Of a DNA stretch of 64,000 bases, positions 1 to 64,000 are shown one piece after another. The first letter of the stretch is position 1; each line of letters starts with the position of its first letter. The position numbers and the translations under genes were made by a program. The stretch lies in assembly GCA_037447605.1 (NCBI GenBank), contig CM074817.1, positions 1,984,001 through 2,048,000 on the forward strand. Direction: 5' to 3'. The notes below the pieces were generated by a model. It searched no databases and was not told where the DNA came from. It saw only the letters and a program-made list of their open reading frames with translations. Source of the stretch: Zygnema circumcarinatum SAG 698-1b (lineage: Eukaryota; Plantae; Zygnematophyceae).

Positions 1-149
1 GAAATTTGTGTTCCTCAAAAGTTCAAACTCGTCCCAGACATACTTTCCAGGAAGATATACATACCACCCCTTTGCAAATCGTATCCTCTAAAGCGTGCTC
101 TTGAGAGAGATGCGAGCAAAAGAAGTCCGTTGCTTATCCGAGAAGCCAT
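1..149 (-). CDS. Putative first exon of a gene running off the left edge (MASRISNGLLLLASLSRARFRGYDLQRG), resembling a mitochondrial presequence
   Basis: ATG at 149 on the minus strand, an Arg/Ser/Leu-rich peptide, then a G|gtatg donor near 65. Divergent from the gene at 560. The remainder lies outside the window. Confidence 0.4.
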
Positions 150-559
150 TTCAAGCAGGTTTGTTGACGATGCCGACCATTCAGCTCACACCGCTGCTTC
201 AGCTGCACTCGTCCGAAACCCTAAAAAACGCTGAAGGGAGGTCAAACCCTAAAATTGTCAATCCCTGCATCCCCTTAGTGAAGGCTTCTCCCCAAAGAAG
301 GCCCGCGTCTCTCAGGGTGGACAGAGAAGCTGTTTAGAACTCCTCATTGCGCGACACGTGGCACTACTTTATCGAAGGAGAATCCTGGAAAGCAGGAGCA
401 CTTCACCGCCCGTGGGAGCTGCAGGCGCATGAACCTGTCATGTCTTTCTGAATCCATACATATACAGCAATACGCACAAACATCATTCTTCGTCCTCTTC
501 TTCTTCTTCTATCGGAATTTGGAATTGCCGTGTTAGGATAGTTACTCTCTTCTCGGACG

Positions 560-1959
560 ATGGGCGCTGGAAAGATGCAGGGCAGGGACTCGTTCAAGCT
601 TCCTGTGATTGTGTCTCCTGAATGGGGAAAGCTCGGGCCTGGCTGGGGATATGGCGTCGGCTGTGGAATGGGAGTAGGAGTAGGGATCATAGGCGGTGAG
701 GCATTGAATTCTCCCGTTGCGTTTTGTCTTGCTTTAGTAGGAAAACTTCTTCGGCCTTCTGTCGTGTTCTTTTTATGTCTTTCGGCTTTTAAAGCTTTTA
801 AATAAGTCGTTCTTTACTTTTGGAGTTCTCACCAAGCTGCAAGGAGCAGAATGCTGGCTGTGGTTGACCAGCAGTCGCCCTTCTACTCCTTAGAGGCGAC
901 CGAAGGTTTGGAGTGACAGAAAATATTGAAAAACATGAGGTCTTCATCTTATTGCAGGGACGGTAAAGTCTTGCAGTCTGCAAGGGAGTCATTCTTGAAT
1001 CCGTGGCCTTACAAGAGAGAAGTTTTTTGGTTCGATAGACTGTTTGGAACACTTACATTGTGTGCGAAAACTTACATTGTTTCTTGGTAAAGGAGAGGTA
1101 ACTTGGTTATTCGGGTAATAATTCTTTCTCTGTTTAATACTGACTCGCATTGTGTTGAACCGGAAGTGCTTCTGAAAAAAGAACTGTAGATGGGGGTAAG
1201 GGAAACAGTATAAGGAATACTTCTAGAGAATCCTATCTGATGTACGTTTGTGACCTCTCTTGAAATGTCGTTACCTTATGATGACAGTAGTACTTCATGG
1301 AGAAACGCAGTACCAGCTGCCATATCCCCCCTACTCAGTTACCAGCTGTCATACAGCTTCGCAATTTCAGGCTTTCGCGAGTCTTTCGCATCAGCATCTC
1401 TAGGGACTACATTGCTTGAGAGAGCTGAGATTACGCGTTATTTATCCACAGGTTTTTTTCTTAATTTTTGTAATGGCATGTCTTGTTTGGACCATTTCAG
1501 GTGCAGGCTTTGGCTGGGGACTTCCGGGCTTCCAGGCGGGGATTGGCCTTGGAGCAGGCTGCGGAATTGGGATCGGATATGGCTACGGAGCAGGCAAGGG
1601 CCGTGGCTACGACCGGCTGGGCAGCTACTCCAATGTGGGAGGTGGAGGGACCCGTGTGAGACGGAAAGTATACAACTCGAGGGTAGAGGGAAGCCCTCTG
1701 TAAGCTTAGCCATTCTTTAGCCTAAAAGGCTTCAGCTGTTTTGGCGATGCTGTGTTGCACTTCACATCACAATTGATAAGCTGCAGTATTGACCTTCTTT
1801 GAACGATGAATGGGTCTTCGTGAGACTTAGGCTACATTGAATTCCCTAATTTTTGTGATGTTCATTTTGTGCAGCGCGGACACAGAGTTAGGACGTATGG
1901 TTGCAGATCTCTTCGAGGAGGCCGTTCACGTTGTCGCAGGGCTGGGCCGAAGAAATTAG
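560..1959 (+). CDS. Small glycine-rich membrane protein (At4g10330-like family), 3 exons
   Basis: Exons 560-695, 1501-1699 and 1875-1959 join in phase: KLPVIVSPEWGKLGPGWGYGVGCGMGVGVGIIG / GAGFGWGLPGFQAGIGLGAGCGIGIGYGYG / ADTELGRMVADLFEEA. This matches the recalled KLP...GKLGP.FG.G.GCG family pattern. Confidence 0.75.
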
Positions 1960-2378
1960 TGACTTCAACATTCTAACTTTGAAGTAAATATGCAATAGAC
2001 TTGCTTTGAAAGGGGTTTCCGGGTTCAAGAAAGCTAGTGGCTCATCCAGACAGTGCACTGTACAGCAAGGAAGATTGCATGTGTATCATCAGTTTGGCCT
2101 GCCCCTGGAGGCGGTCCGTGCAGAGATGGTAATTAGGCGCATTCGTTCGATTTGTTCTTATCTCCATTGGAAACCTGGAAACTCCCTTTTTTTTTTAATT
2201 GCTGAATTTTATTCAAGAATCATGCGCTACAGTTCTCGCCCTTTTGATACTCTTTCCCCCTGTCCTCACCAAAGACCCCATACGACCTGCTCCCTATGCC
2301 TGTAAAACGCACCTTTCTATCACCAACTTTCCCTCACATTGTGACGGAGGTAATCAAGCTTCGCTGTGTTCCTGCATC

Positions 2379-5300
2379 CTAACCTTCATCCATGGGATCC
2401 ACCTTCGCTGCATCCATGTCCTCCTGAGATCCATTATTGCCAGGTCTGGTCAGACCTTCAAAGGCTGCATCGTTGGCACTGCCGCCTGCAGGCGGTTGGC
2501 CTCTTGATTCTTCGATAGGGCCACGCTCTCCACTGCCTGCACTCCGAACCCCTCGACTTTCCAGCCCATCGTCAGCTGCTTCTCGCCCCTGATCACGGTG
2601 GTCCCCAATAGAAACATTTGCTGTATGGACAAAGGTGTTCCTTTGTGACTCGTCTTCAGCACCATCATGGGTCCCCTTCCATCCTTCGACATTGGGCTTT
2701 TGGACATGACTTCCATTTTGAAGAATCATGTCTGATTCAGTATGCACTCCAGTTCGTTCTTGTACATCGTCAGCTTTGACTGCATGCCCGTGAGAGCTTT
2801 CCAGGGCATTTCCCGAAGGGTTGTGCCCATCATGGATTTCTCGAATGGGAATTGCCTGAATATTGGAGAACTGAGGATGCGACTCCATGTCTACATCAAG
2901 GGGAAACTGCTCCACCACTATCCGTGGCTGAGGCCCAATGTCGGCTGTTGTCACTGGTGGCATAGTCTCATGTGGTAAATCTGGTTGATTTCCAGCATGA
3001 TGGGCTGTCCTTGACGGTGAAAGTGCACCTGGAGAACTTGAGTTTAACCGAGATGGAGACAGATAGGCTTCCTCATGAGTTGGAGAGTCGTTTGCAGCTT
3101 TTGGAAAATCTGCTGGTTGACGGCCATCGGAAGGTCCTTCTGTGACGCCAACCATGTCGGCAAGAGCAGCATGATGCACCTTGGCAACATCAGGAACTAC
3201 AGAACCTGACGAACGTGCAGAACCCTGAACATCAGTATGCATTGGTCCTGCTTCAGAGTTTTGAGAAAAGGTGTTGGGAGCTGTGTCGGTATGAACGACA
3301 TGATTCAACATAGCTGATTCAACGCCATGAGTTTGCCCCCCGGACCGCCGAGCTGGACGAGAAAGGTGTTGGAGCTGCTCCTGAGGTAGAGGAAGCCTTG
3401 GACATGGGGCTTTGGAAGGAGGAATCGTTGAGGTCACCAGGAGAAGCTGCCATCCAGGAATAAAAAAAAACGCTCATTTGAAACCTTAAACAGGGGAGGC
3501 AGCTTTTCACCAGTCAGGCTTCAACTTCAACAAAAGCAACAAAAAAGCAAAAGCAAAAGCGTGTCTTAAGCTGTTGATTGTAATAATATGTAAGGATCCA
3601 TCAGTGAGGGATACTAACGAGCAAAAAGGTGATCACACATCGCACTTTGACGCAGTTTGCCCAGTGTCAGGAAAGGTGAATGATAGGGAATGACAGGAAT
3701 TCGGCACATTTGAGGTAATGAACTCATACCTTTTCAAAAGCAAGGGCCAGTTTGTCAATGGTTGGATATGTAGCCTCCGGACATAGGAGCAACTGTACTT
3801 GCAGGCCTCCCGCTTCCCCTGGTGAATACTTGTGAGATCTTGGAGCAAAGCCTTATCTATGCTGAAGTTGAGCAGAACACAAAGAATGGGAATGCAAGAA
3901 GCCAACAAATACACAAAGATACTGCGGGAAGAATCTCAGGATATTCCGGTTCGACCTCACACAGCCGTTGAAATGTGAAAGGAGCACCATCTACGAAGGC
4001 ATCCAGTGCTGCACATAAAATAAATCATTTTGTGCAACGAAATCAGGAGTCGCCCGGGCGAAATTCATGAAGGGCATCCAAAAGAGCAAGTACACAGATC
4101 TGGCTTGTAGACTAAGCAAATAATTCTATTTGAAACAACTTAGTGCAACATCCAGTGTCTAAAAGTCAGGGCATTCTGAAAGAAAAAGATAAAGACCATG
4201 AGCTTGAAAATCAGTGACGCTCCATCTTAACCACACAACACAAAGTCTGCTACAGGTCCAAGAACATTTTCAATACCAGTGTGCGCGGATGTCTCAAGAA
4301 CGCTCATCAAGCATTGGGAATAGTTCATCACGGGCATTTGAGCAAACAAGTTGCCGCCATTTACTACTAGACATAGGAGACTTGCCAAAAAGGATGAGCC
4401 GTAGGACAACCTTGTTGCAATCGTTCAATAAGCTCTTCAAAGCTTTCTCCTGTCTTCAGAGGCCGCGGTGGTCCGACTTCAATTGCTAGCCTCGCCACAT
4501 TATACTCAGCAAAGACCTGCAAAACTAAATACAGAGATCAGGCAATGTCTCGCCTTACAATACAGTCATTCGCTCCAAAACAAGACAATGATTTACATGG
4601 CAGATTGCCTTCGAGAGGGATACTACTGAAAAATGACTGCAACGAACTGCAAAGCTCATGAAGCTGTTCATTCTCCAACAAGAGGAGGACCTTTCCAGCG
4701 ATCTAGAGATGAATGGCAAAACACCACCTGGATGGTTCAACATGCCGCAATAACAAGGCATAATCTCGATATGCGTTCAAATTTATTTAATCCACTAACC
4801 GTTAGGAGGGCTAAAGTGCAGCAGAACTTCAGGCATATTTGCTGACAGGAGCATCCTGACCAAAGACTTAAAACAATAGGGTGTAGGGCAGGTACAAGGT
4901 CCTTGACATTAAGCTCATTAGTCATTCGGTAAATGATTTTCACAATACTATCAGCTATCTCACCAGCTCCAAATCTCCTTTATTGGGCTGCACATACGCT
5001 TGGTTACACTTCATTTAACTTCCAAATACTTGAGAGTCATCCAGTGAAAGCCTGTAGAGAATTTAATTTCAATGAACTATTTCTGGAAACCACAGCACAC
5101 ATGCATTCACGCAACTGATCTTCCGAACTAAAAAACCCAAGGTAAATGTTTAGGGTGATAAATCAGTACGAGAGAAAACGTCAGATCGACTGACAATGCA
5201 ACTCACCTGATGCAAACGAAAAGCCAGCAGCATCTTGAGCTGTCGCCAACTGTGCCTGCAGACGCAACAGAAATCAGATTATCATCAATGGATTGCAAAA

Positions 5301-5844
5301 CACTGTCCGGAACTGCGAATGAGGAAAACGCCCTATTCTTGCTGCTAAGTTCAAGAAATTCCTGTTTGAAAACGTCCAACGCCGGCACAGGCACGAACTA
5401 CACAAAACTTACCAATAGCTCCCCGTAACCGCAGTTACTTCTAAGATGCTTCTCAATTCAGGAGTGAATTGCCTTGATTGAGGTCCCTGACTGCACGCAG
5501 AACAAGTCAAGCGAGATTGAGGTTCAGCAAAGCCGGAACACAAGGTGTAGTGAAATTCCAACTAGCAGTGTGTCGTCGGAAAACAACACTTATCCCAAAG
5601 AATAAGCAAAATAACCAGAAATTGAAAACCGAACCTGGATCTGTAGATATTGCAATAAGAGGTCTCCATAGCAAACACATAACCTAATCCACCTTTCTGT
5701 CAACATTCGCAGAAGTCAGCCTGTGGCCAATAAACAGGAAAACAGAGAGTATGTTCGCCGACTGTCAATCTGACCTCCACAGCGTTACCTGCAAAAGTAA
5801 GACAATGCTTCCGCTCCTGGCAGGCTGGCCGAGTGGTCCTCCAT
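2379..5844 (-). CDS. PP4R2: Protein phosphatase 4 regulatory subunit 2
   Basis: The spliced minus-strand exons read ...LRSILEVTAVTGSYW/HSWRQLKMLLAFRLHQ/VFAEY...GESFEELIERLQQ/ALDAFVDGAPFTFQRLCE/LLLCPEATYPTIDKLALAFEK/LLLVTST, the diagnostic PPP4R2 core, followed by a long disordered last exon (ORF 2379-3437). Confidence 0.9.
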
Positions 5845-6974
5845 GCCATCCCTGTGTGTACTGAAGCTCCTCATTTTGACAATGATTGCAGCGGCACCAA
5901 AGGCAGCAATGGAGAGGCCGAGAGGCAGAGCGAGTGGAGAAAGGTAACCAGAAACCTTCATTCCCGCGCACAGCCAGCCATGTCCTGGTGCTTGCTGCCT
6001 GCTCCTGATCCCAGCCCCCCCCTAACCCTGACCCTAGTCCGGTCAGGCAAAGCTAATCAATGGCTTTCCTCCAAGCCTCCTCCCTCGCTCGCTCTGGGAA
6101 TCATCCAAATGCTTTTCGTGTATAAATAAAAGGTCCTCCCTCCCTCATGAGATTGCTCTCCCCCTCATGAGATTGTGGCTTGACAACAGGGAGTCCTTGT
6201 TTTGGTTCTTGTTAGGGATGGATGGCATGAAAATTGCTTTGGCTAGATCCTAGAGCAGTGGCCATTTGTCAAGGTGAGAATGCAGCCATGTTTGCTCTTA
6301 GCACTTGTGCAAGCGTTGGCATTGCTTGGTGCAATGGAAGAGTTGCTCAATCGCTGTGTGGCATGAACCAGCCAACAACAACAAGTTGTTGCTAGACAAG
6401 TTCATGGTCGCGATAACCATGTTCGTGCACAGCCCAACCTAAAAACCCTAAAAACCCAACGCGTAGAACGCACTTGCCACAACGAGCCTCGACCTTTGAA
6501 ATTTTTTTGCATAGAGCAGTCCAAATTTTGAAACCGGACGGCTAGCCCATAAAACGACAAGGCGCTATATGCTCACAGTAACTGTTTTACAGTTCCAGTG
6601 ACGTAACAAGATCTATGTACGGTCCGTACATATACGGCCCAGTATTCCGTACGGTGCAGTATTTGAGGCAGTGTCCGTACAGCGCCTGCCTGCTTTTAGG
6701 GTTTGCGGGGGAACCTGGGTGAGCAGAAGCGGAGAGGGACTTTCCGCGCTCGTCGCCTCCATGAACTGACCCGCCAACAGGGCCTTGCGGGGGCATTTAG
6801 GAGAGAGAGAGAGAGAGAGAGGGTTTGAGGAGCACTGGAATGCTAACTGTAGGAGAACGTTCAGGCATCTGAATGCTGACAAAGAGCCTTGGGAAAGCGC
6901 TAGGAGTTTGCCGCAGCTTGAGTGCTGTTGGGCGTACCGTTTCTGGAAGGACGTGTCTGTAGCTCCTGTATAAG

Positions 6975-9900
6975 ATGATGGATCCGCGCTATGGAGAGGA
7001 TGTGATTAGTGGATCGAACCCTGCAACGCAACTACGGGATACTGTGAATCGGAAGATCCAGGTAGGAGGATCAGAAAGTAGCAAATCCTTTTATTGTATC
7101 GTCTTCACAAGCCAGTCTGTTAGATAAAGGGCTATCAACTTCTTAACCGTACTTTCATGCAAGCTCATGTGCTTCTCTGACTTTGGCTCCTGTTTGTTTA
7201 ACTTCCTTACTCCTGCTTTCTTGCCTCCCTGCTCTTTCGCCTGCCTCTGCCGTTACTCTCGTCTGCTCCTGTACCTTTTCCCGCTTCTCCTCCTTACTTT
7301 TGGATCTGCTCATAATCCTCCTGTCTGCGCTGTAGTTCATTTGCTGAATGCTTGCTTTTGCTGCTCACCGCAATTTGAATGCCAATAGCCCACCGTTTGC
7401 CGCGGTTCGTTTCGCATTTTCTCACTTCTGGATGCTTCGTCTCCTCTCCTTGTTAATTGCTGCTTGATGCTTGCCAAAAGCATCTCTTTCCTTGAAATAT
7501 AGTTTGCCGATGCAAGTAAAGCAATAACACGCAGAATTTGATAAAGAGTCAGCGAAAGTAGTCATCACTTCTTATCTGGTATGTTTGTGAGGATCATAAA
7601 CGAATAGGAAGGAATTCCTATCTACATTAAGTACTAAGCAAATGCACTTACTATGAACTATTCTCCACGGCAAGCAGTAACTACGTTTATTAGGGACTTT
7701 CAGGGGTTTTTAAGGCAGTCATTGCGCGAGCAGTGGACCCAGGCACCTCATTGCTGCTATGCACTGTATATGGATGCGGTCTCATAACTCCTGTACTGCA
7801 GTAACTGGCATATTTCTGCCTGCTTGATTATGTCAGTAAGTGGAGTTTGTTGGGTAATCAGCAGAGCACAGGACTACGGATCAGTTTGTTCATACATTGC
7901 TTTAGAGCGGCTCTTTTGATTAACTCATCATGCTTGGACATTGGGCATTCTAATTTTGCAGTACTGGCTGGATAAGTCAACGCCCCATCCGACGTACAGA
8001 TGGATCGGTTCTTTGGTGATTGCCCTCATCTATGCGTTGCGGGTCTATTTCGTTCAAGGGTTCTACATTGTGACGTATGGCTTGGGCATCTTTCTCCTCA
8101 ATCTGCTTATCGGTTTTCTTTCTCCTCAAGTGGATCCGGAGTTGGAGGGGCCTTCTTTGCCCCAGAAAGGCAGCGATGAGTTCAAGCCCTTCATCAGACG
8201 TCTGCCAGAGTTTAAGTTCTGGTGAGTCAAATACGCTAAGGTTTGTCAGAGAGAAATTTCTGTAAGCTGAGTTGCAATGAACTAGCACGTAATGCATTGG
8301 AAATACTCCTTTGTACCTCGGTAAACCATCTCTCTTTTTTCTTTCGTTGTCCTATCCATCAGCAGACATGCAAATTGAGCTGCACTGGAGTGAATCCTAT
8401 GTGGCTATCGAACTGAAATTAGAATTTTTACAGAATGGAAGCATTAGGTCCAAAAGGGTAAGTTTCTATGACCACATGTCTACGTGTCTTGATGTATTTT
8501 CTGGAGGTGGGTTTTAGGTACGCGTTGACAAAAGCGGTGGCGGTGGCTTTTGTTCTCACCTTCTTTCCTTTCTTCGACGTCCCAGTTTTCTGGCCCATCC
8601 TGTTAGTTTATTGGTTTACACTCTTTGTTCTTACAATGAAGCGCCAAATACGGCATATGATCAAGTACAAGTACATCCCCTTCTCCTTTGGAAAGCAGGT
8701 GAATGTCCATCAAACCCTGAACTTCACGTCCTCAAACTTGTGTATTTTGGCTCGTGGGCCATTTTCTTGTTTTCCTACATAAGGGATAGGTTCTTATGTT
8801 CATGCAGCCTGACCATACTTCTGAATTGTCGTCTAGATTGATGAAGCACTGTTTCTTTAACCTTTTGGAATTTACACTTGGCTATAGTAGGGAGTCGTGA
8901 TTCAATGAAGTGCCTTTTTTCTGGATTGCTGCACGGTCACACATGGTAATTGCATATCGAATCATTTGTGATGCCATAGAGAGGTAAACTTGAACTGGTG
9001 CAACTATTAGGGAGAACATAAGGTTTCTACCTGTTACGAACTAAGGTTTTGCGGGTTTTCACGAGTAGACGATTCGTGCTAGTCAAGGCATTTGGGTGCA
9101 ATTCACCCCATAATAGGATTCTGGTTTGTGCCAGTTTCCACCTAAGCGGATTCAGCTTAATCCTTAGTTCCCATCGCTACTGGGCGTATAGTTTTCTTTC
9201 TGACCTTTCCCTATTTTAGTTACAGTAATTCTATTACACTTCGATATTTAATGAATAGACTTGACGCAAGGGATAGTAAGCACTAGATTAGTAACACATG
9301 AAATTACGGAGGCTACTTACAGAGTGATGGCACTAAATGCTTAATAGAGCCCCTCGTCAATCATGCAATGATTTATATTGCCTTCATATGTAGCATTCCT
9401 CTTATGTTTTAAATTCAAATGAGCTCGCTCTCATTCAAAATATGTGAGATTCTCTCTGCTTCCCCAAATTTTGGGGTCCAGGTTCCACGCTTCCGCTCCT
9501 TAGACGTACAGAAACAGCTACTTAGCGGATATAATGGACCCGGATTGAGAGTGGCAAAAAACAGGAAAGGAGACTCCACAGCGAGCCCTTCGAAATCATT
9601 TTATGGCGTGCCTCTGCAACTTTTATCAAATATGAACCTTCATGGACAGGAGTTAGGGGAGGAGAGGAGAAGAGGAAGGGCAAAAATGGAGTTGCCCAGA
9701 TTTATTCAACTTATGCTTTCGTTAACAAAGCAGCTAAGTTCACGCCAGAACAAATACGTTAGGATGGGCACTTGTTTCACATGTAATTTAGGTTCAGCAG
9801 TTAAGTGGTGGGATTATCAAGGACGGAAAGGCAAGGAAAATGGAATTAGTGGCAGGTTCTTTGTAAAAGAGGAAAGGCTGTCGCCGTTTATATACGCCTG

Positions 9901-10827
9901 TTCATAGCTTTAGAAAGAACATGAAGGTTGGAGAAAAGCTCTGTAAAGTACTGCGCGGTGCCCTTAAGTGTGGCCATGTAATTCCTCTTTACAATGCAGT
10001 CTTGTAGCATCCCGTTGACTTACTTGAACGTGAATACGAGCTGTAATGAACTTCAGGAAAATGTAAATTACAGCTAGGTTGATTACTTACGCTTATACAG
10101 CTGAGTAAATGTCAAATCTTACTTGGAAAGATTCAGTTGATATCGATTTGCTCGTCGACCACTAGTCAGTGTGCTGATTGCGTAACATGTCACATTTTTG
10201 TGCTCGTGCTTGGCTTGGGTTTTGTGTATTTTCTTGAAACATTTTGATGACTTTGCGTCTACGCAGACCCTTTTTGTCTCTCTGATTTTGATCTGTGCGA
10301 CCACCTGATCACAGCTTCTTTGATTAGCTTCTGCGTTAGTCGGAGTTTTGGAAGAGAAAGATGAACATATTCTTTTCCGCGCCAGTCACATTCAGACATG
10401 GATTAGGCATTCATGGACTTACTTTTTTTGTGTTATCTGTTTGAAAGTCCCGAAATTCCTCATTAGCTGCATTGCTCATCTCATAGAGTATTTTTTCTAG
10501 GAAATTGTCGCCTGCTATTCTTCAATTGGCAGATAATCTCTTGTTTTGTTTTTTCCTCCTGCCTTGCTGGAAGTTGGGGTACCTGGATTTGAGTCATGTC
10601 TCTGCAGTTCACAACTGTTATCCTTAGTTGCAGGTTACATACATAGTAGCTTACCCTACTACTGATGGTGGGAGTGGAAGTTGCATCTTGAAGGGAGAGG
10701 ATGGCGAGGAATCCAATGCCAATGTCGCTCAATGTCATCGTGTGTTGGGTTGGGCTTCTTGCAGAAGTATAAGGGAAAGAAGGCGGTGCCTTCGGGAGAT
10801 GGAAAAGCAAGTTCGTCTAAAGACTAG
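6975..10827 (+). CDS. RER1: RER1 ER-retrieval receptor, 4 exons
   Basis: Exons 6975-7061, ~7962-8222, ~8519-8698 and 10765-10827 encode YWLDKSTPH...[26 protein letters not shown]...[19 protein letters not shown] and KYKGKK, hallmark Rer1 motifs. Confidence 0.95.
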
Positions 10828-11710
10828 CGGAACACTAGCGGGTAGTCCATTATTTGCTCACAGCCGGAGGATGGCGGGCGGGGGTGGGGGGAGGGGGAGA
10901 GGGGCCCTTTTGCTGAGGATGGAACTTCGGTGGTAGGTTCTGTAAAGCCCTTTGACTGTAGGACCAGTTTGTGACCCATTAGACCACGAAGAGGCGTTGT
11001 TTCAATTGTTGGATTTGCGGATTTCTCTGGGGTAGTGAAAAAAGCTTTCTTTTGTAATTGTAGGTAGAGAGCCCTTCTTCACATATGTGGCAAGTCACCC
11101 CTTGCAGATGACTGAGCTGCGTGTGGCACGTCTCTCCCTTTATGTCCGCCTTGTTGCGTGTGGCCTTCCTTTTAGATGGTCCTTTCAAGGACGTTTTTGG
11201 GAAAATATTTTCCGAGCTATGGTGCTTCCGAGCAGTTGGAAACTTTCTTTGCTCAAATAATGCGACGTCTCAACCTTGCAAATTGCGTTGGAAACATGCC
11301 GGGTGGATCTGGAGTGGGGGGGAGAGAGGGGAGGGAGTGAGAGAGGGGGAGGGAGTTGAGAGGGAGAGGTTGGGAGGAGAGGAGAGGGAGAGGGGGGGGA
11401 GAGGAGAGGGAGTGGGGGGGGAGGAGAGGGAGAGGGAGAGGGAGAGGGGGAGAGAAGAGATTGAGGGTGGGGAGGTACGGGCGGCCGGAAACGTCAATGC
11501 CTGCAACGTAAACGGTGGTAGTTATTTTCAAAGTGGAAAAACTTGCAAGATTGAGATGCCGTGATTTGAAATTTCTAGCTTGCAAATGCGGTTTAGTTGC
11601 TGTGTACCGCATGAATTCTTGGGACACTCCTCTTTCTTCCTTAAAAAAAAAAACCCATCTAAATTTGTAAAGGTGTGCTTTATGGAGAGCAGAGGATGTA
11701 TGTCAATTCT

Positions 11711-11772
11711 TTGGTCCCTTTGAATGTTAAATCCGAGTCCCATGCATTGGATTTAACATTCCAAGGGACCAA
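11711..11772. repeat. 62-nt inverted repeat (26-bp arms, 10-nt loop)
   Basis: ttggtccctttgaatgttaaatccga versus the reverse complement of ttggatttaacattccaagggaccaa; 24 of 26 positions match. Confidence 0.85.
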
Positions 11773-12078
11773 GGTAATGAATGGACCGGACACTCAAATT
11801 TGACTCAAACTCTGTACGAATTGGAGTACTTTCTAACTGTTTAGGGTTTTTTAGGGTTTTAGACTTTCCCGTCTGCCCATCCGTTGTTGGTCCATTGACA
11901 GTTGGAAATGTGCACTGAGTATACAGCATAACTGTTTGAGAAGATTGAGAAGATGTCAACTAGCCATAAGTTAATTCCTATCTTAGTCCTTTGTTTAGGT
12001 GTCTCCAGAACATACAAAACCCCATTTTCCATGAATGTCTGTATTAGGGGCTAATAAAAATGCTAAAAAACTCCTCGG

Positions 12079-12114
12079 TTTTTAGGGTTTTTAGGGTTTT
12101 TAGGGTTTTAAGGG
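12079..12114 (+). repeat. Telomere-like (TTTTTAGGG)x3 plus one variant unit
   Basis: Read directly from the sequence. Confidence 0.8.
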
Positions 12115-12119
12115 CAGAT

Positions 12120-12450
12120 CTGCCACGTTTCGCTGAACCTCGAACGGATCTGGTGTCATAGTCATGGCTTGTCACGTTAACAACATTCTTTCTCCTTGTA
12201 GCAAACCACTGTCCCGTGTGCAGTCGCCCAAACACGACAAAAATCAAGGGCCACGTCGCCGCCTCCTCGAGTCCATGCACTTGAAATCAACCCAACAAAA
12301 CATGCAACGCCAATGTTCCCATGCACAATGTCATGGGCACATGGACATGCACATAAATTCTCTAGGCCTCGATTCGCTGCCACGTCACATGCATGCAGGA
12401 AGCCACCGCCACGTAGGCATATTTCTGCAAATCAAGATGCGCCACGTGGC
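12120..12450 (+). promoter_or_regulatory. RY (CATGCA) plus ABRE/G-box cluster upstream of bicupin A
   Basis: CATGCA at 12274, 12301, 12320, 12346, 12388 and 12392. GCCACGT at about 12122, 12250, 12379, 12408 and 12440. Function is inferred. Confidence 0.6.
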
Positions 12451-12592
12451 AGACAACATGGCCGGAGTTAAGCCGCGGAAACCTGCCGTTCCGCAGAACA
12501 GAATGGCGCCATCCCTCCAAAAATAGTGTACTGCAGAGCGGCCGACGGCAAAGTGGGGGAGGGAGGGAGGGAGGGAGGGAGGGAAAGCGACG

Positions 12593-15500
12593 ATGGCAGG
12601 ATGTTTTTTCATTCTTGTTTTAGGGTTGGTGTTGGTGACTGGAGCGTTTTCTACGGGTGAGAAAGAGTTTGTCGCCCCTCAGCCTTCGGAGATAGCGAAG
12701 GGATCTGGGGGTTCCGTGCGCGTCTGGAGTGAAAGTTTCAGTCAGATTCAGGTGCAGCTAACACTAGTTCGAAATGTTATTCCATCCTTCTTTTGTGTTT
12801 CTGCAAATTTTCCTTCCTGGAAGAATAATTTTTTTTTTAACGCTAAAATTATTTGTGAGAGTGATGGGGTGTGGAAATTAAGGACGCCCATCTTGGCGCT
12901 GCAATCATCACCGTAGAGCCACGCTCTCTCGCTCTCCCGGAGTACACTGCCTCTTCCACTCTCGCCTACGTGCTGCGCGGAAAAGCATGCGTCGGCCTGA
13001 TCACCCCTGTCGGCATTCCCACCTCCGTCAGGTCCTCGGCTCCGCTCTCTTCACTCCCACCATCTCAGGCCATGCACGTCCATGCATACACATGCATGTT
13101 GATTCATCTTGCATCATCCATCTCAACTTGTTCTCATGTCTGCGTGTATGCACTTGTCTTACATGACATGGCCATGCATGGTGATGCATGTCACAAAGCC
13201 ATGGCGGCATGGGGGGGGGGGCGTTACAGGCACATCTCGGAGGGCGACGCGTGGGCCATCCCGGGCGGCTGGGTGCGGTGGATTTGGAACTACGACCAGG
13301 TGCAGCCCCTCGCGCTGGTCGCCGTCGCGGACACTTCGTATGGGCCAAAGCGCGGCGCGTACACGCCCTTCCACCTCATTGGCGCGCAGAAGAAGGAGAC
13401 TGGAGGGCTCATTCACGGATTCAGGTCAGTGTTATAGAAGTATTTTTGGAGCAGGGTGGACGAGAATCGTTTGTTTTGTTCGGTTTCAGGTTTGACAATA
13501 ACGCAAAATCGTTGAATTTGCAAGGTCATTGGAAGAGTTGATCTTGTGGGATGTACTGCAGCAAGGAGATTCTCGCGCATGCGTGGAATGTGGAGGAGGA
13601 GGATGTTGAAAAGCTTCTGGCGGGTCAAAAGGAAGCAGGCTTTGTCAAGTTGGAGGTGAAGCCGAACTTGCTGTTTCCCTGTCATGTTATTTTAGTGTCC
13701 GAGTTCTTAACTCGTCATTGAAACATGCTGCATAGATAATTGTGATAGTTTTTATATAATTTGAACATAAGCAGCTACAAATCGTTCAGCCTACTGTTCA
13801 CAATCATAGGCTTCCAGTCTCCAAAATTGCAAAACGGTATACTCTTCAATTAATTCTGAGGTGAGCGTTTCCCTCAAATTCAATGCTGAGCAATATTTGT
13901 GCATATTACGAACCGTTTGCAGGAGGAGCCAGACTTTGTGAAGGCCTTGCAAGAGAACAGTTGGTTTGGCGATTTTGCGTACAATTTGCTTAAGTCTGAG
14001 CCCGAGCTGCGAGTGAAGAACGGAGGGACTCTCTCTCTCCTCAACGCCTTCAAGCTGCCCGTCTTGAAGCAGCTAAATCTCGCCTTGGGATTGATCCGTT
14101 TACAGGTATTGCCACTTCCCCCCTTTGAAATGTAGAAGTTGAAAATGTACTGTATTAGATTCTGATTATGATTTTTCCTGGCAGTGTTTGACCTCATAAT
14201 GGTTATTTTGCTGTGGTGGCGGCAGCCTGGCGCACTGCTCGCCCCTCATTACGTGGCGAATGCTCCGCGTTTCATGTACGTTCTCACGGGAAAGGGACAC
14301 GTGGAAATTGCTCATCCCGATGGACGTGTTGCTCTTCGTACCGATTTACAGGAGGGCGATGCTGTCGTCATCCCCTCGGGCTTCCCTGTTGCGCAGGTGA
14401 AGGAAAATCACTCATTCTCCACTTCGTCACAAAGCTCTTGTACTGTTCCCACTGCATATATGCTTCTCCTCTTTACGAATGTTTGCGCATTCCGACACAC
14501 GGTTTTGTTTTGTTTTCTTGTCAATTTTTTTGTTAAAAAACGTTGACCATAACCCTCACCCTCACCCTCACCCTCACCCTCCCTACCCCTCCCCCCTCCC
14601 CTCCCTCCCCCTCCCCTCCCCTCCCCCTCCCCTCCCCTCCCCCTCCCCCTCCTCCCCTCCTCCCCTCCCCTCCCCTCCCCTCCCCTCCCCTCCCTCCCCC
14701 TCCCCTCCCTCCCCTCCCCCTCCCCTCCCCTCCCCCCTCCCCTCCCCCTCCTCCCCTCCCTCCCCTCCCCTCCTCCTCCCTCCCCTCCCCCCCTCCCCTC
14801 CCCTCCCTCCCCTCCCCTCCCCTCCCCCTCCCCTCCCCTCCCCTCCCTCCCCTCCCCTCACCTCCCACTCCTCCCCCCTCCCCCTCCCCTCCCCCTCCCC
14901 TCCTCCCCTCCCCTCCCCTCCCCCCTCCCCCCTCCCCTCCTCCTCCTCCACTCCCTCCTCCCCCTCCCCTCCCCTCCCCTCCCCCCTCCCCTCCTCCTCC
15001 CCTCCTCCCCTCTCCCTCCCCCTCCCCCTCCTCCCCTCCCCCCTCCCCTCCTCCTCCCCCTCACCCCCTCCCCTCCCCCTCCCCTCCCCCTCCCCTCCCT
15101 CCCCTCCCCCTCCTCCCCTCCCCTCCCTCCCCTCCCCTCCCCTCCCCTCCCCTCCTCCTCCCCTCCCCCTCCTCCCCTCCCCTCCTCCCCCTCCCCTCCC
15201 CTCCCCCTCCCCTCCCCTCCCCTCCCCTCCCTCACCTCCCTCCCCTCCCCTCCCCCTCCTCCCCTCCCCTCCCCCTCCCCTCCCCCTCCCCTCCCCTCCC
15301 CTCCCTCCCCTTCCCCTCCCCTCCCCTCACCCTCACCCTGTGTCTTATCCTCTCCTCGTTGCAGCGTGCCGATGAGAATGAGCCGTTCGAGTTCCTTGTG
15401 TTCGCCGGGTCGTCCCTTCCCGTCCCCGCCTTCCTCGCGGGGGCGAACTCCCTCTACAAGGCGCTGCCCCTCAAGGGGGCCGCCGCCGCCTTCAACGTCG

Positions 15501-15803
15501 ACGACGAGCTCGAACAGAAATTTCGTTCCAGGAGGACTCGCGATGTGGCCATTTTCCCGCCGCGGGGGAAAGAGGGCCACAGTGGGCTCTTTGAGTGGGC
15601 TGTAAATCACATGCCGAGTGGTTTCCAGGTATGCTGGAGTTGTTAAGATGATGCGGTTGGTTAGGTTAAGTGCTTAAAAGATGAGGTTTCTGGTTTTCTG
15701 GGTTTGATTGTGTGCTAATTGTGTGCATGCGGTGAAGGAGGACGCAGAGAAGTCCTTGAAGGAGGAGTTTGGTATTCGCCTGCCTTCAAGTGGTGCAGAT
15801 TAG
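12593..15803 (+). CDS. Legumin-like (11S globulin-related) bicupin A with signal peptide, 8 exons
   Basis: Exons 12593-12751, 12883-13031, 13230-13424, 13562-13655, 13923-14105, 14226-14396, 15365-15628 and ~15738-15803. Motifs GAAIITVEPRSLALPEY, GFSKEILAHAW, KNGGTLSLLN..LP and FLAGANSLYKAL fit the At1g07750/At2g28680-type bicupins. The hydrophobic N-terminus is MAGCFFILVLGLVLVTGAFS. Confidence 0.9.
14545..15340. repeat. ~800-bp almost pure C/T (CCCCT/CCT-type) tract filling intron 6 of bicupin A
   Basis: Read directly. It generates the spurious Pro-rich and Gly-rich ORFs in the track. Confidence 0.95.
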
Positions 15804-17172
15804 AGAATAGCCCCTTCTTTAAGGAGCAGACGCAAAGTCACCGCCTCTGCATGCATGCGGTTGAACGAGTCGTTTTTTGGACAGTTTTGGTCAACTTTCG
15901 GAGCTTTGTAGTTCTTTCCGTTCTAGGGTTCAGCGACAAGTATATTTCTACCGGATGCTTGTACAGTAACGACTGTATAGTACATGGCGGATGGGATTTG
16001 AATTGCGATTTTGAATCCCGACGTTGAGATCGTTTTGCATTTGTTGCTGTGCTTGATGGGTCCTCCCCATGTAATGAACTTGTTTTTTTCGTGTCCACTT
16101 TACATTGCTTGTTTTGAATAAGTTGTGCTGCAAGAAAAGCAAGTGGGGGAATCGCTCGTTTGAGGCAGACGAGTCTTTTTAGTGTTGGGGATAGTCGTAC
16201 ACATGTTCCCTAATGCTCCTGTTGTATGTACATGCATACGCTCCGAAAGGGTCGTGAAAAAATTCCGAATGCTAAGCTTAGAATTGGCGCAAGAAATGTG
16301 TATAGGAGTAAAGTCTTTGCTTACATTGTAGCCAATCAAGCACAAATCATTCATTCATTCATTCATGGACAAATTCAACATGGATAAACCACGAGGAAAG
16401 GTCACAAAGGTCCCAAAGCCGAATGAAAAACCCTACGAGCTGAAATCTGCTCCTATGATAGCCCATCCCTATGCTCACTCTTTTCCCGTGTGCAAACTTG
16501 CAACGCAATGTACTTCAAGACTGGAACAATCTGCAAAGAACCCATCAGCCCTAAAGCCCCACGAGGGCTCTCACTAGCTCCCTAGGCCCATGGCGCGCCA
16601 AGCTTCACCTCACCTCACCTCTCATGTCTCGCCGCCCAACAACAATAACAACATCGAGGAGCGCCGATCGACCGGCCGGCGCGGAAAGCCGTCGTCTTCG
16701 GTAACCGCGGCCGACCGCGCCGACCGATCTCTCGTCAGCACCCTGCCGCGCCACGTGGCAGGCGGTCCCGCGCGGCCTCCAACGGATTCAATTCGCGGCG
16801 ACGGTCGGTCGCGAACGGCCGGTGGCGTCGGTAGTCGTACGGGAAAAAGTTTACACGTGGTGTCGTTTCATTCGTTACCAAATATTTTGCGCGTGTGTCA
16901 GAGAATTTTCATTCGCTCCGGGCGGCCCGCGGCTCCCTGCTCTGCTCGCCGCGGAGGGCCCTCGGCCACAGCGCGCCGAGCGCGATCGGCGGCCGCCGCG
17001 GACATAATATGAAGGCGGCCGCGCGGGAAAGGAGAGAGAGGGAAGGCGAGTGAGAGAGGGAAGGAGGGAGAGAGAGAGAGAGGGAGGGAGAGTGAGAGAG
17101 GTAGGAAGGGGGAGAGATAGAGGAAGGGAGGGAGGGAGGGAGGGAGGCCGCCACCCATTCGTATCATCCGCC

Positions 17173-18604
17173 ATGGATTCTGCACTTCTGCAGCTGCTTA
17201 TTCTCCTCTCGGTTTCCGTGTGCAGGTGAGGTTGACATTAATGTTGGGGAGATGAGAGAAAAATCGAGAGGGAGGGATCAATTTCATATTACGCAATAGT
17301 ATTTTTTTTTATTAAATCATAAGTTTCTGACAAGTATTCCCTACTCCCTGCAGCAGCCATGGCCGGGGAATTCCTGCTGAAATTCCGCAGCGTCTGCTGA
17401 ACGCCACTCTCGCCAACCAAGTCGTCCGCGCTACCGCCACCACGCCGACAATTGTATTCGACGCTGGCGACCCTGCAAGTGTGCACATTTCGGGCAGCTC
17501 TGTCACGATCACTCTCACGCAAACCTCCAGTAAGCAGCCCTCCCTGCCTCCTCTCCGCCAGAGAGAGAGAGAAAGAGAGAGGGGGAAGAGTGAAGCTTGG
17601 AAAGTATCATCATGCACAGAGAGGGGAGAGAGAAGAGCAGCAGAGTTGAATGCAATGTGAAGCTTTCTTTGACGTGGAATGTATGGGAGGGTGCCAGCTG
17701 GAAGGACCCGCACGAGCGTGAGGTACCCGCCCGGGACCACTCTCTCTGCGAGCGTGAAGTGCCCCGCAGGGGATACAAGGTGAGAGAGACTGTATGACTA
17801 TTTACTGGTGTGGGGAAATCTTACGAATGTTGAAAAGGTATGTTAAGCGTGATTGGTTTAGGTTATGCGTTGTTTCATTCACTACTGAGCGGGCCCACCT
17901 GTCTTTGCAGCGGCTTGGTATCGTCGCTATACCTTTCTTACTTGGAGGGGAGCAAGCAGGACGAGATAGACTTCGAGTGGTTGGGGAATGCTAAAACTTC
18001 CGTACAGCTCAACTACTATGTCAATGGGTAGGCCAAACCTCATCCTCCTCCCTCCCACTCTCGGCTCTCGGCCTCCTCTCACTCTGCTTCCATCTGCCCT
18101 TCCCCATCATTTCCTTGGGTTGCCGTTGGGCTGCAGGGTGGGGGGCCATGAGAAGATTGTGCCTCTCGGCTTCGACTGCTCCGCAGCATTTCACACATAC
18201 ACCATCTACTACGGCACGGACCGGCTCACGTGAGACTTCCCCCCTGCACCAGTGTGAAGAGGGAGGTGGAGTGGGAGTGGGAGAGGAGAGGGAGAGGAGA
18301 GGGAGAGGAGAGGGAGAAGAGAGGAGGAGAGAGAGAGAGAGAGAAAGAGGAGAGAGATAGAGGGCAGCAATGGAGGATAGGCTGATTGAAGCCGTATTGG
18401 AAGGGAGGGTGCAGGTGGTGGGTTGACGGCAAGCAGGTGTACCAGGTGATGGCGGTAACGGGACAGCCCTTCCCGACGCAGTCAATGTATTTCTATGAGA
18501 GCATCTGGGATGCCTCCGCCATCAATGGCGGGAGCTGGGCAGGCACGGCCAAGTGGACGGCGCCATCCTACACGGTGTCATACAATAGCTTTTCCGCGAC
18601 TTGA
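17173..18604 (+). CDS. GH16 endoglucanase of EG16 type (XTH-related, lacking the XET_C extension), 236 aa, with signal peptide
   Basis: Exons 17173-17225, 17354-17529, 17698-17779, 17911-18027, 18137-18229 and 18415-18604 join in phase (711 nt). It has the catalytic motif DEIDFEWLG and the EG16-like motifs KCPAGDTSG, YLSYLEG, LGFDCS and SIWDAS. Confidence 0.88.
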
Positions 18605-19159
18605 TCGCTCTATTTATTTCGGCATTCTTTTGTGCGATGCAGGTCGTGAGGTGCAGCATGCTCCTTGGCAAGGCGGAATCAGTGATAGTTCTTTGGGGTG
18701 ACTTAGCTTCTCGGGCTTTGTAAATCTTTAATAATTTGTCGTGGGCAACAGGCAGGATAAGCTTCAGAGGGATGCTCCGTGTTGTACAAGTATTTATGTA
18801 AAAACGAAACAAATGGACATGGCTGGTCTATCCCTTACAATGTCGATGTCCTTCTTATGTGTATTCCAGTGGTTTTNNNNNNNNNNGAAGGTGTAGGCTT
18901 TAAGATTTAAGTTTAAAGTTTAGGGTTTTGCCTTTCACGACGAAGTGCGGACGTGTCTTCCAACGATTGGCCGGTTCTAAACCCTACACATGTGGACCCC
19001 ACATCCCCCACATCACGGTACGGTGCTTTGAACACCAGTTGCTATTCGCTGTTTGAGTTTGAGTTTGAGTTTCAGTTGAAGTTCAATGAATTCATTCCCC
19101 ATCGAAGTGCATCGGATACGACAACCTCGCCCGCCCGAAGGCCCCAAACGCCGCCCCGC

Positions 19160-19310
19160 CACTGCTGCCACGTCACGCGCCGTACGCCAACGACCTGCCA
19201 TCCCGGCTGCCACATGGCACGTTCTCCGGCAACCAACGAGCCCGCCAAGTGCCACGTAAGACTCCCATTGGTCCACGTAGGCACAGTTTGCATGAGCGAC
19301 CACGACGTCG
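19160..19310 (+). promoter_or_regulatory. ABRE-like cluster upstream of bicupin B
   Basis: ctgccacgtca, ctgccacatggcacgtt, gtgccacgtaag, gtccacgtagg and one reverse RY (ttgcatga). Confidence 0.5.
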
Positions 19311-19543
19311 CCGTTCCGCGGAACGGCGAACCGACTTTTCCGCCAAGTTCAGAAGTGCCCCCCCGTTCCGCGGAACGGGTGTCCGTTAGCGAAGGGCCCG
19401 ACCACCCGGGATCGTATATGTGCAGCGCTTCCCGGCGAGCAGGAGGGAGTTAAAGCGGGCAGAGAGGGAGAGAGAAAGAGTGGGAGACTGAGGGAGTGAA
19501 AGAGAGGGAGAGAAAGAGAGAGATAGAAAGAGAGAGAGGAGAA

Positions 19544-20582
19544 ATGGCGCGCAGTATGACCCTCTTGGTTGTAGGATTGGCCCTGGTGGCGGGCGCACGG
19601 GCATTGGGGGAGAGCGAGTTTGTGGCGCCGCAGCCTTCAGAGGTCGTGAAGGCTCCGGGGGGGTCTGTGCGCATTTGGAGCGAGAGTTTCCGCCAGATTC
19701 AGGTGAGGAGATTGGTTTCCTTTGCTTACCTTATTGAAGGAATTAGATTGTTTTTGTTTGAGCGGATGTCTAGGTGGGTCAGCGTCAACAGAGTCAACAC
19801 GTGATGGCGTGGGTTGGTTTTTCTGTGTAGAAATGTTGGGAATAATTTAAAATATTGCAAAAATTCTCGTGTGAAGCACGATATCATGATTGTGACGCAT
19901 GGACCAATGTGATGGCATGTGAATCTAACGATGAGTGGGCATTCTCTGCGAATGTTTTTGGTTGTGTTTCCGAATTGATCTGAACTGAGGTGATGCGCAT
20001 GCTGATATTACTTGCGCTGTGCGTGCGATCCAGGACGCTCATCTCGGTGCCGCCATCATCACAGTGGAGCCGCGCTCCCTCGCCCTCCCGCAGTACACCG
20101 ACTCGCCCACTCTCGTCTACGTCCTCAGCGGCAGAGCGCGCGTCGGCCTCATCACCCCCGTCGGCATTCCCACCTCCGTCAGGTGCTCCTCCCCATAGTC
20201 CCTCCATCTCACTCCATGCACGGCCATGCATCGCCATGCATCGCCATGCATCTGTTGCAAATGAGACATTTTCATGTCGTCGTATATATATTTGTCTTTT
20301 AGCTTTTATAAAATCTTGTCTTTTGTGGCCATGTGCTTTACACCTGGCTGCTGCCCCCTGCTCAGGCTAGATCTATGCTGCCACTTATTTTTGTCGCTTA
20401 GGACACTGTACAAGCACCCTCACTTAATAGACACTTCCTTCTTGTGTCATTTGTTCTCCTCACTCTTCGTGTGCATGCAATGTCTATTCCTTCCATCTCA
20501 ATGGCATCCTCGTCAACGTGTTCCTGCACTCTTGTCCATGCGTGAACTTCAAGATCATGGCCATGCATACACATGCATGTTC

Positions 20583-20613
<31 letters not shown>

Positions 20614-22670
20614 ATCATCCATCTCAACTTGTTCGCATATCTGCGTGTATGCACTTGTCTTACATGACATGGCCATGCATGGTGATGCATGTCACAAAGC
20701 CATGGCGGCATGGGGGGGGGGGCGTTACAGGCACATCTCGGAGGGCGACGCGTGGGCCATCCCGGCCGGCTGGGTGCGGTGGATTTGGAACTACGACCAG
20801 GTGCAGCCCCTCGCGCTGGTCGCCGTCGCGGACACTTCGTATGGGCCAAAGCGCGGCGCGTACACGCCCTTCCACCTCATTGGCGCGCAGAGGAAGGGGA
20901 CGGGGGGGGTTATCCATGGCTTCAGGTCAGTGTTATAGAAGTTTTTTCTTATTGGGATGGAGAGAGAGGGGGGGGGAGAGGGAGAGAGGGAGGGAGAGGG
21001 AGGGGGAGAAGGAGAGAGGGAGAGGGAGAGAGGGAGGGGGAGAGGGAGAGAGGGAGGGGGCTAAGGAGAGAAGGAGCGAGGGAGGGGGAGAGGGAGAGAG
21101 GGAGGGGGAGAAGGAGAGAGAGAGGGAGGGGGAGAGGGAGAGAGGGAGGATGTTGGTTAAACATATTGTTCAATCGTGTTGGGTATGCAATGCAGCAAGG
21201 AAATTCTCGCGCACGCGTGGGATGTTGAGGAGGAGGATGTTGAGAAGCTGTTGGAGGGTCAGAAGGACGCAGGCTTCGTGAAGCTGGAGGTGAAAAACGC
21301 ATATTTTTATGTTTCGAATCTGCCCTCGTGTTTTGCTATACTCTGTGTAGCGGATGCTCGAACCATAATCTATGGTACTTTTTTAAAATAAAGCGACGTA
21401 AAAAGGTGGTTCTCCTCTGAGGGGCATACAAACATTTCAGAATTCAGAAGCAAGACGTCTGTGCCATAAAAATTGCTCCAAAGAAGAACTGTGACCTCTG
21501 TTTTGGTCCAAGTGCTGACAAACTTCGCACGTGTGAACTTGCAGAATGAGCCGGAGGGCTTGAAGGGTGCAAAGAGCAACAGTTGGTTCGGAGACTTTGT
21601 GTACAACTTAAGGGAGGGAGAGGAGGAAGTGAGAGTGAAGAACGGAGGGAGCCTCTCTCTCCTCAACGCCTTCAAGCTGCCCATTCTCCGACAGATCGGC
21701 CTCTCCCTCGTTCTTGTTCGCCTGCAGGTAGGCCATCAACTATCGACCATTTGGTTCCATAACCAGCTTTCAGATCTGAGTTCAACAGATCTTCATTCTT
21801 GCTGCATGCAATGTGTGGTGAACATGGGAAGATACGGAATAATTTCTGCTGTCATTGCTTATTTGTTTGTTTGTTTGATTTCATGTGATGATTGTTGGCA
21901 GGCGGGCGGGTTGTTGGCCCCCCACTACACGAGCAATGCTGCTCGCCTTCTTTACGTCACCAAAGGAAAGGGCCGAGTGGAAATTGCCTATCCAGATGGT
22001 CGGGTCGCTTTGCGCACAGACTTGGAGGAGGGAGATGCAGTCATTGTCCCCTCGGGATTCCCTCTCGCAGTGGTGCGTTTATCCAACCACTCATTCCCAT
22101 GCTCCTGCTACAATTTAACCCACCAAACCTCAATTCCAATTCTTCTACTCCAATGCTTATCTTTGTCAACATGTTGGCAATTATGTATGCAGCGAGCTGA
22201 CGAGAACGAGCAGTTTGAATGGGTGAGCTTTGCCGGGTCACCCCTCCCTATTCCTGCCTTCCTTGCGGGGGCAAACTCGCTGTATAAGAGTCTCCCTTTG
22301 GAGTTGAGTTCGGCTGCATTCGGAGTGGAGAGGGAGTTGGAGGAGAAAGTCCGAAATCGGCGACTTAAGGACTTCGCCATTTTCGCTCGCCGAAATGAGA
22401 CCGGCGGAAGGGAGGGGCTCGGAGGCTATGTCAACGTTTTCAAGGTCGGAGGTCGAAGCTTACAGAGTGCTCAATTTGCTGTTTTGGATGTGGGTTTTTG
22501 GGTGCGGGTAATAAGTCATGTGAAACAGGGGGGGGCGTTTGAATGGGAGTCATCTTATGTAGTTTTTATTTAAATTTTTTTCTTTTGTTTTGGTGCAGAA
22601 GTTTATCGAGGACGCTGAAAATGCCATCAAGGACGAGCTTATTCGCCTTCCATCCAACAAGGCCGAGTAG
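19544..22670 (+). CDS. Legumin-like bicupin B with signal peptide; tandem paralog of A, 8 exons
   Basis: Exons 1-3 have the same lengths as in A (159, 149 and 195 nt) and all intron phases match. The last exon, 22599-22670, encodes KFIEDAENAIKDELIRLPSNKAE*. Confidence 0.9.
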
Positions 22671-24174
22671 AGGGAGGAGAGGTTGAAGGGGTACTCGTAA
22701 AGTGTACAATCACGTTCGCACGGTTATGAAAAAAGGGGCGATTTTTGGGTGTCTATACCGAGAGGAAATCTCCTATTGGCCCCAGTTTTGAGAGAATGCT
22801 CGAATTGTACGAAGTGTGTGAGTGTGTGTTTTTTTTTTTTTTATAAGTCGGTTGTAACAGTATTCTCGTGGTTTGAGATTTTAGGCAGTGCTTCAGAAGC
22901 AGAAGAGAGGGCTATCAGGTTTTTTGCGCTTGAGAAAGCTTTGAGTGGCAGGGCCCCGGTTGTATTCCAGCAGCAGGAGGCTTGAAGCTATCTACCCCTG
23001 AAGGGGTTTTTGTGCAATTCAGTTTTTTTCCAAGGCATGTGACTTTCACAATGGGATTTTCTACAACGGTGTTTGCTTGAACCGTTGTCTTTTTGTCCTT
23101 CCCCCTTTTTGAAGACCTCGATGTTTTCGATTTTCGTTCATTGAAGTTGGAAGGTTGTATGAATGGAAAAATGTGATGAAGAGAATGTGACCTCGAAGTC
23201 CTGCAATGAGTACATGGGGCTCGATCCTTTGAAGCTTTCTAGAAGAGCGGTATCTCTCGAGATAGAATGCTTCGATTGGAGAACCTTCACAACCCGCAAA
23301 ATTGTACTATGGGTTCGACTTTAACACAAGGCAGGTGAGAGCAGAGGACGTTTCTGAAGACTTAAGAGAGAGGCAGACCTTCACAGGCAAAAACAAGAGT
23401 GACAAGGCAAGACTCGAATACAGTTGTAAACATTTGCCATAAAACATTCGAAAGCGATGAATTAAATTACAAAAAAGGCTCAGTTGCAGTCTCACGCAAC
23501 TGAAGGGATTACAGAAATCAGAAAGCTACATCTAACCGTCCATTAAATTTTACTGCCATGCTTTTTCCTGCAGAAAGGAACCCCATAAACACTCCTCACT
23601 GCAGTCCCTGCGCCTCCACTTCCTTTGAAACAAGAACAACCAAAAGCAATCCCGACGGGGATCTCAACGCCACAGAGAGGGAGTGGGTCCGTTTCTCCGT
23701 TCTATTCAGGGCAGGGGGAGTGAGATATGTTCAACATCCCTATCTACCTTCCCTCCTTCTCCTGCTACTCTGCCTCTCTGCTTCTGCTAGCTCAATCGGG
23801 AGCAACCTGCATTAGACGAAACAAAACATGTTAAAAGTGGAGACAAGAGCAACAAAGAGAACGAGGTTAACCCACGACGAGCTTAACGTGTGCTCTACTT
23901 TCACCATAAAGAAAGGTCCCATCATGTTGATCATGGGCAGGACATGATCTCAGCAACCAAACTACGATGATGCCCTACAGTCTGCAACAAAAGGTAAAGA
24001 CGTATCTGACAAAACTGGAAAAGGAACATTACGCCTTATTAAGTACTATCTGTTATACTCCAACAAACGTTTATTGAGTCGTAAATGTCACAAGCTTATC
24101 CAGCTCGTTGCCATAGGATATGGGAACTGTGATTTAGCCAGCCAGCTGCCCTCACAAATTTGCTTTGAATGTGG

Positions 24175-24870
24175 TCAATTACTGTTACTTTTTATGTTCG
24201 AATGAATGCCGGCATTTGACCCTCTGATCCCCCCCCCCCCCCCCNNNNNNNNNNCCCCCCCCCCCCCCCCTCCTCTCTCACACCTTAGACCTCTACTATT
24301 CATCTGCAATTTGAAGGGTTGCATGTAAGCCCGCGCACCTTTCATAGGGGGCGGAAGACAAAATCGGTCGGGAGGAGCGATGACCATTATGATCTCAGGA
24401 ACTCCCAAACGCCCAACGCCGGAGTGCTGTCCATAAATGGGCTCGTGCAGATTGAAGGATATATCGTTAGGTACAAATGGTATAGTGCTCGGAAAAGGAA
24501 CATCTTCACTATTTTCAGAATTTGAAGTTTCGTCTGCGGGATATGTCATCTCTTGCAGCCAGACTTCTGTAAGTTCACAGTGGCCAAAATGTACATTGAA
24601 AGGAGGCATCCTGAAGAGCCTCATCAAATCCCAACTTGCCGGCTTTCTGCTGTTCAACATTTTCAGATGGCCCTCCGGGAACGCCGTATTTCCTGGCTTA
24701 AACACAGGCCGTAGTTTATTTCTTGGATGCAGGTAATAGGGAATCAGAATGTAGTCATAATGTGGAGAAGGTCTGCCATTGCACGCCTCCTCAACTTTCT
24801 GAGAGTTTCCGCGCGATTCCTCGTCTGGGTTTTCGCCCCCTGCAACTATATGATCCGTATCCACAGCCAT
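24175..24870 (-). CDS. Uncharacterised ORF (~200 aa of non-repetitive sequence); true 3' end uncertain (N-gap, possible splice)
   Basis: A long open frame with protein-like composition (YDYILIPYYLHP..., HFGHCELTEVWLQEMTY). No family recognised. Confidence 0.45.
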   Translation of the reverse strand: MAVDTDHIVAGGENPDEESRGNSQKVEEACNGRPSPHYDYILIPYYLHPRNKLRPVFKPGNTAFPEGHLKMLNSRKPASWDLMRLFRMPPFNVHFGHCELTEVWLQEMTYPADETSNSENSEDVPFPSTIPFVPNDISFNLHEPIYGQHSGVGRLGVPEIIMVIAPPDRFCLPPPMKGARAYMQPFKLQMNSRGLRCERGGGGGGXXXXGGGGGIRGSNAGIHSNIKSNSN

Positions 24871-25260
24871 TCTAGAAAATCAATTCTGTAGGTCAGGAAA
24901 TCAGTTGTCCCGACTACTCTGAAAATACCCCTCTACTCTGCTTTTATCGTCTCTCCTCTCCTCCAATTGGCCCCTCAATAAGTCTGCTAGAAGGAAAGTC
25001 GAATTGCCTTCTCCACCTACTTTCCTGTTCCGTTTTCCTAATACTACATAAAAAACATTCAAATTGGAACCCCTTCTCCTCACACGTTCAGTACGAGGAG
25101 GATACCAACCACACTCTTGTGAATTGTCAACAAAAGCCTCCTGAATTCGCAATCAACACCTCAAAATATCGCCATTGTTTCTCCACACAACTCTAAACAA
25201 AGGTCAACATTCTACACCTCACTCTCCCCTCCCCTCGCTCCTCTCCTACCCTCCCCCCCT

Positions 25261-25614
25261 TCACTTCTTGTCGGACGCCTTCCCCCCTCCTTCCCCCGTA
25301 GTCGACGACTCCGCCTCGTCTCCTTCCTTCACAGGCGCCTTCCCCTCCCCACCATCTCCCCCCTCTGTCCCCTCCTCCTTTCCCTCCCCCTCTCCCGTTC
25401 CTCCTCCCTCTCCCCCTGCCGCTCCCTCTCTCTCTAACCCTCCCTGCCCCTCTCCGTCTCCCTCCCCTCTCCCCTTCCCCGCGTCCCTCTCCCTCGCCTC
25501 CCTCTCCTTGAGCGCCGCGTAGTACTGTTCCGGCACCGGCCAGCCGTAGGAGGTGACGGTGAGCGCCGCCACGAGGAAGGCGAGCACAACCAGTACGGTC
25601 AGTGCCTCCGCCAT
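25261..25614 (-). CDS. Small secreted Gly/Glu-rich hydrophilic protein (117 aa)
   Basis: Start context gccATGG, hydrophobic signal-like N-terminus MAEALTVLVVLAFLVAALTVTSYG, a TATAA ~75 bp upstream and an ACGT-rich promoter at 25770-26040. Confidence 0.6.
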   Translation of the reverse strand: MAEALTVLVVLAFLVAALTVTSYGWPVPEQYYAALKEREARERDAGKGRGEGDGEGQGGLEREGAAGGEGGGTGEGEGKEEGTEGGDGGEGKAPVKEGDEAESSTTGEGGGKASDKK

Positions 25615-25769
25615 GGCAGCATCCCCCGCACGTGCGGCGCCCCTTCCCCTTGTCAGAGAAAATCAAAAACCACTGTCCTCGGGTCGACCTTATAAAGCGG
25701 TCGCCGTAACCCGTTCCGTGTACACAGTTAGACTGAACTAGCGTGGGATTCAACAGTTCTATGTGGGGA

Positions 25770-26040
25770 ACCAACGTTTACATGTTCGGGGTCAAGACGT
25801 GGCAGGTTTTTCCCGTACAGTTACTTGACGTGGCAGAATTTGGAAGCGCTAAAATGTCGGTGGCCATGCAGCGGCACGTGCTGGAGACTGCCACGTGTGA
25901 GTCGTTGACACGTTTGCACGATTGAGACGGCGCCACGTTGCGGTTATCGCTGGATCTGGTCGGCACGCGTGTGGAAATCGACCGTGGGGGCGCCACGTGG
26001 GCAGAAGCTATCCGCGGGCAGCGTACGAACAAGACGTGGC
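25770..26040 (-). promoter_or_regulatory. Dense ACGT-core (ABRE/G-box) cluster upstream of the 25614 ORF
   Basis: At least eight ACGT cores in ~270 bp, several as GACGTGGC or GCCACGTG. Confidence 0.5.
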
Positions 26041-26101
26041 CGCCTCTCCGCCGCGGCGCTTCCCGGAGTGTACGAACGTACGGCCATACTAAAATATGGT
26101 A

Positions 26102-27602
26102 CAGTAGAACCCCCTAATATTTTCGCCATGGTTTCAGCAAATATGGGGGCGAAAATCTTGGAATTTGCAATATATGGGATTCCGTGTTAACAAGAGGGCA
26201 GTATGATGTTAGAGTCCGGCCTACGGCCGTACTGTTTCCCTCTGTACGGAATCGCATGGCCGCCCGACGAGCTCTATTGGTGCCGTACATTTACCTACAC
26301 GAGTTCCTATTGGTGCCGTACTTTACCGTACGATTTAGAGATGTTTACCGTACTTACCGTACAGCGGAATAGCGTGACCCATGTTTGAAATTTGTTGTGT
26401 TCAACAGATGTTGTATTGTAAATTAGGTCAGGTTAGGTTAACACCCCTAATATATTAACACAGACTTACCGTACAAAAAGTGGTTTTGGCAAAATCGGGG
26501 CGAATTTCTTGGGGATGCACTGTACAGGGTGGAAAATATTGGAAAATGATACAGCGGCCCCACTTTTTGGATATCGGCGCCCCCTTTTGGGAAAAAATGT
26601 ACTTTTTTTGGCTAATCAGCCCCCCCCTTGGATCTTTCGGGAGGAGAGATCTTGTAGACAATCGGACCCCGCGCCTCGCGCGCAGGATCCGACCGTGCAC
26701 CGACGTACGGCGCCGCGCATCGCGGCGTGGCCCGCGAGATGCGGCGAGCCTACGGAAAAGTTGTCCTCACCTGACCCGTTTGGGTCAGAGGTTGCCACGT
26801 GGCAGTCTGCCACTGACAGCCCTGCTGCCGGTCTCCCATGCCGATACAGTGGACCCCCATAATATTTTCCACCTTGTACAGTGCGTCCCCAAGAAATTCG
26901 CCCCGATTTTGCCGAAACCACCTTTTTGTACGGTAACTCAATGTTAACGTATTAGGGGTGTTAACCTAACCTGACCTATTCCCCAATACAAAATCTGTTA
27001 ATCGAAACGGATTTCAAACATGGGTCACGCTTTTACGCTGTACGGTAAGTACGAATAAAATCTCTAAGTCATACGGTATACGTACGAAACCAATAGGAGC
27101 TCGTGTATCTAAATCACAATACGATACGATACGATACATACGAACAGACATGAACTCTAACATAATACCGCTCGCCTATTGGTAACACGGACTATATATT
27201 TTCAAATTACAATATTTTCGCCCAGTATTTGCCGAAACCATGGCGAAAATATTATGGGGGTCCACTGTATCGGCATGGGGGACCGGCAACAGGGCTGTCC
27301 AATGGCAGATTGCCACGTGGCAACCTCTGACCCAAACGGGTCAGGTGAGGACAACTTTTCCGTAGGCTCGCCGCATCTCGCGGGCCACGCCGCGATGCGC
27401 GGCGCCGTACGTCGGTGCACGGTCGGATCCTGCGCGCGAGGCGCGGGGTCCGATTGTCTACAAGATCTCTGCTCCCGAAAGATCCAAGGGGGGGGGGGTG
27501 ATTAGCCAAAAAAAAAAGTACATTTTTTCCCAAAAGGGGGCGCCGATATCCAAAAAGTGGGGCCGCTGTATCATTTTCCAAAATATTAGGGGGGGTCTAC
27601 TG
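26102..27602. mobile_element. Composite non-autonomous Tc1/mariner (pogo-like) MITE/foldback element with a nested copy at 26847-27267
   Basis: Outer TIRs CAGTAGA(A/C)CCCCCTAATATTTT are flanked by TA (26100-01, 27603-04). Inner TIRs CAGTGGACCCCCATAATATTTTC are flanked by TA. It has long internal inverted arms and no transposase. CAGT termini with TA target sites are characteristic of pogo/Emigrant-type elements. Confidence 0.85.
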
Positions 27603-27604
27603 TA

Positions 27605-28126
27605 CGAGATATAAGTACGGATATGTAGGGTGATGTCAGCGGTACGGCATTTGGAACTGGAAAAAGGTACTTTCAGAATGAGGCATGTACGATGGGACGG
27701 ACTCGTTGACGTCATCCGTACGGCGATAGGAAGTGTAGGGAACTTGAAGCGAGAGTTGGAGCTTTTCTTTGGACCTTGGGGCGGTTCCACTTGCGGGCGG
27801 TCTGATTCTGGTCTGCCAGGCTGTCCTGATGCAGTGCGTGGGTTGGCACGGCCTTGCGAGACCAATGCCAATTCATTTTGGGAGGATGTGGCAGGGATCT
27901 CACGAATGGCAATGATGCCATCAGATGTTACATGAACAAAAGCAGCCTCATGGGAAACCACGAGGAACTGGCCAAAAAGAAAAAGAGACAGCATCGAGCC
28001 ATCTCCAACATAGAGCATGAAGGCACTGAGGGCTGAGCACTTAGAGCCATAGACTGCCAGCACTCTAGTCAGCTAAGATTTGGCTAAAGCTACGGCTAAC
28101 AAGGAAACCTGCGCTCCTCCGGCCAT
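27605..28126 (-). CDS. Possible two-exon orphan gene (MAGGAQ / FLVVSHEAAFVHVTSDGIIAIREIP...) whose frame runs into the MITE
   Basis: gccATGG at 28126, a CAG|gtttcc donor, a pyrimidine-rich acceptor before 27967 and an open frame up to the MITE target TA. No homology recognised. Confidence 0.3.
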
Positions 28127-28282
28127 GGCTGCGGCCCCTCCTCCTCCAACTCCTCTATCACTCGCCACGTGGCGCTGACAAGACGCCCACTCCTTTGCCC
28201 TATGTCCTGCCACGTGTCGCATGTCCCTGCGCCGAATTTTCGGCCCTTTTTTTAGGGTTTGAACTTTTCTCGTCTTTCTGAA

Positions 28283-31067
28283 ATGTTTCGAGTGTCTACA
28301 TTTTCCGGGGTTTCTATGGAATCGAGGAGTTTGACAGGCTTATGTGATAGTGGTTTTAGGACTTGTAGGGCTTTGAAGACATTTAGGGTTTGTGTGAGAG
28401 CGGGAGGGAGAGAGTATCGGCGAGTGGGAGACTCGGACCTGCTTGTCTCCCCCCTTAGTTTTGGCACCATGACTTTCGGCGAGGGCACCAGGTGAGGGAA
28501 ACCCTAATTTCTGAACCCTAACCCCTTCTCCCTGTTTCTTAACTCTGAACCCTGAATTGCTAACCCGGAACTTCAACCTTAAAGCCTGAACCCTGAACCA
28601 TATGCCGGGAGCCCTACAGCCTAAAGCCCGGAGTCCTGGACACTTAATCCTTGCATTAGCCTAAATCTCCAATACTTGAACTTCCAACATTTCCGAACGT
28701 ACAAAATTTTCGAATTTCACAGTTCTATTTCACTCGGAAGCTTAAAAACCCAAATTATGCGGACGCCCTAAACTCAGAAGGTCGAAGTATCCTACTGCTG
28801 TCTCTCCACACTTCTCCCCTCTCTCGCCTTTTCTCTCTCTCCCTACACCTATCCTCCCCCTCCCTCTTTTTCTGCCTCATCTCTCTCACCCACTCTCTTT
28901 TATGTTCCTCCACCCCACCTCGCTCTCTCCCTCCCTTTGTCTTTCTCCCCCGGCCACTCCCCTCTCTCTCTCCCTTTCTCTCTGCCCCTCCGCCACTCCC
29001 CTCTCGCTTCCTCCCTCACTCTCTCTCTCTCTTCCCAACGCCCGCCTCCCTCTCCTCCCCCCGCCACTCCCCTTTTCGCAGCTATTCTGAAGCCTGCGGC
29101 CTTCTCAGCCGAGCAGCGGATGCTGGCATCAATCTTTTTGATTCTGCAGAAATGTATCCGGTTCCACAACGTGCAGAAACTCAAGTAAGGTCCTCGTTTT
29201 ATTCGTTCGTTTCGTTCTATTTTGTTTCTCCTTTGTGCCATTTTTGCTATTATTTTGTATTGATCGAATGAAGATGACTGCATGCTCACGGCTTCAAGCA
29301 ACAGGCGAAGGCTAAGGTTAACTCTTCGCCTATTAGGCCACTAACAAACCGGAAACCGCATTTAACTTCAAAAAGACGGCAAACATAATGCTTTTGCATC
29401 ACCATCGCGAGAAAAATGCCAATTCCTCTCATTTGCAACCTATTGATAATTTTTCTTAAAGATTCGAGGAATTTCAGAATCCTCTGAATACCTCAAGATT
29501 TGACACCGCAAAAATATTAAATTTGAGGGCCATGTTTGAGGATGCAGGGTCGTTCTGAAGAATATTTGGGACGTTGGCTTCGAAGTTGTAAAGTCCCCCG
29601 TGATCGACTTGTGATCGCGACAAAGGTGTGGAGAGACGTGCCCTAACTTAGTCTTCAGTTTTCAGTACTTTACTAAACTAATATCTGACTTGACGATGTG
29701 CTTATAACCGTGTCTTTCTGCTCGCCTCACACCTCAGCGAGCACGATTGTTCCACTACTCTCCCTTACACTTGAAACCCTCAGCTGTAGAAACCCTTCGG
29801 AAACCCTAAATTACTCAATGACATTCTGAAACCCTGAAACGCCGGCGAACTTTGAAAACCCTAAATGACCATGAAGGTGAAAATCGAGTGCACTTTGTGA
29901 CGTGACAGAGGGAGGAAGGTGGCTGGGCCCTCAGGGGAGATGACGTGGCTTCGTGGCGGCCCGCCAGCTGTCGACGCAGCAAACATCACAGCTGCCATCG
30001 ATGGCAGTTTGAAGCGGCTGAGCGTTGACTTTGTTGACCTCTATCAGATCCACTGGCCCGACCGGTACGTGCCTATGTTCGGAGAGGTGGACTACGACTG
30101 CAGGCGGATCTATGCTTCAGTTCCGTTAGAGGAGCAGTTGGAGGCGCTCTCGAAAGCGGTGGAGAAGGGTGAGGGGGCGCCACTCTCTTTGAGAACTGCT
30201 TTTCGGAATGAAGAGGGAATAGGTTTACCAGGGGCTGTTTGGTTGATACTCTTTTCGGGATTCTGGATTGTTTAGGGTGTGATCAGAGGGTATTGGGGGG
30301 TGGAGATTTGAGTTGATTGCCAAAAGGAATTGTTCACTCAGAGGGGAGTTGCTTTAAGGCATTGTTTTTGGGTGACTTTTTTTAGCTGGGGGGGAAAGAA
30401 AGGAGAGAGAAAGTGGTGTAGGGGTAGGGAGAGAGAGGGAGCGAGAGAGAGAGAAGAGAGATGGCTGGTAAATTGGACTATGACAGTGAGTCCATGCATG
30501 CATGTGGCAGGCAAGGTCCGATACATCGGTGTGAGCAATGAGACTCCATGGGGCCTAATGGAGCTCTGCCACCTGGCAGCAGCCTCTTCTCATCTGAAGA
30601 AGATCGTTTCGATACAAAACGCATATTCCCTGTTGTGCCGTACATTTGACCATGGCTTAACGGAATGTTGCCATAGAAATACCGTGAGCTTGCTCGCATA
30701 TAGCCCCCTGGCTATGGGCCTGCTCACTGGAAAGTATTACCACCCGGGAGGGGGAGGGAGGTCTGCTCGATTGAACAAGTATCGGGGGAGGTATGCGGAG
30801 GCAGAAGGGCGGTATCCAATACATAACTTTAGGGTTCAGGGAGCCGTACAGGAGTATGTGAGAATAGCGCAGAAGTATGGCATGAAGCCGAGCTCCTTAG
30901 CTCTCAGTTTTGTGATGAGGCATCCATTGGCAGCAAGCGCTATTGTTGGGGCTACGGACGTAGGGCAGCTGGAGGAGCTTCTAGAAGCTTTGGAAGTGGA
31001 CCTGGGGGAGGAGGCTATGGCGGACATAGAGGAGGTGCATGGGCGATATCCCAACCCGACGCCATGA
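28283..31067 (+). CDS. Aldo-keto reductase, tas-like, with probable organellar transit peptide
   Basis: The exons encode GDSDLLVSPLSFGTMTFGE, GINLFDSAEMYPVPQRAETQ, GRSEEYLGRW...IATK, DLYQIHWPDRYVPMFG, GKVRYIGVSNETPWG and SLLAYSPLAMGLLTGKY. Confidence 0.93.
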
Positions 31068-32676
31068 CTATGATGAGGATGATGATTATGATGATGATGC
31101 ATGGGAGGGGGCAGGATAGATGGTAAAACCCTAAAGCTTAATGCTAAAGTTCTTAAACCCTAAAATCGCTTGTTTGATCGTCTTCGTTGACATGGTGAGG
31201 AATTTGGGCTGCTGAATTTTCGCTGATTGCTGCTTGCTGTTGCCGATCAGCTGAAACCACGAGGAGGTTTGGGGTTCCATGGACAGTTTAATAGTCGTAA
31301 CACCGTAGCATGGGAAGGATGCCAGTTCCGTTTAACTGGCAGTTCCACATGGAACCCGATGATGTAGCGTACCGTACAACAGTTTTCGAAATCGACAAAA
31401 TTAGAATCCCGTTTTTGGGAAGTGGCGTACGGACAAAACCTTAGATTCACAGAACAGGCGTCCGAGATTCCCGCTCGTGCGAGGAAGTGGCAACGCAGAA
31501 AAGGGAATATTCTCCCTCCATCAGTCAGGTCGTGCCACGTGGCGACTGTCCCAGGTCTTCGGCGCAGATGTTTTCAGATTCCGCCGGAATCCATTGCGCT
31601 GCCCGGCGGCCGCCTCCAATCGGGGCTGCGCTTCTCCTGCCCGAAAAAAGTTCGATTTTTTTTTGAAAGCTCTGACCATACATTGCTCGTACAAATCCTT
31701 TCGCTACTGTACAGACGAAACACCCATACTGTTGGGCCAACTTTGTTATTAAAATATACATTTGCAATGAACATTTTCTGCGCTGCCCGATAAACACGTG
31801 AAGAAAAAACAATTTCAGGCTGCCCGACCAGCGCGCTCGCGACGTGTGGCGCGGCTGTTGCCGAGCCGGCGCAAGAGATATGGCAGGGACACGTGGCACC
31901 CACGGGTGGCTCCTGGCCGCCAGGGCCAAATCTGGCCGCAGCTCGCGTGGCCACGTGTTATTGGAGTGATCCTGGCCGTCCGATGTCCATCTCGATCCTG
32001 CCGCCCGGCGGCCCCGTCCTGTCGCCCTCCCGTGGGAGGCAGAGGGCGGGGGGGGGATAGGGTTCGCAGGATTTTGGAACAGAAGAGAGGAGGAAGAGAG
32101 TGAGGAGAGGAGGCTTGGAAGGGATTGAAGAAGTTGGGGCATTTCTGGCGCTTGTGGAGGGTTTTGGGTGATCCAGGGTTTTGGAACTCGGTGGGTTTGG
32201 AGAGAGGTAGGGTTTTGGATCCGCCTGGTTTGGAGGAGTGTTCGAGAAGGCGGAAGAGGGAATTCGAATTGTTTAGGCAATAACAATTCACTTTTTTTCA
32301 TTGCTGAATTTTGGCCAATTTCTTATTCCTCAGACTCTTCGGCTTTTCTTGACCGAGATTTGGCACATTTTTTACGGGAAATTGATGAGTTCTGCACAGC
32401 AGGGAAGCAGGCAGACAGAGAATTTAAGCACGTGAATTGCGCGTTTTCTGAGTGGAGGAGGTCTCTCTGTCAAGGTAGTACCAGCATTAATGCTGTGAGA
32501 GAATCTGGAATTTGAAACTCTGAATTCCCCGAGAGCCTGAAGCGCCTTGCTCCACTCCCTGTCCACCCAGCGTCAATGGCGGCCATTCATGCAAGTTTGT
32601 GATATCTCTCCAATTCTTGAACGAGCTACGAGTGTTTCTTCTTCTTTTAGAGGAGAGTATTCACCACATTCTGCAT

Positions 32677-35600
32677 ATGGCGGCAGCAGAGCTGCAAGGA
32701 GGACTCCTGAGCTCTTTGGATGCCAGAAGATTTGCTCCTCCTTCATGTTCGCCGACCTCTCCTTCCTCCTCTACTCCGATTTCGAGCAGGTTCAATTCTG
32801 GTCTGGATGTGAGAGCTTTCTGCAGACGAACAGTGAACAGAACATCTGAGCAGAGCAGCATCAGCATTTCAGCACAAACGTTGCATGTAAGTCGCTGCGT
32901 CTCCTAGCAATTTGCAATTCTCCTGTTTTGGCAGCCCATGTTGAAGTATGTCTGTCAAATTGCTGAAATTTGATTCTCAATCTTTTCCATCTTTTTCTGT
33001 GTTTCTCACGTGGACTTGAAAAATCGTTTGTGAATTTGAACATTGAGTGTCAAGCTGTGTTATCTACTGAATAGTTTTCACATTCTGGATGTTTATTATT
33101 ACCTCACTTGATCCAAAATTTACGTTTGGAAGTTACCAGAATGAATTTGTGGGCTGTCTGAAGTGGCATCTGAAAGGGTATCTTGTTGGCTTTCCTTGCT
33201 AACAACCTTAGAATGGACATTTTCTTACGTCCTTGGGAAAGAATGTGATGGTTCTCTTTGTGAACATAAATTGTACAGCTATCAATTGATTCACCAATGA
33301 GCAGTGAGTTTGATTTGGCATTGAAAAGAATGCTGGGAACAGGATTTCGTCTATCATATGCAAGTAAGAAGTACCTGTTTGAATCGTTTCCATGTTACTT
33401 CCATAATGCAGGGAGACTTTCTTGGAAAATTGAACACATTTCGAAAAATCGCCCATGGAGATTCAAAGAAAGTGATGATGTCACCTTCCCTCAGACGAGG
33501 AGAATCTGGGGACGTCGGCCGTGCTTACTGTTCTGCGGGACTGGGAAGTGGAGAGAACGGAGCGGTGAATGGATCTGGCTTCCCTGGAGAATGGGGATTT
33601 CTTCCACAGGAGCTGAGCAATGGAGCAGCTGCGGGGTGGATAGATGCGACAGTGAAGTGGCATAGACTTCGAGCAAGTGAGAAGAATAATGTAGCCACCG
33701 TATCTGGAGCAAAACTAAGCAAACGGGGAGATGAAAAGTACATATTAGAAGGGATGTCAAGCAGGGAGGATAATGGAGCTCTTCTTGCAGGCAGCGAGGA
33801 GAACAAGCAGTATGCAAATGGAGCATCGATGCATTATTCGAATGAATCTTTCCAAAATGGTGGGCAGAGAGCAGAGTATGAGAGGTGGGAAGCAGACAGC
33901 TCGGAGTGCTCTGTGCAGGGAAATGGTGAGTTCATCAATCAGAAATCAAGCATTGCTTTCTCTTTTGCTTTCTTGCAGTATCCCTGTTAGCTTTCTTGTG
34001 ATAGTTAGTGTTTCCTTACAGAGAGGCGGTGGATTCCAGCAGGTCGATCCTTGTTATTTGTGGCTTGAAAAGGATGTCATCATGTTTCCTGCTGCCCCAG
34101 TACAGGCATCGGAAACACTGAGTTGACCCATCATCAACGTGCTGATTCAGTAGTAGTTAGGGGCCAATTGTCTGTCTTTCATTCTCAAACTTTTCATTGC
34201 ATGCATCCTGATCTTTTCCATGACCTCTGGCTTGATGCCATGGTTATCATAACCCGAAACAAGCGTCATGTGTCTCTTTCTGAGTGGATATTTTCTTTGT
34301 TTGCAGAGCACAAAATGTTGGCTGCCGTGGATATGGGGACGAACTCCTTTCATATGGTGGTGGTCCGGGCGGATTCTCAGGGCCGTTTTCAGATAGAAGA
34401 TGTGGAAAAGGAAGACGTGAGGCTAGGGAGTGGCAGGTAAGACCCATATCGAGGTGGTGGAGGATAGAGGGTAACTGTGAGAGGAGACGGTAGAGGGAAT
34501 GCCCACAGATCTAGTGTATCGGGCAGATGAATTTGCTTCGCGTCATGATTGTTCAGTGAAGAAGTAGAGATTACTGAGTCTGGGAACACTATTAGTCAGG
34601 TAATCATGGTTGTGTAATGGTCCCGCACCATCTATTTTCATTCCAAGAGTTTAAGAAGATGTGTATGGCTGACTCCTTCTGAGATGGGGCTGAATTGCAG
34701 TTCGGGGTTCAGCATCATAACGCCTGAGGCAGAAGAAAGGGCCCTGGCAGCACTCAAACGGTTGAAGAAAATTGCCGCAAATCGAAGAGCAAGCATGCGA
34801 GTGGTAGCAACTTCGGCTGTACGTGAGGCAAGAAACAAACGGTAAGCAGTAGAAACGTAAAGCAAGACCGTTTTCTTCTTTAATATCTGTGAATCGTCAC
34901 GTCTGTTCTATCACAGCTCATTGGCTTGTTTACAGAAAACCAATCTCAAACAAGGAAGTTGCCGCAGATCGCATTGACTGAGGGCTTCTCATTTCATGCG
35001 TACCATTTTCATGATTATCTTCACTTCAATCTGATCAGTTGCACCCTTCGATGTCGTTGACTTTGTCTGCAGGGCTTTCACACGTAAGATATATGAAACG
35101 ACAGGGTTGGAAGTTGAAGTGCTGACTGGGAGAGAGGAAGCCTGTTTGATCTATGCCGGTGTATTGCAAGCGCTCCCAGTTTTTAACAAGACTGTTCTCA
35201 CTGTGGATATTGGAGGAGGTTCTACTGAGTTTGTTGTTGGCCGATATGGAAAGCCTCTCTTTGCCACATCACTCAAACTCGGTCACATTCGTCTCACAGA
35301 ACGTTTTGTGGGTATGTTCGTGATACACCCTTTGCTTGGAGTGTCAGCACATCTTTTGCAGACAATGCTGTGCGTGTCAAAACCTTTCATGGTTATGTGA
35401 TGTGTCAATGATTGCAAAGGATACAGAGGGCGAGGGAGGGAGGGAGGGAGAGGGAGAGTAACTAGAGAGAGGGAAAGAGAAAAGGAGAGGAGGCTTGCGG
35501 ATGATTCGCCTGATGGGGATTTTCACTCAGCATCCAGATTTATGTTGATGCTAAATCTAATGAAGGATTCAGCCTGCACATGCAAGCAGTTGGCTGTGAA

Positions 35601-38600
35601 ACCTCTGTGAAATGCGGCGATTTCTTGTTCCAACATTGTGAAGTAACAGCCATAACATAACATGTGACTTGGGTGCAGGAGCTGCGTCTCTCTCACGAAC
35701 TCAGCTAGAGGATATGCGGCGATACATTCGGGTGATGTTGGCAGACAGTGGAGTAATGGATGTTGTGCATAAGAGCGCATATGAGATCGCCATTGGGTCC
35801 TCGGGAACAATTGAGACAATCGAACAGATGATCCATCACAGCAGGGTCAACAACCCTACCACAACAGTATCTCTAGAGGTGAGGGTGGTGGATATGGAGA
35901 GAGGTAGGGCGAGAGAGAGAGAGGGAGAGAGGGGTAAAGGGAGAGTTTCCCCGAGAGATATAAAAGAGAGGGAGGGCTTGAGTTGGAAGGCCCTGATCTC
36001 GTTCATCACTAATCTAGTTGCATTTAATGTATGGGCAGAAGGCTGTGATGTGGAGCAGCGATATTCACACAGCAAAAAGTGTTTTTCAACCGTACTAAAA
36101 GAACTCTCACGGCTTCTCTTTAACTTAGCATTGTGTACTTGTATTGCTGCAGGGAGTCTCTGGGCAGAAATCAAAGCAGAGTCTCCACTCCAAGTCCTTC
36201 ACCAAAGATGAGCTCACCACTCTGGTGAAGAAAATCTGCAAAGCCAAGACACCCGAAGTTCGAGCGAAAATTCCTGGTCTGCCGGAAAAAAGAGCAGACG
36301 TCATTGTGGGCGGTGCAATTCTCCTAGAGGAGATATTTAGCGCTATGGGAGTAGAGGTATGATCCGTACAAGACCTCCTCCTCCGATCTATCACCTTAAC
36401 TTTCTGCTTGGAACAATGTCAATTCAGCAGTTTCTCCTCCAGCAGTATTCCTAGCAGTATCTTTCTATTTACACCTTTCTGACCCAGCTCTTTCTGTGTA
36501 CAGGAGATGATGGTTTCCCCATATGCCCTACGGGAGGGGGTGATTGTGGACACTTTGGCCAGAACATGTGATGCATACTGCCCCACTCCTAATCTCCGTC
36601 GCAGTTCCGTTCTGAACCTCGCTAAACGGTTCAATGTCGATCGCCGCATGGAATCTGCTCTGCACTCAGCCAAGTTGGCCCTTGTGAGTTGTGCCCTTAG
36701 TCCGGGTAGCTGCACCCTGCCCTCTCCCTCATTTTCCCCCACCGTCCACTTTTCTCCTGCCCCACTTCTCCCCCCTCCCCATCCCTCCACCTCCGTTTCA
36801 GTACTCAAATTTAAGATTCCACAAACCTACTTCAAATGAGGCCTTGTGTACCCTTTCCAGTCTCACGACACGTCAAAAAAATCTCTCCCACAAATTCCGA
36901 TATCCTCAAATCTGTCCCTTCCTCTCAAACCTTGCGATGCTTTCAAATCCCTGAAATCCTAAAATCCGTCTATTGTCACCAAAGCATACTGCTTGTTGAG
37001 CTAAATCGATCCTCTCCTCTCTCTCTCTCTTTATGGCTGCAGGAGATATTGGCGGGTTTACAGACCTGCCGGATGGGGGGCACTGATTGTATGACAGAAG
37101 CAGTGCAGCGGTTGGAGGGGAGTGATATGGAGGTGTTGGAGGCAGCAACCATCCTACACTATGTTGGGATGTTCATTTCACATAAGGGCTACCACAAGCA
37201 CTCACACTATCTTATCAAGGTGGGAAAATGTTCGTGCCTGCAGGTTTCAAGTGCTCAGAGATTTTCGCATGACGAGGTCCAAAGAATTTTTGGTGATATG
37301 TGGTTTTGAAGAGTCGTGTGCTAAAAGAAGTTGATCTCATGTGTGTTTGCTTTAGTTGAGAAATCATACGGGTTAAGGATATTCATTCTTTAGGGTCATC
37401 AAGTGGAGTTGTGTTGGCGAGAGTTGTTTCACGTAACTGAGTTGAATTTAAGAGTATTTTAGCTTTTGTATTGAAGGTCACCTGTATAGGTGGTACTTAT
37501 TATTGATTAAAAAGTGAAATTGTTTGAATGCTATTTGCAGAATAACGAACATCTCCTGGGCTTCACTCCCATGGAGATAGAGGTAGGCCGTGCCTCCGTC
37601 CCCCCTGAATGTAATTTTGCCATAAGCTATGCTCAAATCGAAATAGTATGGAATCTTAACCTCTGCATGCTCGTATGAATAATCTGCATTTTCTAGCAGC
37701 CCTTGTAGTAGTCACTCTCCCCTCTCTCCCACTTCTACCCCTCGCCTTCGTTTAAAGCACTTCTTCTTATTAGTGTTCCGATGTTTTGCTGTGAATCAGA
37801 TGATAGCACTCCTTGCAAAGTATCACAGGAAGAAGGTGCCAACCACTAAGGACGAGGAGTTCGCTGAACTTCCGGATGAGGTAATTGCCTACAAGTGTCT
37901 TCTATGAGCATCAATGGTGATTTTAGATTTTTGCTGTCTTTTTCGTACTAGTCTGGGGGGTGGTTCTTCGTCCGGTAATGTGGCTTCAATTACAGAGACC
38001 TTGTCTGCTTCCTGTCTTTCAGTAAAGGAGGATAAAGATAAAGGAAAATATTTTAAACAACAATTGTAACCCATAGTTTCTGATGTCTACACCTGTCTGT
38101 TTCATCAGTTCATGACAGTTATCCGTTTCTCTGAACTGAATCTGTCTTCTGAACTGGATCCGACCATCAAACTTTCTTTGCTGGGCAAAATTTATTTCCC
38201 AAATACAAACCGAGTCTGCTGATCTGAACTGAGTCCCTCGCTTGTACTGAATCCATTGTCTGAACTTGAAATTGAACCGTAAGTTAATATGAGAAGTTTG
38301 AGCTGACCTGCATCGGTTGCTGTCGGGTGCAGGTCCAAAAGCGGCTGCGCGCCCTCTGTGCGGTGATCCGCATCGCTGTGGCCCTAGACCGCTGCGACTC
38401 CGGCGCTGTGGAGAAAGTGCACGTGCTGCAGGACCACGACAGCTGCGTGCTTGTGAGTGGGAGGGAGGGAGGGAGGGGGGAGGGGGGGGAGGAGAGGGGG
38501 ATATGGAGGGGTAAAAGGAGAGAGGGAAAACGGGGAAAGAGTTGGGGGAGAGGGAGGGGGAGGGAGGGAGAGAGGGAAAAAGGGGGAAGAGTTGGGGGAG

Positions 38601-39357
38601 AGGGAGGGGGAGGGAGGGAGGGAGGGGGGAAGGGGGAGAGGGAGGGAGATATAGAGAGGGAAAAGGAGAGAGGGGAAACGGGGAAAGAGTTGGGGGAGAG
38701 GGCGTGGGAGGGAGGGAGGGAGGGGGGAAGGGGGAGAGGGAAGGGGGATATGGAGGGGGTAAAGGAGAGAGGGAAAAGGGGGGAAGAGTTGGGGGAGAGG
38801 GTGGGGGAGGAGGGAGGGAGGGAGAAAGAATGGGAGATGAGAGAGAGACATGGGCAAGACAGGAAACAGGGAGATGTTCAGAGAGGAGGGGAAAAAACGG
38901 AGATTGTTTGTTGTTGTTTGAAGGAAAGAGGAATGGCCATATCAGTATCCGCTTCTCTTTGCATAAGATGTTTGTCTTTTTCTGTTGTGGCTATTTACTG
39001 GAAGAAGGTGATGTTATTCTGGAGGTGTGGCAGGCTATCAAGCCGGCTGTGGATGAAGCCACCAATCAGCTGAAGGATGTCTCCCTTGAAATTTGGGCCG
39101 CTCGGGTGGAGCTCGAGTACTTTGAGAAGGTGCCGTCTTTTATCTCTCTATTCCTGGAACGATGAAGTTGTATCGCCGAGGTTTTGCTGTGGGCGATTAA
39201 ACTGAATTTACAGTCACAACTTTTGAACGGTCCCATGTTCTAAGAATCCTATGGTTAATGTGTGCAGATATTTAAGCGCCGAGCCTCCATAGTGGTGGCA
39301 GACCAACCCGATGTGGATAACCTTGAAACCGACGCCTCCCCGAGCTTGAGCTCCTAG
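32677..39357 (+). CDS. Ppx/GppA family exopolyphosphatase / pppGpp phosphohydrolase with C-terminal HD-like domain and transit-peptide-like N-terminus
   Basis: AAVDMGTNSFHMVVV, VVATSAVREARN, LTGREEA, VDIGGGSTE, LKLGHIRLTE, RADVIVGG, ALREG and LHYVG..ISHKGYHKHS. The last exon is 39268-39357. Exon 1 (32677-32886) is Ser/Arg-rich. Confidence 0.92.
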
Positions 39358-39838
39358 TTTACAGTAGCATTTGGTAGGGTTTAGTCTTATTCTTATTAAT
39401 CTATGGTATAATGCAGGCAGCATTCAGGGTTAGGTATTTAGTTTCGTTTTGATTGAGATATGCTAAAGCATTGGTTTTGAGCTCAAGCTCCTATTGATAG
39501 TGAATGGGCAGTTGGTAGGGAAGCAAGGCGGGGTCATTAGTGGGTAGTTTCTTTCGAAGTCACCTCTTTTTTACGGTGACTCTGTTGTGTATAGTTTGCA
39601 TCTAGAAGAGCCCTCCTCTTTGAACCCTCTTGTTGTGTTTGTGTTTGTCGATGGTTGATGCCCGTCTGCCGTGCAACAGCAATGAGCAAAGCACCTGGTG
39701 CCATTGCTCATGTCACAAAACATGCTATGCTGTGTTCGTCTACAAATTAGAAATTACAAATTAGACCGCTATCTGAAAATCCTCTCTAAAGCACAGTATC
39801 TTTGAAGAGATTAGCGAATTTGCAATTCCCTAGATGAA

Positions 39839-40522
39839 GGAGAACGCTACTGCACCCCCCTATTCTGGTTATTTCACCCCCCTTTTTGAAAAATTTGCAT
39901 GCTCATTTTGGTTATCCCACCCCCCCCCCTTTTTGGATATTTCACCCCCATATTTTGGATATCCCACCCCTCCCCCCCGTTTTCTCCTTTTCACTACTGA
40001 CTTCTAACATTGTGCGATAAAAGAAAATGGGATTTGCATTGATCTCAAGATGGTGAGGCCATCAAATGAACAAGGACGGAGTCAACATGGGGAACCACAA
40101 GAAATTGGTCGCAAAGGACCTGAGCACAAAAAAAAAACCCCCAGGAGCAAAAAGCTAAAATAAAAACTAAACTAAACTAAGCCTAAGCGCATAATCGCAG
40201 CCATAAACCCAGTTGCAAAGGTTACCGATGCGGGGCAACCGTTACTCTTTGTTTTCAGGTTAGGATTGTAGACCCCCTAATTAAGGCAAGTTCTTAAGTT
40301 GTGGCCTGCAAACCGAGAAGAGGAGAGAAGAGGAGGGGAGGGCAAGGGAGGGGAGGGGGGGGAAAAAGATTCCCTCCCGAAATATTCATTATAGGGGGGT
40401 GGAATATCCAAAATAAGGGGGTGAAACATCGAAAACAGGGGGGGGGATAACCAAAATGGGCAGGCAAAATTTTCCAAAAGGGGGGTGGAGAAACCACAAT
40501 CGGGGGTGCAGTAGCATTCTCC
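39839..40522. mobile_element. 684-bp non-autonomous element with ~135-bp imperfect terminal inverted repeats
   Basis: The left end GGAGAACGCTACTGCACCCCC... matches the reverse complement of the right end ...GGGGGTGCAGTAGCATTCTCC, and the match extends through the TTTTGGATATxxCACCCC subrepeats. No clean TSD, so the superfamily is unassigned. Confidence 0.8.
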
Positions 40523-41574
40523 AAAGTAAAAGGTTTTATAAAAATGCAAAACTCAGCGAAAGGCCCAAAAAGTGAGAGCGAAGTAGACATGGAATAGAAG
40601 GAAGAATAGAGGTGAGGGAGGAGGGACACGTGTCACCCACAAACCCCTGTGGCCCTCAAATTGCCACGTGTATACGACACGTGTTGAATATCCTGACCGT
40701 TGGATTCTCACTTGCGAGATTTCGGTCCTGCTCGCGGCCGTGCCACGTGGCGCCACACGCCTCGTCGACCGGCGGAGGCGTATCGTCCAAGCAGCAAGCC
40801 ACGGCACTCGCACGTGCGAGAATGGCCACGATCGCCTCCAGCTGACGGGAATGGTGGGTGTCGCGTCAGCTGCCTGAGGCGCCACGTGACGCATTTTGAC
40901 TCGCCTTCACCGTCAGCCAATGTCACATAGACCAATACGAGAGGCCCCTCCCACGTGTAACGATCTCCAGAGATCGCTCGGAGCCCGGCCCTTGCGGCGA
41001 CGGCGGCGAAATCAAGATCGGGTTCTGACAGGGCGGTGATGACGTTGAATAGTGACGTATACAGCAACTAGAAACCGACGGTTTGTACAATCACTCACAA
41101 ACTGGTGGCGGGTTTCCGCGTGAAAGTACGGTACCTCTTCGAAAGGGAAAGCCAGTCACGGCTTGCCAAGTGTCCACACCTTAGCTCCCTAATGATCCAC
41201 CGACAAAGGATCAACCATTGAGTGGATCCCCACCTGCCATGTCAGCTATATCCAAGATCCACTGGAGTCAAACCCATGGTCGGGATCGATTAAGCGCACG
41301 TAGAATGACGTGGATCAATCGACAAATGCCACATGGACATTGTGATGTTCGGAGGATCTGGCTGTAAAATTGCTGTACGGACAGTTTTGGGGTGTGCGCA
41401 GATCCGCGCCTTTCCGGCGTGCAAACGCAGCGGTTCGCCCCCCGCTACGCACACACCTCTCTCCCTCCCTTGCTCCCATCGCCCTCGCTGCTGACCTCGC
41501 TCTCGCTGCTGACCTCGCTCTCCCGCACCTCCTCCGCCTGTCGTAATCGCACTCGTCCCTCCCCACACCTCTCT

Positions 41575-41632
<58 letters not shown>

Positions 41633-42361
41633 TCCGTGTCATTTCGAAGTGTGGGAAGGTCGTGGGTAACGAGGGCGCAGTCGCCACGGGCTTTGGAGGA
41701 TTAAGTTTTGGAGCAGCTCACGCTTTGTAGCGCTCAGGTTTCAATGTCAGAGATTACCTGAGCTTCGTCTAAATGTACGTAGTCCCCTTCCCCCCCTCTT
41801 TCTCTCGCTCGCCCTCTCTCTCTGGTTTGTTCTTTTCCTACTCGAGTAGTGCTCTTGCTCTCCATCCTCCCTCTCCTTCTGCCCTCTCTTCCCTCTCCCT
41901 TTGTCGTCCGCTCCTTCTTCCTTCTCTCTCCTATCTCACTCTCTACCCTCCCTTCTAAATTCTCTCTCTGTTTTCTTCCCTCCCTGGCCGACCCTCCTGT
42001 CCACCTTCCTTCCCTTAATTTTCTCCTTTCGTCCTCCCTACCTCCCTCCCTCCCTCCCTCCCTCCCTCCCTCCCTCCCTCCCTCCCTCCCTCCCTCCCTC
42101 CCTCCCTCCTCCTCCCTCCTCCCTCCCTCCCTCCCTCCTCCCTCCCTCCCTCCCTCCCTCCCTCTCTCCCTCCCTCCCTCCCACTCCCTCCCTCCCTCAT
42201 CTCCTTTCCTCCCTTGGCCTGTGCAGACCACCTGAGGTCTACTCCTCCAAGGCTCCAATTGCACTCCATTTCAAAGAATTCCTGAAAAGAGATATTTCCC
42301 ATTTATCAAACCTAACCAGTTAATGTTAATGTTCTGGTCACGAACAGCCTCTTCCAAAAAC

Positions 42362-43108
42362 ATGGCAACATATTTCGTCTCGAAAAGGCCTAATTCTATG
42401 GAGTCGTCAGGAAGGCTGCTCGAGCCGGACTCTCCGGAGGGAGGGAGGGGGACGGAGGCAGAGGGAGAGGGAGAGGGAGAGCGAATGGAGGAGAGCGGGC
42501 GAGTAAAGAAACTGCCAGTCAAGCTCCGAAATCGATTTTTCCAGAACGGTTTTTTTCCAAAGAAGATGAAATTTACGCTTCCGTTTGATGACATGGAAGA
42601 GGTACGTCGGAAGCGCCCTAAAGTCAGAGTGATTTTTGGGGTTTCTCGCTTTCAAATTCTTCGCTTCGATCAGATAAAAAGTTGTTCTTTTGTTAAAAAT
42701 TTCAGTAGAGATTGCTTTGAAGGCCGGAACTTTCATATAATGCGGCCAAAGAGGGTTCAGGGGCTCCGCAGGGGTTAAGCTCCCAATGCTACATCCAATT
42801 GGACCGTGGGAAAATGAAGCCACATCTACTTACAGCAATTTACGATTTTCAATTTTTTTAGTTTGTTGTAAGAATTCTGCTATTAACAATTCTGAACCCT
42901 TTTGTCTCCCCTCCCTCCACCTCCCTCGTCCTTTTTTTTCCCCTTTCCTTTTGTCTGCTTTATTTCTATATTTCCGCAGATTGCGAAATCCGTGGAGTCG
43001 TACCTTCAGCCGTCGGTGGAGGCACTTTTTGTCGGAAAGTACGTCGAGGGCTCGTCATTTGCAGCCATTCAAACAGCGGCCGAAAACTCGTCCTTTATTG
43101 GCGGTGGG

Positions 43109-43157
<49 letters not shown>

Positions 43158-43333
43158 TCTCCTTGACCGTCTCTTTCCACCCGCTTGCCCTTCTCTCGTT
43201 CTCTCTCTCTCTCTCTTTTCGTCCCTTCGGCTTCCCTTTCGCTTGTCCTTATTCCCCTCATCACGAACTTCTTCCCTTCTCCCCTCTCTCCATCTCCTCT
43301 ATGCCTCCCCCTCCCCCTCCCCCNNNNNNNNNN

Positions 43334-43366
<33 letters not shown>

Positions 43367-45471
43367 TGACACGTGTCATCCCGCGTATGGCTGCAGGGTT
43401 GGTTGCGGGGCGACGTGTCCTTCTGAGCGCGTGCGCGCGCGTGAACGTGCCCGAGGCCGTACAGTGGGCGCAGGAGGCCATCGCGAGGAGGGCGAGGGCG
43501 ACATGGAACAACGGAAAGGTGCGGTCCGTTCCGTTGCAGTTACACTCATCGGAACAGAACAGAACAGAAACGCAAGAGATCTACCCTCTTGTGTTTGTTG
43601 TCAGTTTGACGCTGATTGGAACGGTTGTTTATTTATTTGGTGAGATTGTGTGTGGGAAACCGAGATTGTGCACTTTTCTCACTCTATCTCTCCGTTTTTT
43701 TTTTTTTTTTTACTTGTGCTGCCCAGAGTCCACTGAGTGAAGTTCAGACGCTTTCGACCAATGCGGACATTGTTGGAACGGGCGGCACAGAAACGGAACT
43801 GCTGTTCCATGTGCGGCTGTCTCACGGAATCTCGACGGAGCCCTTTCTGAAAGAAGATGTGCTTCAGCCGCTCGAGCAGGTGAGCTTGCCGAGGGAGACT
43901 GGGAGGGGGAGGGAAAGAGGGAGGAGAGAGAGAGGAAAAGGAAAAACAAAATTCCAAGATGAGTACATTGTTGTCATCCCAAAACGAATGTTTCGAGAGT
44001 CGAGTTAAAGGTTTGGCCAGAAATTTCCGTGAGAAGGATTGGGTCATTTTTAATTCCACAACGTGTCAGAGATATGAATGCTTCCTCCCTCCCCTCTTCC
44101 CTATCTCCCTTCTTGTCTCCGTGTCTCTCTCCTCGTCTCCTTACCCCTCCCCTCCCCCATACTGCCCCTTCTCCCTCCCCTCTTCGTCTCCCTCTCTTCT
44201 TCCGCCATAGCCTTTTTGGTTTACAGCCTAAGAGACAATGCATAGCAGGAGGGAGTGTGGGTCACATTATGACACATTGAAAAAACTACACCCTAAAAAC
44301 ATACTTTTCGTTTCAGTTCAGTTCACAACATGAACATCAATGGACTATTACTGCTTTAATGATCCATGAAAGCTGAGAGTGTTTGTACCAAGCAGGGAGA
44401 GAGGAGGGAGTTTGCAGACGGAGGTTCTATGCGGTCCGGAGCAGTTCTTTTACACGTTCCTTGCGGACGACTCCGTTTTCTGGAGACGCTATCGGGAGGG
44501 TCGAGGGGATACGGAGATCGAGGTAAACTGAAATTGAAATTGATCATAAAGTCTGCTGTGAATTGCTTTCCCTCGACGAACCCTTTTAAGCATAGCGATT
44601 ATTTTTTGTCCGATTTCCTTCACTCTACCCTATTGCCCACTTTTCTACCTTTCCTCACCTCCGCCCCTACCCCCCCCCCTCTCTCTCTCGCCCATACTTT
44701 CCCTCTTCCACATTTCTCTCCCTCTTTTTCACTCATCACTCGCCACACTACCTCTCCTCCCACGTCCCTCCCTCTCCCTCCCCCCCTTCCCCCCACTTCC
44801 CCCTCCTATCCATCCTCTGTTTCTCATGAGAGAGTAACGATGGGACAGATTTCTCCCTGGCGGCCATCGGACCATCCCGGAGAACTTCTCAGAAAGGTAA
44901 GCAGACAGAAGGGCTCTCTCGCTCTCTCCCTACCTCTGCGTACCCCTCTCTCTGTCCTGTCTTTCTCCCTCTCTCCCCATATCCCTTACCACACTCACTC
45001 TCTACTTAATCTCCCCCCCCCCCCNNNNNNNNNNCCCCCCCCCCCCCCGGCTCAGCCCTAACCCGGAAACTTTGGGAGGGGGGGGAAGCAGCTGACATAT
45101 CGCACGCTTTGCCAGAGTCCCATGTGCCCGCCCAGCACCGCCATGACAGAGCTGCAGAGATGCTTTTCGGGCTCAAATAATGAAGTTCTGGTCAGTGAAT
45201 GCTGGCCTTCTCTATTGCAATGTATGAGCCTATTCGAACAGGACCATAGAACATGTGCAAATTTTAAACACTTCAAACCTCTTCCCCCCCAATTCTCAGT
45301 TTGGGGTGTGTTCTTCTCTGCTACATTGTGCAGGTGCTGGAAACTATCCAACAGGCACATGATGTTCCGTTTGGGAGTGCATTTGAGGTAAAGTCGATTT
45401 AACCAACCTTTTGGATTTCTTTTGGTTTCAACTTGATTATTGGGGGGTCTCTTGAATTTTGCTCATCCGCT

Positions 45472-45505
<34 letters not shown>

Positions 45506-46957
45506 CATTTTACTCTCGTTGAGGGCGAGGGGGGGTGACAGGTGCACGCACAGTGGACCGTGACTCTGGGACTCCCTGACGTCAGCAATGTCAACGTGCT
45601 TATGGGTCAGTTGGACTTTTGCACCTTTTGCTATTTCTGTTTTTTCTAACCCAAACTAAATTCCTATTTTAACTCCCGGCACTTTGAGAATGGACTGGAA
45701 TCTGCAAATGGGAGGGTAGAAACAAAAGACCAATACCTTCCTTTCCACTTTTTTTTCTTCTTTCTTTTGCATCTGTGTTTGTTTTCAACTTTTTTATTTC
45801 TGCTATTTGGAGCTGCAGGAGTACATTTCAAGAAGGCGTGTCTAGTGAAGGGGGCAATCTCCAGCGGTGCTTTTGCCATGGTAAGAACTAGAAAACCGCA
45901 GAAAACCATACGTTGATTTTTTCTTATTCAATTTTCAAAATTCGTTCCAATTGCTAGGTGCTTCATTATGTCCTAAAGAAGTAGACTTCCACTTAGATGC
46001 GGTTTAATCATTTTTGAACTTTGGGGGTGGGGGCGGAAGGTGGGGAGTGGGGCAGCCCTCCCTTATAGGTGGGTTAGGTTTTAAAAACTGAGCTCCGTTG
46101 TTCCATGTGTGCAGTATAAAGAGGACGTTCAGCTCATCATGAGACTCGTGAACGGAGAACTGGAAACAAGGAATGGGACCAAGAAGCTTCCTGGGAGCTT
46201 CCTCGAGGGGGTGGAGGAGAGGAGAGATGATGTCAGCAAGGTAACCTTCTCGGAAGGTGGGAGTCCAAAAAACGGAAGAAATTGGAAGGTTCCGAACTGT
46301 GTTTTTAATCCTTTTCCGAGGGAGTTTTCGGAAAAGTGGAAACATTTTCATGAGAAGGAGAGCAGGCCGCAGCACGCGGAGCAGATAAGGGTTTGACCGT
46401 GAAAAAAACGGATCAAAGGGCGGAGTTGTCCAAGGTTTGGGCTAATGCGTGGAATGGTTTTTAGGTCCAGAGATTAGGACTGTGAATAGGTACTGTGGCG
46501 CCATTTTCTTGTATGTAATATATGCCTTTGTCTATGTGCATCATATTGTAAGGATAGCTTGGGTGGTCTTTTGGATGTTGTAGTTCTTAGGAGGTGGGAG
46601 GGGGCAGAGGAATTGTCTTTGGAAGGCGCTCATGCAGTTGTACATCGTAAATAAAGCGCAGCAGGCAGTTGTGTGTGTAGGGAGGACTGACTTTATGAAT
46701 AATGTGGAGTGCAAAATTAACTTTCATTATTAATAAAATCTTTCACAAGAGAGGTTTCTGACGGCAAGCGCGATACTCCCCTCTCCTTACCCTCCCTCCC
46801 GGCCTTTCCTTCTCTCCTTCCCTCTCTCCGTTTTTCCCACTCTCCCCACCTTTCCCAGCTTCAATCTTCCGCACCTTCTTGCAAAGCAAGCCAGCATTTG
46901 CCCGCCTCAAGAGTAACAACGATCAAGACCACCTCAAGTAGAATGACAAGGTTTTAG
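42362..46957 (+). CDS. GRAM(-like)/VASt lipid-transfer domain protein related to BAGP1/VAD1
   Basis: The exons encode PFLKEDVL, FLADDSVFWRRYR, YRTLCQSPMCPPSTAMTE, VLETIQQAHDVPFGSAFE/VHAQW, GVHFKK.C and YKEDV, matching the recalled BAGP1 VASt domain. The start and the last exon are less certain. Confidence 0.82.
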
Positions 46958-47077
46958 GGTTTCGAATTCTTTCGAGTGCCTTTATTTTTTTGGCGATTTC
47001 CGAATATCATATCTGCCCTGTGCCCGATATATACAAAGAGAGAAAGAAAAACCATACAGAAGGGGCTATCTTACGAG

Positions 47078-48753
<1,676 letters not shown>

Positions 48754-48893
48754 GTGCAGGGCTGTTCCGTTGCGCGTCTGTTCCGTTCACGGCGACGGAG
48801 TTACTGGGCCGCATGTGCGAGGGAGCTGCTGCAGGAGCGGCCTCAAGGTCCGGAACGCATCGCTGCAGGACTCGCCCCAAGCGCCGCTGTTCT

Positions 48894-49255
48894 GGGTTTT
48901 AGGGTTCAGAAATTAGGGTTTGGGCATCGGGATTCAGGGTTTAGGGTTCAGAAAGTAGGGTTTGAGCGTCGGGATTCTGGGTTTAGGGTTCAGAAATCAG
49001 GGTTTGGACGTCAGGATACAGGGTCAGAGGTGCAGAAAATAGGGTTTAATCATCGAGATACGGGGTTAAAAACTTAAAGGCACTTCAGGGTAGAGTTTGG
49101 GGTTCAGGCTACAGGGTGCAGGCTTTAAGGTTCAGAATCCAGGGTTCAGGCTTCAGTGTGCAGGGTGCAGGGTTCAGGGTTTGGGATCAGAATTCAGGGT
49201 TCAGGGTTCAGGTTCAGGGTGCAGGTTGCAGGGTGCAGGATTCAGGGTTACCATT
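48894..49255 (+). repeat. Degenerate telomere-variant array: four ~42-bp units followed by TTCAGGG/TGCAGGG heptamers
   Basis: Units start at 48894, 48937, 48979 and 49021. Confidence 0.75.
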
Positions 49256-49391
49256 CAAGAATTCACTCCCAGGTGGCATCGATTATCAACTAAGGCCTTA
49301 GAAAGGCAGTGGGAGTAGCATCGACCTCGCTCGCTCGCTCGCGGCGTGTGCGCGTGCGTGCGTGCGTTCGTGCAGCGATGATGCCCAGAGC

Positions 49392-49670
49392 GCATCAGTA
49401 TCAACACCAACATCAACATCCTCACCAACATCAACATCCTCACCAACATCAACATCCTCACAAACATCAACATCCTCACCAACATCAACATCCTCACCAA
49501 CATCAACATTGACATCAACATTGACATCAACATCAACATCAACATCAACATCAACATCAACATCAACATCAACATCAACATCAACATCAACATCAACATC
49601 AACATCAACAAGGACATTGACATTGACATTGACATCAACATCAACATCAACATAGACATTGACATTGACA
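49392..49670 (+). repeat. Compound 18-bp (CACCAACATCAACATCCT) and 6-bp (CATCAA/CATTGA) tandem repeat
   Basis: Read directly from the sequence. Confidence 0.92.
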
Positions 49671-50007
49671 TTGTTGTTCAGCCAGCCCGTCGGTCCACCC
49701 GGCGAAGGTTCCGTACAGACTCGATCTGGACGAGAGGGCCTCGGGCCCTTCCTTGACCCTTGCCTAGAGGCCGGAGCCGGATGGAACGGCCCGAGCGCGT
49801 GGGCCGGGATGGACGGCCTCGTGCTCGCGCGGTCCCACATTGCGCCGGTCCTGTCCACCTCGGGCTTGGATTGACGGCTCAGATCACGCCGATCCGACAT
49901 GCCGGAGCCGAGGCTCGAACCCGCGACGTCCGGACCACCAAAGGCGTATTTACAAGCGGGCGGATGAAGGCACTGCCACTCTCATGCATGGCCACAATTC
50001 AAACCAT

Positions 50008-50105
50008 CCACGTGGCATATCCAACGGTCACCAACTCATGCAGTTCACGTGGCATATCCAACGGTCGGAATCCAAATATCTCGCACGCGGCAATCCAACG
50101 GTCCG
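50008..50105 (+). promoter_or_regulatory. Three TCCAACGGTC (MSA-like) motifs, two within a duplicated CACGTGGCATATCCAACGGTC unit
   Basis: Motifs at 50020, 50057 and 50094. MSA (YCYAACGG) elements are MYB3R targets in plants. Confidence 0.5.
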
Positions 50106-50556
50106 ATTCTCACGACCCACGGCAATTCAGTTCAACCGAGCCGCTTTTCCATGCAGATTCGCTGTTGCAGTTACACACGCCGTTCCAGCACCCGCTCTCT
50201 CCGTTTCACCGCCCCCGCCTCTGGCCCACCGCCTCCCACCGAACCCCTCCCCCTCCTGAACCCTCCGCTGGCCGCATGCCTGCCGTCGATTGGCCCCATC
50301 CGACGGTCAGATGGCGCCCGCCGCCGTCGCCAATAGGAAGTCGCTCCGATTGGCCCGCGCCCACAACCGTACGACAACTCCTCCGTACGCCCTCCACTTG
50401 GTAGAAAAGACCGCCAGAGACAAACCAGGTTTTTGGTTCCCAACCGTGGAATATATCCCAAGGTTTTCGGGTACAAATGGGGTACAAGCACAGCGTGTAG
50501 ATTTATATTGTAGGGGCTCCACATTGGCTTTCCCAGAAGCTTGGAGCTTGGCGGCC

Positions 50557-53390
50557 ATGGCGGCGGGCCCTGGAGGAGGCGCCGTGGGCAGCCATGCCTG
50601 CCACGACGCAGACGCAGACGCAATGAGTGGGAGAGAGAGCGTAGCTGTGGCTGCCGGGGGCCTGAAACTAAGGATTGTGTTGCCGAGGAAGGAGAAGGAG
50701 CCGGAGAGAGGAGGGGCAGGAGGAGCAGGAGGAGGAGAGGGTAGAGAATTTAGGGTTTCGGAGGGAGGTGGAGGGAGAGGGAAAGGGAGGAGGGAAGGTG
50801 GGGGGAAGGGGGAGGGAGGAGGGAGAGGGAGGGGAGGAGGCGGAGGGAGAGGGAAGGAAAAGGCGAGAGGAGACGGAGCGAGCAAAAAGTCTCCGGCAGC
50901 GGTGAGTTGTTGTAGAGAATTGAAAGCTTCTTGCTGTAGACTGGTGCTTGCTTGCTTCAGGTGCACTTGATGTTGCAATTGACTCTCACTCACTCCCACT
51001 CCCACTCCCTCTGCCTCTTCTTTTCGCTCTGCTCACCCACACTTCCTCCGCCTGTCACTATTTTTCCTCCTTCCTTGTCGACATGGCCCTCTCACCTCTC
51101 TATAAACCCATCTTCCGCCATCCTTCCCTCTGGCTTCGTTCCCTCCCTCTTTGCACTCTCTCCCTCTCTCCTCTCTCTCCGCCCCTCTCCATCTACTCCT
51201 TCCAAGCTGCCTCACTAATTCACACCCCTTCCTCGTTCTCCCTCAGTTAACGAGTTCATTTCAAAGCTGAATCGAATTCTAGTTTGGGCCTTGTCTCTTT
51301 CTCTTTTCCTACTTTGCGTAGTTAAATTTCATCATAGCAAAGCCAATGCGTATTTTTTTATGACAAATTAACATTTTTTAGAGCTTATGTTGGCAACGAA
51401 ATAACGTGTATCTGTGTTGCTCAAGCTTCCAGAAATTTTGACGGATTTTGTCGCATGGAACGGCCGTTGCAGGTGCCTGTGATAGAGGACCGAAGGCGCA
51501 TGGAAGATGCAGTTGAGAAGGCAAAGCGGCTGCTGGCAGCCTCTCGGGTGCGACCTGGAATGCAAAATTGAGCTCTGAATTGATGCTGATGCTGCGTTTG
51601 CCTCTCTCATTCTTCATCTCTTCCTTTTCCTCTCTTCTCCCCGCTTTTGTTGCCTCTGTTTCTTTGTTACCATATCCCTCCCCCCTCCCCCTCCCTCCAC
51701 CCCCCACTCCGCACACATCACTTTGGTCCCACGCTTCTGATTGCAGGAGAGCGCTGAAGCACAATTTACACAACGATCCAACTCTTCTCCCCCAGCACGG
51801 ACTTCAGACTTCAAGCGGCCCTCAATTCGCCGAACTCCCTCAAAAGCAGTGCAGGGAGCATCACCAAACAAGGCAGGCGATGTTATGAATTCAAAAGTAA
51901 CGAGTACACACGAAGAAATGCAGGCAGAAAATGGGGAACTTGGAGGTGGGGAGCAGCTTGTGAGGGGTCGGGTAAAGGCACCAGGGAAGGCGTATCCCTT
52001 CAGAAGGGGAACAAAGTGGAGGGATATGGATTCTGATGTAGCAATGGTAGATGCGTTGGAGGTGCAACGGCCGGCGGAACGATCGAACGGTCCAGAGGGA
52101 AGGGGAGAGAGATGGGAGGAGGGAGAGGTCGGCAAAGAGGAGCATGTTGAGATGGCAGTAGCTTTGCAGGTTAAGCCGTCTCACGGCTCGAGAGCCGGAA
52201 CTGTTGTTGAGGGTGCTGAGAGTTTGGGGGAGGGAGGAGATGGAAACGAGGGGAATTGCAGAGAGATTAAGGATGATGCTGGGTGTGAGAGAGGGGGATA
52301 TGGTCAGAGGGATGGCGAAGAGAACGAATTGAAACGGATGGAGAATGAAGGGGAAACTTTGTTCGGGTCAGAAGGGAGCAGCAAACCCCTAGGTTATCAA
52401 GAACCTTCACAAAGAGAGGGAGGTAAAGCAGAAAAACGAAGACGGGAGGAGGAGAATGAAGAAAGTGAGGGCGGTAAGGAGGTGGAAAAAATTGAAGATG
52501 GGAGGCGGGAGTGGAAAAGGCGTCGGAGAGGAGAGAGAGAGAAGCAGGAACCTGCACTTGGATCGGGACCACCAGATGTCAGCGTTTTTGTGGGAGACTT
52601 GGATCCTGCAACCAGCAAGCTGGAATTGGCGGATGCATTTTCGCAGTATGGGCAGGTAGCTAAAGCGGTAGTGATTGATGGTCAATGCTATGGATTCGTT
52701 ACATTCACTTGTAAGGAGGAGATGGAGGCAGCCATGGCTGCTGCAGACACAGGGGTGGAGATCATCGTTAGGGGGAAGAAGGTCAGAATTCTTCTATTTC
52801 CTTCCGAGACTTGTGCAATGGCTATTTTTTGGGCTTCATACGTCAGTATTTTATTCGTTGCTTTCTCAATCGTCAGTTTCTTAACATTTGCGAGTTTTTC
52901 AAACATTTCTGGTTTCCTAACGTTTATAATCGTTTAACAATTTCCATTTCTTCACAACGTTAGTTTCTCAACAGCGGTTAGTCTTAACAAGAGTAGTTTC
53001 TTCACAATTTACGCGGTTTACTATCGATGGCTTCGTATAGTAGTATCTGGCAAGTATCTGAACAATGTACAGGCTCTAGAAATTGAAGTGTTGTGAATTG
53101 AACTGTTGTGAATTGAATGGTTGCGAGTGCAGGTCCGAGTAGCGTACGCTCGCGGGCAGTTGCCGGACTGGCAGAAGGGAATGGGAGGCTTCTTCGTTCA
53201 AGGGGCGAGGAGGCGGAAGGCGGGCAAGCTGCACTTCGCCTCCGCAGCGGAGAAGACCCGCGCAGCCGCACTGGCAGCGGCAGCCACAGCCAATCAGCTG
53301 CTGGCAGGGAGGAGCGGGCAGCTCCCCCTCTTTAGTGCCACCCCCCAAACCATTGGGAGGCGAGTAGTAGCCTATGACGACCTTTTTTGA
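50557..53390 (+). CDS. RRM-domain RNA-binding protein with long disordered N-terminus, 4 exons
   Basis: Exons ~50557-50901, 51471-51545, 51746-52782 and 53133-53390. It has RNP2 VFVGDL, RNP1 CYGFVTF and VRVAYA, and ends RRVVAYDDLF*. Confidence 0.8.
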
Positions 53391-54109
53391 TGCGTCGGTC
53401 GCTTGCCCCCCTTCTCGCTCTACCACTCTCTCTCGCCCTTTATTCTTTTGTTAACTTTTCTTTTTAGATTTTTTTTTGGCATTTTAAGGCTCTACAGATT
53501 GCAACCATGTCTTGAGAAATGGCAGATAACAGTGGGTCGGATGACGCACTTTTTCTTACAAGTGACTGTGACTGTCGTAGGTGACACATTGTCACGGTAC
53601 AGATCGTTCTTTCACAATAGTTTTTCACTGGAACTCAGCACTTCGTGTTTCAATCTGAAAGATTCTAAGTCGATTTTTTGTGCTTTCAGTTCCAGTCCAA
53701 TGATTTTAGTTGACATCGTGTCCTGAACCCATACAAGCTGAACTCGTCTTGCAGTAAGCTCTCCCTCGAAAACATGAGAGCAAATGGATCGTAGGAACTC
53801 TAAAAGCACTCAAAACGAGTACTGCGCTGTCAGGCATAATGTACACCTCGCTTGCTGCACCACAACATTCCTACCAACACCATCTTGACTTGCCCCCTAT
53901 TCTGGACGACTTTTTTAAGAATTCCCTCAAATGACGGAAACACAATGTACCTCCAATTGTACAATTTACACTAACACCACTCCTACGCCTTCCACTGACA
54001 ACACATCGACCTGTGAAGGTTAAGACTCTTCGCCTCACCAAAAGCGGCTCGTCTAATAGATGAACCTGAAAGCAAACAGCCATCCAAAACCCCATAGTCG
54101 TCCGTTCTG

Positions 54110-57100
54110 TCAAGTAACACTCCCATAGCTGGAGCGAGGAGCCCCTACAGAGACGGTTGAAGTGTTGGGGTAGCCTTCCCCTTCGTCGCGGCTGGAGGGG
54201 AAGTATTCGAGGACCACCCCACTTGCCTGAACAGCCAAACTGCGCTTCCATGAGAACGGAACACCAACAAGAGAGATTCTAACAGTGTGGCCATGCACGA
54301 GAACCCTATAACCTAAAGCCGAATGGTCTACGGGTTAAAGTCTAGACCTTCAAGTTGGAAATTTAACACCAGACGAACTTCTCAAAGGAATGAAGCATTT
54401 GAAGTATGAGTTGATGAAGAGCATGTGAGGGTGAAGTGGAGTTTAGGGTTTTCTGACCATTTCAAGGCATCCGCTGAGCGCCATTATTCCGGGGAGCGCC
54501 TCCAGGCCCCTCTGCAGAGGGAACCATTCGTCCAGAAAAAATATATTAACAATTTTTTAGGCATCTCACATTTGAGTGGTTTCAGATGTTTTCTGAATAA
54601 AGCATGAATAAAGCTAAAAATAAGAGGAGGAGCAGAGGAGACAGCTCTCTCACTGGATCTCACTTGAAAGTTTTGAAGCGAGGAGAGAGAGGAAGTGGGA
54701 GAACGGGAGTGGGACAGGAGGGGGGAAGGGAGAGAGAGGGAGGGGGAGGGGGAGGGGGAGGGNNNNNNNNNNGAGGGGGAGGGGGAGGGGGAGGTAGAGA
54801 GAAAAGAATAATACCTTCTCTTTTGTGGTTGTTTGATATACGAAACCGATGCAGCATGTGAGGCTGCTCATCACCATAAACCTGCAAAGCCCTCTCAAAC
54901 TCTTCCGAATTAGAATTCTCTCTGCCCACACTAAACAACATACATTCCCTTCATGGGCATCAAGACGCGGAGAGAATTTGCACAAATGACAAACCGACTC
55001 ATAAAAGTTAACCGCTTTTTCTGCCCTGCTACAGCTCAAATATGCCGAATAAAACAATCATTGATTGGAATAGAGTCAACTCCATTAGGAGTGTTCTGTC
55101 CGGCCATACATTTTGTGCTCTTTCCATTGACCGTTTTTCTTGCCTCGCATGCAACTCTCTGAGGTATCCAAGGGCCAAGGTGGGATTAGCTTGAGGCAGC
55201 TTACATGCAGGAAATAGCTCCAAAAAATGCCCAGCCAGGTGATGCTTTTGCAGGCGGATTTTGCCTCTCCGCTACCCTCCAAAAACACTCCCCCAAGTAA
55301 AAATTTGGACAAGGAAACCTTGACACACCACCTACGCATAGAACTGGGTGAGAGAACACCAAAATATCGAACTCTTGAAATGGAGACAAGACAGCTTGCT
55401 TGGACATCGACTGTTCCTAACACTCACTGCATTGCTTTCCCAAAAAGAAGGTGACTGGGGAGTAGCCCTCCACAGGAATGGTGATGTTGACAAGGAACGG
55501 AGTGGCAGCAGCGATATCACCTGCAACCACACGTGCCGCCCTCCTTAAGAACGGCTACGTGAGTGGTGTTGCAAAGTGATGCTAGAGCGGGAGAGGGAGA
55601 GGGAGAGGGAGAGGGAGAGAGGGAGAGGAGAGAGGGAGAGGGAGAGGGAGAGGAGAGGAGAGGGAGAGGGAGAGGAGAGGAGAGGAGAGGGAGAGGGAGA
55701 GGAGAGGAGAGGGAGAGGAGAGGAGAGGAGAGGGAGAGGGAGAGGGAGAGGGAGAGGAGAGGAGAGGAGAGGGAGAGGGAGAGGAGAGGGAGAGGGAGAG
55801 GGAGAGGAGAGGGAGAGGGAGAGGGAGAGGGAGAGGAGAGGGAGAGGGAGAGGAGAGGAGGAGGGAGAGGGAGAGGGAGAGGAGAGGGAGAGGGAGAGGG
55901 AGAGGGAGAGGGAGAGGGAGAGGGAGAGGGAGAGGGAGAGGGAGAGAGGAGTTGGGCACATAAGCGAGCAGGACAAGCAGAAGAAGAATGTGGAGATGGA
56001 GTGAATAAGAGAGGATGAAAGGAGAGAGAAAGGACGAAAGGAGAAGACTCACATCTCCAATGGACCTGGAGAACAGCTGGCGACTCTGTAGTGGCTACAA
56101 CTCCCTCCAATTGGGAACCGCTAAGGACCACTTCCAGCCCTACAGGAGGTGCCACCTGGCACGCATACGGCAATGCTTGAAGGCTCAGAAAAGGGATGAG
56201 GAGAACAAACACAAGTAGCAATATCCACGCGACTAAAAAAAAAAAAAAAAAAACAATAAAAAGAATGTTAAAGCACCTAGGAGAATCTGACGCAGATTCC
56301 TTGAAAAGCACAGGAATAATTCCACGTCCAAAGAGAGGTAGAAAGTGATTCTTAAACTGCTCGAGTGGCCTCACCGAGTAGAGGGCATTGCGGAGATTGG
56401 ATGTGAGAGCAGAGGGAGCTGAGAGGTAGAGAACAGCCTCCGTCTGCTCAGTGGAGTAGCTGGAGAAGGGCCGAGCAGCCAAAGAGAGAGATGAAAAGAG
56501 CACACAACAATGACAAGGAGGGCATAAGAACGGGAGTATTTGGGGGTTTTTAGGTTTTTTTGGGGTTTTCAGGGTTTTAATCTGCCTCTATTTCGAGCCA
56601 ATTGGAGTGCAACATTACAACATTCAAACACGTTGCTGAGCCATCTGAGATCATTCCACAAGGAAAGCAACTTAGTCTGACTGTTTACATTCATCCGGTT
56701 TTGTGAACCCTAAAAACCCTAAAAACCCTAAAACCCTAAAAACCTAGAAACCCTAAAAACCCTAAAAACCCTAAAAACCCCTCCCATCCGCGCACCTGTG
56801 ATCGGAGTGCTGAGCGCCCTCATAGCCCCACTGAGGGAGTCCGTCGAACACCTGCACAGCCCATCACTCACTCAGATGGGATTTTCTCACGGCGCAAGAG
56901 CATCATCCTTAGCTTGTTCTGACTGAAATTTGTCACCTACATATGTTTCTCGTAATGACGGGGGAAGAGGGAGGGAGGGGAGACGAGAGAGGGAGAGAGG
57001 GAAAGAGGGGAAAAGAGTCAAAGGGAGTGAAGTAGAGAGAGAGAAAGAGGAGGGGAGGAAGAGAGAGGGAGGAAGGGGAAAGGGAGGGAGGGGGGAGGAG

Positions 57101-57215
57101 GAGGTGGAGGTAGAGGGAGGGGGAGGTAGGAGGAAGAGAGAGCGAGGGTGAGAGGGAGAGAGGGAGAGAGAGGGGTGGCAGGGGGAAGAGGAGGAAAGGG
57201 AGGGAAGATGGCACA

Positions 57216-57270
<55 letters not shown>

Positions 57271-59881
57271 CAGGCTCACGAATTCGTGCGAGCGCGGGCC
57301 CAAGCCCACAGTGAGTCCGCGGAGCACTCGCCCTTTGGGGGCGCCGCACTCCAATGCCACTTCAGCTATCAACCTGCGCTCAAGGTTCTAAAATTGAAGG
57401 AATGTTTCCAAAATAACATGGAAAAAACCCATGAAGCTAGTCCAACAAAACAAGTCTCCTGCGCACTGGTGACACGTGTGGGTGTTCACATGGTGTGAAC
57501 GATTCCTCCTAGTAGTGGGCAAGTACGTCAGGCTATAGGAGATGGGGACCATGCACTATCCATAACCTCAGAATGTCTATCAAGATCTGGATAAAGCATT
57601 CATATTGAGTAAACCCACAGATGAGGGAGGTTTTCAGGTGAAGTTCAGCACCCACGAGCAGTTCCTTGTGGAGAGGTCTCGTCTCACTCTGCACAAGCAG
57701 CTCTCCTCCTGCGGGTCTGAACACGTTTCAATATAAAAACAGTGTGTTAGGGCACCTCAAAAGGGGAGAGAATAAGGTTTGCGTTGCACAGTAGATATGC
57801 ATGTGTGTACATTTGTATTCATACATGCAAAATAATAGCAACGATTCTATGTTTCAATAGTTTGGAAACTTTTTTGAAACAAACCTTGACAGGCTGAACC
57901 TTCGGGACAGGCACCGCATGTTACGAGGACCTGCAACGGCACATGTGTAACTGAAATCAGTAGAACTGACCTTCACATTCAACTAAACAGGAGCTTTGTG
58001 CTAATACATCCATCTCACAGCACTTGGACTGGACGAACATCAGTACACAACATTATGGAAGAACTTATTCCCTATTGCACCCTATAGAAACTGCTTGGGA
58101 ATGAGATGATTTGGGGATTATAATGTCTCAGAGAGTAGGGTTGTGGAGATTCTTCACTTGATGCAGCTGATTGAAGTACTGCCCTTTTCTGATCTGACTT
58201 ATGAATGATTCACAGCTCACGTCTACAGTATTGATTTCGAGTCAGTTGAGCACAGCTCACTTCAAATCAGTTGAGTTGAGTTCAAGCTCACCTTTGTTGT
58301 ACGGCCGCCAAGGCCTTCAAAGCCCACGTTCTCACATTCGTGCAGGTCTCCGAAAAGATAGAACTGCTCCCCCCAAAGCGGTTTGAATGACAGTGGATCA
58401 GAGCGATCGACCAAGAGGCAATGCACATACAATTGCATCTGAATCCAAATGCAGTATAGAGAGCACCATGAAGTGCTATCAGCTCCAACAGGTATGTTCC
58501 CATACACAAATCTGTAGATACTTCGCCTGATCTTTAAGTGCGGACTATTACAGCCATAATTTAATTAAGGCTCTCCTACATCATCCCTTTCCACACCAGA
58601 GTGGGGCAGTCTTCCTCCCTCACCTGCTGAAATTTGTACTGAGAATCCGGGGAGATGGAAAAGGGTGAGTTGGAGTCAAATCGCCCGAAGCTCACTGCGC
58701 CATTCTGCAACCCACAAGATGTAAGCAAACGAGCGAGACAGACAGAGACACACACAGGGAGAGAGGGGGAGAGAGAAAGAGAGAGAGAGGGGGTGGGGAG
58801 GGGGAAGCAACGACATGGACAACCCCTCGAATACCTTTTGAACACAGTGTGACAAAATAGCACTAAGCTTTCCAGCAGAGCCATGTTCTCACCTCAATCA
58901 GGGTAGCAACTTCACAGAATTGCAGATGCAACTCCGCTTCCTCCCCCTAAAATAATCCCGTCCGCCCCCAACAAAAATATAGTCCAAATTTTTTGTATCT
59001 TCAGTTTTCCAATTGAAATAGAACGGAATTAGTTAGTAAGACTGTCGGAACCTTAGAAAGGAAGAGCACACACTTCTTATCAGGAGTAGAACTCACCTCC
59101 AAATTTCGCCTTAGTGTTTTTCCTGCCCATTTTGTCTGGCGAAACAGAAGTTCAAAACAGTCAAGGGTTCCAACAGAGCACGAGATAATAATAGAACAAC
59201 TAGCGCTGCTATAGCGCTCTTAGCTAGGCAAGGAACGAGTAAGCCTTTCGAGATGAAGTGTTAGAACAGACACTTCAGCTGATGGCGTCAATCCACAAAA
59301 TCAAATGAATAAACGTGAATTACTTAAAACTCAGAATTAAAAATGATACAAAGTCGTAGAGATAGTTTTCCTCGTCCAGCGAAAAGCAGCCGCTTAATGG
59401 AGCACTTATTGCTGCACTTTTTGGAGGACCAAAAAGAAGTACAAGAGTTATGGCTGCGCACAGAAACCCACGAAATGCAAGAAGAAAAAAGAGATGAGAA
59501 GATGAGACGAGAAGATAATGCGTTAGGGAATTCATGTTCCTCACTCTTTTTAAGTTTTAATGCATCGAGATATGAAACAAGCCACCGTTCACTGCAACCT
59601 GACGCAAAAAATTGAACACATTCGTGTCCGAAAACCTTGCGAAAAACAAATTACATGTAATTCCTGCAACTTCAATGGGCTTCCATACTTAATCTGCACC
59701 ACCCCCTTGAACGATGATGCACGATTCTGACGCAAGGAGACAACAGCAAAGGAAAGCATAAAAACCTTAAAAAGACAAACACACATTCCCCGCACTAAAC
59801 TTAGTTACCTGCAAAGAGGCGCAGCAATGCCAGCGAGGCAGGTCCCTTCCAACTCCCCGCGGGCGGCAAGCTCGAAGCCAT
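54110..59881 (-). CDS. At4g36440-like type I single-pass membrane protein (family annotated 'G-protein coupled receptor' but with only one TM)
   Basis: About 14 short exons join in phase: CFSLDEENYLYDF, LQFCE, VSFGRFD, GDLHEC, GRTTKVLVTCG, GLTVGLGPRSHE, YSTEQTE, VNITIPVEGYSPVTFFLGKQC, GWAFFGAISC, CCIGFVY, RGLEALPG and YGSVT*. These match the recalled Arabidopsis At4g36440 sequence. Confidence 0.85.
55580..55950. repeat. (GAGAGG/GAGAG)n polypurine tract in an intron
   Basis: Read directly from the sequence. Confidence 0.93.
56706..56780 (-). repeat. Intronic telomere-like (CCCTAAAAA)n array, about 8 units
   Basis: Read directly; mostly 9-bp units with one 8-bp unit and one variant unit. Confidence 0.85.
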
Positions 59882-60265
59882 GGCGCCCTCGCAACGGCCA
59901 GCGACCAAAGCAGAGGGCTTCTCTATGGCTCCGTTCTCATGTCACCTCAGTCCTGTTGCCGTTAAAATCCGTATTACGCTATTTCCAGCAACAGCTTCTT
60001 TTCCGTTAACAGTTTTGGATGCAGAAATATTCAGCCGTCCGATTCGTATTATCTTTAGCCCTACGGCTCCATGCCAGTAGAATAAACCTGTTGCTGTGAA
60101 TGTTACAGTTACTGTTCGGCGGTCGCATGGAACTTACTGGAAAGCTGTGGAACTGCGACCCTAACTGTGCATGGAGCATGGAACGTGCTCTTTTGAGCAT
60201 TGGATAGGAAGGCTCCCTTGCAGCGCAAACCCTAAAAGGTGGTCTGAGCGCGAGAGCTCTCCGCC

Positions 60266-63200
60266 ATGGCGGGCGGTGCCTCTCCCTGTTGGCGGGTTGA
60301 GCTGCGCGAGCGCGTTCTCCATGGCCTACCTTTTCCTCCGGCGCTCCCCCAGAGGTGGGACGTTGAAGCAGGGAGCAGGCGAGCAGGAAACTCCGGCAGC
60401 CATGGCGGAACTCCCTATCCACTCGCTCCTCGTTCTCCCTTCTCTCCCGTCTCTCTGGCCTCTCTCTCCCGCAGCCCCTCCCTCGCTTCGGGAAGCTCAG
60501 CCGTATGCATTCAGTCGAGGGCACGGCATGCGGGAGGGAAAAGGGAATCTTCTAAGAACGCACTGGAGCTCCCTTTTCTTTCTCATGGAGGGTCGTCGAG
60601 GGGTTCGGAGGTTTTTGAATTTAGGAAAGGATCAAAATGTGGTGGAGGTGGAAGGCAGACGAGCTGGGCGGTCTTGGCAGCGGTGGATGCCGCAAACCTT
60701 CAGACTCTGAAAGTTTTGGATCCTGTCCGGGAGGGAGAGCATATAGGGAATGCAAGTTTCTCGTTGCCCGGACCACAGGAAAGCGCTTTGTATCGCTTGC
60801 GGAGTTTCCGACAAAAGTATTTCCCAGCGGAGGATGCAGGAGAATCGATGGCCGCCGCTTCATGGCTTCCTGAAAAGAGAGTCAAGAAATCTGCGGCTGT
60901 GCAGAACCTAGAAAGAGTGATTTTGGAGTCGGAAACGGGAGAAAATTTGGCGGAAAGTTTGGGGAAATATGACGGCCCTGATGGAGCTTTGAGTCCCGAA
61001 GTTGCGTCGTTGGTAGTGATTAGTTTGTGTCGGTCTGAGCGCCATCAATTGGCTCTTCAAGCGTTGGAATGCCTTGAGGTATGTGATTATAAGTTCTTCC
61101 TTAAATTCAAACACCAACACTTCCTTTGGAGAAACCAATCGTTGCATTATCAAGAACTTGATGGTGGGGATCCCGCGCCTATCTGGATGCATTGCATAAC
61201 CTAACCAGATCCACTTCAAAATTTCTGTAGTGAGATCTTTGAGAAATGCTTTTGGCGTTTTTCGCTGCAGATGATCTCCTTTTTACTGTGTTCATTAAGT
61301 TGTGTTCATGTCTCTTCCTTAGAGACTGAGATCGCTCCTCCCTTGCTCTTCCTCCTCTCACTTCCTCTGCCTCACCCCCCTCCTCTCTCCTCCGCCTCTC
61401 CCGCCTTGTATCTCCTCATTCCCTATCTCCTCTCGTCTCTTCCTCTTTCCCAGTCTCTCGTCCCTCGCTCCGTGGAGAGAAATGAGTTTCCTCATCGTCT
61501 TGCTCTTTGCAGGCGAGGGGCCACAAGTTCAGCCGCCATGCATACAATTCCCTCATCGCTGCATTCGCAAGGAACGGCCCGTTCCATGTTGCTGGGCAGC
61601 TGTTCCAGCAGCTTTCCAGCAAGGGCATAGAACCTTCTCTCCATTCGTACACAGCGGCTATTCAGGGCTGTTCTCGCACAGGGTGGTGGGAAGAAGCTCT
61701 CAGACTTTTTCGGGATATGGACCGAGCAGGCATCAAGAAGGACGTGATAGCATATAACCACGTGTTATTGGCGTGTGGAAGGTGAGAGCTCCCAAATAGA
61801 GCAGGTTCCGCAATGGGGTCTTTCATGCATTCATGTTTGCTTCAAGACCTTTAGAGGCGTTGCAGGGCCTAGAGTACGTGTTGGTGATAATGTAGCTTTT
61901 AGACTGAGCTTGACTGGTTGGGTTGTTCGGGTAGAAAGCTGTTAATGTCTGAAATTGATCCACCTTGTAGAAACCATGAGGGTTGGAAGACTTCATGTCA
62001 TCTAGTGATGTATCGTCTACATGTAGGGCTTTGGAATCTGCTCGTTCAAGTAGGTAGTTTATAAGAAAGTGACAGGTGGCAGCTGTTGGGGGGATGCCGC
62101 TATCCACAGGGCGGAACGAGTGACGGAAGTGATGGACCTATGGGGCTCCATGCGGGAAGAAGGCTGTGCCCCAAATCAGGGGACCTACCACCTTCTGCTC
62201 TCTACCTTTGTAAAGGCGAAACGATGTGACTTAGCTCTCGAAGTGTACTATGAGCTTCTCACAAACAATTTAACACCTAGCACAGAAATCTTCAAGGGCC
62301 TCATTTCCGTTGCCTGCAACTGCAACAGGTGGCCATTAGCGTTAGATTTCTATGGGGAAATGGTGGCGACGGGATTTATGCCCAGGAACGTTCTTGTGTA
62401 CAATACATTAATTGCCGCGTTAGGACAGATCGGCAGGTGGGATACAGCTTCTCGGATTTTTGGCCATATGAGAGTAGCAGGAGTGGTAGCAGACCAGTTC
62501 ACATGGAGTGGAATGCTTACTGCCTTTGCGAGGGCAGGAGAGTTTAAGAAGGCTATGGAGTTCCATGAAGAGATGATCAAGGGGGGGATGCGACCCAATG
62601 TTCAAGTCTGCAATGCTTCTCTGCTCGCGTGTCAAGGGAGAGGAAAGTGGCAGGTGGCGCTGCAGCTGCTGTGGGAGATGGAGAGAGGAGGAGTTCGACC
62701 GAATGTTGTGAGCTACAGTACAGTAATCAAAACATGTGAAGTTGCAGGTGGGTTGTTGGAGTTTTGTACTATGCAATCACTGGTGATTCCATGGCACATT
62801 TCACTGCTTTAATATAAGGTTGAACTTTTCTCCGTTCCGTCAAAGGTTAACTCAATCTGTCTTCCTCCAGACACTGGAAACAGATCCGCTTACAAGTTTT
62901 CCATCATCCTTACACTATGAAATCCATCGTGATCAAGCTGACTCTGATGTTGGAAGCTGGCCAAAAAAACATCCACTTCAGAATCTAACAATCTGAAAAC
63001 CCCGTTTGGAAATGCTTGGCATGCAGGCGTCCCAAAAGTGGCGATGAAGGTCTATGAGCGCATGCAGCGTGTGGGATGTCGCCCAAATGCCTTCACCTTT
63101 GGAGCCCTCATTGCAGCACACGGGCTTTCCAAGGATTGGAGAGCTGCAATAAGCCTCCTGCAGGTGAAATTGTCATCCTTTTTAGGATTTGAAGGTTTTA

Positions 63201-64000
63201 GAATTTAGGATTTTCATGTTGTTGGAGAGAGGATGGCATACCTATGACCTCTTACTTTTCAAAGCAAGGCCTTAATGTGTTTTGTATCGTCATGTTCTTT
63301 GCATGAAGTAGGGGGCAAGGGAGGGGCGATGGAGGGGTTATCTGCTAACGATAGCGGGAATGTTGAGAGTCATTGTTCTTGCCAGATTACTGTGTTCTGG
63401 TCGTTCTATCTCTATGTATTAACAGAATCCAATCTCTCCCTCTCCCTCCCATTCTTACACACAGGAAATGCGACTTATAGGACTTCAACCGAATGTATAT
63501 GTTTATAATGCACTATTGAAAATTCTCGGCGAGTGTAATCAGCGTAATAAGGCTGAGGAGACCTACGCCCAAATGGAGCGCTATGGAGTGAAGCCTGATG
63601 AATGTACGGAGGCTCTTGTAAGGCGGTACTCTCTTGGAATGGAGCTTGAAAAAGAGTCCGACGACGAGGAGAGTGGCAGTTGGAGTAGAAGCAGACGAGA
63701 GAGAGGGGGGGAGGGGGAGACAGAGAGATGGCAACAGCTCACAGAGGGAGGGGACTTGAGGCGAGAGGCCGCGTGGGAGGAGGATGTTGGGAGACTCTCA
63801 ACAGACAGTCGTGCAGAGTCGTGGGTGGAAGGTGGGAGCTTTGGAAGGAGAGACGAGGAATGGGGAGAAGGTAGGAGAGAGAAGAGCTTTTCTGAGGCGA
63901 CTGGAGATTGGTGGAGACAGGGAGACGTCGGTGAGAGAGATGGAGGGGGAGAGCGAGATAAAGGAGGAGAGTGGGACAGTAAAGAAGGTGGAAATATGGG
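60266..64000 (+). CDS. P-class pentatricopeptide repeat protein with transit-peptide-like N-terminus; runs off the right edge
   Basis: Tandem 35-aa repeats (AYNSLIAAFAR, SYTAAIQGCSR, VYNTLIAALGQ, TWSGMLTAFAR, SYSTVIKTC, VYNALLKILG). The last exon stays open to the end of the window. Confidence 0.92.

Follow-up and report, generated by a model that had tools for sequence, protein, structure and literature searches.

Four neighbouring genes at one Zygnema circumcarinatum locus: an old pair of 11S-globulin-like bicupin genes, an EG16-like GH16 gene, and a small Gly/Glu-rich ORF

Four neighbouring genes at 12120-26040 of the window (the whole 64,000-nucleotide stretch of Zygnema circumcarinatum SAG 698-1b contig CM074817.1 analysed here, to which all positions refer) raised the question of whether they made up a co-regulated maturation/desiccation module, as proposed in the initial annotation. 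These four, bicA, a GH16 gene, bicB, and a small ORF, were genuine genes, and their status as a unit was unproven. The best explanation, with a probability of roughly 0.6, was that the locus comprised an old 11S-type bicupin pair plus an unrelated GH16 gene and a small gene, each with its own promoter and with no dedicated conserved cluster; the four would be adjacent because of tandem duplication in a genome rich in ABRE-type promoters. Family, database, and folding searches were run exon by exon, and joined spliced models were used in local computations only. There were two assembly gaps: (i) 18877-18886, intergenic, 273 bp past the GH16 stop and 658 bp short of the bicB ATG; and (ii) 24245-24254, in a C homopolymer inside a 231-aa ORF (see below). 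Both fell outside the four coding sequences and their proximal 500 bp, and no relic copies of the locus genes were found elsewhere in the window.

Cupin_1 matches and gene models identified two 8-exon genes for putative secretory 11S-globulin-like bicupins on the forward strand: (i) bicA (12593-15803; 426 aa), with exons 12593-12751, 12883-13031, 13230-13424, 13562-13655, 13923-14105, 14226-14396, 15365-15628, and 15738-15803; and (ii) bicB (19544-22670; 424 aa), with exons 19544-19702, 20034-20182, 20731-20925, 21196-21289, 21545-21727, 21902-22072, 22193-22444, and 22599-22670. They shared GT-AG introns at identical positions and had zero internal stops, and their exon junctions matched spliced transcripts of a relative (P0001, Logan RNA assemblies). 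Cupin_1 was matched in both N- and C-terminal exons, and the family profile aligned across both domains, with E values of 1e-49 to 1e-40 for 11S globulins, 1e-28 to 1e-19 for 7S vicilins, and 1e-17 for oxalate decarboxylase; 11S globulins were also the top match of the window's own bicupin exons. Judged from these matches, the bicupins were 11S-globulin-like and far nearer to 11S globulins than to 7S vicilins.

The 11S seed globulins (glycinin, cruciferin, and amaranth 11S; best profile match 1e-49) likewise combine an N-terminal signal peptide with two Cupin_1 domains, have no metal-ligand His, and conserve an Asn where the acidic and basic chains are cleaved apart. His was missing from the cupin metal-ligand positions of the bicupins (alignment inspected by eye), and the aligned cleavage column read Asn-Ser in bicA and bicB and Asn-Gly in the algal relatives P0001 and P0005. 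Unlike 11S globulins, the bicupins came from a seedless alga, had Asn-Ser in place of Asn-Gly, and lacked the inter- and intrachain disulfide cysteines: bicA had two Cys in total, one of them within the signal peptide, and bicB had none, leaving zero or one Cys in the mature proteins. They further differed by an extra short last exon and an IRLPS-containing C-terminal tail, which was kept in a relative's transcript and which we take to resemble the NPIRL vacuolar sorting determinant. The bicupins were probably non-enzymatic secretory-pathway proteins of the 11S-globulin (legumin) type, with storage as a candidate role suggested by likeness. A Closterium homologue also carried a signal peptide on its true first exon. 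Word searches returned four matches for the bicB read-through ORF and one further match for the relative's protein P0001, so the family was poorly sampled in that index; literature searches for cupins or 11S globulins in streptophyte or zygnematophyte algae gave nothing relevant.

bicA and bicB, with Ks of ~1-2 and Ka/Ks of ~0.1-0.2, were old tandem duplicates under purifying selection. Tandem-duplicated bicupin arrays, read as drought-related, have been described in the hornwort Anthoceros angustus (PMC7027989), which is thus another non-seed streptophyte with bicupin tandem duplication; unlike in those arrays, there were only two copies here, very old ones, with an unrelated gene between them.

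That gene (17173-18604, forward strand; 236 aa) had six exons, 17173-17225, 17354-17529, 17698-17779, 17911-18027, 18137-18229, and 18415-18604, with Glyco_hydro_16 (PF00722) matches and the EIDFE catalytic motif (ExDxE) encoded by exon 4. Its exons matched the EG16 structures 5sv8 and 5dze at ~5e-8 versus 0.02-0.9 for XTH, although one exon scored slightly higher against Bacillus licheninases, and exons 2 and 3, searched singly, matched no solved structure. XET_C, the XTH C-terminal extension, was missing, the last exon being GH16 only and ending at 18604. EG16/EG16-2 enzymes (VvEG16, 5dze; poplar EG16, 5sv8) resemble this gene in the GH16 fold, EIDFE, a length of ~217 aa without the signal peptide, and the lack of XET_C. 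The label EG16 given in the initial annotation accordingly stood as to nearest relative, but exon 1 encoded a hydrophobic signal-peptide-like start, whereas EG16s have no signal peptides and charophyte EG16-2s do (PMC8711696). Such a start on an EG16-like gene therefore fits the charophyte EG16-2 type, and the gene is better called EG16-2-type, a putative clade assignment.

The bicA promoter block (12120-12452, forward strand) combined six ABRE/G-box cores of the GCCACGT type with seven RY motifs (CATGCA) at 12274-12397; these seven in 124 bp (Poisson p ~3e-10) were not a tandem repeat by TRF. It was followed by a palindromic 13-mer, CGTTCCGCAGAAC (12487-12499, forward strand), common to the bicB promoter only. 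The bicB promoter (19165-19377, forward strand) had GCCACGT/CCACGT cores at 19165-19310 and one RY at 19289, and the palindrome occurred there twice, as CGTTCCGCGGAAC, at 19312 and 19364. The pair-specific palindrome, GTTCCGCGGAAC, was thus found together with repeated GCCACGT bZIP-type sites in both promoters, and all five of its matches lay there (0.16 expected). Further RY motifs were present in intron 2 of both genes on the forward strand: at 13071-13190 in bicA, and as arrays at 20215-20691 in bicB, including a period-10 tandem, CCATGCATCG x3.9, at 20214-20252. RY crowding was confined to the bicA promoter and to intron 2 of both bicupins, with one RY upstream of bicB and none upstream of the GH16 gene; the RY motifs that had been assigned to the bicupins were accordingly confirmed, except that the bicB promoter held a single one. 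This combination of RY and ACGT-core motifs recalls the legumin box plus G-box of legumins. Neither the RY arrays nor the palindrome were common to the GH16 gene or the small ORF.

The window contained 53 copies of ACGTGKC, where 6.6 would be expected, with six copies within 500 bp upstream of bicA, seven for the small ORF, and two each for bicB and the GH16 gene. The last had two upstream G-boxes at 16750-16859 on the forward strand (GCCACGTGGC at 16750-16759 and CACGTG at 16854-16859), and its ACGT count was equalled in 32% of all 500-bp windows. ABRE-rich upstream DNA, claimed earlier for all four genes, was therefore found at high density for bicA and the small ORF and at moderate density for bicB, but the GH16 gene was at background. 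ABRE clusters were common in the window, with others at 28.2, 31.5-31.9, 40.6-40.9, and 43.4 kb, which counts against a module. The extended ABRE CTGCCACGT was more selective: 8 of its 10 copies in the window lay in the four promoters (0.25 expected; binomial p ~1e-10; Fisher p 0.011 versus other ACGTGGC sites), and this concentration hints at a shared input more specific than a generic G-box.

The small ORF (25264-25614, reverse strand; 117 aa) lay ~2.6 kb beyond bicB, after the 231-aa ORF. In its predicted product, a hydrophobic start resembling a signal peptide led into a Gly/Glu-rich, acidic tail (30% Gly, 20% Glu, and GRAVY -1.48 past residue 24). The promoter of the ORF (25689-26040, reverse strand) had a TATA-like element, TTTATAAG, at 25696-25689, together with seven ACGTGKC cores spread over 25797-26040. 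It resembled hydrophilins and secreted glycine-rich proteins in composition (hydrophilins being defined by Gly above 6% and high hydrophilicity, both found here) and many LEA genes in its ABRE-dense promoter. Unlike hydrophilins and LEA proteins, it had no LEA or other Pfam family match; no relatives were found by word search, HMMER against 1.84 billion representative proteins, or Atlas feature search; and residues ~36-79 were encoded by a degenerate, microsatellite-like GA-rich repeat (25377-25507). Of its former description as a secreted hydrophilin, the composition and the signal-peptide-like start held up, but it was an orphan whose body overlapped a GA microsatellite. It was probably a lineage-specific small gene with an acidic, Gly/Glu-rich disordered tail.

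The lack of relatives would also fit a small ORF that was not coding as drawn: the GA tract would then belong to another transcript, as its 5′ leader or an intron, or the ORF would be just exon 1 of a longer gene. The GA repeat resembled those that neighbouring genes carry in their introns and 5′ leaders, all three frames were open across it, and the stop overlapped a good donor (GAA|GTGAAG) able to join the next ORF in frame through a donor/acceptor pair. This was nevertheless judged rather unlikely: the first 45 codons had GC3 of 0.91 versus GC2 of 0.44 (p 3e-6), as in coding sequence here; signal-peptide-like starts were scarce among window ORFs; the ATG had a good context (gccATGG) ~80 nt past the TATA box; and the next ORF, with GC3 of 0.48, was unlike host genes, which counts against a longer gene. 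The model of the small ORF may still be wrong.

Between bicB and the small ORF lay the 231-aa ORF (24178-24870, reverse strand), unexplained, absent from the initial annotation, and without a signal peptide. Its C-terminus was undefined because the enclosed gap at 24245-24254 fell in a homopolymer. It had no Pfam match, and its AlphaFold model (pLDDT 35) was unusable; a hAT dimerisation domain was considered and rejected, the Atlas lead being weak (0.87) and terminal inverted repeats not being found.

Signal peptides were called by a hydropathy plus (-3,-1) heuristic rather than by SignalP. The first 17 residues of each of the four predicted proteins included an uncharged 10-residue stretch with a mean Kyte-Doolittle hydropathy of 2.9-3.5, and small-residue (-3,-1) sites came after it. 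The window contained 388 ATG-initiated ORFs of 60 aa or more; leaving repeats aside, such a start was confined to bicA, bicB, one intronic read-through, and the small ORF, so the signal-peptide-like starts noted earlier were upheld by this heuristic and were rare.

These starts, CTGCCACGT in all four promoters and nearly nowhere else in the window, an ABRE density at 12120-26040 ~2.5x that outside it within the window, and the combination of RY plus ABRE, an arrangement established as driving seed storage and LEA genes, would all suit a true co-regulated maturation/desiccation module held together by one chromatin domain or by shared bZIP/B3 input, which would turn on storage globulins, a wall-remodelling enzyme, and a protectant in a dormant spore or zygospore. 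Such a module was considered unlikely. Two of its members were duplicates, so only three genes were independent; the GH16 promoter had two G-boxes only and no RY; and the run of signal-peptide genes was broken by the 231-aa ORF, which has none, and by an assembly gap. At two Closterium bicupin loci (one distant species), neither a GH16 nor a small-ORF neighbour was found within 10 kb on either side, and ABRE/RY enrichment was not found, so conserved linkage in relatives did not emerge there. What survived of the module proposal was the corrected gene identities, the bZIP/B3-type motifs of the bicupins, and the CTGCCACGT concentration; the duplicate pair, the GH16 promoter, the other ABRE clusters, the intervening ORF, the orphan small ORF with its GA microsatellite, and the Closterium loci spoke against the rest.

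The bicupins could instead act in stress or defence, outside the cell or in association with the wall, rather than being stored reserves, with G-boxes serving general light/stress control and RY being incidental simple sequence. A signal peptide alone leads to the secretory pathway and does not imply the vacuole; the interchain-disulfide Cys typical of 11S were missing; the intron 2 RY of bicB was partly a period-10 tandem repeat; and G-box words were 8-fold over-represented window-wide. It was held to be very improbable, however, given the non-tandem RY block of the bicA promoter, the closest similarity clearly being to storage 11S globulins, and the IRLPS tail conserved in a relative's transcript. 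Under the preferred explanation of an old pair with unrelated neighbours, stress- or dormancy-activated bZIP factors would bind the ABREs and turn on each gene singly, and B3 factors may give further input via the bicupin RY sites; the four products would enter the ER, the bicupins would assemble into storage-like globulins, the GH16 enzyme would cut wall beta-glucans, and the small protein would be secreted or membrane-anchored.

In textbooks, storage globulins and their control by RY and ABRE motifs are hallmarks of seeds. A broader proposal, regarded as doubtful, is that globulin genes of the 11S type in a streptophyte alga already possessed seed-maturation wiring (RY/B3 plus ABRE/bZIP) before seeds and before the ABI3/FUS3/LEC2 clade existed, and that in resting cells this wiring jointly activated storage-like globulins, a wall glucanase, and a small protectant. 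A published survey did not find the ABI3/FUS3/LEC2 clade in charophytes (PMC5379062). Algal 11S-type genes that kept ABRE repeats, the palindrome, and RY arrays since a very old duplication would offer a handle on the pre-seed role of such control, for which dormancy or desiccation of resting cells are candidates. The locus was weak as a gene cluster and useful as a promoter set for bZIP/B3 factors, and it contributed an EG16-type enzyme with a signal-peptide-like start to the few intermediates linking bacterial glucanases and plant XTHs.

The sequence comparison of bicA and bicB also revealed a single gene-conversion tract of 338 bp (13109-13446, forward strand; 96% identical to 20610-20947), which ran from the 3′ part of intron 2 through exon 3 into the beginning of intron 3 and had a Ks of 0.14, versus ~1-2 in the rest of the two genes.

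The window displayed the features of nuclear eukaryotic DNA, including GT-AG introns and plentiful GA/CT microsatellites (the latter giving rise to many long ORFs without meaning), and the genes flanking the four under study included those for an aldo/keto reductase, a Ppx/GppA phosphatase, an RRM protein, and a PPR protein. The two bicupin genes were modeled by tblastn with algal homologues plus a search for in-frame GT-AG pairs: bicA (12593 to 15803, forward strand) and bicB (19544 to 22670, forward strand) each contained 8 exons, encoded 426 and 424 aa, respectively, harbored Cupin_1 domains in their exons, and shared the same intron positions with no internal stops. Their exon junctions matched spliced RNA-seq contigs of a related species (protein P0001), and the P0001 transcript had in common with them a short last exon (15738 to 15803 in bicA and 22599 to 22670 in bicB) carrying a conserved IRLPS tail, which we take to be similar to the NPIRL vacuolar sorting determinant. 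Both N-termini presented an uncharged hydrophobic stretch with small-residue cleavage candidates at about residue 20, and a Closterium homologue had its true first exon, encoding the same type of signal peptide, upstream of the annotated start (9603 to 9758 in the locus L001 from Closterium sp. CANJKZ010000971.1, left out of the annotated model P0002); the model P0003 was apparently fused or mis-called. Intron 6 of bicA (about 970 bp) was composed mostly of a (CCCTC)n microsatellite (14553 to 15339), which generated 300-aa Pro/Ser-rich pseudo-ORFs on both strands.

Database, family, structure, and folding searches were run with single exons as queries rather than joined proteins, while the joined spliced models were used locally for paralog alignment, Ka/Ks, hydropathy, and tblastn against the window and fetched loci. 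The algal family profile (from alignment A1) matched 11S globulins at E ~1e-49, 7S vicilins at ~1e-28, and bacterial oxalate decarboxylase at ~1e-17, and 11S proteins were also the first match of individual window exons. The cupin metal-ligand histidines were missing from bicA and bicB in the alignment inspected by eye, and therefore the two are not enzymes of the oxalate oxidase/decarboxylase type. Compared to 11S globulins, the window bicupins kept the Asn of the acidic/basic cleavage site but had Ser as the next residue (the Asn-Gly site was present in two algal relatives), and they lacked the disulfide cysteines; because of this latter difference, they were classified from their sequences as 11S-like rather than canonical legumins.

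DNA similarity between bicA and bicB was confined to exons (71 to 86%), apart from one 338-bp tract of 96% identity (13109 to 13446 versus 20610 to 20947) that covered exon 3 and adjoining intron sequence and represented a gene-conversion patch between otherwise saturated paralogs. Nei-Gojobori Ks was ~0.8 to 2 outside this tract and 0.14 within it, Ka/Ks was ~0.1 to 0.2, and an alignment between the two promoters was no longer found. The bicupin duplication was old, and both copies were under purifying selection.

The GH16 gene (17173 to 18604, forward strand; 6 exons, 236 aa) was located between the two bicupin genes, and its model contained the EIDFE catalytic motif without the XET_C extension. 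In the exon-wise search, its closest solved structures were plant EG16 enzymes (~5e-8) as opposed to XTHs (0.02 to 0.9), and for one exon Bacillus licheninases scored slightly above EG16. Exon 1 encoded a signal-peptide-like start as judged by hydropathy; Shinohara and Nishitani described canonical EG16s without a signal peptide and Klebsormidium EG16-2s with one in 5/6 (PMC8711696), and because of this published contrast the gene was read as putatively EG16-2-type, not canonical EG16. The observations of the initial annotation held for the most part, and its gene identities were good calls, with "bicupin" narrowed to 11S-like and "EG16" changed to EG16-2-type. One assembly gap (18877 to 18886) was intergenic, since it was located 273 bp past the GH16 stop and 658 bp ahead of the bicB ATG; this gap and a second one (24245 to 24254) spared all four coding sequences and their proximal 500 bp.

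The fourth gene was a small ORF of 117 aa (25614 to 25264, reverse strand), whose ATG lay in good context ~80 nt past a TATA-like box. Its codons 1 to 45 had GC3 of 0.91 versus GC2 of 0.44 (p ~3e-6), a bias that matched and exceeded that of the verified window genes (GC3 of 0.67 to 0.73 versus intron GC of 0.42), and its signal-peptide-like start was 1 of only 4 outside simple repeats among 388 ATG-ORFs; the start of the small ORF was very likely coding. Past residue 24, it had 30% Gly, 20% Glu, and GRAVY of -1.48, in agreement with the compositional definition of hydrophilins, but residues ~36 to 79 coincided with a degenerate GA repeat of a type also seen in neighboring genes, in their leaders and introns, and it was uncertain whether the Gly/Glu tail was coding sequence. 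No Pfam family was assigned to the small ORF, and no relatives were recovered by word search, HMMER against 1.84 billion representatives, or feature search. The proposal of a secreted hydrophilin was supported by composition and the hydrophobic start, but not by the body, which overlaps a GA repeat, nor by any relatives. A nest of foldback/MITE-like inverted repeats (26100 to 27600) adjoined the small-ORF promoter, with arms of up to 196 nt showing 98% complementarity and carrying palindromic G-boxes.

The stop codon of the small ORF fell within a good donor site, making an in-frame join to the next ORF possible; the joinable ORF had GC3 of 0.48 and looked foreign to the coding style of the genome. 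This extra ORF (24178 to 24870, reverse strand; 231 aa), which lies downstream of the small ORF and could be spliced to it in frame, included the second assembly gap within a C run in its 3' part. It lacked a signal peptide, a Pfam family, and a confident fold (predicted model with pLDDT of 35), and its only lead, to hAT transposases, was weak. All four signal-peptide-like starts claimed as a run were found, but the extra ORF interrupted that run of secreted proteins.

The ABRE word ACGTGKC occurred 53 times in the window versus 6.6 expected and was therefore favored genome-wide; it clustered at seven sites, among them the three promoters of bicA, bicB, and the small ORF. Within the upstream 500 bp, there were 6 copies for bicA and 7 for the small ORF (reached by 0.7 to 1.5% of all 500-bp windows), and 2 each for bicB and GH16 (reached by 11%). 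The RY motif CATGCA was present 77 times versus 30 expected: seven copies lay within 124 bp upstream of bicA (12274 to 12397; Poisson p ~3e-10), a block in which TRF called no tandem repeat, and a single copy lay upstream of bicB. Additional RY arrays in intron 2 (13071 to 13190 in bicA and 20215 to 20691 in bicB) were partly a period-10 tandem repeat (CCATGCATCG x3.9 in bicB) and partly within the conversion tract, and they could be either B3 sites located in introns or just simple sequence. The palindromic 13-mer CGTTCCGCRGAAC (also given as GTTCCGCGGAAC), with 0.16 expected in the window, was found in bicupin promoters only (12487 to 12499 for bicA; 19312 to 19325 and 19364 to 19377 for bicB); although these promoters were unalignable, it was a retained pair-specific element and is a candidate bicupin-specific regulatory site.

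The initial annotation had suggested that the four genes could form one storage, wall-remodelling, and protectant maturation module. All 8-mers common to the four promoters came from one extended ABRE, the 9-mer CTGCCACGT, found 10 times in the window versus 0.25 expected: eight copies were in the four promoters (12120, 12377, 12444, 16753, 19165, 25797, 25828, and 25888), two were elsewhere (26797 and 28207), and none occurred in the ABRE clusters at 31.5, 40.6, and 43.4 kb. This concentration (binomial p ~1e-10; Fisher p 0.011 versus other ACGTGGC sites) kept the idea of co-regulation alive and pointed to a possible common bZIP input, as moderate evidence only because the pattern was found post hoc. 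The predicted conserved linkage was not seen at two Closterium bicupin loci (one distant species, narrow flank), where no GH16 or small-ORF match lay within 10 kb of the bicupins and neither an ABRE cluster nor an RY array surrounded them. In a published survey (PMC5379062), no ABI3/FUS3/LEC2-type genes were found in either chlorophytes or charophytes, and our literature search found no published work on streptophyte algae that dealt with cupins or 11S globulins; in a hornwort, tandem duplication expanded bicupins, and a link to drought was made there (PMC7027989). One maturation module was not established, and we give co-regulation of the four genes about one chance in five. The most economical reading was that two storage-globulin-like genes from an old tandem duplication, carrying motifs of the seed type in their promoters, are accompanied by (i) a secreted glucanase gene that lies between them but is unrelated to them and (ii) a small, lineage-specific gene nearby that would be ABRE-driven, ABRE promoters being common in the genome.

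The bicA promoter was immediately preceded by a telomere-like repeat (GGTTTTTAG x4; 12077 to 12114), and a TTTAGGG-like piece (~18915 to 18930) lay upstream of bicB; both looked like telo-box elements.
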